41,241 nucleotides of DNA from positions 1 to 41,241 of the IMG/VR virus record IMGVR_UViG_3300037484_001808; one strand, written 5' to 3'. The stretch is from a virus (lineage: Duplodnaviria > Caudoviricetes). The notes beneath the pieces were generated by a model. It saw only the letters and a program-made list of their open reading frames with translations. It was not told the origin of the DNA and ran no database searches. Made by a program: the position numbers and the translations under genes. Below, piece after piece: positions 1 to 41,241 of the stretch (position 1 is its first letter; every line of letters begins with the position of its first letter).

Positions 1-48
1 CCTCAAGTTTTTGAGTCGCAAAATGGGGGGAATTCGGAAAATTAAAAT

Positions 49-522
49 ATGGCTGGACGGAAGCCCATCCCGACGCAATTAAAAATTCTGAGAGGCAACC
101 CCGGCCGCCGGCCGCTTCCTAAAAATGAGCCCCAGGTACCAATCGGAATGCCCGATCCACCGAAACACCTCAGCGCAAAGGCAAAAAAGGAATGGAAGCG
201 GATCGCACCCGAACTCTTGAAGGTCGGGCTTCTCACAAAAATCGATGGGCCGGCCCTGGCCGCCTACTGTGATTATTACGGGCAGTGGGCCCAAGCTTCT
301 CAGGGGCTTAAAAAAACGGGGATCTTGATCAAGGGTGCTCTCGGGGAGCCCATGATCAACCCACTGCTAAAAATTATCAATTCTGCGCTCGACGGAATGA
401 GAAAGATTTGCTCCGATTTTGGAATGACGCCGAGCTCGCGATCGAAGGTTAAGGCGGCCACAAAGCCGGAAGAGCCAGAGGGAGAGGATTATTTTGGGTG
501 GGCGGAAGAAAACCGCAACTGA
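49..522 (+). CDS. terS: Terminase small subunit, P27 family
   Basis: GRKPIPTQLKILRGNPGRRPL N-terminus and FGMTPSSRSK motif; precedes terL. Confidence 0.93.
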   Translation: MAGRKPIPTQLKILRGNPGRRPLPKNEPQVPIGMPDPPKHLSAKAKKEWKRIAPELLKVGLLTKIDGPALAAYCDYYGQWAQASQGLKKTGILIKGALGEPMINPLLKIINSALDGMRKICSDFGMTPSSRSKVKAATKPEEPEGEDYFGWAEENRN

Positions 523-2251
523 TCCTGTTACCGATTACGCGCGAAAGGTGGTCGATGGGAAAATAGTTGCGGGACCGTACGTCCGGGCGGCATGTCAGCG
601 TCACCTCGACGATCTAAAAAACGGGGAGCGGCGCGGGATATTTTGGGATAAAGAGAAGGCGCTGCATGCCATCAACTTCTTCCCGCAGACGCTGAGGCTG
701 GCGGAAGGGAAGCATGCCGGGAGGCCTTTTGAGCTGGAGCCCTCCCAGAAATTCATAGTGGGATCTCTTTTCGGATGGCGCGGGAAAGATGGGGCCCGCA
801 GATTTCGGACGGGCTACGTCGAGGAAGGGAAAGGAAACGGAAAGACGCCCCTGGCTGCCGGTATTGGTTTGTATGGCCTGGCCGCAGACCAGGAGCGCGG
901 CGCTGAAATTTATGCGGCGGCGGTGACCCGAGACCAGGCGGGGATCCTCTTCCGGGATGCTACCCTCATGGTGGACGCCTCGCCGGCGCTTTCGAAACGG
1001 ATTGACAAGACGGCCCATAATCTGGCCTATCTTTCGACGCAGAGCTTCTTCCGCCCGGTCTCTTCCGAGGGCCGGTCCCTGGATGGGAAAAGGGTCCACA
1101 TGGCCCTGATAGATGAAATCCATGAGCACCGGACGCCGATCGTGGTGGACAAGATGCGGGCGGGAACCAAGGGGCGCCGACAGGCTCTTATTTTTGAGAT
1201 CACGAATTCAGGGTATGACCGAGAGACGATCTGCTATTACCATCACGAGTACTCGATTAAGGTGGTCACCGGGGCGATCCAGAATGATTCCTGGTTTGCC
1301 TATGTCTGTGCCCTGGATGAGGGGGATGACTGGCGCGATCGCAAGGTCTGGCCGAAGGCGAACCCTCTCATGGGCGTCTCTGTCACGAAAAAATATTTGG
1401 AGGAACAGGTCCTCGAGGCGGAGGGCATGCCGGCGAAGCAGGGCGTGGTGAAACGCCTGAATTTCTGCATCTGGACGGAGGGACAGACGCAGTGGATCCG
1501 GCCGGAGATATGGAAGAAAAACGGGGGAACGGTAAGGCCGGAGGACCTGGCAGGCAAAGAGGCCTTCGGAGGCCTCGACTTGAGCTCCAAGAATGATCTT
1601 TCCGCCCTGGTCCTGGTCTTCCCGATCGACGTGGGGTTCGCGGTTTTATGCTGGTTCTGGCTGCCCGGCGATGGCCTGGGGGAGCGAGAGCTCCGGGACG
1701 GGGTGCCCTACGTGGCCTGGAAGGATAAGGGGCTACTCAAGACCACCCCGGGGGCCGCCGTGGACTATGCCTGGATCGCCGAGGAGCTGCTGCAGGTGGC
1801 CGAGGATTACGATATCAAGGGGATAGCCTTCGACCGATGGGGGATGAATGTTTTGAAGCGCCACCTGGACGAAGCCGGGGTCCGATATTACGTCCGGGAG
1901 AAGGAGGATGACAAAGGGGAAGGAATCGCATTCATCCCCCACGGCCAGGGATACCGGGACATGGGCCCCGCGGTCACCGCCCTGGAGGACGCGCTGCTCC
2001 AGGAGAAGATCCGCCATGGCATGCACCCGGTCCTGACCTGGAATGCCAGCAACGCGGAGCTGCTGCAGGACCCGGCGGGAAACAGGAAGATCGTCAAGGG
2101 GCGTTTCCCGGGGAAAAGAGTCGACGGCATCGTCGCCCTGGCCATGGCCATGAGCCTGGCGACCGGGGCGAAGATTCAGGCGAAGGGTCCGAGCGTGTAC
2201 GAGACCCGCGGGTTGTTGCGGGTAAATGCAAAGGAGGGAGGAGCGGCATAA
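494..2251 (+). CDS. terL: Terminase large subunit
   Basis: Walker A-like GKGNGKT, Walker B LIDEIHE, nuclease GGLDLSSKND and C-terminal RVDGIVALAMA. Confidence 0.96.
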   Translation: MGGRKKTATDPVTDYARKVVDGKIVAGPYVRAACQRHLDDLKNGERRGIFWDKEKALHAINFFPQTLRLAEGKHAGRPFELEPSQKFIVGSLFGWRGKDGARRFRTGYVEEGKGNGKTPLAAGIGLYGLAADQERGAEIYAAAVTRDQAGILFRDATLMVDASPALSKRIDKTAHNLAYLSTQSFFRPVSSEGRSLDGKRVHMALIDEIHEHRTPIVVDKMRAGTKGRRQALIFEITNSGYDRETICYYHHEYSIKVVTGAIQNDSWFAYVCALDEGDDWRDRKVWPKANPLMGVSVTKKYLEEQVLEAEGMPAKQGVVKRLNFCIWTEGQTQWIRPEIWKKNGGTVRPEDLAGKEAFGGLDLSSKNDLSALVLVFPIDVGFAVLCWFWLPGDGLGERELRDGVPYVAWKDKGLLKTTPGAAVDYAWIAEELLQVAEDYDIKGIAFDRWGMNVLKRHLDEAGVRYYVREKEDDKGEGIAFIPHGQGYRDMGPAVTALEDALLQEKIRHGMHPVLTWNASNAELLQDPAGNRKIVKGRFPGKRVDGIVALAMAMSLATGAKIQAKGPSVYETRGLLRVNAKEGGAA

Positions 2252-2301
2252 TGGGAATGCAGGTGTTTGAGGACGAAAGAATTTAAAAGACCAGGGTGGG
2301 G

Positions 2302-2511
2302 ATGCTGAAAGATCTCATAGAGGAAAAGGAGAAGATCTTAGAGAAAGAACAGGAGGCCGAAGTAATTCTCGGAGAGCTCCCCCTTCTGGGCGATATTCTC
2401 GTCGCAGAGAAAACTGGCCTGAAATTTACGATCAAGGCTTGTCATGGCCGAGATCGTTTTATGGTAGGGCTTTTGAGGCCAGATAAAAATTCCGCGGTGC
2501 ATAAAGAATGA
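2302..2511 (+). CDS. Hypothetical protein
   Basis: Co-oriented ORF whose stop overlaps the next start (ATGA); start could be GTG 2296. Confidence 0.5.
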   Translation: MLKDLIEEKEKILEKEQEAEVILGELPLLGDILVAEKTGLKFTIKACHGRDRFMVGLLRPDKNSAVHKE

Positions 2512-2765
2512 GCGACAATCCCCGCCTCAACACCGGCTGGCCGTTCGATCCCACCGCCGATTATACGGCCACCTGGGAGCGGATCGAACGGCGGGCCGGG
2601 CATCCTATATCCTACAAAGATCGATGCTCGATGCATGCCGAAGGGGTCGTCTTCAAGGGCTGCACGGGCCGTCCTCCGAATAGAACCCAGTATGTTTTCC
2701 TCTACTGGACTCAATATCTCACCTGGCTAGGCCAGAAAAAGAAAGAAAAACTTCTTTCGGCATGA
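2508..2765 (+). CDS. Hypothetical protein
   Basis: 85-aa ORF coupled to the previous one, ending just before the repeat array. Confidence 0.55.
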   Translation: MSDNPRLNTGWPFDPTADYTATWERIERRAGHPISYKDRCSMHAEGVVFKGCTGRPPNRTQYVFLYWTQYLTWLGQKKKEKLLSA

Positions 2766-2773
2766 TTTTTTCT

Positions 2774-2827
2774 TTTCCCTGAAGCACATTCCCTGAAAAC
2801 TTTCCCTGAAGCATATTCCCTGAAAAC
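2774..2827 (+). repeat. Tandem 27-bp duplication containing four TTCCCTGAA boxes upstream of portal
   Basis: TTTCCCTGAAGCACATTCCCTGAAAAC (2774-2800) followed by TTTCCCTGAAGCATATTCCCTGAAAAC (2801-2827); TTGACT at 2830-2835. Confidence 0.9.
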
Positions 2828-2867
2828 TTTTGACTGAATGAAATAACCGTGATTCCATGGGTTTAGA

Positions 2868-4562
2868 ATGCCATGGAACGATGACCGGCGATATCATATC
2901 ACCACCCCGGAGGCCCTCCAGAAAGCTCTGAAGGCCAGGAAGGCGAGGATTTTCAATCTCCAGGCCGTCAAGAGCGATCCCCAGCATATCCGTTACATCC
3001 CCGTCCCCCTCAAGCAAGCGGGGGTCTACGTCGACCATGACGTGGCCCTCCGCTTCTCCGCCGTCTTCCGGGCCGTCTGTTTCATCAGCCAGACGATCGC
3101 CTCTCTTCCTTGGGATATTCTGCTCGAAACTGCCATGAAGACCCAGAAACAAACAGGGCATCCCCTCTGGAAACTCCTCCGGACCCGGCCGAACCCGGAG
3201 ATGGGGGCTCAGTCTTTCCGGGAGACTCTCCTTGCTTGGGCTCTATCCTGGGGAAACGGTTACGCGGAGATCGAAAAAGACAAGACCGGGACCCCGGTCG
3301 CCCTCTGGCCGATCTCTCCCGACCGCGTGGAGGCCTACCGGGATCCGGAAAGCGGCAATATCCGGTATGACGTTTCCAATTATATGGGCGGGATTCAGAC
3401 AATGAGGCCGGAAAATCTCTTCCACCTTCACGGCCTGGGCTTCGACGGCCTGACCGGATATTCCGTCATCTCTTTTGCCTCCCGGTCCATCGGCCTGGGC
3501 ATGGCTGCCGAGGGCTATGCCGGCGATTTCTTCGCCAACGGGGCGATTTCAACAGGGGCGCTGAAGCATCCTAACACCCTGAGCGATCTCTCCCGGAAAA
3601 ATCTGCGCGAGAGCTGGGCGTCGATCATTCAGGGGGAGGGAAAGCGTTTCAACATCCCGATTTTCGAAGAAGGGATGGACTGGGTCAATCTTATGATCAA
3701 CCCTGAGGATGCCCAGCTCCTCTTGACCCGCGAGTTCCAGATCACGGATATCGCCCGCTGGTTCGGGCTTCCGCCCCACAAGCTGCAGGACCTCAGCCGG
3801 GCCACCTGGGGGAACATCGAGCACCTCTCGATCGAGGTGGTCAATGACGCCCTCATGCCCTGGATCATCCGCCTGGAGCAGGAGGCAGATTTCAAGCTCC
3901 TCCGCCCGACCGAAAAAGGCGTACGGACGAAGCTGAACGTCCGCGGCCTCCTACGTGGAGATGATAAATCCAGGTCGGAATACTACAAGATCATGCGGGA
4001 TATCGGCGTTTACAGCACAAATGACATCCGCCGTCTGGAAGATATGGACCCGGTGGGCCCCGAAGGTGATGAGTTGATCGTCCAGTTGAATCAGACGACG
4101 CTCAAAAAACTGGTCTCCGGAGAGGCCCCGGCGCCCAAGCCGGCGCCTCCCCTGCAGTCCTATAAAATGCTCATCCAGCATGCCTATGAGCGCATCCTGA
4201 AGAGGGAGATCGGCCAGTTTGAGCGGGACGGGGCCCCAAAAGGTGACTTTTCGGCCTGGTTCAACCAGTTTTTCGCGAAGGAGCGCGGCCGGATCGAGCA
4301 GGATATGGAGCCGATCGTCATGAGCCTGCTGTTGCAGATTGCGCCGCAAATCGAGATCAACGGGCAGATCCCGGAAATCCTCGCGGGATTTATCGATTGG
4401 CATATCGAGGCTTCCAGAAATGCATTTTCGGCCCCCCTGGCCGGCAAAGTGGACGAATTCTGCACTCCTGAACGGGTGAAAGAGGGCGCCAACCGCCTGA
4501 TCGAGGCGCTGGCGGCCATGGTCGTGGAGGCAAAGGAAAAACCCAATGCCCTACCCGAATGA
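2868..4562 (+). CDS. Portal protein, HK97 family, with ~150-aa C-terminal extension
   Basis: AVFRAVCFISQTIASLP, WGNGYAEI, IARWFGLPPHKL, LLRGD and NDIRRLEDM motifs. Confidence 0.95.
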   Translation: MPWNDDRRYHITTPEALQKALKARKARIFNLQAVKSDPQHIRYIPVPLKQAGVYVDHDVALRFSAVFRAVCFISQTIASLPWDILLETAMKTQKQTGHPLWKLLRTRPNPEMGAQSFRETLLAWALSWGNGYAEIEKDKTGTPVALWPISPDRVEAYRDPESGNIRYDVSNYMGGIQTMRPENLFHLHGLGFDGLTGYSVISFASRSIGLGMAAEGYAGDFFANGAISTGALKHPNTLSDLSRKNLRESWASIIQGEGKRFNIPIFEEGMDWVNLMINPEDAQLLLTREFQITDIARWFGLPPHKLQDLSRATWGNIEHLSIEVVNDALMPWIIRLEQEADFKLLRPTEKGVRTKLNVRGLLRGDDKSRSEYYKIMRDIGVYSTNDIRRLEDMDPVGPEGDELIVQLNQTTLKKLVSGEAPAPKPAPPLQSYKMLIQHAYERILKREIGQFERDGAPKGDFSAWFNQFFAKERGRIEQDMEPIVMSLLLQIAPQIEINGQIPEILAGFIDWHIEASRNAFSAPLAGKVDEFCTPERVKEGANRLIEALAAMVVEAKEKPNALPE

Positions 4563-5499
4563 GCATGCCTGAAGGCTGAAGGACCCCGGTCAGTATGACC
4601 GGTTCAGCCGTAAGAACTGCGATCGGAAGCACGACGGCAAATGCATCGATGCGATTTACGGCATAAAAGAGGACAAAGCCGATGTCCAAGCGTTGAGATA
4701 TCCCAAGGATATCTGGACCGAGGCCGCCGCCCACAAACATTGCAATTCCCTCGGCGGAACTTTTGAGGCGGCAAGCGAGGGATCGGAGGGTAATATGACC
4801 GGACGCGGATATTCCATCAAGGCAAAAGCGGCCGACGAGGCCGAGATCTGGATTTACGAGGAGATCGGCGAAGGCTGGTTCGGCGGGATCTCGGCGAATC
4901 AGTTTGCCAAGGATCTGAAGGCCCTGGGGGACCTCAAGAAGATCACTCTCCGCCTGAATTCCCCCGGCGGGGACGTTTTCGACGGGATGGCGATCTACAA
5001 CATCCTGAAGCAGCACAAGGCCAAGGTGACGGTGAACATCGACGGCCTGGCCGCCTCCATCGCTTCCGTCATCGCCATGGCCGGGGACGATATCCTCATC
5101 GCGGCCAACGCCATGATGATGATCCATGAGGCCTGGACCTATGCCGTCGGACCGGCCGAGGAGCTGCGCGCGGCCGCGGACATGATCGAAAAGGTGAACA
5201 GTACGATCGTGACCACCTATCTGACCCAGGCGTCGATCGACCAGGCCAAGATCCAGGAGCTCATGAAAAATGAAACCTGGATGACCGCAGATGAGGCGAT
5301 CGGCTACGGCCTGGCGGACAAACTGGCCGAGCCGGTCCAGGCGGCCGCCCATTTCGATCTTGCCAGGTTCAAATACCGCAATGTTCCCAAGGACAAGTTG
5401 GCGCCGGGGCCGCTGGAACGCCCCGCAGCGCTCAGGCAGAGGCTGGCGACAATGCAGATTGCCGTCAAGAAGATGAGGGCCGCTGGAACGCCCCGCTGA
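4546..5499 (+). CDS. ClpP-type (S14) prohead maturation protease; long form with an 83-aa N-terminal domain containing in-frame UGA (codon 9, candidate Sec), and short form from internal ATG 4795
   Basis: ClpP motifs LRLNSPGGDVFDG, GLAASIAS, MMIHEA and ETWMTADEAI. The frame is open from ATG 4546 (AAGGA upstream, overlapping the portal stop) except TGA 4570-4572. ATG 4795 has a GGAGG SD. Protease call high confidence, Sec extension moderate. Confidence 0.85.
4570..4609 (+). promoter_or_regulatory. In-frame UGA plus candidate bacterial SECIS element
   Basis: TGA-A-GGCTGAA-GGACC-CCGGTCA-GTA-TGACCGG-TTCAGCC: two perfect 7-bp stems, with the apical loop starting GU 21 nt after the UGA. Confidence 0.7.
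5407..5496 (+). repeat. Perfect 20-bp direct repeat GGGCCGCTGGAACGCCCCGC
   Basis: Copies at 5407-5426 and 5477-5496, read in different frames of the protease gene. Confidence 0.85.
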
Positions 5500-5525
5500 T
5501 CAAATCACCGAAGAGAGGAGAAAAC

Positions 5526-6965
5526 ATGGAACTCATGGTCTTTTTGGCAATGCTGGCGGGTCTCACCTACCGGATCTTTGCCGACGCCGGACCGCAGGAT
5601 GAAAAAATCAAAGAGCTGCAGGATAAACTTCTGGAGCTCAACGAACGTGCCCAGGTCCTCCAGGCGACCGCGGATGCGGAAAAGCGGTCTCTGAAGGAAG
5701 ATGAGGAAAAAGAGCTCAACGGGATCTTCGATCAGTTTGAAAAGATCGAGGAGGAGATCGAGCGGCGGAAGCTCATCGCATCCCAGACTCAGAAACTGAC
5801 CCAGAGCCAGGGCCGGCAGACCGCGGGCCAGATCCCGGATCCCCAGAACCGGGGAACGGACGGCCAGGATCCCCCCCCGCCCAGGCGGAGATCCTCCGGC
5901 GGTATCATCACCGTCGTGGAAGACCGCGGCAAATGGGGGTGGAAAAACCTTGGAGAATTTGCGTTGGCCACCCGGATTGCTTCCCGGCAGGGGGGAAGTA
6001 TCGACCCCCGCCTGGTCATGAATGCCCCGACGACCTATAGCCAGGAAGGGGCCGGCGAAGACGGCGGATTCGCGGTACCTCCGGATTTCCGGGCGGCGAT
6101 CTGGGAAAAAGTCCAGGGCGAGGATTCCCTTCTGGCCAGAACGGACCAGAACGTGACCAGCAAGAACAGCATGGTTCTTCCGGCCGACGAAACCACGCCC
6201 TGGGACGCGACGGGCGGGATTCAGGCCTATTTCGAGAGCGAGGCGGGGGCCCTCAATCAGAGCAAGATCGCCCTGAAGGAAAAAACGATCCGGCTGAACA
6301 AGCTGACCGCCCTGGTCCCGGTCACGGAGGAGCTTCTCGAGGACGCTCCGGGCCTGGATTCCTACCTGCGGAAAAAGGTCGGCGAGAAGATGGATTTCAA
6401 GCTGAACCTCAAGATCGTCCAGGGCGTGGGCGCCGGGGAGCCCCTGGGGATCCTCAATGCCGGTTCCCTGGTGAGCATTTCGAAGGAAACGGGCCAGGGG
6501 GCGGACACGATCATGGCCGAGAATATCAGCAAGATGTGGGCCCGGCTCTATGCCCCCCTCCGCAGGAACGCCGTCTGGCTGATCAACCAGGACATCGAAC
6601 CCCAACTCGACAGCATGAGCATCGCCGTAGGCACGGGCGGAGTCCCGGTTTACATGCCCGCCGGCGGCCTGGCGGATGCCCCCTTTGGCCGGCTGAAGGG
6701 CCGTCCCGTCATCCCGACGCAGGCCTGCGAAACCCTGGGCGACAAGGGCGACATCATCCTGGTGGCCTTGGAGCAGTATCTGACCGCCGTGAAAACGGGC
6801 GGAGTCAAAGCCGACGTGAGCATGCACCTCTGGTTCGACTACGCGGTCCTCGCGTACCGGTTCATCATCCGGATCGCCGGGCAGCCCTGGTGGAAGTCCT
6901 ACATCACCCCCAGGGACGGCAGCAATTACCTGTCCTGGGCGGTCACCCTGGATGAGCGCGCCTAG
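5526..6965 (+). CDS. Major capsid protein, HK97 fold, with N-terminal coiled-coil delta domain
   Basis: GAGEDGGFAVPPDF, VPVTEELLEDA, GVGAGEPLGILN and RLKGRPVI motifs; GAGGAG SD; follows the protease. Confidence 0.95.
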   Translation: MELMVFLAMLAGLTYRIFADAGPQDEKIKELQDKLLELNERAQVLQATADAEKRSLKEDEEKELNGIFDQFEKIEEEIERRKLIASQTQKLTQSQGRQTAGQIPDPQNRGTDGQDPPPPRRRSSGGIITVVEDRGKWGWKNLGEFALATRIASRQGGSIDPRLVMNAPTTYSQEGAGEDGGFAVPPDFRAAIWEKVQGEDSLLARTDQNVTSKNSMVLPADETTPWDATGGIQAYFESEAGALNQSKIALKEKTIRLNKLTALVPVTEELLEDAPGLDSYLRKKVGEKMDFKLNLKIVQGVGAGEPLGILNAGSLVSISKETGQGADTIMAENISKMWARLYAPLRRNAVWLINQDIEPQLDSMSIAVGTGGVPVYMPAGGLADAPFGRLKGRPVIPTQACETLGDKGDIILVALEQYLTAVKTGGVKADVSMHLWFDYAVLAYRFIIRIAGQPWWKSYITPRDGSNYLSWAVTLDERA

Positions 6966-6985
6966 ATAAATGCGCCTGAGCGCAA

Positions 6986-7030
6986 GGCGGCCGGCCGACA
7001 ACTCAAGGGGAAGCGGCCGGCCGCCGTTTC
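6986..7030 (+). terminator. GC-rich hairpin after capsid gene (attenuator/terminator or mRNA stabiliser)
   Basis: GGCGGCCGGCCG (6986-6997) pairs with CGGCCGGCCGCC (7014-7025); short T tail. Confidence 0.55.
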
Positions 7031-7063
7031 ACCTTCAAAAATCACCTTCAAGGAGGTTTTAAA

Positions 7064-7513
7064 ATGGATCCGAATGTTTTGGCGTCTGAAAAATGCGCCG
7101 TGGTCGGGACCGTCGATCCCGCAACGGTCACCGCTCTGACCTATACGGATGCGATCGACATGAGCAAATTCCGCCAGGCCCTCGGCATCGCTCTCTTCGG
7201 CAACATGACCGACGGCAATGACTGCGTCTTCGCGGCCTACGCTTGCAATGCCGCGGGAAATGCGCGGAGCGCGATCAAAACCACCACGAAGACCGCTGCC
7301 GCAGGGAACGACAACACCCAGGTGGTCATCGGCGTCCGGGCCGAGGACCTGCTCGCGCAGTCCACCTATACGAGGTACGTCCAGTTCGGGATCTCCAATG
7401 CGGGCGGCGCCGGCGGACCCGCGGCCGTGGTGGCCCTCGGAATCGACCCGATCAACGGACCGGCCTCGGATGACGATCTCAGCAGCGTGACGATCAACAA
7501 CACGCTCGATTAA
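7064..7513 (+). CDS. Putative capsid decoration/head-associated protein
   Basis: AAGGAGG SD, directly after the MCP gene, small-residue beta-rich composition. Confidence 0.6.
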   Translation: MDPNVLASEKCAVVGTVDPATVTALTYTDAIDMSKFRQALGIALFGNMTDGNDCVFAAYACNAAGNARSAIKTTTKTAAAGNDNTQVVIGVRAEDLLAQSTYTRYVQFGISNAGGAGGPAAVVALGIDPINGPASDDDLSSVTINNTLD

Positions 7514-7529
7514 GCGGGAAGGGATAGAA

Positions 7530-7835
7530 ATGAAGATCAGATTCCTTCAGGACTATCAGGTCAAGGACCCCCAGGGGCAGACTTTCAAACAGGGGGAGAT
7601 TTACGATCTCGCGCCGGATTCCGCCCGTCATTTTCTGTCCCGCCGGCGGGCGGAGCTCATCGCCACCGAGAACCCGAAAGCAGCTCCGCCGCCTGCCCCG
7701 GAGAAGCCGGCCGTTCTTCCGCCGGAACCCGGACCGGGAGACAAGGATCTCAAAGGGAAAACCGATCCGGCGCAGGCTTTCACCGCGGGCCAGCGGAAAT
7801 ACCGCGAACGCCAACGGGCGCGGACCGAAGATTAA
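7530..7835 (+). CDS. Hypothetical head-module protein with Pro-rich linker
   Basis: MKIRFLQ...GEIYDL small domain of the kind often found after capsid genes; SD present. Confidence 0.6.
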   Translation: MKIRFLQDYQVKDPQGQTFKQGEIYDLAPDSARHFLSRRRAELIATENPKAAPPPAPEKPAVLPPEPGPGDKDLKGKTDPAQAFTAGQRKYRERQRARTED

Positions 7836-7872
7836 AAATCAACAGCCTATGTGGGCATGAAAGGAGAAGAAA

Positions 7873-8394
7873 ATGCCCCCTTATAATCTTTCAACGCGCG
7901 GGCGCATCGCCGATATTCACTCCGGACTCCGGGTGAATACGGGATCTCTCGCCAATGCGACCTATCTGCTTGGAGCCGGGAACACCCAGACGGAACTTTT
8001 TACGGTAAAAGGCCTGATCTGGGTCCGGCAGCTCTTCCTGGAGGTCCTGGTCGCCTGCTCGAACAATCTAACGCAGGTCCTTTTCAACTGCACCTTTACC
8101 ACACCCGTGATCGGCGTCAATTCGATGTGCGCGAAATGCGCGTCGATCGCCCAGCTCGGCCAGGGGGGAAGGATCGTCTGGCTCGGGGGGGCTGTTGCCA
8201 CGGCGGCCGTAATCACGGATTCTCCGGGCCTTTCCGACGTGTTGCCGGCCACCGGGCAGTTGGTCGGCGGGATTGATTTCGTCGGCTCGATCGGGATGCT
8301 CGCCTCCGACGCGGATCAGGCCAGCGGATCCGTAAAAGCGACGCTGCATTATTTCCCGTTGACGGAAGGCGCCTACGCCGAAGCCCTGCTGTAA
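7873..8394 (+). CDS. Hypothetical virion protein (possible decoration protein)
   Basis: AAGGAG SD, beta-rich, in head module; GC hairpin follows at ~8404-8436. Confidence 0.6.
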   Translation: MPPYNLSTRGRIADIHSGLRVNTGSLANATYLLGAGNTQTELFTVKGLIWVRQLFLEVLVACSNNLTQVLFNCTFTTPVIGVNSMCAKCASIAQLGQGGRIVWLGGAVATAAVITDSPGLSDVLPATGQLVGGIDFVGSIGMLASDADQASGSVKATLHYFPLTEGAYAEALL

Positions 8395-8448
8395 CCCTGA
8401 CGTGGCGGGAGCGGGCGGCAAACGGCCCGCCCCGCCGGGAGGACTCCA

Positions 8449-8655
8449 ATGGCAGTCGCTCTCGTAATGACCATTCAACGCTGGATCGGCCTCTCGACCG
8501 ATACCAAGCCCGAAGCCCCCGAGCGCATCGGTTCCACGTTCCATGAACTCGATACTGGGAAAAAATTCATCTGGGATGGCGATTCATGGGTCCAGGATGT
8601 TTCCATGGTCTACGCCGTTTACCAGGCCAGCCTGGGCATGCCGTCCGACAGCTGA
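8449..8655 (+). CDS. Small hypothetical virion-module protein
   Basis: GGAGG SD; GLSTDTKP...GSTFHELDTGKKFIWDG motif typical of small phage structural proteins. Confidence 0.65.
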   Translation: MAVALVMTIQRWIGLSTDTKPEAPERIGSTFHELDTGKKFIWDGDSWVQDVSMVYAVYQASLGMPSDS

Positions 8656-8668
8656 GAAACAAAGACAT

Positions 8669-9457
8669 TTGAACTCAAGTGAGAAGAAAAACTACCGAAT
8701 ATGGGCCCCCCCCTACCGGAATTGGTCCGGAGGAGTGCGGGTTCTTTACCGTCTGGCGGAACTGCTGCGTCAACGGGGGTTCGCCGCGACAATCAATGAA
8801 AAACCGGCCGGAGACGATTATGTGGCCGTCTATCCGGAGACGGTGAAGGAGATCAACCCCTGGGGAGCCCCCCACGTGGTGAGGTACCTCCTGCATAGAC
8901 CGGGCGTTGTCGGAGGGCCTAAATCGTATCCTAAAGGTGTTTTGAAGGTCTGGTACAACGGAATATTCCGTGGATCGGATATCGATCCGGTCCTGAACAT
9001 TCAGATCGTCGAGCTCGATCTCTTCAACCTGCAGGGAGTCGGGATCCGGGAAACCACTTCCACCTGGATCGGCAGGGCGGCAAGGTACGGGTACCAGAAG
9101 GGAAAACCGGTAGGAGAGACCATGATCGCCCATAACTGGCCCCCAACCCGAAAAGAAGTGGCTGACTTGCTCAAAAGGAGCAAAGTTCTCTACACCTACG
9201 AGCCATTCACCTCGTTGACCACGGAGGCGGCGCTTTGCGGTTGCCCCTCGGTGATCATGACGGATATGTCCAGGTATCCGATCAGCCGGAAGGAAATCGA
9301 GGGGCTCGGCTGGGATCCGCCTGGCGTGGGTTGGGGAATGGATGAAATTGATAAGGCCCGGGAGACCCTTCCCCGGGCATTGCCGGCCTATCTGGTGAAT
9401 GAAGAGCAGACCAAGGGACAATTGAGCGCTTTTATCGAAAAAACGCAGAGCATGTGA
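8669..9457 (+). CDS. Glycosyltransferase-like protein (GT-B fold)
   Basis: IWAPPY..SGGVRVLYRLAELL, VAVYPE, VVRYLL and EAALCGCPSV motifs; start uncertain (TTG 8669 vs ATG 8543). Confidence 0.75.
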   Translation: MNSSEKKNYRIWAPPYRNWSGGVRVLYRLAELLRQRGFAATINEKPAGDDYVAVYPETVKEINPWGAPHVVRYLLHRPGVVGGPKSYPKGVLKVWYNGIFRGSDIDPVLNIQIVELDLFNLQGVGIRETTSTWIGRAARYGYQKGKPVGETMIAHNWPPTRKEVADLLKRSKVLYTYEPFTSLTTEAALCGCPSVIMTDMSRYPISRKEIEGLGWDPPGVGWGMDEIDKARETLPRALPAYLVNEEQTKGQLSAFIEKTQSM

Positions 9458-9459
9458 AA

Positions 9460-9762
9460 ATGACCAAACGAACCCAGGCGGAAATCGGCGCGGAGTTGAT
9501 CAGACGATTAAAAAGGAAATGGAATAACGATGGCTGGATCGTCTGTGGGAAGAGGGGGCAAATCGGAAAGAGCCACCCCTCGGAAGTGGCGGACATCATG
9601 GCAAGGATGCCGGAACCGAAAATGCCCAATTTTTGCCGGATTGCCTGCGATGAAGCATTGAGGCGGATGGGCAGGCCTTTTGGCGCTGCCAAATACCTCG
9701 GCGTTTCCCCAAGTTATATTTTCAGAGGTTTGCGCAAGCCGGCGGGCAGAGGGAAAGACTGA
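9460..9762 (+). CDS. Small protein with C-terminal helix-turn-helix
   Basis: AAKYLGVSPSYIFRGL HTH-like segment; abuts both neighbours. Confidence 0.5.
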   Translation: MTKRTQAEIGAELIRRLKRKWNNDGWIVCGKRGQIGKSHPSEVADIMARMPEPKMPNFCRIACDEALRRMGRPFGAAKYLGVSPSYIFRGLRKPAGRGKD

Positions 9763-10362
9763 ATGGCCGGCGCGGAAATAAATGTCTGCATCCCCTTTGA
9801 CCCGGAGGCCAACCTGGGCCGGGAATACAACCGGCTGATGCGCGAGTCCCAGCGGGAGTGGGTACTCTTCCTGGATCATGATGCGTTGATCCTAAATCCC
9901 CATTGGCATTATCTCTGCAGGGAGGCCATTACCAGGGTTCCAGCGGCGGGGATTTTCACCGCCTTGACAGGGAACATCGGTTCATCCGCCCAGCTCCTGA
10001 AATGGGCCCCGTCTCCGCAGGATTCAATTCCGGCCCATCAAGAAATCGCCTTGAAACTCTGGCGAAAGAGAGGAACGGGCCTTACCGATATCACGGAGGA
10101 TTCGATTTCCGGCTTCTTCCTCCTGACCTCCCGGACCGCCTGGGAGAAAGCGGGGGGATTCCCGGAACCGGGTCTCTTCGGGGTGGATCGGGAGTACCGG
10201 CGGAGGGTTGTCGCCGCGGGCCTGCGGGTCTTCCGGATAGATGGAATTTACGTTTTCCATCTCCGCGACCGGTCCCGGGGATCCTGGATCCCGGGAATGA
10301 AGACCTCCAAGGAACTTTGGGATGAATATTCGGCCGCCAAGCGGGCGAGAGCCTCCCCTTGA
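9763..10362 (+). CDS. Glycosyltransferase family 2-like protein
   Basis: EWVLFLDHD (DxD), ISGFFLL..WEKAGGF, GVDREY and YVFH motifs. Confidence 0.85.
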   Translation: MAGAEINVCIPFDPEANLGREYNRLMRESQREWVLFLDHDALILNPHWHYLCREAITRVPAAGIFTALTGNIGSSAQLLKWAPSPQDSIPAHQEIALKLWRKRGTGLTDITEDSISGFFLLTSRTAWEKAGGFPEPGLFGVDREYRRRVVAAGLRVFRIDGIYVFHLRDRSRGSWIPGMKTSKELWDEYSAAKRARASP

Positions 10363-10413
10363 GGACATTATTCTTCTGCGGGGTCAGGTTGAGGGAGCGG
10401 AACAAGAGGGATT

Positions 10414-11193
10414 ATGAATTTTGAGCCAGGCAAGAAAATCGATGTCGTCTACCCCATGGCGCCCGTAGCCAAGGGGCCGGATGATTTCGAGCTCCGGTAT
10501 TCCCTCCGCTCCTTCGATTCCCAGACCTGGGCCGGCAACGTCTTCACTGTCGGGTATCGACCCCGCTGGTTGAAAAACGCCCAGCACATCGATTCCTCCG
10601 ATCAATGGCATCAAAACTTCAAGGATAAGAACATCATCAAGAAAATGCTGCGGGCCTGCGTGGACGGCCGGGTCAGCGACCCCTTCGTCGCCAATTCCGA
10701 TGATCAATATTGGCTGAAGCCGATCGGTCCGGATGACATGCTGATTCCCCCCCGGGAGAATCCGGCGCAGATGGATGTGGATCGTGCCTCGAAAATTCCG
10801 GGCCAGTTCCGCGCATGGCGGAACCAATGGGTGAAGCGCCAGTTCGAGACGATCGACTTCCTCAAAAAACAGGGTAAGTCCGATATCCCATTCGATGGCC
10901 ACGTGCCTTATCTGATCGATAAGGAGAGTTACCTCCGGACCATGGCCGAGATCCCCTGGGAGATGGGGAATGGGTTTCTCATAGTGGTCTACCACGGATA
11001 CAACTGGCAGAACGGCTTTCCGATCGAGTCCCGGGACGGAGTCCTGAAAAGAATCATAACCGAGATGAACTGCGCGGAAATCGAGGGCGTCACGGGAAAG
11101 GCCCTCTTTCTGAACCATAATAATAAAGGCCTGGGTCCGGGCATGCGGGAATTTCTGAAAAAACGGTTCCCGAATCCCTCGAGGTGGGAATGA
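10414..11193 (+). CDS. Stealth-like (sugar-1-phosphate transferase-like) protein
   Basis: IDVVYP, ELRYSLRS, FVANSDD and HVPYLIDK resemble Stealth conserved regions. Confidence 0.7.
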   Translation: MNFEPGKKIDVVYPMAPVAKGPDDFELRYSLRSFDSQTWAGNVFTVGYRPRWLKNAQHIDSSDQWHQNFKDKNIIKKMLRACVDGRVSDPFVANSDDQYWLKPIGPDDMLIPPRENPAQMDVDRASKIPGQFRAWRNQWVKRQFETIDFLKKQGKSDIPFDGHVPYLIDKESYLRTMAEIPWEMGNGFLIVVYHGYNWQNGFPIESRDGVLKRIITEMNCAEIEGVTGKALFLNHNNKGLGPGMREFLKKRFPNPSRWE

Positions 11194-11783
11194 ACATCAA
11201 GGTCGTGACCCCCCCGGTAAATCTGCCCGTCACGGTGGCGGAGCTCAAGAGCCACTGCAACATAGAGATCGACGATGACGACGTCCAGCTCGAGCAGAAG
11301 ATCAAGGCGTCCGTGGCCCTCCTGGACCCCCCGAACGGCCGACTCGGCCGGGCCCTGATCTCCCAGACGCTTCGTTATTCGGTGGCCTCATTCCCCTCCG
11401 GGACCATCATTCTTCCCTACCCCCCGGTCCAGTCGATAACCTCGATCAAGTATGTGGACAGCTTGGAGGTGGAGCATACCGTCTCGACCTCCATTTACCA
11501 GCTCAAAAACGACTCCGACCCGGCGATGGTCATCCTGAAATACAACCAGGAATGGCCCACGGACTCCCTGAGCGAAAACGACCCCCTCCCGGTCAAGATC
11601 GATTTCGTCGCCGGCTATGGGGCAAATCCGGCAAATGTGCCGGAGGCCATCCGCCTGGGGATTATGATCGAGGTCGCGGATTTTTATATGCATAGAGAAA
11701 ATCTCCTCATGGGCCAGTCCCTGACCCAGAACGAGTTTACCCGCCGGATCTTCGATAATTTCATCTGGCGGCACATTCCTTAG
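11190..11783 (+). CDS. Head-tail connector (gp6-like adaptor)
   Basis: PVTVAELKSH, LGRALISQT, PPVQSITSIKY, FVAGYG..VPEAIR and FYMHRE motifs. Confidence 0.9.
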   Translation: MNIKVVTPPVNLPVTVAELKSHCNIEIDDDDVQLEQKIKASVALLDPPNGRLGRALISQTLRYSVASFPSGTIILPYPPVQSITSIKYVDSLEVEHTVSTSIYQLKNDSDPAMVILKYNQEWPTDSLSENDPLPVKIDFVAGYGANPANVPEAIRLGIMIEVADFYMHRENLLMGQSLTQNEFTRRIFDNFIWRHIP

Positions 11784-11817
11784 GCAGGGACGTTTCGCCG
11801 AAACGTGCGGGAAGAAA

Positions 11818-12237
11818 ATGCAGGCAGGCAAGCTGAGGCACAAAATCACGGTCCAGGAAAACCGCCCGGTTCAGGACGAGCTGGGCAGGGCGCAGCGGGA
11901 CGACTACGGGGCGCAGATCGACAACTGGGTCGACCTCTGGACCTGCCGGGCCAGTATGGAGCCCCTTTCCGGCCGGGAGTACTTCGCCTCCGCCCAGATC
12001 CAGGCGGAGCAGGTGACCCGGTTCCGGATCCGGTATCCGAGGTTCCAGATCTGGCCCGGGATGCGGGTCAAGTACCGGGATCCCGTCCTGGCTGCCGACC
12101 GCTATTTCGATATCCAGGCGGCGATAAACCAGAATGAGCGGAACATCGAGCTCTGGCTGATGTGCGTCGAGCAGGTCAAGCCTCTGACCGCCGCGGTCGC
12201 GTCAGGATCGAGCTCGAGCGCGGGGGCCGGCTCATGA
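11818..12237 (+). CDS. Head closure / head-tail joining protein (SPP1 gp16-like) with Ser/Gly C-terminal tail
   Basis: AGKLRHKITVQ, PLSGREYF and RFRIRY motifs; ends ASGSSSSAGAGS. Confidence 0.9.
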   Translation: MQAGKLRHKITVQENRPVQDELGRAQRDDYGAQIDNWVDLWTCRASMEPLSGREYFASAQIQAEQVTRFRIRYPRFQIWPGMRVKYRDPVLAADRYFDIQAAINQNERNIELWLMCVEQVKPLTAAVASGSSSSAGAGS

Positions 12238-12707
12238 GCGACTTTTTCACTTTCGAAGTCAAGGGCCTGAAGGAGATGGGCGACCAGCTGGCGCAGCTGC
12301 CCGGGAAGATCGCCCGGCGGGCCCTGGCGGCCGCCGTCCGGGAGGGGGCGAACGTGATCCGGACCGCCGGCCGGCAGGCTGCCCCCGTGGGGACGAAGAC
12401 CTACAAGGACTGGAAAGGGAGGATTCACCGCCCGGGGCTCCTCCGGAAATCGGGCGTGATTACCAAAAAGATGAGGCCGAAAGATTGGCAAAGCACGGTC
12501 CTCTTCGGCGTGGGCTTCAGGGGGCGCGGATATTACGGGCGATGGGTCGAGCGCGGCAAATCGAAGAAGCACCGGCAGGCCCCCCATCCTTTCCTGGTCC
12601 CCGCCTTCGAGGCGAAGGGCGAAGAGGCAATCCAGGCGATCAAGCGGCGCCTGGGCGAGGAATTGGTGAGCATCATCCATTCGACGCCGGGCATGAGGGT
12701 GAAATGA
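12234..12707 (+). CDS. HK97 gp10-like tail completion protein
   Basis: VKGLKEM, YYGRWVERG and HPFLVPAFE motifs. Confidence 0.88.
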   Translation: MSDFFTFEVKGLKEMGDQLAQLPGKIARRALAAAVREGANVIRTAGRQAAPVGTKTYKDWKGRIHRPGLLRKSGVITKKMRPKDWQSTVLFGVGFRGRGYYGRWVERGKSKKHRQAPHPFLVPAFEAKGEEAIQAIKRRLGEELVSIIHSTPGMRVK

Positions 12708-13072
12708 TCGAAAAGACTTTATACCTGCTCCTCTCGGGCCTCGAAGGCATCGCCCTTTTCCCCCTGGTCATCCCCCAGGAGCAGACCCAGCCCTGCGTCA
12801 GCTACATGCGCCTCAAGACCACCCCCACGAACACGCAGCAGGGGACAAATAGAAAGCATGACAACGGGCAGTTCCAGGTCGATGTCTGGACCAAGGATTA
12901 CCTCCGGGCGGCGGAGCTCGCGGAGCAGATCATCGATCGTTTGGTTGAGGCCTACGGGGCCACCGCCCTGCTGCTGGAAAACAAGGACGAACCGTATGAC
13001 AGCCAGCCCGGCATCTACCACCGGGTCCTGGTCTTTTCTTTGAGAGAAATCAGAGCGGAAGGAGGGTCATAA
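12704..13072 (+). CDS. Tail terminator (DUF3168-like)
   Basis: FPLVIPQ..PCVSY and FQVDVW motifs; position. Confidence 0.8.
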   Translation: MIEKTLYLLLSGLEGIALFPLVIPQEQTQPCVSYMRLKTTPTNTQQGTNRKHDNGQFQVDVWTKDYLRAAELAEQIIDRLVEAYGATALLLENKDEPYDSQPGIYHRVLVFSLREIRAEGGS

Positions 13073-13073
13073 A

Positions 13074-13475
13074 ATGAGTGAAGCAATCGAAACCCAGGGA
13101 ACGATCGTCACCTGGAATGCCATCCCCGTCGCGGAAGTCATTTCGTTCACCGGTCCGGGAGGGGTGGCCGGGACGTATGATGTCACCCATCTGCTGTCGA
13201 CCAGGAGAGAAAAGCGCGCCAGTCTCCCCGACGAAGGCGATTATACAATGGAATGTAATTATGTCCCCGGGGATCCTGGGCAGCAGGCGCTCATAGCCGA
13301 CCGTGCCAGCCGTACGGTCCGCGAGGTCGTCATTACTTATAGCGATGGGACGACGGACACGTTCAATGCCTATTGCACGGGGATGCCAAAATCGGGCGGC
13401 GTGGATAACAAGGTCGGCATCTCATTCACCCTGGCGATCACCGGGGAAGTCGTCAACAACCCTGCGGGGAGCTGA
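13074..13475 (+). CDS. Major tail tube protein
   Basis: DVTHLLS..REKRASLPDEG, PGQQAL and LAITGEV motifs of siphophage tube proteins; hairpin follows at ~13499-13533. Confidence 0.85.
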   Translation: MSEAIETQGTIVTWNAIPVAEVISFTGPGGVAGTYDVTHLLSTRREKRASLPDEGDYTMECNYVPGDPGQQALIADRASRTVREVVITYSDGTTDTFNAYCTGMPKSGGVDNKVGISFTLAITGEVVNNPAGS

Positions 13476-13558
13476 TCCGGGAAGACAAGCGGACTTTGGG
13501 GCCGGGCCCGGGTAATCCCGGGCCCCGGATCCCCGCGCATTTTATCCAGGAGGAACCC

Positions 13559-13963
13559 ATGAGTTTAACTCGCGAAGCCATCCTCGCGGCCGACGACCTG
13601 AAAAGGGAAGAGGTCCAGGTCCCGGAGTGGGAAGGATCCGTCTTTATCCGCTGCATGACCGGCACCGAACGGGACGCCTTCGAATCGGAAGCCTACACGG
13701 TGAAGGGAAAGGACGTGGAGATCAACCGGGACAACTTCCGGGCGAGACTCCTCGTCCGCGTCCTGGTCGACGAGAAGGATGAGCGTCTCTTTTCCCAGAA
13801 GGATATCGCCGCCCTGGGGGCCAAGTCGGGAAAGGTTCTGGACCGGATCTTCACCGCGGCCATGAAAATCAATGGTCTTTCCAAGGATGACGTGGACGAT
13901 CTAACAAAAAACTCCTTGCCCGGGGAGAAAGACGATTCTGCTTCTTCCTCGCCCGGGAATTAG
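13559..13963 (+). CDS. Tail assembly chaperone (gpG-like)
   Basis: AGGAGG SD; VPEWEGSVFIR..ERDAFE motif; lies between the tube and tape measure genes. Confidence 0.88.
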   Translation: MSLTREAILAADDLKREEVQVPEWEGSVFIRCMTGTERDAFESEAYTVKGKDVEINRDNFRARLLVRVLVDEKDERLFSQKDIAALGAKSGKVLDRIFTAAMKINGLSKDDVDDLTKNSLPGEKDDSASSSPGN

Positions 13964-14124
13964 GAATGACCGTACGCCAGCTCCTCAACAGCCTGGACAG
14001 CCGGGAGATCTCCGAATGGATCGCCTATTTCAACCTCGGAAAAGCCGAAAAAGAAAAGCCCCCCGCGGGCAGCCTTGAGCAACAGTTCAAGTCAGCCCTC
14101 GGCAGCAGGAGAAAGAAAAAGTAA
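13906..14124 (+). CDS. -1 frameshift extension of tail chaperone (gpGT-like)
   Basis: Slippery A AAA AAC at 13906-13912; the -1 frame reads LLARGERRFCFFLARELGMTVRQLLNSLDSREISEWIAYF... to TAA 14122-14124, which overlaps the TMP ATG. Confidence 0.85.
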   Translation, partial: KKLLARGERRFCFFLARELGMTVRQLLNSLDSREISEWIAYFNLGKAEKEKPPAGSLEQQFKSALGSRRKKK

Positions 14125-16592
14125 TGGCCACTGTTCCCGGGATCATGCTCGACATCAGCGCCAACGTCGCCAGGATGCAGGCGGACATGCGGCGCCTGAT
14201 CGGGACCATGGATTCTGGATTCGGGCAGATCAAGTCTCTCGCGAAGGGGGCGGGTGCCGCCATCGCAGCTTATTTTGCCGCGGAAAAACTCCTTGGTCTG
14301 GCAAAACAGGCTTTAGAAACCGGGGACCGCCTGAACAAGCTCAGCCAGTCCACGGGAATCACCGTCGAGACCCTATCCTCCCTGAAATACGCCGCCGAGT
14401 TAGCCGACCTCGACCTGGACAGCCTGGCCAAGGGCGTAGGCATCCTGTCCCGGAACATGTTCGAGGCCCAGGGAGGCACGGGGGAGGCCGCGGAGGCCAT
14501 CAAGGCCCTCGGCTTATCTATCCAGGATACCCAGGGGAATCTTCTCGGCAGCGACGCCGTCCTGGGGCAGATTGCGGATAAATTTGAGGGGATGAGGGAT
14601 GGAGCGGGCAAAACCGCACTGGCCATGAAGCTCTTCGGGAAAAGCGGGGCGGCCCTCATTCCGCTCTTAAACCAGGGATCCTCTTCGCTTGCCGAGATGC
14701 GCGCCGAGGCGGAAAAGATGGGCCTGGTCATGTCCACCGAGACGGCGCAGCAGATGGAGCGGGTGAATGACAATTTCACCCGGATGAAGATGTCCGTCCA
14801 GGGGCTGGCCATCATCACCATGAGCCAGGTCCTACCAACCCTGGAAAATCTCACCAACATCCTCCTGGAGATGGAAAAGAGCACTAGCTTCTTCCAGAGG
14901 ACGGGCGAGGCGGCCGCGTTCACCCTGAAAAGCATCGCCTCCGCGGGGGTTGTGCTTTATACGACCCTCGACCAGGTGATAAAGATGATCGCGGCTTCCG
15001 GCGCGGCCGTAAATTCGCTCCTTACCGGGGATCTCGGGCATGCCAAAAATGTCATAGACCTATATTTCCAGGATTATGATCGGATACAAACCGAATCCGC
15101 GGCCCTGCTCTCCCGGATTTGGGACAAGAACGCCGAGGACGCGCTGCGGGCCGCCAACAAGATCAAGAAGGCCCGCGGCGAGGCCCCCGCGCTGGCCGGT
15201 GATGACGAGAAGCAGATAGAGAAACGCCTGAAGGCGATTTTCGAGGAGGCCGAGGCCCTGCAGATGGGCGCGGATGCCCTTGATCTTTACAAGAAAGGCC
15301 TTCACGGGGCGACCTCCGAGCAGAAGGACTACGCCCTGGGCCTCATCCGGACCATCGAGGGCTTCGAACAGTCCAGGAAGGCGATCCTGGACCGGGTCAA
15401 GGCGGCGGAGGAGGACCAGAAGCAGTTCCTCGATAATGAATCCGCCCTCCTGGCTATGGTCGAAGCGATGAAGATGCAGGCCATTACCGCGTCCATGAGC
15501 GAGGAGGAAACCGCCAAGTTCCAGCTGACCCTCAAGGGTGCGTCCCAGGCCCTCCTTGATAACACGGAAGCCTATTTCAAGGCCATCCGGGCGGCCAGGC
15601 AGTACCAGGAGGAGATCGACCTGATCAAAGGCGTCATCGAGGAAACCAAATCCCCAATGGACCGGTACCAGGAGCGGATGAAGGAGATCCAGAGCCTCCT
15701 GGACAGCGGGATGATCGGGCCCGATAAGGCCCTGCAGGCGGAGAAAATCGCCTGGACCAGGATGATCGGGGGCGAGAAGGACTCCGTCGCGGAACGAGAG
15801 CAGATCCTTCTGGACTTTGCCGACCGAGTCCGGAGCCAGAACCGGTTTACGGCCGACGCCGCCATTTTCGAGATCGAGCGCCAGGCGGCGATCTTCAAGA
15901 AGGCCGGAGCCGACGAAGTGGCCGTGGCCATCTGGGCCGCCAAGGAGAAGCAGAAGGCCTCCCGGGAATGGCAGGACGGGGCCATGCGCGGCCTGGAAGA
16001 CTACGCAGTGGAGGCGACCAACGCCGCCAAGAATGTCGAGGGGGTCATTTCCAATAGCTTTAAGAACATGGAAGACGCCCTGGTCGACTTCGTCAAGACC
16101 GGCAAACTGAACTTCAAGAGCCTTGTGGATTCGATTATCGCCGACCTGATCCGGATGGCCATCCGCCAGAACATCACCGGACCCATGGCCTCCGGTTTCA
16201 TGCAGGTCCTGAGCGGCCTGTTTGCGACTCCGGGCGCGGGCGCCGGCGGCGGATCCGGAGCTGGGGCGGGAGTCAATTACGGATACAGTTTTCACGAGGG
16301 GGGCATCGTCGGGGGCGCCGCCCGGATGAGCAGATCCATGCCGGCGGCATACCTGGCTGCGGCCCCCAGGTACCATGGAGGCCTCCAGCCCGACGAATTC
16401 CCGGCCGTCCTGAAGCGCGGAGAAGGCGTCTTCACCCCCGAGCAGATGCGGGCCATGGGTGGAACATCCATCTCGATCTCCATTCCGATCAGCATGTCCG
16501 AAGGCGACAACCGGAAAAACGCCCGGATGCAACGCGACCTTGAAGCAGAAGCCGAACCGGTTATTCGGAGAATCATCCAGAGGTATATGTAA
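14124..16592 (+). CDS. Tail tape measure protein
   Basis: 822-aa Ala-rich helical protein with lambda-type C-terminal region (LVDFVKTGKLNFKSLVDSIIADL). Confidence 0.93.
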   Translation: MATVPGIMLDISANVARMQADMRRLIGTMDSGFGQIKSLAKGAGAAIAAYFAAEKLLGLAKQALETGDRLNKLSQSTGITVETLSSLKYAAELADLDLDSLAKGVGILSRNMFEAQGGTGEAAEAIKALGLSIQDTQGNLLGSDAVLGQIADKFEGMRDGAGKTALAMKLFGKSGAALIPLLNQGSSSLAEMRAEAEKMGLVMSTETAQQMERVNDNFTRMKMSVQGLAIITMSQVLPTLENLTNILLEMEKSTSFFQRTGEAAAFTLKSIASAGVVLYTTLDQVIKMIAASGAAVNSLLTGDLGHAKNVIDLYFQDYDRIQTESAALLSRIWDKNAEDALRAANKIKKARGEAPALAGDDEKQIEKRLKAIFEEAEALQMGADALDLYKKGLHGATSEQKDYALGLIRTIEGFEQSRKAILDRVKAAEEDQKQFLDNESALLAMVEAMKMQAITASMSEEETAKFQLTLKGASQALLDNTEAYFKAIRAARQYQEEIDLIKGVIEETKSPMDRYQERMKEIQSLLDSGMIGPDKALQAEKIAWTRMIGGEKDSVAEREQILLDFADRVRSQNRFTADAAIFEIERQAAIFKKAGADEVAVAIWAAKEKQKASREWQDGAMRGLEDYAVEATNAAKNVEGVISNSFKNMEDALVDFVKTGKLNFKSLVDSIIADLIRMAIRQNITGPMASGFMQVLSGLFATPGAGAGGGSGAGAGVNYGYSFHEGGIVGGAARMSRSMPAAYLAAAPRYHGGLQPDEFPAVLKRGEGVFTPEQMRAMGGTSISISIPISMSEGDNRKNARMQRDLEAEAEPVIRRIIQRYM

Positions 16593-16978
16593 TGCCGATG
16601 ACCCTTGGAACCTACACTCTTACCCATTACCCCTCGGCCTTCACCCAGCCCAGGCCGCAGCGGGCGAACGCCTACCTTGAAACCGCCGAATCGGTAGCTC
16701 ATTTTAGTTGGGGTTTTTTCATTGTCGGAAAGATCATCGATCTAATCTGGAATTACATGCCATCCGAGCAGTTCGACGATCTGGACGCCGTCTTCCAGGG
16801 GGACGCGGAAGTCGTCTGGGACCCGGGGATCCCCCCGGCAGGGAGCGACCCGGCGTCGACCTATAATGTTCAGATCCTGGATTTCACCGGTGATTTCCAT
16901 GAAGCGGTAGGGACAGACCCAGAGATCTGGCGGTCGAATTGCCGCATGACCCTCTTGATCATAAGCAAGGTGGCCTGA
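16592..16978 (+). CDS. Putative distal tail protein
   Basis: Position directly after TMP with coupled start and stop. Confidence 0.55.
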   Translation: MPMTLGTYTLTHYPSAFTQPRPQRANAYLETAESVAHFSWGFFIVGKIIDLIWNYMPSEQFDDLDAVFQGDAEVVWDPGIPPAGSDPASTYNVQILDFTGDFHEAVGTDPEIWRSNCRMTLLIISKVA

Positions 16979-19900
16979 TGTCCCTCACTCTCGATCCCGC
17001 ACTGGCCGCAGCCCAGGATTCCCAATCCAGGAAACCGCTGGTGGAAATCATCTCCGGACAGTTGGTCGCCGATATCCCCTTCGACGGCCAGCGCCTGACC
17101 GCCGAGACCACCGAGGAGAAAAGCCCCAATCTGATCCGCCATACCTCCGGCCGCCTGGCCCTGGTTTATTCCTATTCCACGAATGTCATCAAGTACGTTT
17201 ACACCAACGAAGCCCGGACCGTCTTCACCCCGGTCAGCCTGGCGATCGACGGAGGAGAGACCCTCCTCGAAACATCCCTTTGCGAGCTGGCCAACGGGAA
17301 TATCGGGATCGTTTACCGAACCCAGGCAGGAACGTCGCAATATTTGAAACGGAAGATCATCACCATCACCGGGACGGCGGTCTCCTCGGGAACCATCGCC
17401 ACCTACACCGGGTCCCCGATCATGTCCGGCCCCGCCCTCCTCGCCCTGGCCAACGGAACCTTTCTTCTCGCCTATATTCGCCTATCGGCCGGGGAGTATA
17501 AATTTTACAAGCGGACATCTGCCGACTTCTTGACCTGGAGCTCCGCCTCCGAGATCTCCGTTGCCGGCATCGACCAGACCACGGAATGCGGCTATCCCTA
17601 TCTCATGCAGCTCACCACGGGCCAGATCTTGTTCTTTTTCGACGGCTGCGACGGCGGGGAGATTTTCAATATTTTCTATTCCGTCAGCTCGGATAATGGC
17701 GGGACCTGGGGAGGCGCGGTTCATCTGACCAGCTACACGAGTATCGCGGAGCAGGGCCGGCATCCCTGGGCGACCCAGAAGATGGCCGGGCAGATGCACG
17801 TTGTTTTCAATTCGAAACGCGGGGCCCTGCATATCGATGAGACGACGGAAGGATGGTTGGGAGCCGGGGCCTCCGGGACGAACCTGTCCTTCGATGCGGC
17901 CAGCCGGAAGCTCTACGTCACTTCATCCGACGATCCCACGGGCACTTTCAACGGGATCGCCGAAATCGACGTGGATGCCTGGATGGTGACCAACTTCTGG
18001 GACGCCAGCACGACGACTCCCCGATTCAGCGCGGCCATTGATACCCTGTGGGAACGCTTCCATGGCGAAAGCTATCTGATCCCCGTCGGCTCGCGGGGAA
18101 AGAATATCAACGGGTCCGCCGGCGAAGGCTGTCTCATTTCCGTCCTGGATGCCGACGGAAACACGATCACCGATTATGTCTTCGCGGACTGGCCCGCTTA
18201 TTCCCTCGTTAAGAACGTGACCCATTCCCTGGAGGGACTGCTGCAGGCGGCCTGGATTGATTTCTCCACTCGGAGAATGTACGTCCTTTGCTCCACGAAT
18301 GACGGGGTCCATGGTGATTATGTCCATTTCGATGTGGGATGGATCGACCTCACCGACCCGGGGCCCAGCTATACTTGCCATACGCTGATCGCCCCGACTC
18401 ATCTCTGGCATCCCACCCTGGCCGGGGAGATGGGCCTGGCCGTCTATCCCGGCCAGGATCTGATCCTGATCTGGAATGGCTATGACGGGGATCCCTATAA
18501 GAGCGCCCTCGCCGTCTATTCGATGAGCACGGGGGCGATTTACAAAAGCTACGACGTGGATTCGTTTCCGGGCTTCCCCTACCACGGGCCGCATCATGCC
18601 GTTCTGGTGGGCAATAAGATCTATTGCACGTTCGGATACGAGCCTCTGTATGGGGAAGTGGACAAGCGGGGCCTCTGCGAGATCGATATTTCCACCGATG
18701 CGATCGTCTTCTATCGGCCGGACTGGGCTTCGATCGACGAATACGGCCTGAACATGATCGAACCCCTTCCTGATGGGCGACTGCTGATCTCCACCCATGG
18801 CGCGGATGTTTCCGGCGGGGCCGGGGTGACCATCTTTGACCCGCTGACCCAGACGTGGGAGCTTTTCAACAATACCACCCTGCCCGGGTTCTGGCCGGCA
18901 ACCACTCCGGCGCAGAATTATTCCGCGGTCGCCTATGACCCGGTTACCGGTCTCTGTTTTGCCGGCTCACCCTCCAAGTACGGAGTTTCCTGGGGCGGCC
19001 TGACCGCCTTCAGCGAATTCGGTCTGATCCAGCAGGCCTCCTATATGGTCGGGACTTTCGCTGCCGGCGTCTGGACCTGGGGCGCGATGACCGACCTGGT
19101 CCAGGGGTACCTGGATTATGATGCCGCCGTCGTATTCGGCCCGGGCGCGTCCGACGGGATGTATGCCTTCTGGACGCACATGGCCGGGGATGATCTCTCG
19201 ATCAAATGGGACCAGGAGGGGACGACGCTGAATCTAGCTCCCTACCTGGCCAAGGACCGGCCGATCGAGGCGGAATGGTCGATCGACGGGAGTCCCAATA
19301 GCCTCAGCTTTACGGTGTCAGATGGACACCTGTTCGATCCGCATAATAAGAATTCCCTCCTTTCTCCCGTGTTGAAGAAAGGCCGGAAGTTGACGCTTCG
19401 ATTCGGCGAAAACGTGGGGGGAACCGAATATTGGAAGAATCAGGGGACCTCTATTATTACCCCCGGAAAGGGGAAGTATGCTCGCGGCAAGTACCCCGAG
19501 AGGCTGATCACCGCCAAGGACCGCCGGATCCTCTGGGACCAAAAGAAAATCATCGCCACCGCGCCATTCAACACAAACCCGAAGAGCATCCTGACCGACA
19601 TCCTGAAAGACCACCTGAACCTGGCCGATGCCGACCTGGATCTACCGACGTTCGATACCGCGGTCGACCTGACCCATCAGTGGATCGACACCCTGGCAAA
19701 AGACATCATCGAGCAAATCTGCCACCGGTTTGGTTATTTCCCTCATATTTCCGTCGATGGACTGGTCACCGCCCGGAAAATATCCGATTCCAACGAGGTT
19801 GATCACATTTATGCAAATCTAACGAAAGAAATTGAATTTTCCGATGACGACGAATTCTCCACCTTCACAAATCAGGTCATCGTCACGGGTCATGAGAGGA

Positions 19901-20691
19901 CCGAGATCGAGATCCTTTACGGGGAGGAGCTGCTCCAGACCCTGGCCGGGACCATCGGATGGTGGGGGTGCAAGCAAACCTACGATATCAACTATTCCGT
20001 CGACCGTTCAAGGAGGTGCCGGGATCCTCGTCTCAAGATACTTCAAAGTACCAGCTCGATCGGCTTTCAACTGGCCGGGCAGATCCACGAATCCATCACA
20101 TTGGTGGACCCCAATGAGACCTACTGCGTGGTGACGGTCACCGCTCCGAACCTGGTCCCGATTTTAATCTTCGCCATCCCTGAATGGGCGGCGGCGCATT
20201 TTATTCCTGATGCGGTAGCCAGCCTGGGCGCCGGCTGGACCGTTCCGGTAGGACGCGTCATCGAGTCCGTCTGGATGTTCGTCATCATGATGATCATCTC
20301 TGCCGTCGGCAATTTTCAGTACGAAATTTGGGGCCGCCCGGTCGGGAAAATTAAGAGAAGCGTCGAGGGACAGGATAATGATGCGGAGTTTCAGGCAGAG
20401 ATAGGCGAGCCCATTACAACTATAATCGAGGATCCCCTTTGCTACAGCGGTCCGGAGTGCACCCAAGTGGCTAAGCAGGAACTCCTGGTCGCTAGACTGG
20501 AGAGGAGTCGCGTCACATTTTCCAAGATTGCTGACCTGAGAGACGAGGTCGGGGATACCATCCAGGTGAACCATCCCCACACCCAGGCCCCCATGAAAAT
20601 ATTTATAACTGATCTTAAAAGAAGAATGGTCATCCCCTCTGCAGGCCAACCTGGGGAATTCACGGATACGATAAGCGGCTGGGTCTTATGA
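16978..20691 (+). CDS. Large tail tip/hub protein with beta-propeller-like region (BNR/Asp-box)
   Basis: ~1237 aa; SVSSDNGGTW Asp-box; C-terminal EVGDTIQV hub-like motif; ATG 16978 overlaps the upstream TGA. Confidence 0.75.
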   Translation: MSLTLDPALAAAQDSQSRKPLVEIISGQLVADIPFDGQRLTAETTEEKSPNLIRHTSGRLALVYSYSTNVIKYVYTNEARTVFTPVSLAIDGGETLLETSLCELANGNIGIVYRTQAGTSQYLKRKIITITGTAVSSGTIATYTGSPIMSGPALLALANGTFLLAYIRLSAGEYKFYKRTSADFLTWSSASEISVAGIDQTTECGYPYLMQLTTGQILFFFDGCDGGEIFNIFYSVSSDNGGTWGGAVHLTSYTSIAEQGRHPWATQKMAGQMHVVFNSKRGALHIDETTEGWLGAGASGTNLSFDAASRKLYVTSSDDPTGTFNGIAEIDVDAWMVTNFWDASTTTPRFSAAIDTLWERFHGESYLIPVGSRGKNINGSAGEGCLISVLDADGNTITDYVFADWPAYSLVKNVTHSLEGLLQAAWIDFSTRRMYVLCSTNDGVHGDYVHFDVGWIDLTDPGPSYTCHTLIAPTHLWHPTLAGEMGLAVYPGQDLILIWNGYDGDPYKSALAVYSMSTGAIYKSYDVDSFPGFPYHGPHHAVLVGNKIYCTFGYEPLYGEVDKRGLCEIDISTDAIVFYRPDWASIDEYGLNMIEPLPDGRLLISTHGADVSGGAGVTIFDPLTQTWELFNNTTLPGFWPATTPAQNYSAVAYDPVTGLCFAGSPSKYGVSWGGLTAFSEFGLIQQASYMVGTFAAGVWTWGAMTDLVQGYLDYDAAVVFGPGASDGMYAFWTHMAGDDLSIKWDQEGTTLNLAPYLAKDRPIEAEWSIDGSPNSLSFTVSDGHLFDPHNKNSLLSPVLKKGRKLTLRFGENVGGTEYWKNQGTSIITPGKGKYARGKYPERLITAKDRRILWDQKKIIATAPFNTNPKSILTDILKDHLNLADADLDLPTFDTAVDLTHQWIDTLAKDIIEQICHRFGYFPHISVDGLVTARKISDSNEVDHIYANLTKEIEFSDDDEFSTFTNQVIVTGHERTEIEILYGEELLQTLAGTIGWWGCKQTYDINYSVDRSRRCRDPRLKILQSTSSIGFQLAGQIHESITLVDPNETYCVVTVTAPNLVPILIFAIPEWAAAHFIPDAVASLGAGWTVPVGRVIESVWMFVIMMIISAVGNFQYEIWGRPVGKIKRSVEGQDNDAEFQAEIGEPITTIIEDPLCYSGPECTQVAKQELLVARLERSRVTFSKIADLRDEVGDTIQVNHPHTQAPMKIFITDLKRRMVIPSAGQPGEFTDTISGWVL

Positions 20692-21791
20692 AACTTTACG
20701 GAAAGAGGTTTCTGAAAAATTCAACCCTTCGGCAGATCTCCGGCCACACGGAGACCCGGGACGCCATTCTCTGGGATGTCCTCCCGGCCCAGAGAATCTG
20801 CCGGGTGAAGATCCAGGGGTCCGGCCAGCTGATCAACGCCTATTATCCCCTGAATTGGGAAGTGACCCCATCCTGGCTTAAGCCCGGGAACGCGGTCCGG
20901 ATCACTCACACAGGGGGAATCCGGGGGCGGATCGAGCTGGCGGGGCATGGGACCTACATCCCGACTCCCGTGTCGGGGGACACGTTTCCCCCGGTGGCCG
21001 TGGGGGAGGACGGCATCATCACCGGCTGCGAGGTCATGCAGCTATTCCCAACTCCGGGGATGATGGTCTCGATCCTTGCTGGGTCGTACCGGATCGACGG
21101 AACGATCTACTACCTGGGCGCCTTCGGGGGCGCGACCGGATATATCCCGATGGGCAACCCCGGGGCCATGGAAATGGGAGTCGGCCTGGCCATGGGGGAC
21201 CTGGTCGCCACCGGGATCGCCATCGATGCGGCGCCGACGACGCCCGGGCACTTCCGGTATGACAAAATCTGCGTGGGCATCGACGGGGTCCTGGACTATG
21301 TGAAGGGAACCGAATTCACTGCAATTCCCGTTTACCCGGAGACGCCGGCGGCCCATCTTTCCCTGGCCACCATCCTGACTTATTACGGGATCACGGCGAT
21401 CACCCAGGCCCTGATCAACCGCGTCTGGGAGACCCGCAAGGCCTCGGCGGTCACCGTGGTGCCGGCGGACGCGGACCTGGCCTGGGCGGAAGAATCGACC
21501 AACGTCGTTGTGACCTTCCTGGACCAGTACAATCAGCCGCTCGCGCCGATCGGGCCCTATTATTCTGTAACCATCAGCTTTACTTATGGAACGGGAACTT
21601 GGGGAAGCGCGGAACCGGGAATCCCTTATACATCGGATTACGGAACCGACCATGCGGACATCACCTATACCAGGAATAAGCTGGTCACGGAGCACAGCCC
21701 GATTCTCAGGGCGGACCTTTATGGAAACAATCCCATTTTTGGAATCGGGATGGTCACCCTGAGGGATATCGGCGGGAACCCCTTGTATTGA
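20688..21791 (+). CDS. Tail-associated protein (N-terminal OB-like spike domain)
   Basis: Coupled to the tail tip gene; CRVKIQG..WLKPGNAVRI; beta-rich. Confidence 0.6.
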   Translation: MKLYGKRFLKNSTLRQISGHTETRDAILWDVLPAQRICRVKIQGSGQLINAYYPLNWEVTPSWLKPGNAVRITHTGGIRGRIELAGHGTYIPTPVSGDTFPPVAVGEDGIITGCEVMQLFPTPGMMVSILAGSYRIDGTIYYLGAFGGATGYIPMGNPGAMEMGVGLAMGDLVATGIAIDAAPTTPGHFRYDKICVGIDGVLDYVKGTEFTAIPVYPETPAAHLSLATILTYYGITAITQALINRVWETRKASAVTVVPADADLAWAEESTNVVVTFLDQYNQPLAPIGPYYSVTISFTYGTGTWGSAEPGIPYTSDYGTDHADITYTRNKLVTEHSPILRADLYGNNPIFGIGMVTLRDIGGNPLY

Positions 21792-21804
21792 GGAAACAGA
21801 ACAT

Positions 21805-22005
21805 ATGGAAAGGCTGCTGCAAGAGATTCGGGACATCATGGCGGAGATCCGGGACCTCCTCAAGGAAGACCGCGAATTCCGCAAATCGGCCATGGAGGAC
21901 GCGCAGAAGAGAGCAGCTGAATCCAGCAAGATGATGGAACAGGTCCTCGGGGGCGCCAGCCCCCAGATTCGGACCATGTTCGATCCTCTGAGGAGGAAAC
22001 TGTAA
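21805..22005 (+). CDS. Small helical hypothetical protein
   Basis: GAGGA SD; coupled to the next gene (TAATG). Confidence 0.6.
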   Translation: MERLLQEIRDIMAEIRDLLKEDREFRKSAMEDAQKRAAESSKMMEQVLGGASPQIRTMFDPLRRKL

Positions 22006-22424
22006 TGACCACCAACTATCACACACCCTGGATCGACAAACCGGCCACTGGGTTTACCGTTTTTACCGCGGCCTCTATGAATCCTGCGCTCGGCGAGCTG
22101 GACGCCGTTCTGACATGGCTTCTCACTCCCAAGACGGTGACCTCCGGGGCGGCGATAACGATCGCCTGGGCTGATGCCGCCGTGCAGTTCCTGGACCTGG
22201 CCCATGATCCGACATTCACCTTTTCCGGAGGCGTCGCCGGCCGGAAATACGTCCTGGCGATCAAAGGCAATGATCATATCCCCGTCTGGCCCGGGACCGT
22301 CCGGTATGGAGACGACCTGACCTCCATAGTGCTCTCCGCGGGGGCCACCTGGACTTACCTGGGGTTCATCTACAACGGCGTGGACAATAAATACGAGCTC
22401 GTGAGCGTGGTGAAAGGATTCTAA
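22005..22424 (+). CDS. Tail fibre-associated protein
   Basis: TFTFSGG..YVLAIK..VWPGTVRY beta-sandwich typical of fibre modules. Confidence 0.6.
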   Translation: MTTNYHTPWIDKPATGFTVFTAASMNPALGELDAVLTWLLTPKTVTSGAAITIAWADAAVQFLDLAHDPTFTFSGGVAGRKYVLAIKGNDHIPVWPGTVRYGDDLTSIVLSAGATWTYLGFIYNGVDNKYELVSVVKGF

Positions 22425-22426
22425 TT

Positions 22427-23959
22427 ATGTCGACCTGGAGAGTAAATAATTCCGCCCTTCTGGGCGGTGAGATATGCGCGCAATGGGCGCCCGGCCATGC
22501 GTATTCCCTCGGGGCCAGGGTGGTCTGCCGGGTGGCCTATGGGACCCAGGCCAGGCGGGCGTTCGTTTATGAGTGCACGACCGCCGGCACCAGTCATGGA
22601 AGCACCGAGCCCACGTGGCCCACGTCCGGGACGGTGGCGGATAACGATATCGTCTGGACCACCAGGAACCCGAATGACGGAGATTGGAACAACGCATCCT
22701 GCATTTTGCACTACGTCCTGAATCACGCCGCCGTCGCCGCCGGCGATTTCGTTTACATCGACGATGGGCATTCGGAATCCTTGCAGAACATCAGACCATA
22801 TATCATCCTGGGGTCCGCCACGGTGAACAACCCGGTCAAGATCCTCTGCGTGGACAAGGCTACCGACGCCCTATCCACCGGGGCCGTCGTTAAAAATAAC
22901 GATGCCAATGATAACATGAGTTTCCAAAAATCCTTTTATTCCTACGGGGTGACCTACGAGACAGTCTCAAATTTGAGCATCGGGACAAACGCTGGGGCTA
23001 TTATTGAAGGGAATGGGTCAACTACCCTGATCAGATTATCCGCCACCTCGACCAAGTGGATCTCTCCCGGGAATGCGAGTGTCACGCTCCACATCCTAAA
23101 CGGGAATGTTGAGCTCAATAATATCGCCATGTACTTCTCTTTCCAGGCTCATGGCTATATTTGTTGGAAAAACGGTGCCCTAATTGCCCCAAACGGTGTC
23201 ACGAAGCTTATTGATTTGAATGGTGCCTTCCCCCGGAACATGGACATTATCTGCGTCGATTTGAGTGACGTGGGCGCGGGGGCGACCGCGACCAGCCTTC
23301 TCGACAATGGCGATGATCAGATCAACAACATAAATATCCTTCGATGCAAATTGCCTTCGGACGCCGGATTCACGATCACCACAGGGGCCCTGAGCATCCC
23401 GGGCAACAGACCGTTTCGCGTGCATCACTGCTCATCGGCAGATAAATATTATGATTTCTTCGAGGAGTCATGGGAAGGCTCGGTCCAGGATGAGACGACG
23501 ATCGTCCGGACCGGGGGCGCGTCCGACGGAACCACACCACAGGCATGGAAGATGATTTCCAGTGCCAATGCGCTGGACAATTATCGGCCGCTGAAAAGCC
23601 CCCCCGTGACGGTCTGGAACGCCGCCGCGAGCTCAAAAACTATTACCATCGAATGCCTCCTGGATTCAGCCACCAATCCGCAGAACGATGAAGTCTGGAT
23701 GGAGTTGGAGTACCCGGCGGACAATACTTCCGGCCTTGGGGCGATCGCCAGAGACAAGTGCGCGATCCTCGGGGCCCCGGCTGATAAATCCGCCGGCGTC
23801 GGGGCCGGAAACTGGACCACGACCGGGTTAACGAATCCGAATTCCTTCAAATGCGCGGTCACCGTGACGCCAGGGAAAGCGGGCCCCGTGACAGCCCGGA
23901 TCTGCCTGGCAAAGGCGTCGACGACGATATACGTGGACCCGCTGATCACGATTTCTTAG
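22427..23959 (+). CDS. Putative tail fibre / receptor-binding protein
   Basis: N-terminal WAPGHAYSLG..YECTTAGTS..EPTWP carbohydrate-binding-like motif; Asn-rich, lower-GC beta-helix-like middle. Confidence 0.65.
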   Translation: MSTWRVNNSALLGGEICAQWAPGHAYSLGARVVCRVAYGTQARRAFVYECTTAGTSHGSTEPTWPTSGTVADNDIVWTTRNPNDGDWNNASCILHYVLNHAAVAAGDFVYIDDGHSESLQNIRPYIILGSATVNNPVKILCVDKATDALSTGAVVKNNDANDNMSFQKSFYSYGVTYETVSNLSIGTNAGAIIEGNGSTTLIRLSATSTKWISPGNASVTLHILNGNVELNNIAMYFSFQAHGYICWKNGALIAPNGVTKLIDLNGAFPRNMDIICVDLSDVGAGATATSLLDNGDDQINNINILRCKLPSDAGFTITTGALSIPGNRPFRVHHCSSADKYYDFFEESWEGSVQDETTIVRTGGASDGTTPQAWKMISSANALDNYRPLKSPPVTVWNAAASSKTITIECLLDSATNPQNDEVWMELEYPADNTSGLGAIARDKCAILGAPADKSAGVGAGNWTTTGLTNPNSFKCAVTVTPGKAGPVTARICLAKASTTIYVDPLITIS

Positions 23960-23966
23960 GAGAGGT

Positions 23967-24248
23967 ATGGCCAAGCAGTGGTTCTTGCCCGGGATCGGGA
24001 TGGTCGGTGAAGACGGGACCGATGAGTTTTTCATTCCCGGGTACGGCATGCTCGACAATGCCGAGACCGTTCCCGCGACGGACCTGGTCATCAACAATCT
24101 GGAAGTTGTAACGGAGATAGCCAATCTCGCCCTGGTGGCCGGCGCCGTCCTGACCGTCCAGAACCTTGAAGTGGCCACGGAGATCCAGGGGCCGATCTCC
24201 CTGGACTATCATCCCGCCGGCGGCAGGATGTTTCTGACGTTCTATTAG
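23967..24248 (+). CDS. Hypothetical tail-module protein
   Basis: GGAGAGG SD; internal repeat NLEV(V/A)TEI. Confidence 0.6.
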   Translation: MAKQWFLPGIGMVGEDGTDEFFIPGYGMLDNAETVPATDLVINNLEVVTEIANLALVAGAVLTVQNLEVATEIQGPISLDYHPAGGRMFLTFY

Positions 24249-24258
24249 GAGGATCCCG

Positions 24259-24417
24259 ATGGAAAGAGAAATCCTGATCAGGAAAATGGTAAAGGCCCTC
24301 AGGGAGAAAGACAGTCGCCGACTGGGCGCCCTGGCCAGGCTCTACCTGGAACCGCTCGATAAAAAGGAATTGGAATCGATCGACCGGGAAGTGAAAAGGA
24401 GGCTGAAAAATGGGTAA
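24259..24417 (+). CDS. Small hypothetical protein (52 aa, not in ORF track)
   Basis: AGGAGG SD; MEREILIRKMVKALREKDSRRLG...; fills the gap between neighbours. Confidence 0.55.
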   Translation: MEREILIRKMVKALREKDSRRLGALARLYLEPLDKKELESIDREVKRRLKNG

Positions 24418-24784
24418 AGCAATTCCCGATGCGGAACTCGACCTGCTGGCCGACGACCTGATCGCCAACGGAGATGAGATGGTCGCCTGCTCGGACCCGC
24501 CGGCCACATATACCGAGGCGCATGCGACCTATATGTTGGCCCACGTGGCCCTGGCCGGAGGGGATTACACCAAGGCCGCCGGAGCCACGGATGGGAGAAA
24601 GGTGACCATAGCCGCGAAAGAAGGAGTATCCGTTACCAATCCGGGGATTGCCACCCATGTGGCCATCGTCGACACGGTGGCGGAAGTTCTGAAGGCGGTC
24701 ACGACATGTAATTCACAGGCGCTTGCCGCCGGGGGAACCGTCGATTTTCCTGCATGGACGCTCACTTTGCGGGATCCCACTTAG
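24410..24784 (+). CDS. Conserved tail-associated protein
   Basis: AGGAGG SD; DGRKVTIAA..GIATHVAIVD..GGTVDFPAW motif common in phage tail regions. Confidence 0.7.
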   Translation: MGKAIPDAELDLLADDLIANGDEMVACSDPPATYTEAHATYMLAHVALAGGDYTKAAGATDGRKVTIAAKEGVSVTNPGIATHVAIVDTVAEVLKAVTTCNSQALAAGGTVDFPAWTLTLRDPT

Positions 24785-24799
24785 AAGGGAGAATCACGA

Positions 24800-25108
24800 T
24801 TGAAGAAACCATGGATCCTGATTCTTGCAATCCCCGCCTGGGCGGGCCTGGCCTTCAGCCAGACAAAGAGCGCACCGGCTGGCGCGCCATCCTGGGGGGA
24901 GCACCTCGACCTGGTACAGATCCTGATCGCCGCTCTCTTCAGCATCGTATCCTGGCTCATCATCCGGACCCTGAACAAGATCGACCGGAACCAGACGAGG
25001 ATGTTTGACCGCCTGGAGAAGCTGGAAAAGGAATTCAGCGAACTCAAGGGGGAGCATAACGCTCTCGCCGGCAGCCATTTCGGGCGAAGGAAAGACGACC
25101 GCAAATAG
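24800..25108 (+). CDS. Membrane protein with coiled coil (holin/antiholin/i-spanin candidate)
   Basis: Signal-like N-terminus, one TM helix, coiled coil and basic tail; precedes the endolysin candidate. Confidence 0.55.
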   Translation: MKKPWILILAIPAWAGLAFSQTKSAPAGAPSWGEHLDLVQILIAALFSIVSWLIIRTLNKIDRNQTRMFDRLEKLEKEFSELKGEHNALAGSHFGRRKDDRK

Positions 25109-25117
25109 GGGTTGAAT

Positions 25118-25510
25118 ATGGATCTGGTTCTCGAACGAACGGTCTTCACCAAAGAAAGCACGATCGGGCCCATGATCATTGATCGGGAGTTCGAGTGTTT
25201 CATCCTTGAGCCTCCCTGGCGGGGGAATCAACCGAATTTATCCTGCATTCCGCCCGGGCGATATCGAATCACCCTTTGGCTTTCGCCGTCTCGCGGCTAC
25301 GTCGTCCCGCTGCTTCATAGAGTCCCGGACCGGAAGGAGATCGAAATCCATATTGGCAACTGGCCCCAGGATACCAAGGGGTGCCTGCTCCCCGGCCGAG
25401 TCGCCGGCGCGGACTATGTCGCCCGGTCCGCCCTGGCTTTCAATCTCCTGGTCACACGGATAAAAAGCGCGATCGACCAGGGCGAAGAGGTCTGGATTGA
25501 AATCCATTGA
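25118..25510 (+). CDS. DUF5675-like putative endolysin (L,D-transpeptidase-like)
   Basis: STIG, LEPPW, SCIPPGRY and IEIHIGN..DTKGCLLPG (His/Cys) motifs. Confidence 0.8.
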   Translation: MDLVLERTVFTKESTIGPMIIDREFECFILEPPWRGNQPNLSCIPPGRYRITLWLSPSRGYVVPLLHRVPDRKEIEIHIGNWPQDTKGCLLPGRVAGADYVARSALAFNLLVTRIKSAIDQGEEVWIEIH

Positions 25511-25595
25511 CGCCCCCCATTTTATCTGCACGCGGAACCTGGCCGAATCACGGGGGATCGTTCCCTTCTGCAAATGTCCAAAATGCAATTCGAAT

Positions 25596-25622
25596 GGTAG
25601 GGACGGCTCGCCGAGCCGTCTG
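25596..25622 (+). repeat. GTAG-type REP-like palindrome, copy 1
   Basis: GGTAGGGACGGCTCGCCGAGCCGTCTG, identical to 26459-26485. Confidence 0.75.
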
Positions 25623-25653
25623 GATCAAAATAAAAACAAGGAGGACCCCAAAA

Positions 25654-26124
25654 ATGAAAACTTCCCGTTTCAAATCCATTCTCCTCGCTCTAATCTTGCT
25701 GCTTCTTCTCCCCGCCCTTGCCCCGGCCCAGACGTGGTACTCGGCCAACCAGCGGACAGTGGCCTGGGATCCGGTGACAACGGACGATGCGGGGGTCCCG
25801 CTGCCGGCGGGATCTGTGAATTACAAGATCTTTTATAAATTGGTGGTGGTTCCGGAACCTGTCTTCATCTCGGAAATAGCGACCAATCAGGTCACTATTA
25901 CCTTCCCGAATGAAGGGAGTTATTTCGTCGGGGTCAGCAGCGTCCGGAAGGAGGGACAAACGGTTGTGGCGGAAAGTATTCCTGCCTGGAGCGACAATCC
26001 CACATATTGCGAAGATGGTCGAACTTTCGGGATCCGTTTTTATAGGTTTCCCGGAACTCCCAGAAATTTACATCCCGTTGTTTCAGATGTCCAAATACCA
26101 CTTCGGCTTCCGAAAGTGGGATAA
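25654..26124 (+). CDS. Secreted fibronectin type III-like protein
   Basis: AAGGAGG SD; Sec-type signal peptide (..PALAPA/Q); TVAWDP..YKIFY..GSYFVGVS FN3 pattern. Confidence 0.75.
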   Translation: MKTSRFKSILLALILLLLLPALAPAQTWYSANQRTVAWDPVTTDDAGVPLPAGSVNYKIFYKLVVVPEPVFISEIATNQVTITFPNEGSYFVGVSSVRKEGQTVVAESIPAWSDNPTYCEDGRTFGIRFYRFPGTPRNLHPVVSDVQIPLRLPKVG

Positions 26125-26136
26125 AAAGGAGACCCC

Positions 26137-26463
26137 ATGGAGCTCACCACCATCGCCGGTTTCGCCGCCGGCCCATTCCTGACCATTTTTTTGGGTTGGT
26201 TATTTACCATCCTCGCCCGGGCCTTCTATGGCGACTGGGACCAGGCCCTGATCCCCAACGGGGCCAAGCTGACAATCGCCCCCCTGATCGGGATCGCCCT
26301 GGGAATCCTCGCCATGCACGCCGACACGATCCTCCTGAGCACCCCGCTGCAGATCAACATCGTGAGCTGGATCAAATACTGCATGGCCGGCTTCCTCCTC
26401 GGCGCCGTGGCCATCGGCCTAAACGAGATGCGCTCCGGAGGCAGATCCCCCGGTCCAAGGTAG
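26137..26463 (+). CDS. Putative holin (3 TM)
   Basis: Three hydrophobic segments and a charged C-terminus; lysis cassette; AAGGAG SD. Confidence 0.65.
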   Translation: MELTTIAGFAAGPFLTIFLGWLFTILARAFYGDWDQALIPNGAKLTIAPLIGIALGILAMHADTILLSTPLQINIVSWIKYCMAGFLLGAVAIGLNEMRSGGRSPGPR

Positions 26464-26485
26464 GGACGGCTCGCCGAGCCGTCTG
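26459..26485 (+). repeat. GTAG-type REP-like palindrome, copy 2
   Basis: Identical to 25596-25622; its TAG is the holin stop codon. Confidence 0.75.
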
Positions 26486-26509
26486 AATAAAAAAAAGAAA
26501 GGAGCCCGC

Positions 26510-26989
26510 ATGAAAAGATTCAAGCCAGCAATCCTCATCTTCCTGGCCATCGCCGCGATGGCGCTCTCGGGATGTGCGCTTTTCCAGAAGCCCCCGGTCA
26601 ATCCGGACGAGAAAACCGCATGGATCGAGAAATCCCAGGCGGCCCTCGACCAGGCCGACCTGGGGGAATCCGCCGCCTTCATCTTCTTCGGCTCCGCCTG
26701 CGCCGCCAAGCAGATCGACGCCAGGACCTGCGCCGCGGTGGGTGTGGCCGACCAGGAATGGAAGAAAAATTATGGGATAGCCCAGGACTCCCTGGCCAAG
26801 TACAAGACCGGGGAGATAACTCAGGCGGAGGCCCAGCGCCTCCTCGACAAGACCCTCCTTGAATCCCTAAAAAACGTCATGGCCGCCCTCATGCCGGCAA
26901 ACCGGATGATCCAGGAGCGGGCGGTCAAGGCCAGGTCGGGAGACCTCGGCGTTCCTACGGGGCAGACAAAGGAACCACCGAAAAAGTGA
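26510..26989 (+). CDS. Lipoprotein (spanin candidate)
   Basis: Lipobox LSG/C after the signal peptide; helical; last gene of the late operon. Confidence 0.7.
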   Translation: MKRFKPAILIFLAIAAMALSGCALFQKPPVNPDEKTAWIEKSQAALDQADLGESAAFIFFGSACAAKQIDARTCAAVGVADQEWKKNYGIAQDSLAKYKTGEITQAEAQRLLDKTLLESLKNVMAALMPANRMIQERAVKARSGDLGVPTGQTKEPPKK

Positions 26990-27015
26990 TTTGGTAGGAC
27001 ATCATTTGGGGGAGT

Positions 27016-27045
27016 AAAAAGCCCGGCTCATCACCGGGCTTTTTT
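27016..27045. terminator. Bidirectional intrinsic terminator
   Basis: AAAAAGCCCGG-CTCATCA-CCGGGCTTTTTT between convergent genes. Confidence 0.9.
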
Positions 27046-27082
27046 GCATCTGGGGCCGGTCCGGGGCCGGGAAAATCGGCCC

Positions 27083-27098
27083 CGTTTCACGTGGAACT
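27083..27098. promoter_or_regulatory. parS-like site
   Basis: CGTTTCACGTGGAACT; the inner 14 bp match the bacterial parS consensus tGTTtCACGTGgAACa; intergenic. Confidence 0.7.
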
Positions 27099-27106
27099 AT
27101 CTGTTT

Positions 27107-27322
27107 TCATTGTTCATAGATGGTGCCGAAGGCGGGAATCGAACCCGCGTCCATCTCTTCTCCGTCTTCCATCTTGTCCCGACAATATTCGGAACAATAT
27201 TGCCTCCCAAGATAATCATTGAAAATTGGTATCGAGCGCATTGAGTACCGATCTTCAACCGAATGGAGATCACATCCACACCAATTACAGAGATACGCTA
27301 CTCGTTTGAATTTGTCAGCCAT
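27107..27322 (-). CDS. Small Cys-rich (zinc-finger-like) protein
   Basis: AAGGAG SD; CNWCGC and YCSEYC motifs; low GC. Confidence 0.6.
   Translation of the reverse strand: MADKFKRVAYLCNWCGCDLHSVEDRYSMRSIPIFNDYLGRQYCSEYCRDKMEDGEEMDAGSIPAFGTIYEQ
27121..27152 (-). other. tRNA-like 3' end fragment (T-arm + acceptor strand + CCA; tRNA-Leu/tmRNA-like)
   Basis: Minus strand GGACGCGGGTTCGATTCCCGCCTTCGGCACCA; no matching 5' half seen nearby. Confidence 0.65.
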
Positions 27323-27340
27323 CTTAGCTGCTCCTTCTCT

Positions 27341-27522
27341 CAGAAGGCTTTTAAATTTTTCCTACATGGAATTCATTACACAAAACGGAACAGAAGGCTT
27401 TCAAAATACAAATAATTCCGCGATGATATCGGCCTTTCACGCCGGTAACCGGGGTTCGAATCCCCGTGGGGACGCCAACTTACGAGAGACCAAAAGCCTT
27501 CAGCAGATTTTAGAAGGCTTTT
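27341..27522. repeat. GAAGGCTTT repeats around attP (candidate integrase arm sites; right pair forms a terminator hairpin)
   Basis: CAGAAGGCTTT at 27341 and 27391; inverted AAAAGCCTTC at 27492-27501 and GAAGGCTTTT at 27513-27522. Confidence 0.65.
27428..27477 (+). other. attP: attP core: 3' portion of tRNA-Glu(TTC)
   Basis: TCGGC-CTTTCAC-GCCGG anticodon arm, TAAC, CGGGG-TTCGAAT-CCCCG T-arm, TGGGGAC-G-CCA. No D-arm or 5' acceptor strand. Lies 22 bp from the integrase stop. Confidence 0.9.
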
Positions 27523-28498
27523 TCAAGAGCTCCAGGGCCTCCTTCAGATCCCCCATCCTTTTGAGGTACCTTTCCGTCACCGCCAGGCTGCGATGCCTCA
27601 GGATCTGGCTGATCACCACCATGGGAACATCCCCCTGGGCGAGGACTGACGCCGACAGGTGCCGAATGGCGTGGAATCCGAAATGCCGCACTTTCGCCTT
27701 TCCACAGAGTTTTTTCATCACGTGGATGCGGTAACGGTATTGCCCTCCCCCGGGGGCCGGGAAAACCCACTCTCCGGCCACGAAATCCCGGTGGGCCTCA
27801 AGGGATTGCCGGAGATCCTCCGTCATTGGCAGCCAATCCGCCGCCAATGAGCCGTCCTTGCGCTTTCTGGTCAAGAGCCTTACCATTCCCCTCCCCCAGT
27901 CCAGATCGTCCCATCGCAGCCTGAACAGCTCTGATCTCCGGGCCGCCAGGTGGAGGTAGGCGAGGAGCATGGTCTTATCCTGTCCTTGGGCAATCTCGTG
28001 GACCCTCCAGAAGTCCTCCTCCGGGGGGATATACCGCGCTTGGCGCTCCTCCGGGAACTTTTCGCAAACGGCGACGCATGGGTTGATGATGCCCTTGTAC
28101 CGGGCAAGCCAGGAGAAAAAGGCCAGGAGGTTCTTCCGGTCCTTGTTCGCGGCATAGCCGGACCTCCGGGAAAACTGCTCCTGGAGGTACATCCTGATTG
28201 TATCCGGCTCAATCTTCTGGAGAACGGCCTGGGGATCGACGTGCTGCAGGAATCGTTTAAAAAGATCGCGCTTCTCGGCGAAGACCTTCTGAGCGTGCTT
28301 TGCCTCGGAGAATCCCAGGTAGTCATTTGCCATGCTTAGGAGCGAGGAGGTGGAACGGGTCCGCCATTTTCCCGCGGGAATGTCTTTCTGATCCGATTCC
28401 CAGGAGATCGCATCCGCTTTCAGGGTGAAGACCTTCTGGATTCTCCGCGTCCCCTCCCGGACCTGGCCGATCCATTGCCTTCCCTTTTTCCAGGGCAT
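27500..28498 (-). CDS. int: Tyrosine recombinase / integrase
   Basis: ARRSEL (R), FHAIRH (HxxR), LRH and TERY (Y); GAGGT SD; next to attP. Confidence 0.95.
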   Translation of the reverse strand: MPWKKGRQWIGQVREGTRRIQKVFTLKADAISWESDQKDIPAGKWRTRSTSSLLSMANDYLGFSEAKHAQKVFAEKRDLFKRFLQHVDPQAVLQKIEPDTIRMYLQEQFSRRSGYAANKDRKNLLAFFSWLARYKGIINPCVAVCEKFPEERQARYIPPEEDFWRVHEIAQGQDKTMLLAYLHLAARRSELFRLRWDDLDWGRGMVRLLTRKRKDGSLAADWLPMTEDLRQSLEAHRDFVAGEWVFPAPGGGQYRYRIHVMKKLCGKAKVRHFGFHAIRHLSASVLAQGDVPMVVISQILRHRSLAVTERYLKRMGDLKEALELLKKPSKIC

Positions 28499-28661
28499 GG
28501 ATTACCTCTTTTTCGAAAAAGATGATCCGTTTCCCGATGCGGCGTCCGCCGAGGGATTCATAATGATTGAGAATGGTTTTATAGGAAAGGCCGAGGAAGC
28601 GAGCGAGATCCCTCGGCTGGATGGTAGGACCGAATCTGTCTTGAAGAATGGAAAGGCCCAA
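28323..28661 (-). CDS. Excisionase-like HTH protein overlapping int 5' end
   Basis: TIQPRDLARFLGLSYKTI..GGRRIGKRIIF winged-HTH pattern; TTG start uncertain. Confidence 0.65.
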   Translation of the reverse strand: MGLSILQDRFGPTIQPRDLARFLGLSYKTILNHYESLGGRRIGKRIIFFEKEVIHALEKGKAMDRPGPGGDAENPEGLHPESGCDLLGIGSERHSRGKMADPFHLLAPKHGK

Positions 28662-28744
28662 CCGATTTCTCGACCGGGCCCGGAGCTTGAATGTCTGGAC
28701 AAGAGCATCATATCAAAACTCCAGAAGCCGAGTCAACATTTTTT

Positions 28745-29071
28745 TCAATAGCGATTCATCTCGGTGAGCGAAAAATCCGTGACTGTTCCGTCCCTACCGA
28801 AAGTGACCTCCAGAGTCTTGACCCATGCAGGGCCGAAGGGAACCGGAACCATCTTAACTTCGCTATAGGTCCATTTTTCGTTCCCGTCCGCATTTCGTCC
28901 CTTCGCCATTGGCACGCCGAAGGTCTTCATGATGCTTGCCTTTGTAGATTCGCCCTTGATTATTTTGGTGGAGACGTCCTCATAGCTTTTATCGACGATG
29001 TTTGAACTCCCGTAAGTACAGGAAGCGATTAGGCAAAAAGCGAGAAGAAGAACCAACATTGAGGGTTTCAT
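28745..29071 (-). CDS. BamE/SmpA-like lipoprotein
   Basis: Lipobox IAS/C; IIKGESTKASIMKTFGVP..WTY..LEVTFGRDGTV pattern. Confidence 0.75.
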   Translation of the reverse strand: MKPSMLVLLLAFCLIASCTYGSSNIVDKSYEDVSTKIIKGESTKASIMKTFGVPMAKGRNADGNEKWTYSEVKMVPVPFGPAWVKTLEVTFGRDGTVTDFSLTEMNRY

Positions 29072-29093
29072 TCTTTTTCTCCCTTCCCTTTTT

Positions 29094-29681
29094 TTAGAGC
29101 CAGAATTCATACCAATGGCGCAAAGGCCGATCCTTCGCCATCTCCTTGATGATTTCCAACGTCGCCCGGCAATCACCGAGCGCGGAATGATCACCCTCTG
29201 GGAGCTTATGCCAGCGATAATCGCTTTTTTCGGGGTTCCAATCACCCCGAAAGCGGGCATATCCCCTCATTGCGCAGGCCCACTTTCCCGTGAAGGCCGG
29301 CGCCCCTGTCTTTTCGGCGGTCTGGTTCAGGAGACGGCCGTCAAATTCCGCGTTGTAGCAGACCACCGTACGGCCCTTCAGGATATTCATCAAGGAAGGA
29401 GCGATTTCGGGATAGGTTGGAGCGTCCTTAAGCGTCTTCATCGTTATCCCATGGATATGGGAAGCATTGGTGGGAATCCGGGCGCGGTCGACCGGCCGGA
29501 TAAAAGAATCCAGAAGGACAGTCCCCGCAGTGTTTATTACTGCGACCTGAATGACCTCATCCCAGAGCTTCAAACCGGTCGTTTCCGTATCAAGGATCAC
29601 ATGATGATCCGGATCCGCCAGCACGCCGCGGGCCCACTTTATCATCTCACGCTGGTGGGCAGGATTTGGGTGAGGTCTCAT
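29094..29681 (-). CDS. DEDDh 3'-5' exonuclease (DnaQ-like)
   Basis: ILDTETTG, YNAEFD and HSALGDC motifs; GGAGG SD before ATG 29681. Confidence 0.9.
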   Translation of the reverse strand: MRPHPNPAHQREMIKWARGVLADPDHHVILDTETTGLKLWDEVIQVAVINTAGTVLLDSFIRPVDRARIPTNASHIHGITMKTLKDAPTYPEIAPSLMNILKGRTVVCYNAEFDGRLLNQTAEKTGAPAFTGKWACAMRGYARFRGDWNPEKSDYRWHKLPEGDHSALGDCRATLEIIKEMAKDRPLRHWYEFWL

Positions 29682-29753
29682 GGTGTCCCTCCGTTCGGAT
29701 TTGTTATCCCGGCGTTCCTTTAAGGTCATCATCGAGCTGCTTTAAAAATCGAT

Positions 29754-30176
29754 CTATGTCTTCCCCTCCTGCCCCTTTTGAATAGGGTGGCTGGCCTCCT
29801 TCTTCTCCCAAAGGTCCAGGCCAACCGAAAAGGTATCAATATTGTGAGCCAAAGCTTCAGCGAAGGGAGAGTTCGAGCGAAGGATTTTTTCTGCGGTATT
29901 TTTCAAGGACTCTATTCTCATCTCTCTTCCCTCCAAAGGAATTAGTTTAACCCTCCCTTCTGCTGCAAATGATGTGCCTTCGGGCATGGAAAAATTATCA
30001 TCAAAAGAAACCAAATTTTTATTGCACCATGCAATTATTTCCTTCCAAGGAATACTGCCTCGGTTTTTTCTCTCTTGAAAGGCTGTTCTTTTTAAACCTA
30101 ACCCTTCAGCCACCTTATAGTCCTGGCTAACCCCCATTAATTCTTTAAGTTTTTGTGTGACCAATGTAAAATTCAT
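29754..30176 (-). CDS. cI: CI-like repressor (N-terminal HTH, no evident S24 peptidase domain)
   Basis: KLKELMGV.QDYKVAEGLGL..WK-like RKNRGSIP pattern of 186/P2-type CI HTH; divergent from the cro-like gene. Confidence 0.75.
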   Translation of the reverse strand: MNFTLVTQKLKELMGVSQDYKVAEGLGLKRTAFQERKNRGSIPWKEIIAWCNKNLVSFDDNFSMPEGTSFAAEGRVKLIPLEGREMRIESLKNTAEKILRSNSPFAEALAHNIDTFSVGLDLWEKKEASHPIQKGQEGKT

Positions 30177-30194
30177 ATTTTCTGAATTATTTTC

Positions 30195-30223
30195 TTGACA
30201 AAGTCATAAAATATGTCGATACT
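30195..30223 (+). promoter_or_regulatory. Rightward early sigma70-type promoter
   Basis: TTGACA (30195-30200), 17 bp, GATACT (30218-30223); palindrome TGACAAAGTCA overlaps the -35. Confidence 0.8.
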
Positions 30224-30229
30224 GTATTC

Positions 30230-30457
30230 ATGGACAGTACAAACTCACAAGACAAAGTAATAGAAAGAAAAAAGGCCATGATCGACGCCCGGGCGAAACA
30301 GACGGAGATCGCGCGGGAGACCGGGGTGAAACGGTCCTACGTCAACCAGATTATCCTCGGGAAGTACACGCACCGGGGAGACCGATCCGACCGCATCCGG
30401 GAAGCCATCGCCCGGCGGCTGAACCGCAACTTCGCCGATCTCTGGGGGCCGAATTGA
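30230..30457 (+). CDS. Cro/Ner-like HTH regulator
   Basis: QTEIARETGVKRSYVNQII HTH and IARRL...DLW ending; divergent from cI. Confidence 0.8.
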   Translation: MDSTNSQDKVIERKKAMIDARAKQTEIARETGVKRSYVNQIILGKYTHRGDRSDRIREAIARRLNRNFADLWGPN

Positions 30458-30633
30458 ACCCGACCAGCATTGATAAGACGATTCCCCGAAGCGTATCTTT
30501 TTTGTCAAAAAAAGTAAACAAGTATTTAGTGTCACTTGACCAGCCATCCCCCAATGGGGAGTATTCCCTTTTCCAGCCTATATTTTTTTACTTTCCGCAA
30601 ACAAAAGCACTCAATTTATTTTGAGAGGTTTTG

Positions 30634-30891
30634 ATGAAGCCGTTTTCGACGTTCCTCAGCGACCTGGTTGGCAAGATGGGACAAGGAACCCTGGCCGACC
30701 AGCTGGGGATCGACGGCGCGCTTCTCTCCCGTTTCCGGTCCGGGCAGGGCGCTCTCTGCCAGGAGAAGATAGACAAGATCTTCGAACTGGCGGGGGCGTG
30801 CATCGTCCCCTGCGAGGAAAAGAGAAGGATGGAGGACACCCTGGAAACGATCTCCGATCTATGGAGGAAAGAGCGGAGGAAGGACAGATGA
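30634..30891 (+). CDS. XRE-like HTH protein (CII-like position)
   Basis: QGTLADQLGIDGALLSRFRSG HTH; GAGG SD. Confidence 0.7.
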   Translation: MKPFSTFLSDLVGKMGQGTLADQLGIDGALLSRFRSGQGALCQEKIDKIFELAGACIVPCEEKRRMEDTLETISDLWRKERRKDR

Positions 30892-31166
30892 AAAAATATC
30901 ATTTATGTCTTTCCGTTCGAGGAGCGCTTCTCTGGCCGTCATCTGAAATAAGAAGGGCGATCGGGCCCAAAGGGTGGATAAAACATGACGATGGCAGTCC
31001 TTTTAGGACGCCGGAAGAATTGAAACGGGCCCTGATGGATGAATTGGCGCAGGGCCATGAAGTGATCCCGATGGATAAGGAATGCAACAACTTTGATTTC
31101 AAGCACGGTTGCCTGAGTCATGAGGAGGGAAAAGAAAATGCCAAAAGCGAAGCACAGCAATTTTGA
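30888..31166 (+). CDS. Hypothetical phage protein
   Basis: ATGA coupling; ELAQGHEVIPM..CNNFDFKHGC..H motif. Confidence 0.6.
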   Translation: MKKYHLCLSVRGALLWPSSEIRRAIGPKGWIKHDDGSPFRTPEELKRALMDELAQGHEVIPMDKECNNFDFKHGCLSHEEGKENAKSEAQQF

Positions 31167-31416
31167 TAGCCGTGGAATGCTGCGAGTGGATTGTTCCGAA
31201 TGTTCGCGCGGCGGCAATGGGGAAGACCCCGATAAATGCTCTGCCGGCTGGAAGATTAAACGGGGCGGAAGAGGCATGGGATGTTATATCGGCAAGCTGC
31301 GGGAGGGCCTGACAATAGAGGCCCCCATCACAGCCGTTGAGCGCAGAAGGCTCTTTGCAACGGGGACGGAACGCGGAGGAGTGAAAAATAATTCAGGAGG
31401 TGAGCGATGCCGATAG
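31138..31416 (+). CDS. Cys-rich hypothetical protein
   Basis: CSEC...C...C; GAGG upstream; operon packing. Confidence 0.55.
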   Translation: MPKAKHSNFDSRGMLRVDCSECSRGGNGEDPDKCSAGWKIKRGGRGMGCYIGKLREGLTIEAPITAVERRRLFATGTERGGVKNNSGGERCR

Positions 31417-31655
31417 GGGGATACAAATTATTAGAAGAGGATCTGAAGCGGTTGGACAAGGACTTTACGTATCATCGGCCCAATGAATTGCAGCCGGCGC
31501 GGTATGAGGAAATCCGGGCGGATGGGAAGGCCTTTGCGAAGATGCTGCTGATGGACTGTCCCAGAAGCCGGGAACTGTCGGTTGCTTTGACGAAGATTGA
31601 GGAAGCGGTTTTCTGGGCCAACGCCGCGATCGCGAGAAATGAGGCTCAGGAGTGA
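31407..31655 (+). CDS. Acb2/Tad1-like helical hairpin protein (candidate anti-defence sponge)
   Basis: FTYH.P..Q..RYE.IR and CPRSRELSVALTKIEEAVFWANAAIAR motifs; AGGAGG SD. Confidence 0.7.
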   Translation: MPIGGYKLLEEDLKRLDKDFTYHRPNELQPARYEEIRADGKAFAKMLLMDCPRSRELSVALTKIEEAVFWANAAIARNEAQE

Positions 31656-31819
31656 TCATAATCTGCAGTTGGTGCAAAAAGTGCCAGGGAGAGAAGGAGC
31701 CGCTGGATGACAAGCGGACGACGCACACGATTTGTCCCGTCTGCCTGGAAAATCAGAAATTGGAGAACCAGGAATATTGGCAGCACAATCCACCCGCCGC
31801 CGTGAGCGCGGCCGGTTAA
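31652..31819 (+). CDS. Small zinc-finger protein (55 aa, not in ORF track)
   Basis: GTGA coupling; CSWC...THTICPVC. Confidence 0.65.
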   Translation: MIIICSWCKKCQGEKEPLDDKRTTHTICPVCLENQKLENQEYWQHNPPAAVSAAG

Positions 31820-31839
31820 TAAAAGGGCCCGGGGCTTGA

Positions 31840-32085
31840 ATGTCTGGACAACATCTTCCCCGGGCCAAAAGGGGGGTGACGATGGGAACGGTGGCAAGGG
31901 CGGTTCGCCGGGTGATACGAAAGGAACCCGGCAAATTGTTGAGCCGCGAGATGATCATTGCCCGGCTGAGGGAGCAGATTGCGCAGATGGACCATGAATC
32001 CATCCTGGAACGCCTGAATCAGGGCATGTCGAACATCGAAAGGGAGCTGCTGATCTCCAGGCTGGTGGAAGGAACGAGGGGCTGA
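31840..32085 (+). CDS. Hypothetical protein
   Basis: Co-oriented helical ORF filling the gap; start uncertain. Confidence 0.5.
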   Translation: MSGQHLPRAKRGVTMGTVARAVRRVIRKEPGKLLSREMIIARLREQIAQMDHESILERLNQGMSNIERELLISRLVEGTRG

Positions 32086-32086
32086 T

Positions 32087-32902
32087 ATGGAAGGCAAGAG
32101 CGATTTTACCCGGATCAAGGGCCTGTCCGACAAGCGCCGGCTGCCGCGCCTCGGGAAGATCCGCCTGGGCGTGAAGGCTGTATCCCAGGGCGGGAAGCCA
32201 TACCCGGTGGAGAAGCGCTACTTTATCCTCCCCCCGGAGGTCGCCAAGGTCTACGGCCAGCAGGCGGAGGAGCTGGACGTCATGTTTCCCCTGGAGGACG
32301 AGCGGGTCATCTTCCCTCAGCGCCTGGCTTGGTTCGGCCAGGCACGTGGCCCGAAGTGCATGGGAGACGGGGAGAAGGCCCGCAGGATGAATGACCAGGG
32401 CGGGTACGATGACCGGGCATGCCCATGCGACCTGCTCAAGAAAAAGGAATGCCTGCAGCGCGCCAACCTCCTGGTGATGCTGCCCAAAGTGTCGGTCGGC
32501 GGGATCTACCAGATCGACATCAGCTCCTATCATTCCATCGTCGACCTGAACAGCGGCATCGATTACATCCGGGCCCTCCTGGGCCGGATATCGATGGTGC
32601 CCCTGAAACTCCGGAGGGTCGCCCGTGAAACCCACGGGAGCGGCCGCAAGGAAACCCATTACCCGCTCCAGATAGCGTTCGAGGGGAATCTGGACGCCCT
32701 GATGGCTTTCAAAAAGGGCGCCCTTCGACTGAGCGCGGCCGCGGCCGAACTCGCGCCCGTCGACCTGTCCAACCCCGAGAGCGACCCGGAAGGCACGGAG
32801 GAAAGGGCCCCGGAGGGGAAAGTGATCTGCCCGGACCGCGGGGAAGTTGAGGCGGAGCTCTGCACGCCCTGCCCGGCGCGGCAGGGATGTCCGGCTTGGT
32901 GA
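32087..32902 (+). CDS. Gp3-like (recombination directionality factor-like) recombination protein
   Basis: LPRLGKIRLG, CMGDGEKA, CPC..EC and GGIYQI.ISSYHSI motifs. Confidence 0.7.
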   Translation: MEGKSDFTRIKGLSDKRRLPRLGKIRLGVKAVSQGGKPYPVEKRYFILPPEVAKVYGQQAEELDVMFPLEDERVIFPQRLAWFGQARGPKCMGDGEKARRMNDQGGYDDRACPCDLLKKKECLQRANLLVMLPKVSVGGIYQIDISSYHSIVDLNSGIDYIRALLGRISMVPLKLRRVARETHGSGRKETHYPLQIAFEGNLDALMAFKKGALRLSAAAAELAPVDLSNPESDPEGTEERAPEGKVICPDRGEVEAELCTPCPARQGCPAW

Positions 32903-32917
32903 AGAAGAGGAAATGAT

Positions 32918-33124
32918 ATGAGAACGGATCTGATAGGCGTGGAAACCCGCGCCGGCCTAACGGAGCAGGATATTTTTAGGATGAAGCCCGGGGACAAATT
33001 TGTTTTAAAAGCTGCCAAGCCAGGGTCCAATTTAAAGAAGTTCTGTCATCTCAGGTACATGAGAGATGGGGCAATGGTGCGGATTGAGTTAGTGGAACCG
33101 GGGATTATCCTGATATCCCTGTGA
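32918..33124 (+). CDS. Hypothetical protein
   Basis: GAGGA SD; operon packing. Confidence 0.5.
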   Translation: MRTDLIGVETRAGLTEQDIFRMKPGDKFVLKAAKPGSNLKKFCHLRYMRDGAMVRIELVEPGIILISL

Positions 33125-33145
33125 ATCCAAGAAAGGAAAGAGGAG

Positions 33146-33280
33146 ATGAGAACGATTTATGAAATCTGGGTTGCTTTCGCGGCGGTGATCACACGGGCGT
33201 TGAGACCCCGGGATTTTCTGGATCTCCCAATAGACCGAAGGCTGATGGCATCCTCCAACGCTATTAGCCGGATCTTGTAA
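33146..33280 (+). CDS. Small hypothetical protein (44 aa, not in ORF track)
   Basis: Purine-rich SD; MRTIYEIWVAFAAVITRALRP... Confidence 0.4.
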   Translation: MRTIYEIWVAFAAVITRALRPRDFLDLPIDRRLMASSNAISRIL

Positions 33281-33291
33281 GGAGACTCGCG

Positions 33292-33492
33292 ATGATGACC
33301 TCTCGATGCTGCAAATCCGATGTCGTTGCAAGCCTCGATGAAAAGGGAGGAATGCTCTTTGTTTGCGTTGGATGCGGTGAAAACTGCGAGGCGGATACCG
33401 ACCTGAAATTCCTCCCCGAATCACGTCATTCGGCCCCCGTCCGGATTCCCCGACTGTCAGGTTCCCCGGGGGATGCCCGCAAGGGCGGGTGA
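33292..33492 (+). CDS. Small Cys-rich protein
   Basis: AAGGAG SD; SRCC..V...CVGCGENC zinc-ribbon pattern. Confidence 0.6.
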   Translation: MMTSRCCKSDVVASLDEKGGMLFVCVGCGENCEADTDLKFLPESRHSAPVRIPRLSGSPGDARKGG

Positions 33493-33505
33493 TCTTCAAC
33501 GGAAT

Positions 33506-33531
33506 GGTAGGGGCGTTTCTCCTAAACGCCC
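33506..33531 (+). repeat. GTAG-type REP-like palindrome, divergent third copy
   Basis: GGTAG-GGGCGTTT-CTCCT-AAACGCCC, intergenic. Confidence 0.55.
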
Positions 33532-33544
33532 GAAAGGAGGGGCG

Positions 33545-33967
33545 GTGTGGATCATCGATGGATTGATAAAAACCTATGTCTGTATAGCGATCATCGTCCT
33601 GGCCGTCCTGTATCTCGCCTTTTGCTTGGTCTTTGGGCTGCTGGCCTTGCTTGCGGAATTAGTTCTCTCCTTGAACTCGCCGGTCTCTGGAAAGCGGTGG
33701 AATTATGGTTCCGGTGAGATTTACCATCCCCGGGGAGCCAGTCCCTTACCTGCGTATGACCCAGGGACAGGTGAAGCTGATGCGGATTCCCGACTTTCGG
33801 CTGCGACCCGATGGCTTGCGAATCAAGCAAAGGATTCGGGCTTATCTGGCCTACAAAGACCTGGGTTTCAAGTGCAGCATGGGCCAGGCGATCGACCGGG
33901 CGCCAAAGAAGAAGGTTTTCATGGACGTGATGATCTACTTCTCCACCGGCCGGCACGGCGATCCTGA
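33545..33967 (+). CDS. Putative membrane protein overlapping rusA
   Basis: AAGGAGG SD before GTG 33545; long hydrophobic N-terminus; the C-terminal part overlaps the next gene. Confidence 0.4.
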   Translation: MWIIDGLIKTYVCIAIIVLAVLYLAFCLVFGLLALLAELVLSLNSPVSGKRWNYGSGEIYHPRGASPLPAYDPGTGEADADSRLSAATRWLANQAKDSGLSGLQRPGFQVQHGPGDRPGAKEEGFHGRDDLLLHRPARRS

Positions 33968-34091
33968 GAACATCCGGAAGGGGATCCAGGATGCGATTTA
34001 CACACAGGACCGGATGGTCGCGGGCTCGGTGGACTTCGATTTGGATTTGATGAATCCCCGGGTGGAAGTGGAGATCAGGGAGGAAAAATGA
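33705..34091 (+). CDS. rusA: RusA-like Holliday junction resolvase
   Basis: FTIPGEPVP, DPENIRKGIQDAI..QDRMV and NPRVEVEI motifs. Confidence 0.8.
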   Translation: MVPVRFTIPGEPVPYLRMTQGQVKLMRIPDFRLRPDGLRIKQRIRAYLAYKDLGFKCSMGQAIDRAPKKKVFMDVMIYFSTGRHGDPENIRKGIQDAIYTQDRMVAGSVDFDLDLMNPRVEVEIREEK

Positions 34092-34465
34092 TAGGGCCGC
34101 GCATCATGGCTGAAATCAAGGAGCAGATCGGCAAGCTCCTGGACCGGTACCTTTCGGAAATCGACCAGGCTTATTTGAGCTCGGAGGCGGGGTTGAAGAT
34201 ATCCCTTCCGGTCAAAATCGGGCCCTCCGACCGACCGGGGTTCGAGGCCATCGAAGGGATCTCCTTTGTCCAGAAGAAGGTGAAGCAGTCCATCACCAAA
34301 TACGTGAGCGAGGCTCAGGACCCGCTGATTAAGAAGATCGACACTGTACTTAAAGATTCCAAGGCATTCGAAAGATTGAGGCCTCGGAAGGGCAGCACGA
34401 TAGACAGTGTGACTATCAGCCATTCTGTATCTGGCGAGTCCGTCACTTTGGAGCAGCCGAAATGA
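34088..34465 (+). CDS. Hypothetical protein
   Basis: ATGA coupling; GGAGG SD. Confidence 0.65.
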   Translation: MIGPRIMAEIKEQIGKLLDRYLSEIDQAYLSSEAGLKISLPVKIGPSDRPGFEAIEGISFVQKKVKQSITKYVSEAQDPLIKKIDTVLKDSKAFERLRPRKGSTIDSVTISHSVSGESVTLEQPK

Positions 34466-34752
34466 ACTGCTCACTGTGTGGAGGATTGACGATGCGAGAA
34501 AAAATGAAATTGGAAAATATTGAGAAAAGATTTAAGACCGTGAGGGCGGAATTAGAGGAGGGTTTATTGAGAGAATATCCGGTAGGAACAGGAGTATCCA
34601 TGATGCTCAGCAGCCGCCAGATCCTTCCGAGTACGGGATGCGTGATAGGGGCAGGCGATCCTGGTACTCTGCGCGTACGAATCGAAAGCATCGGCGGAAT
34701 GGTAAGAGATATCCCTTGGAAGGACATCATAAATAAAAGGGAACCGAAATGA
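34462..34752 (+). CDS. Hypothetical protein
   Basis: ATGA coupling at both ends. Confidence 0.55.
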   Translation: MNCSLCGGLTMREKMKLENIEKRFKTVRAELEEGLLREYPVGTGVSMMLSSRQILPSTGCVIGAGDPGTLRVRIESIGGMVRDIPWKDIINKREPK

Positions 34753-34955
34753 CCTGCCCCCGCTGCGGCTCCAGGATGAGGCTGGAATGGATCGTCGAAC
34801 CGGGCGGGAGGTACATGGCCCGGATCTGCGCGATATGCGGCGAGATCCTGGACCCCCGCATCCTGGCCAACCGGGAAATAAGCCTGAAGCGGGTTCTGAC
34901 CGGTCGGAACCCGCACCCGCGGGAACAGGAGGAAGTGGCTGATGTTGACAGTTGA
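34749..34955 (+). CDS. Zinc-ribbon protein
   Basis: CPRCG...CAICGEILDP.ILANR. Confidence 0.7.
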   Translation: MTCPRCGSRMRLEWIVEPGGRYMARICAICGEILDPRILANREISLKRVLTGRNPHPREQEEVADVDS

Positions 34956-35343
34956 CGAAATCAGACGGGCACTGGAAAAGGAAGGCGAGCTGCCTGCGAG
35001 AACCATGCCCGGAAGGCCCAAAAAGGAGAAAAAGAAAATGGCGCATGCTAGAGAATTTTGCAAAAATCACCCGGAGCGGGCGGTCATGAAAGCGAAGAGC
35101 GGCCGCCCGATGGGATTATGTCCGGAGTGTATAAAAGAAGCCCGCATTAAAGGGGTGAAAAATCGGATGGCGAAAACGGGGAAAACTCCGCGGACCATTC
35201 TCAAGGCGTCTCAAGGCGTCTCAAGGCGTCTCAAGGCGCCGACAGCGGCCGCTCCGGAGATACCCGACAAGCCCCGCCTGGTCCTGGCTGAAACCTTCCC
35301 TTGTCCCAGCTGCGGCGCGCAGCTGATGATCGAGAGGGGGTGA
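34942..35343 (+). CDS. Basic Cys-rich hypothetical protein
   Basis: AGGAGG SD; CKNH..CPEC and CPSC motifs. Confidence 0.65.
   Translation: MLTVDEIRRALEKEGELPARTMPGRPKKEKKKMAHAREFCKNHPERAVMKAKSGRPMGLCPECIKEARIKGVKNRMAKTGKTPRTILKASQGVSRRLKAPTAAAPEIPDKPRLVLAETFPCPSCGAQLMIERG
35199..35238 (+). repeat. Tandem repeat (TCTCAAGGCG)x4
   Basis: Four perfect 10-bp units inside ORF 34942-35343. Confidence 0.95.
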
Positions 35344-35345
35344 GT

Positions 35346-37301
35346 ATGGAAGGATATCAACTGGTTGATCTCGGCCGGATCAAGCCGAGCCCCATGAACC
35401 CCCGGAAGCATTTCGGGGGACCGAAGGATGAAGAGCTGATCGCGTCGGTCCGGAGCAAAGGAGTACTCCAGCCGATCGTGATCCGCCTCTCGGCGGAGGT
35501 ATTGCAAGACGAGGTAACCGGAAGGTTCTATCCCGCCTTTCGCAGAAAAGGAGCGAAGGGACATAACGTTCAGGGCCAAGGGCACGAAAGCAAGGGAGAG
35601 GCAGAGGCTGAACTGGGGAAAATGGCCGGATCGTTTGAGTTTGAGATCGTCGCCGGCGAGCGCCGCTGGCGGGCCGCGTGCGTGGTGGCGAAGGAAACCG
35701 GAGGACTCGCCGGCGCGACGATCCCGGCCATGGTCCGGACCCTGACCGACGACGAGGCTTTCGACGTGATGACCATCGAGAACCTCCAGCGGGAGGACCT
35801 CTCGGAGCGGGATGAGGCGGAGGGCTTCAAGGCCTACCTGGACCGCAAAGGGGAGGAGGCTCTCCCCGACCTGGCATCCCGGACCGGCATCGATCCCCGC
35901 TATATCCGCCGGCGCGTGCGCATCCTGACCCTGCCCACGCAGGTCCTGGAGGCCTGGGAGAAGGGCAAACTGGCCTACGGCCACCTGGAGCAGCTGCGCC
36001 GGCTGGAGGATCCTGGCGAGATCAAACGGTTCTTCAAGGAGGCGCTGGGGTCTTCCGTCGGCTCGTTAAAGGAGGACATCGACCGAATGTCCGTGCCCCT
36101 GGGCAAGGCCGAGTTCAAGCCCTCCGAGGCCGGCTGTGCGAAGTGCCCCAGCAATTCAGAGGTTCAGAACGACCTCTTCGGGACCGCGGAGGGGAAATCC
36201 GTCTGCCTGGATCCCGCGTGCTTCCTGGAAAAAACCCGCCTTTGGCTGACGGAGAACTGGGAAAAGAGCCGGTTCCGGAAGAGGTTTCAGACCAACGGAT
36301 TCCGCTTCCATCGCCATGGAGATAACCTGCAGGCCGAAGGGTTTTATGGATATGTGCCGAAAAAGGAGTGCAAGGTCTGCTCGGATTTTCTGACCATCCT
36401 GAGCGAACATGATCCGTTCGAGCCGTACCAGGGTCTCGCCTGTTTAAACCCTGCCTGTTACAGGAAGACTGTTCACCGATCCTCTTCAGGGCGCCGCCAG
36501 GTGGACCCAAAGGAAATATCGGAGCGCCGGTCTACCGAGCATGGGGTTTTATTCCGGGAAGAGTTCTTCCAGACGCGGATCCCATCGGTATTCTCCAAGG
36601 TAGCCCCCGAGGATCCCCGCGTCGACGCTCTGGCCCTTCTTTCCCTCGTGAGCTCCAACCGAGGCCTCCATTCCTGGTTCTATAAATCCATCCCTCCGGA
36701 TGAGCAGAAGACAATTCCGACGGATAAATTTGGGAGCGAAAATCCGGAGAATGAGGACTGGTTTTGGATAGACCAGAAAGAGATGGCCAGGATTATCAGG
36801 CGCCTGCCGATCCAGTTTATCCGGATGCTGCTGCACGACGCGGCCCTAGAAGTGATCATGCAGAAGGAGTTTGGGCATGATGGCCGGTATCGGGTGGCCA
36901 GCTGGCTGGGTATGGACCTGGGGAAGGAGTGGATGCTTAACCAGGAGTATCTGGAGGCCAAGACCAAGGCTGAAATGCTCTCCATGGGCGAGTCCCTGGG
37001 GATACTTAAAGACCCCAAGGCCCAGGCGTTTCTGTACGAGAAACTGGGGAAGAAGCGCGGCAAGATCGACACCTGCAAAAAGACCGAGCTGATCCGTGTA
37101 TTCCTGGAGAGCGGTGTCGATCTGGCCGGCAAGGTCCCCGACGAGATCCTGGTAAAAGCGCAGAAATGCCGGGTTTGCGGCTGCACAGACGACCACGCCT
37201 GTCCTGGCGGGTGCTACTGGGTCGAAAAGGACCTGTGCAGCGCCTGCGCGGATAAACAAAAAGGCAAGAAAAAATCTAAAAAGAAGGTAGGTGATCAGTG
37301 A
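35346..37301 (+). CDS. Large ParB/Spo0J-domain protein with Cys-rich domains
   Basis: NPRKHF, GVLQPIVIR, IVAGERRWRA, ENLQREDL and HTH; C-terminal CRVCGCTDDHACPGGCYWV..LCSAC. Confidence 0.9.
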   Translation: MEGYQLVDLGRIKPSPMNPRKHFGGPKDEELIASVRSKGVLQPIVIRLSAEVLQDEVTGRFYPAFRRKGAKGHNVQGQGHESKGEAEAELGKMAGSFEFEIVAGERRWRAACVVAKETGGLAGATIPAMVRTLTDDEAFDVMTIENLQREDLSERDEAEGFKAYLDRKGEEALPDLASRTGIDPRYIRRRVRILTLPTQVLEAWEKGKLAYGHLEQLRRLEDPGEIKRFFKEALGSSVGSLKEDIDRMSVPLGKAEFKPSEAGCAKCPSNSEVQNDLFGTAEGKSVCLDPACFLEKTRLWLTENWEKSRFRKRFQTNGFRFHRHGDNLQAEGFYGYVPKKECKVCSDFLTILSEHDPFEPYQGLACLNPACYRKTVHRSSSGRRQVDPKEISERRSTEHGVLFREEFFQTRIPSVFSKVAPEDPRVDALALLSLVSSNRGLHSWFYKSIPPDEQKTIPTDKFGSENPENEDWFWIDQKEMARIIRRLPIQFIRMLLHDAALEVIMQKEFGHDGRYRVASWLGMDLGKEWMLNQEYLEAKTKAEMLSMGESLGILKDPKAQAFLYEKLGKKRGKIDTCKKTELIRVFLESGVDLAGKVPDEILVKAQKCRVCGCTDDHACPGGCYWVEKDLCSACADKQKGKKKSKKKVGDQ

Positions 37302-37522
37302 TGGTGAGAGCGAAATTCATATTCGGGGAAGAGCGAAACAGCGTCGGCGGCTCAAAGACTCTCGTCTTTTGGCCGGAATACGACCGGACGATTCCGGAGG
37401 ATCAGAGATTTTCCGATGCCACTCCGTCCGGCAGACTGGAAATGATGGTAAACAACCCCGCGGCAATTAAACAGTTCGAGTTAGGGAAATCCTATTACCT
37501 GGACTTCACGCCGGCAGGGTAA
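37298..37522 (+). CDS. Conserved small phage protein of unknown function
   Basis: VRAKF...F..ATPSG.LEM.VNNPAA..F..GKSYYLDFTPA motif. Confidence 0.75.
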   Translation: MMVRAKFIFGEERNSVGGSKTLVFWPEYDRTIPEDQRFSDATPSGRLEMMVNNPAAIKQFELGKSYYLDFTPAG

Positions 37523-37629
37523 ACGATTTCCTGCTGCTGCTGCGCGGGAGCGCAGGGTTGTTAAAGGCGGATCTCGGTGCCGGGTGAGGAATCCGGCATC
37601 GGGGCGATTCAAATGATGGGGGGCTTGGG

Positions 37630-38577
37630 GTGCGGGATTACGCCAAGGTCGCGCCGCAGTTCTGGACGGGGAAGACCGGGAAGGAGATCCGGTCGATGGG
37701 GAAAGACGCACAGGTGATCGCCATGTACCTGATGACGGGCCCATCAGCCAACATGCTGGGGCTTTACTATCTTCCCATGTCTACCCTTTGTCATGAGACC
37801 GGAACCCCCTTCAAAGGGGCTTCGAAGGCCCTTCGAAGGCTCTCCGAAGGGGGGTTTAGCCATTATGATGAGGTGTCAGAGCACGTTTGGGTGGTCGAAA
37901 TGGCCCGTTTTCAGATAGGGGAGACACTGAAGCCCAAAGACAACCAGGTTAAGGCCATAAAAAAAGAGCTCCACGGATATAGAAAGACTCTTTTTTTCAA
38001 TGACTTCCTTAAAAAATACAGGGAATCATTTTGCCTTCAAGATGTACCTTTTTCGGAGCCCCTTCGAAGCCCCTTCGAAGGCCCTTCAAAGCCCCTTCGA
38101 AGCCAGGAACAGGAACAGGAACAGGAACAGGAACAGGAACAGGAACAGGAACAGGAACAGGAACAGGAACAGGAAAGGGAGTTTGAGGGAAAACCCAAAG
38201 AGCCTGTGGATAACTCGGGAAACGGCAAAGGCAAAGACGCCCTTGAATTTCCCCAAAAGGAACAACTGACGAACGACGAAAAACACGAACTCGCCACACT
38301 ATGCGAAAAGATCAAGGCCCACTACCGGGGAGATTTCAGGCCTCTCCTTTGGCTCCAGAACCACATTCGCTTGAATTGGCAGACCCACCTGCACGTCATG
38401 CGCCAGATCTCCACCCATTGGCCGGCGGCGCCCAAAGCATATGCGGACCGGATAGCGGAAATTGAAAACGGCAATTTCAACGAAAAGGAGCACGTTGAAG
38501 AGGCCGGAAATATGAAGTCCCTGATGGATTCTTTCCTTGCGGCGGCCAAAAAAATTCAGGAGGGGGGCCATGGATGA
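37630..38577 (+). CDS. Phage replication initiator (wHTH, QE-repeat linker)
   Basis: MRDYAKVAPQFWTG..YLMT.P.ANMLGLYYLP; internal iterons; QEQE linker. Confidence 0.85.
   Translation: MRDYAKVAPQFWTGKTGKEIRSMGKDAQVIAMYLMTGPSANMLGLYYLPMSTLCHETGTPFKGASKALRRLSEGGFSHYDEVSEHVWVVEMARFQIGETLKPKDNQVKAIKKELHGYRKTLFFNDFLKKYRESFCLQDVPFSEPLRSPFEGPSKPLRSQEQEQEQEQEQEQEQEQEQEQEQEREFEGKPKEPVDNSGNGKGKDALEFPQKEQLTNDEKHELATLCEKIKAHYRGDFRPLLWLQNHIRLNWQTHLHVMRQISTHWPAAPKAYADRIAEIENGNFNEKEHVEEAGNMKSLMDSFLAAAKKIQEGGHG
37805..38213 (+). promoter_or_regulatory. Putative replication origin: two 4x11-bp iteron clusters, AT-rich spacer, DnaA box
   Basis: GCCCCTTCGAA-like units at 37805-37848 and 38058-38101; TGTGGATAA (TTATCCACA on minus strand) at 38205-38213. 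Confidence 0.75.
38104..38175 (+). repeat. Microsatellite (CAGGAA)x12 encoding (QE)12
   Basis: Twelve perfect hexamer units. Confidence 0.97.
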
Positions 38578-38803
38578 GGAAGCAATGGGGCGGCCCGAGA
38601 ACGCATGCTTTTCGTGTCAGAGAAAGCTCTACAAGGCAGGTGGTGCCCTACGTTGTCTGTTCTTCAAGTCAAAATCGGTCCAGGCCTGCTCCGATTATTG
38701 CGGCCCCTTCCCCGAGCTACACATCCCCCTCCCCTGGGGAAAGGAGTACTCCGAAAGCCTGTCGAGGGAAAAGGGAAGTAAAAGATCCTCCCGGAGTTTA
38801 TGA
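38570..38803 (+). CDS. Small Cys-rich protein
   Basis: AGGAGG SD; CFSC...C...C..YC. Confidence 0.55.
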   Translation: MDEEAMGRPENACFSCQRKLYKAGGALRCLFFKSKSVQACSDYCGPFPELHIPLPWGKEYSESLSREKGSKRSSRSL

Positions 38804-38812
38804 AAGATTGGA

Positions 38813-40570
38813 ATGAAGACCATTCACCTTGGAGATAGCCTCGATCTGCCGCTCGACTTTGTAACCCAGACACAGGCAATCCTCGCGAAGAGAGGCGCGG
38901 GGAAAAGCTACTGCGCATCGGTTCAAGCGGAGGAGATGCTGAAGGCCGGCCAACAGGTCGTGGTAGTGGATCCCACGGGCGGCTGGTGGGGACTCAAGAG
39001 CTCGGCCGATGGTAAGCATCCGGGGTTCTCCATCGTCATTTTTGGAGGAGAACATCCGGACGTTCCCCTCGAGGAGCATGCCGGAGAAATCGTCGCTTCC
39101 GCAATCATCGAGCACAGGTTCAGCGCCATCCTGGATCTTTCCCTCTTCCGCAAGGGCCAGATGACCAGGTTCATGGGCCCATTCCTTGAGGCCCTTTACC
39201 GCCTGAACCGAGAAGCTATGCACCTGATCGTCGACGAGGCAGACGCGATCGCCCCGCAGCGCCCATTCTCCGATGAGGCCCGGACCCTGGGCGCTATGGA
39301 AGACGTGGTCCGCCGCGGCCGGAAGCGCGGGATCGGATGCACCATGATCAGCCAGCGGCCGGCCGTCCTGAACAAGAACGTCCTCACCCAGGCCCAGATT
39401 CTATGCGCGCTGAGACTGGTCCACCCCAAGGACATAAACGCCATCGAGGAGTGGGTCGACGTCCATGGCGATCAGGAACGGGCCAAGGAGATGATTGCCT
39501 CCCTGCCCTCGCTTCCGATCGGTACCGCCTGGTTCTGGTCCCCCGGATGGGGGGATATCTTCACCAAGGTGAAAATCCGGAAGAGGGAAACCTTCGACTC
39601 CTCGGCAACCCCGGAGGTTGGAAAGGCCGCGGTGAGACCCGCGGTCCTGGCCCCGATAGACATCGGGAAACTCGGTTCCCAGATACAGGCGACGGTCCAG
39701 AAGGCCAAGGAGAACGATCCCCAGGCGCTGCGCCGGCGGATTGCCGACCTGGAGCGCCAGCTTAAACAGGCCCCGGCGAAGATGGACAATGCGGCCCTGC
39801 AGGAGGCGGTCCAGGCAGCCTTGAGAGAGAAAGAAAGGGAATTCCGCGAGCAGTCCAAATCCATCTGGAAAATCATTGTGGACCAACAGAATTCCTTGGG
39901 CAAGATCAAGGAGGAAGCCGAAAGATCCAGGGGGTTCATGTCTCCAATAGAAACCGAAACTGTAAGGGCAAACGAAGTATTCAGCAAAAATTTCCCTCAT
40001 ATGGCCAAAGCGGCGGGTATCTCAGCTGGCAAGTCTGAAGCCTTTCTCGATCGGGTTACTACCTATACCAAGGCAGATAGTCGAGTGGTTCCCACCAATG
40101 GTAAGCTGCGCGCCGGCGCCGAGAGAATGCTGGCCGCTTTGGTCCAGTGGTACCCCGCCGGCATGAAAGAAGGCCAGATGAGATCTCACGCCGGCCTCCG
40201 GAAGAGCGGAACCTTCTCGACCTATATGTCCGATCTGCGATCCCGCGGATTCATCGAATTCCGCGATGGCGAAATCTTCGCCACCCAGTCTGGGCGTCGG
40301 TATTACGGGAATAACCCGCCGCCGGCGCCGGCGACCACTCAAGAGGTCATGGCCATCTGGGAACCCAAGCTGAGGGGAGGGGCCCGGCGGATACTCCAAA
40401 TACTGGTAAATTATCAAGGCAAGGCAATCCCCCTGGCCGAGCTGGCCGAGGCCTCCGGCCTGACCCGATCGGGAACATTCTCCACATACTTATCAGACTT
40501 GCGCACCGCCAGGCTGATCACCACCGGCGCCGGAGTTGCCCGGGCAAACAAGGAAACACTATTTCTTTAA
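38813..40570 (+). CDS. HerA/FtsK-like (DUF87) ATPase with coiled coil and two C-terminal wHTH-like repeats
   Basis: Walker A AKRGAGKS, VVDPTG, Walker B LIVDEAD, RRGRKRG and ISQRP; duplicated SGTFSTY(M/L)SDLR. Confidence 0.88.
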   Translation: MKTIHLGDSLDLPLDFVTQTQAILAKRGAGKSYCASVQAEEMLKAGQQVVVVDPTGGWWGLKSSADGKHPGFSIVIFGGEHPDVPLEEHAGEIVASAIIEHRFSAILDLSLFRKGQMTRFMGPFLEALYRLNREAMHLIVDEADAIAPQRPFSDEARTLGAMEDVVRRGRKRGIGCTMISQRPAVLNKNVLTQAQILCALRLVHPKDINAIEEWVDVHGDQERAKEMIASLPSLPIGTAWFWSPGWGDIFTKVKIRKRETFDSSATPEVGKAAVRPAVLAPIDIGKLGSQIQATVQKAKENDPQALRRRIADLERQLKQAPAKMDNAALQEAVQAALREKEREFREQSKSIWKIIVDQQNSLGKIKEEAERSRGFMSPIETETVRANEVFSKNFPHMAKAAGISAGKSEAFLDRVTTYTKADSRVVPTNGKLRAGAERMLAALVQWYPAGMKEGQMRSHAGLRKSGTFSTYMSDLRSRGFIEFRDGEIFATQSGRRYYGNNPPPAPATTQEVMAIWEPKLRGGARRILQILVNYQGKAIPLAELAEASGLTRSGTFSTYLSDLRTARLITTGAGVARANKETLFL

Positions 40571-40598
40571 TTTTGAAAGGCTGAGGGAAGGAGCGGTC

Positions 40599-40889
40599 AT
40601 GAAAAGAATCCCAATTAAAGCGGCGCGGGCGTTTGCGCAGAAATTTAGCCTGAGTCATGTGATTATCTTTGCGAAAGAAATAAGCGCCCCACCCAATTCC
40701 CGTTGGCGGACTCATGTTATAACCTATGGGGAGACCACCGAAGCCGCTGGTGAGGCGGCTGATATGGGAAATATCTTAAAGCAGCGGATGGGCTGGCCAG
40801 AGCATCTTTGTTGGGAGCAACCTTCCCGTGTTCGTCAGCTTCAGGCTAGAGTCAAGGAATTGGAAGCGAAGCTATCCGCAAACATATGA
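40599..40889 (+). CDS. Conserved hypothetical phage protein
   Basis: AAGGAG SD; IPIKAA..THVITYG..AADMG..MGWP. Confidence 0.65.
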   Translation: MKRIPIKAARAFAQKFSLSHVIIFAKEISAPPNSRWRTHVITYGETTEAAGEAADMGNILKQRMGWPEHLCWEQPSRVRQLQARVKELEAKLSANI

Positions 40890-41182
40890 CTATTGGAGGA
40901 AAGATATATGATCGAAATTGGCAAAAACTAAGGAAAATCAGGTTGACAATCGAGCCCTTTTGCCGGTTTTGCCGAAGAATGGGTAAGCTGACTAGAGCGA
41001 CAATGGTGGACCACATCATCCCGATCCGGGAGGACGACTCCCTGCGGCTGGTCTTGGAGAATACGCAGTCTCTCTGTGATTCATGCCACAATTCCTTGAA
41101 GCAGAAGATGGAAAGCGGAACATACAACCCAGTAGGCGAAGATGGATTGCCGACATCTCCAGAGCATCCATGGAATAAGTAA
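40886..41182 (+). CDS. HNH endonuclease (HK97 gp74-like packaging cofactor)
   Basis: PFCRFC..ATMVDHIIP..NTQSLCDSCHN; adjacent to terS across the genome junction. Confidence 0.92.
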   Translation: MTIGGKIYDRNWQKLRKIRLTIEPFCRFCRRMGKLTRATMVDHIIPIREDDSLRLVLENTQSLCDSCHNSLKQKMESGTYNPVGEDGLPTSPEHPWNK

Positions 41183-41241
41183 TGATTCCCATGGGGTATG
41201 GGGGGGCAAAAACTTTTAAATCTCCGCCCCGGGAATCGGTG
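41183..41241. other. Presumed cos/packaging region (continues into 1-48)
   Basis: Non-coding HNH-terS interval with G-run GGGGGGGCAAAAAC typical of this position; exact cos not identifiable. Confidence 0.5.

Follow-up and report, generated by a model that had tools for sequence, protein, structure and literature searches.

Described Selenoproteins and Related Phage Head Proteins

Where bacterial genes for selenoproteins carry their SECIS in frame, the UGA codon is aligned to a cysteine of homologous proteins, and the hairpin is located within the coding region. Known selenoproteins are mostly redox enzymes, and 119 prokaryotic families are compiled in Table 1 of PMC13188914, the main text of which does not contain the words phage, virus or viral. 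Among viruses, the glutathione peroxidases of molluscum contagiosum virus and fowlpox virus are presented as selenoproteins in PMC8310308, where they represent captured cellular antioxidant enzymes with a eukaryotic SECIS, relying on the Sec machinery of the host. A selenoprotein family of phages or of virion assembly was not reported in the literature searched, supplements and subscription journals being places where one could be listed.

The locus described here was found in the window, i.e., the whole 41,241 nt stretch analyzed of a Caudoviricetes genome (IMG/VR record IMGVR_UViG_3300037484_001808). It resembles the bacterial genes in the UGA aligned to the cysteine of homologues, in the hairpin within the coding region and in its likely anaerobic, deltaproteobacterial context, and it agrees with the consensus bSECIS model (3-nt loop starting with GU, 7-bp upper stem, 20 nt from UGA to loop, and energy below −7.5). 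Unlike those genes, it is phage-encoded and joined to head-assembly proteins, the domain concerned (the PYPNEH module) features neither a thioredoxin fold nor the CxxU-type motif of redox enzymes, and Sec would be placed at one or the other of two columns separated by 57 residues. The PYPNEH-module family is not among the 119 families mentioned above. As in the poxviruses, a virus gene would depend on the host for Sec insertion; however, the module encoded by the phage gene is specific to viruses, belongs to morphogenesis and has a SECIS of the bacterial type. With the ClpP-related phage head maturation proteases (NF045542, PHROG 94/133), the locus shares the profile passed and the position between the portal and capsid genes, whereas it differs from them in the predicted second start and in carrying an N-terminal Sec module whose presence is conditional. 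The BRX domain (PF08381; PDB 6L0V), a sheet of three strands with a helix, which in plants binds LAZY CCL peptides according to PMC10823791, would be related to the module via 19 relatives and a weak top VIA match, but the domain of the window is extended by additional strands at both termini and contains the Cys/Sec pair.

Gene Layout of the Portal–Protease–Capsid Region

All features of the region are encoded on the plus strand, and the coordinates given for the gene, its UGA and its hairpin in the original prediction all hold. The portal gene (2868..4562; PF04860 match), located upstream, ends with TGA at 4560–4562 and is overlapped by the ATG at 4546, which is preceded by a Shine-Dalgarno-like AAGGA (4533..4537) within the 3′ end of the portal gene. 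The frame opened by this ATG contains TGA as codon 9 (4570..4572), the predicted selenocysteine codon, and remains open from there to TGA 5497–5499. With readthrough of the UGA, the full gene (4546..5499) specifies a product of 317 aa, composed of an accessory domain of about 78 aa (4546..4779), for which five strands, one helix and a BRX-like core were predicted, and of a ClpP-type head maturation protease. The latter achieved a profile score of 220.7 bits for NF045542 (cut-off 120), the passing residues being about 87–262, and PF00574 likewise covers aa 87–262. Cys25 (4618–4620), Cys33 (4642–4644) and Cys66 (4741..4743) are present in the product, as had been proposed. The major capsid gene (5526..6965; PF05065 match) follows downstream. 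As anticipated, gene callers truncate the ORF, so that the domain is dropped in genomes with the TGA form.

An in-frame ATG at 4795–4797 (M84), preceded by GGAGG at 4785–4789, had gone unnoticed previously and represents a predicted second start (4785..4797). An antisense ORF (4390–5352) was considered as the cause of the TGA and rejected, its frame being open in only 14 of 29 TGA clusters and 71 of 227 Cys clusters.

Alternation of UGA and Cysteine Codons in Homologues

Of 120 homologous proteins, 118 have Cys at the column of codon 9, and the motif PYPNEHxCRL with Cys at this position, named in the original prediction, is real. In 80 viral loci, the column is encoded by TGC or TGT (74) or by TGA (6); among 240 proteins, the residue is Cys or Ala, and Trp is absent. 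Of the matches to the TGA pattern, 24 of 25 in viral and 37 of 68 in metagenome sequences were true homologues, and TGA at column 9 was found in 29 clusters (90% identity) featuring a median pairwise identity of 55%. A single clade for these clusters was rejected (p-AU 3e-53), the TGA forms being scattered over the tree. The codon is thus not a peculiarity of this genome, since 28 other clusters share it; the expected recurrence in independent phages was observed together with a covarying hairpin that follows TGA rather than Cys.

In 291 distinct domain DNA sequences, all in-frame stops were TGA and were located at column 9 (n = 38, selected for) or column 66 (n = 5, not selected for), while TAA, TAG or stops at other columns, including the TGG of Trp57, did not occur. 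Column 66, the position of the putative partner Cys66, is TGA in eight further clusters, and a targeted scan of this column resulted in 14 true loci out of 24 matches, all with Cys at column 9. The TGA share was about 2–3% of the pattern-matching viral stretches (24 TGA vs. an estimated ~550 TGC and ~350 TGT). Homologues were also present in eight records of cultured phages, all with less than 60% identity. Among GTDB representatives, none of 15 matches to the TGA form was true, all being attributable to chance, and a search of representative proteins, in which the protease portion of the profile prevailed, contributed nothing further.

Because UGA stands at a conserved Cys column and recurs with the same hairpin in diverged phages, codon 9 is likely read as Sec. 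The family offers a natural experiment on the change from Cys to Sec, with some 20 inferred switches, a choice of two sites and a Cys form (cluster L004) that carries the full hairpin ready for use.

Conservation of the Predicted SECIS Hairpin

The predicted bacterial SECIS (4574..4609) consists of a lower stem, in which GGCTGAA (4574–4580) pairs with TTCAGCC (4603–4609), and an upper stem, in which CCGGTCA (4586–4592) pairs with TGACCGG (4596–4602) around a GTA loop (4593–4595), the G of which is at +21. The hairpin folds with −20.9 kcal/mol (z −3.14); 2 of 200 shuffles were as stable, as were 0 of 200 sequences obtained by synonymous resampling over +10..+39 (p 0.005). The whole structure had been proposed as a SECIS; its upper stem and loop are indeed the part conserved in the family, whereas the lower stem is a peculiarity of this genome. 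Hairpins of the same class follow 33 of 1258 TGA triplets of the window in any frame, and the class alone is not rare, so that the argument depends on the homologues. At 35289, ahead of a ParB ORF, a further Sec candidate passed the same test and was taken as chance. An Rfam search of the window gave no match.

The published bSECIS criteria comprise a loop of 3–9 nt with G in its first two positions, a stem of 4–16 bp, a distance of 16–37 nt from the UGA and an MFE ≤ −7.5 (PMC13188914). The hairpin of the window conforms to them (GUA loop at +21, stem of 7 bp, and upper stem −10.1) in a permissive implementation, which passes 28/29 TGA vs. 89/245 Cys clusters; at column 66, the contrast was modest (6/8 TGA clusters vs. 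80/253; p 0.017). A perfect stem of at least 6 bp with a G-starting loop was detected in 17 of 29 TGA vs. 2 of 229 Cys clusters, 0.4 being expected from synonymous resampling; the Fisher tests ignore kinship. This strict test was failed by 12 of the 29 TGA clusters, and L123, L091, L100 and L097 are devoid of a clear G-loop at +21. GU at +21/22 occurred in 24/29 TGA vs. 49/227 Cys clusters. When each TGA cluster was compared with a closely related, matched Cys form, its hairpin was the more stable one in 26 of 29 cases (p 1e-7). Compensatory changes, analyzed in 17 sequences (17/29 clusters) with the structure taken from the window, were two-sided at 5 of 7 pairs (11 cells), with 89% paired as compared to 12–53% in slid controls. 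A tree-based independent-pairs test provided only three supported pairs.

Selection, Genetic Code and Alternative Explanations

The UGA could be a true stop disabling a dispensable domain, either by pseudogenisation or by leaving an 8-aa leader, with the protease being made only from ATG 4795. The single change from TGC or TGT to TGA, the scattering of the TGA forms over the tree and their occurrence only where loss is harmless agree with such a decay, but the sequence past the hairpin is under purifying selection (dN/dS = 0.044 in seven disjoint TGA pairs), and all 37 TGA sequences retain R10, P14, Q48, R51, A62 and F73 without exception. Together with the hairpin covariation and the lack of TAA, TAG or stops at other columns in the 291 sequences, even at Trp57, this makes a true stop very improbable. 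Recoded phages exist, and this precedent, as well as an in-frame TGA inside an otherwise intact gene, might suggest a phage or host code in which UGA means Trp, Gly or Cys throughout. This is contradicted by 19 of 35 annotated genes of the phage being terminated by TGA, among them portal and small terminase, by TGG encoding Trp 210 times vs. one in-frame TGA, by TGG in 41 of 41 Trp codons inside TGA domains, and by TGA terminating 76 of 180 long ORFs in other TGA loci; an altered code is hardly conceivable. The same applies to an error introduced during sequencing or assembly of this genome: TGA is one base away from TGC or TGT, and the contigs of two DNA sequencing runs leave 4536–4756, including the TGA, without coverage, but TGA and matching hairpins recur in the 28 other clusters, and the stem of this genome, 7 bp with a G-loop, is of the kind that characterizes TGA forms. 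Another record (L001), which may share its source with the window, is identical to it across 3420 nt.

Programmed leaky readthrough without selenium, in which the hairpin would stimulate near-cognate decoding as Trp or Cys and determine how much of the long product is made relative to the short one, is improbable as well, albeit less so than the preceding explanations. The second start rendering the long form optional, the C or A at +4 in 29 of 29 column-9 clusters and the TGA clusters without a clear G-loop are consistent with it. However, the +4 base is set by the invariant Arg codon, and Cys forms have it likewise; the stops are solely TGA and solely at two conserved Cys columns; Trp is missing at column 9 in the 240 proteins, and the loop G and its spacing fit the bacterial SECIS model (PMC13188914). 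Decoding as Sec is accordingly preferred here.

The domain was placed internally, continuing into further sequence, in 0 of 36 TGA forms vs. 107 of 226 Cys forms, and a Shine-Dalgarno sequence with ATG was detected behind the N-terminal domain in 21 of 31 TGA vs. 28 of 95 Cys forms. Since TGA forms are never located mid-protein ahead of essential sequence and a second start is usual, the protease is likely independent of recoding. Sec9 within a head maturation protein, as originally suggested, is supported by the homologues; for the protease itself, ATG 4795 probably also permits synthesis without Sec.

The Accessory Domain

Contrary to the assumption of an N-domain specific for the prohead protease, the PYPNEH domain occurs as a mobile module in several head proteins. 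Cys9 and a C-terminal Cys are both present in 122 of the 240 proteins and both missing in 108, with 1 and 6 carrying a single one and 3 being unaligned; the C-terminal partner has moved off column 66 in six proteins, and the covariation largely reflects a split between two subfamilies. This pattern points to a likely bond between Sec9 and Cys66. Cys25 and Cys33 had been grouped with Sec9 and Cys66, but they occur together (66) or not at all (174), never singly, among the 240 proteins and, judged by this co-occurrence, are a separate, optional pair (4618..4644).

The BRX profile PF08381 was assigned to 19 of the 120 relatives listed, and 19/19 passed the gathering score on rescan; these belong to the other subfamily, one of them (P0235) being a Cys9 form. 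The window's own domain did not match PF08381 at E ≤ 1 and is therefore BRX-like by transitivity only. Its top VIA match was 6l0v_A (Z 4.4, rmsd 3.3, and 50 residues), which is weak, with Z within 1 of unrelated rows. Foldseek placed a BRX match at E 2.0 and found nothing in the PDB at E ≤ 0.001, sequence comparisons with Pfam, PHROG, NCBIfam and PDB gave no matches, and all BFVD matches were either phage head proteins or entries without a name.

Proposed Expression and Function

Our results indicate that the codon-9 UGA is likely read as Sec by the host via the hairpin, in which case the gene would give rise to a plain protease and to a longer form predicted to be closed by Sec9 and Cys66. 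SelB would bind the G-loop of the hairpin, and tRNA-Sec would be inserted at codon 9, with SelA, SelB, SelD and tRNA-Sec presumably borrowed from an anaerobic host. With the UGA decoded as Sec and the predicted second start, the gene would give two proteins: initiation at ATG 4795 would yield the ClpP-type head protease, while readthrough would yield a longer protein with a small N-terminal domain, predicted to be closed by a selenium–sulfur bond from Sec9 to Cys66. The BRX-like domain may serve as a protein-docking module that is taken into the prohead on the protease, on a capsid fusion or on the portal.

A selenium–sulfur bond would hold better than a disulfide in a strongly reducing cytoplasm. 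Provided that Sec is inserted, a structural Se–S staple has about an even chance of being its role; a metal ligand is a less likely alternative, and a catalytic or sensing redox centre is unlikely. If Sec insertion is confirmed, the module would stand for a family of selenoproteins in bacteriophages and in virion assembly, and the use of Sec would reach past redox enzymes into a role that is probably structural. It is conceivable, although doubtful, that temperate phages of anaerobes repeatedly made this virus-specific head domain a selenoprotein, with Sec on one or the other side of a single Cys–Cys bond, with host selenium deciding its delivery to the prohead and virions carrying selenium; capsid maturation or stability would then be tuned by the selenium and redox state of the host.

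Host Assignment and Sec Machinery

As the original prediction had noted, genes of the Sec machinery (selA, selB, selC and selD) were not found in the window, and no tRNA-Sec over the cut-off was detected in five TGA phage records. For host placement only, an attP-like 3′ half of tRNA-Glu(TTC) (27430–27478, plus strand) and a tyrosine integrase gene (27500–28498, minus strand) were used. The tRNA-Glu half was found in 0/5 genomes, exactly in 0 of 301 and by BLAST in 0/21; at three mismatches, a match was obtained in 1/5. The domain search in 401 genomes from the phylum of a Desulfobacterales MAG gave two matches, both without the stop. Integrase relatives (42–57% identical) were detected in 8 of these 401 genomes and in none of 201 genomes from a control phylum, and they adjoin tRNA-Glu in 7/8 cases. 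The host is probably a member of the Desulfobacterota with selA and selB, as deduced from these genomic comparisons. Expression of the phage gene would be tied to a host trait, so that UGA and SECIS could help to predict hosts. Among the proxy genomes carrying integrase relatives, selB was present in 5/5 and selA in 4/5 tested, and selA was also present in 4/5 proxy genomes for the provirus G409.

Codon 9 of the Head Protease Gene and Its Homologues

The in-frame UGA is a real feature of the phage head protease gene (4546–5499, + strand; TGA at 4570–4572, codon 9), and selenocysteine (Sec) recoding, its best reading, is very probable. The positions originally given for the UGA, its frame, and the hairpin behind it all proved correct on re-check. 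A protein query comprising residues 1–78, representing the accessory domain (PYPNEH module) ahead of the ClpP-type protease, retrieved 122 homologues. Among the 120 listed, column 9 was Cys in 118 (Ala in one, unaligned in one), in line with the original prediction, and column 66 was also Cys in 118.

At the DNA level, 303 viral loci were retrieved, and the 80 best among them carried TGC (46), TGT (28), or TGA (6) at codon 9, one of the six TGA loci being identical to the window. Pattern searches for the TGA form, in which true homologues were those passing an HMM built from Cys proteins, yielded 24 true homologues out of 25 matches in viral data, 37 out of 68 in metagenomes, and none among 15 matches in GTDB. 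With TGC, all 120 loci listed (of approximately 550, an estimated total) were true, and with TGT, 117 of the 120 listed (of an estimated 350 or so). Removal of hits below 60 bits or with less than 60 nt of downstream sequence, followed by clustering at 90% identity, left 29 TGA and 229 Cys clusters. The TGA clusters share 32–89% identity; a tree of these clusters and 29 matched Cys relatives required 20 changes, and a single TGA clade was rejected (p-AU 3e-53), the alignment comprising only about 75 columns and gain and loss of TGA being indistinguishable in this tree. Independent TGA phages, proposed as a check on the candidate, were thus recovered in number, with the hairpin linked to TGA and not to Cys.

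The Predicted SECIS Hairpin

The window hairpin folds with −20.9 kcal/mol (z −3.14). However, a hairpin of the same class stands behind 33 of the 1258 TGA triplets of the window in any frame, and therefore the focal locus alone is suggestive only. Across clusters, a strict hairpin (fully paired stem, 6 bp or longer, loop opening with G at +19 to +24 from the UGA) was found in 17/29 TGA and 2/229 Cys clusters, synonymous resampling predicting 0.4 and 0.8, respectively. Median energy at +10 to +39 was −8.7 for TGA versus −3.6 for Cys clusters at equal GC, and 26 of the 29 TGA clusters were more stable than their matched near Cys relative. GU at +21/22 occurred in 24/29 TGA versus 49/227 Cys clusters, and Gln at codon +7 was encoded by CAG in 19/19 versus 12/26. 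Two-sided changes affected five of seven stem pairs in 17 of the 29 TGA clusters, picked for + strand and gap-free alignment. In the bacterial SECIS prediction suggested originally, a permissive implementation of a published model (PMC13188914, in excerpt) passed 28/29 TGA versus 89/245 Cys clusters at column 9. A Sec-versus-Cys argument of this type, based on the loop G, has been applied to hydrogenases (PMC13582414, in excerpt).

Against Sec recoding, the strict hairpin is missing from 12 of the 29 TGA clusters, and one locus with TGC at column 9 (L004) nevertheless carries a complete 7-bp G-loop hairpin (3022–3066 of that locus). A one-mismatch version is present at a second TGC locus, L005. 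Each would be either a case of recent reversion from Sec to Cys or a Cys form that is pre-adapted. An independent-pairs test, counted on the same side, comprised only three supported pairs and had no power.

Ordinary termination is the usual role of TGA in this genome, since it ends 19 of the 35 annotated genes; none of these 19 terminal TGAs is followed by a G-loop stem longer than 4 bp. Trp is encoded by TGG (210 occurrences). Across 291 different DNA sequences of the domain, TGA was the sole in-frame stop. Column 9 accounted for 38 cases, which had been selected for in sampling, and column 66 for 5, which had not; TAA, TAG, or stops at any other column were not found in this set. A scan targeted at column 66 gave 24 matches and 14 true loci, all with Cys at column 9, bringing the column-66 TGA clusters to eight in total, and no sequence carried TGA at both columns. 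The permissive model passed 6/8 TGA versus 80/253 Cys clusters at column 66.

Probable Translation Past the UGA and Gene Architecture

Columns 21–78 showed pS 0.60, pN 0.051, and dN/dS 0.044 (seven disjoint pairs, drawn from 37 different TGA sequences). No ATG occurs between codons 9 and 84 of the window gene, and a TTG at codon 50 would give a fragment at most.

The module was N-terminal in 69, internal in 48, and C-terminal in 3 of the listed homologues, its carriers being HK97-type, ClpP, S49, Mu-like, and XkdF head proteases. Flanking sequence was sufficient in 36 TGA clusters: the domain was N-terminal in 32, internal but ORF-ending in two, and unplaced in two, so that internal, continuing domains numbered 0/36, versus 107/226 for Cys clusters. 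Where an N-terminal domain continues into the protein, it was followed by a Shine-Dalgarno-like word and an in-frame ATG in 21/31 TGA versus 28/95 Cys clusters (p 2e-4, a value ignoring kinship); in the window, GGAGG (4785–4789) and an in-frame ATG (4795–4797) lie behind the domain. Failed recoding is described as common for Sec in eukaryotic mRNAs (PMC8310308, in excerpt). We infer that tolerance of the UGA is confined to positions where unsuccessful recoding would forfeit the domain but spare the protease; the fail-safe second start is less certain than Sec recoding itself. Scanning of 34 flanking stretches revealed a protease in 16 (5 ClpP, 8 S78, 3 S49), only a capsid in 3, a portal in 1, and nothing in 14. 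In the single portal-linked case (L082:3018–4598, − strand), the Sec module forms the C-terminus of the portal protein instead of belonging to a protease.

Proposed Cysteine Pairing and Domain Structure

An AlphaFold2 model with Cys at position 9 (61-row alignment, pLDDT 89.9) comprises strands 6–10, 19–29, 32–41, 44–53, and 72–74 and a helix at 59–68. Across 240 proteins, including an Ala9 subfamily, Cys9 and the C-terminal Cys are gained or lost jointly, and C25 and C33 occur both or neither. The partner Cys is off column 66 in 6 of the 240, near column 72 in all five of these inspected; since His65 is missing from the inspected relocated-partner forms, a covalent bond is favored over a His/Cys metal site. 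One TGA locus (L091:3001–3240), with Val at column 66, Cys near column 72, and a weak hairpin, resembles these forms.

The best structural match of the module, although weak, was the BRX domain, and 19 relatives passed the Pfam BRX cut-off. Because BRX is a protein-interaction domain (PMC10823791, in excerpt), the module is read as a putative docking domain, which a Sec9–Cys66 staple would close; this Se–S staple is less certain than Sec recoding. These 19, which pass the plant BRX cut-off, are members of the large Cys-free Ala9 subfamily (P0139–P0257), carried by numerous phage head proteins. Neither a phage selenoprotein nor a phage BRX domain was found in the titles and abstract openings covered, supplements and subscription journals being outside scope. 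Sec insertion at UGA is a known decoding mechanism; what appears to be new is that an assembly module specific to phages uses it.

Host Placement and Genome Setting

The window is a complete virus record (41,241 nt) devoid of host DNA, and its gene set is that of a temperate tailed phage (terminases, portal, ClpP-type protease, capsid, tail, integrase, ParB, HerA, HNH). Searches for tRNA genes and Rfam families detected none, and the 53 window proteins scanned gave no match to Sel protein families. The host was placed by proxy, because only two phyla were sampled at scale. Six of 120 listed integrase relatives bore an organism name (five deltaproteobacterial, one Clostridiaceae; 47–52% identity). 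At E ≤ 1e-70, the integrase was matched in 8/401 genomes of the phylum of a Desulfobacterales MAG, adjoining a tRNA-Glu gene in seven of the eight, and in 0/201 genomes of a control phylum centered on a Ruminococcaceae MAG. Beside the window integrase lies a tRNA-Glu 3' half (27430–27478, + strand), identical to the best such genome at 43/49 nt, and a second short tRNA-end-like stretch is on the opposite strand (27120–27150, −). The five best integrase-matching genomes encode selB (5/5) and selA (4/5).

Another TGA phage, occurring as a provirus (L098, record G409), has host-type genes in its flank, including a cysteine synthase/cysteinyl-tRNA synthetase fusion (L469:1114–3489) found in 10/401 genomes of the Desulfobacterales MAG's phylum (67–72% identity) and 0/201 of the control phylum; selA was above cut-off in four of the five best genomes for it. 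The MAG's group has been named among the most selenoprotein-rich (PMC13188914, in excerpt).

A further TGA with an 8-bp G-loop stem (35289–35333), in frame just ahead of the ParB ORF and overlapping a Cys-rich ORF of another frame, is probably due to chance. The record identical to the window (L001) terminates in a 30-nt inverted copy of 4902–4931 (L001:3415–3444), probably an assembly artefact. A HerA-like ATPase (38813–40570) adjoining the replication initiator weakly matches anti-phage HerA models, below cut-off. Between the capsid and head-tail connector genes, five mostly unannotated genes (7873–11193), including a glycosyltransferase-like ORF (9763–10362) and a weakly Stealth-like ORF (10414–11193), possibly function in virion glycosylation.
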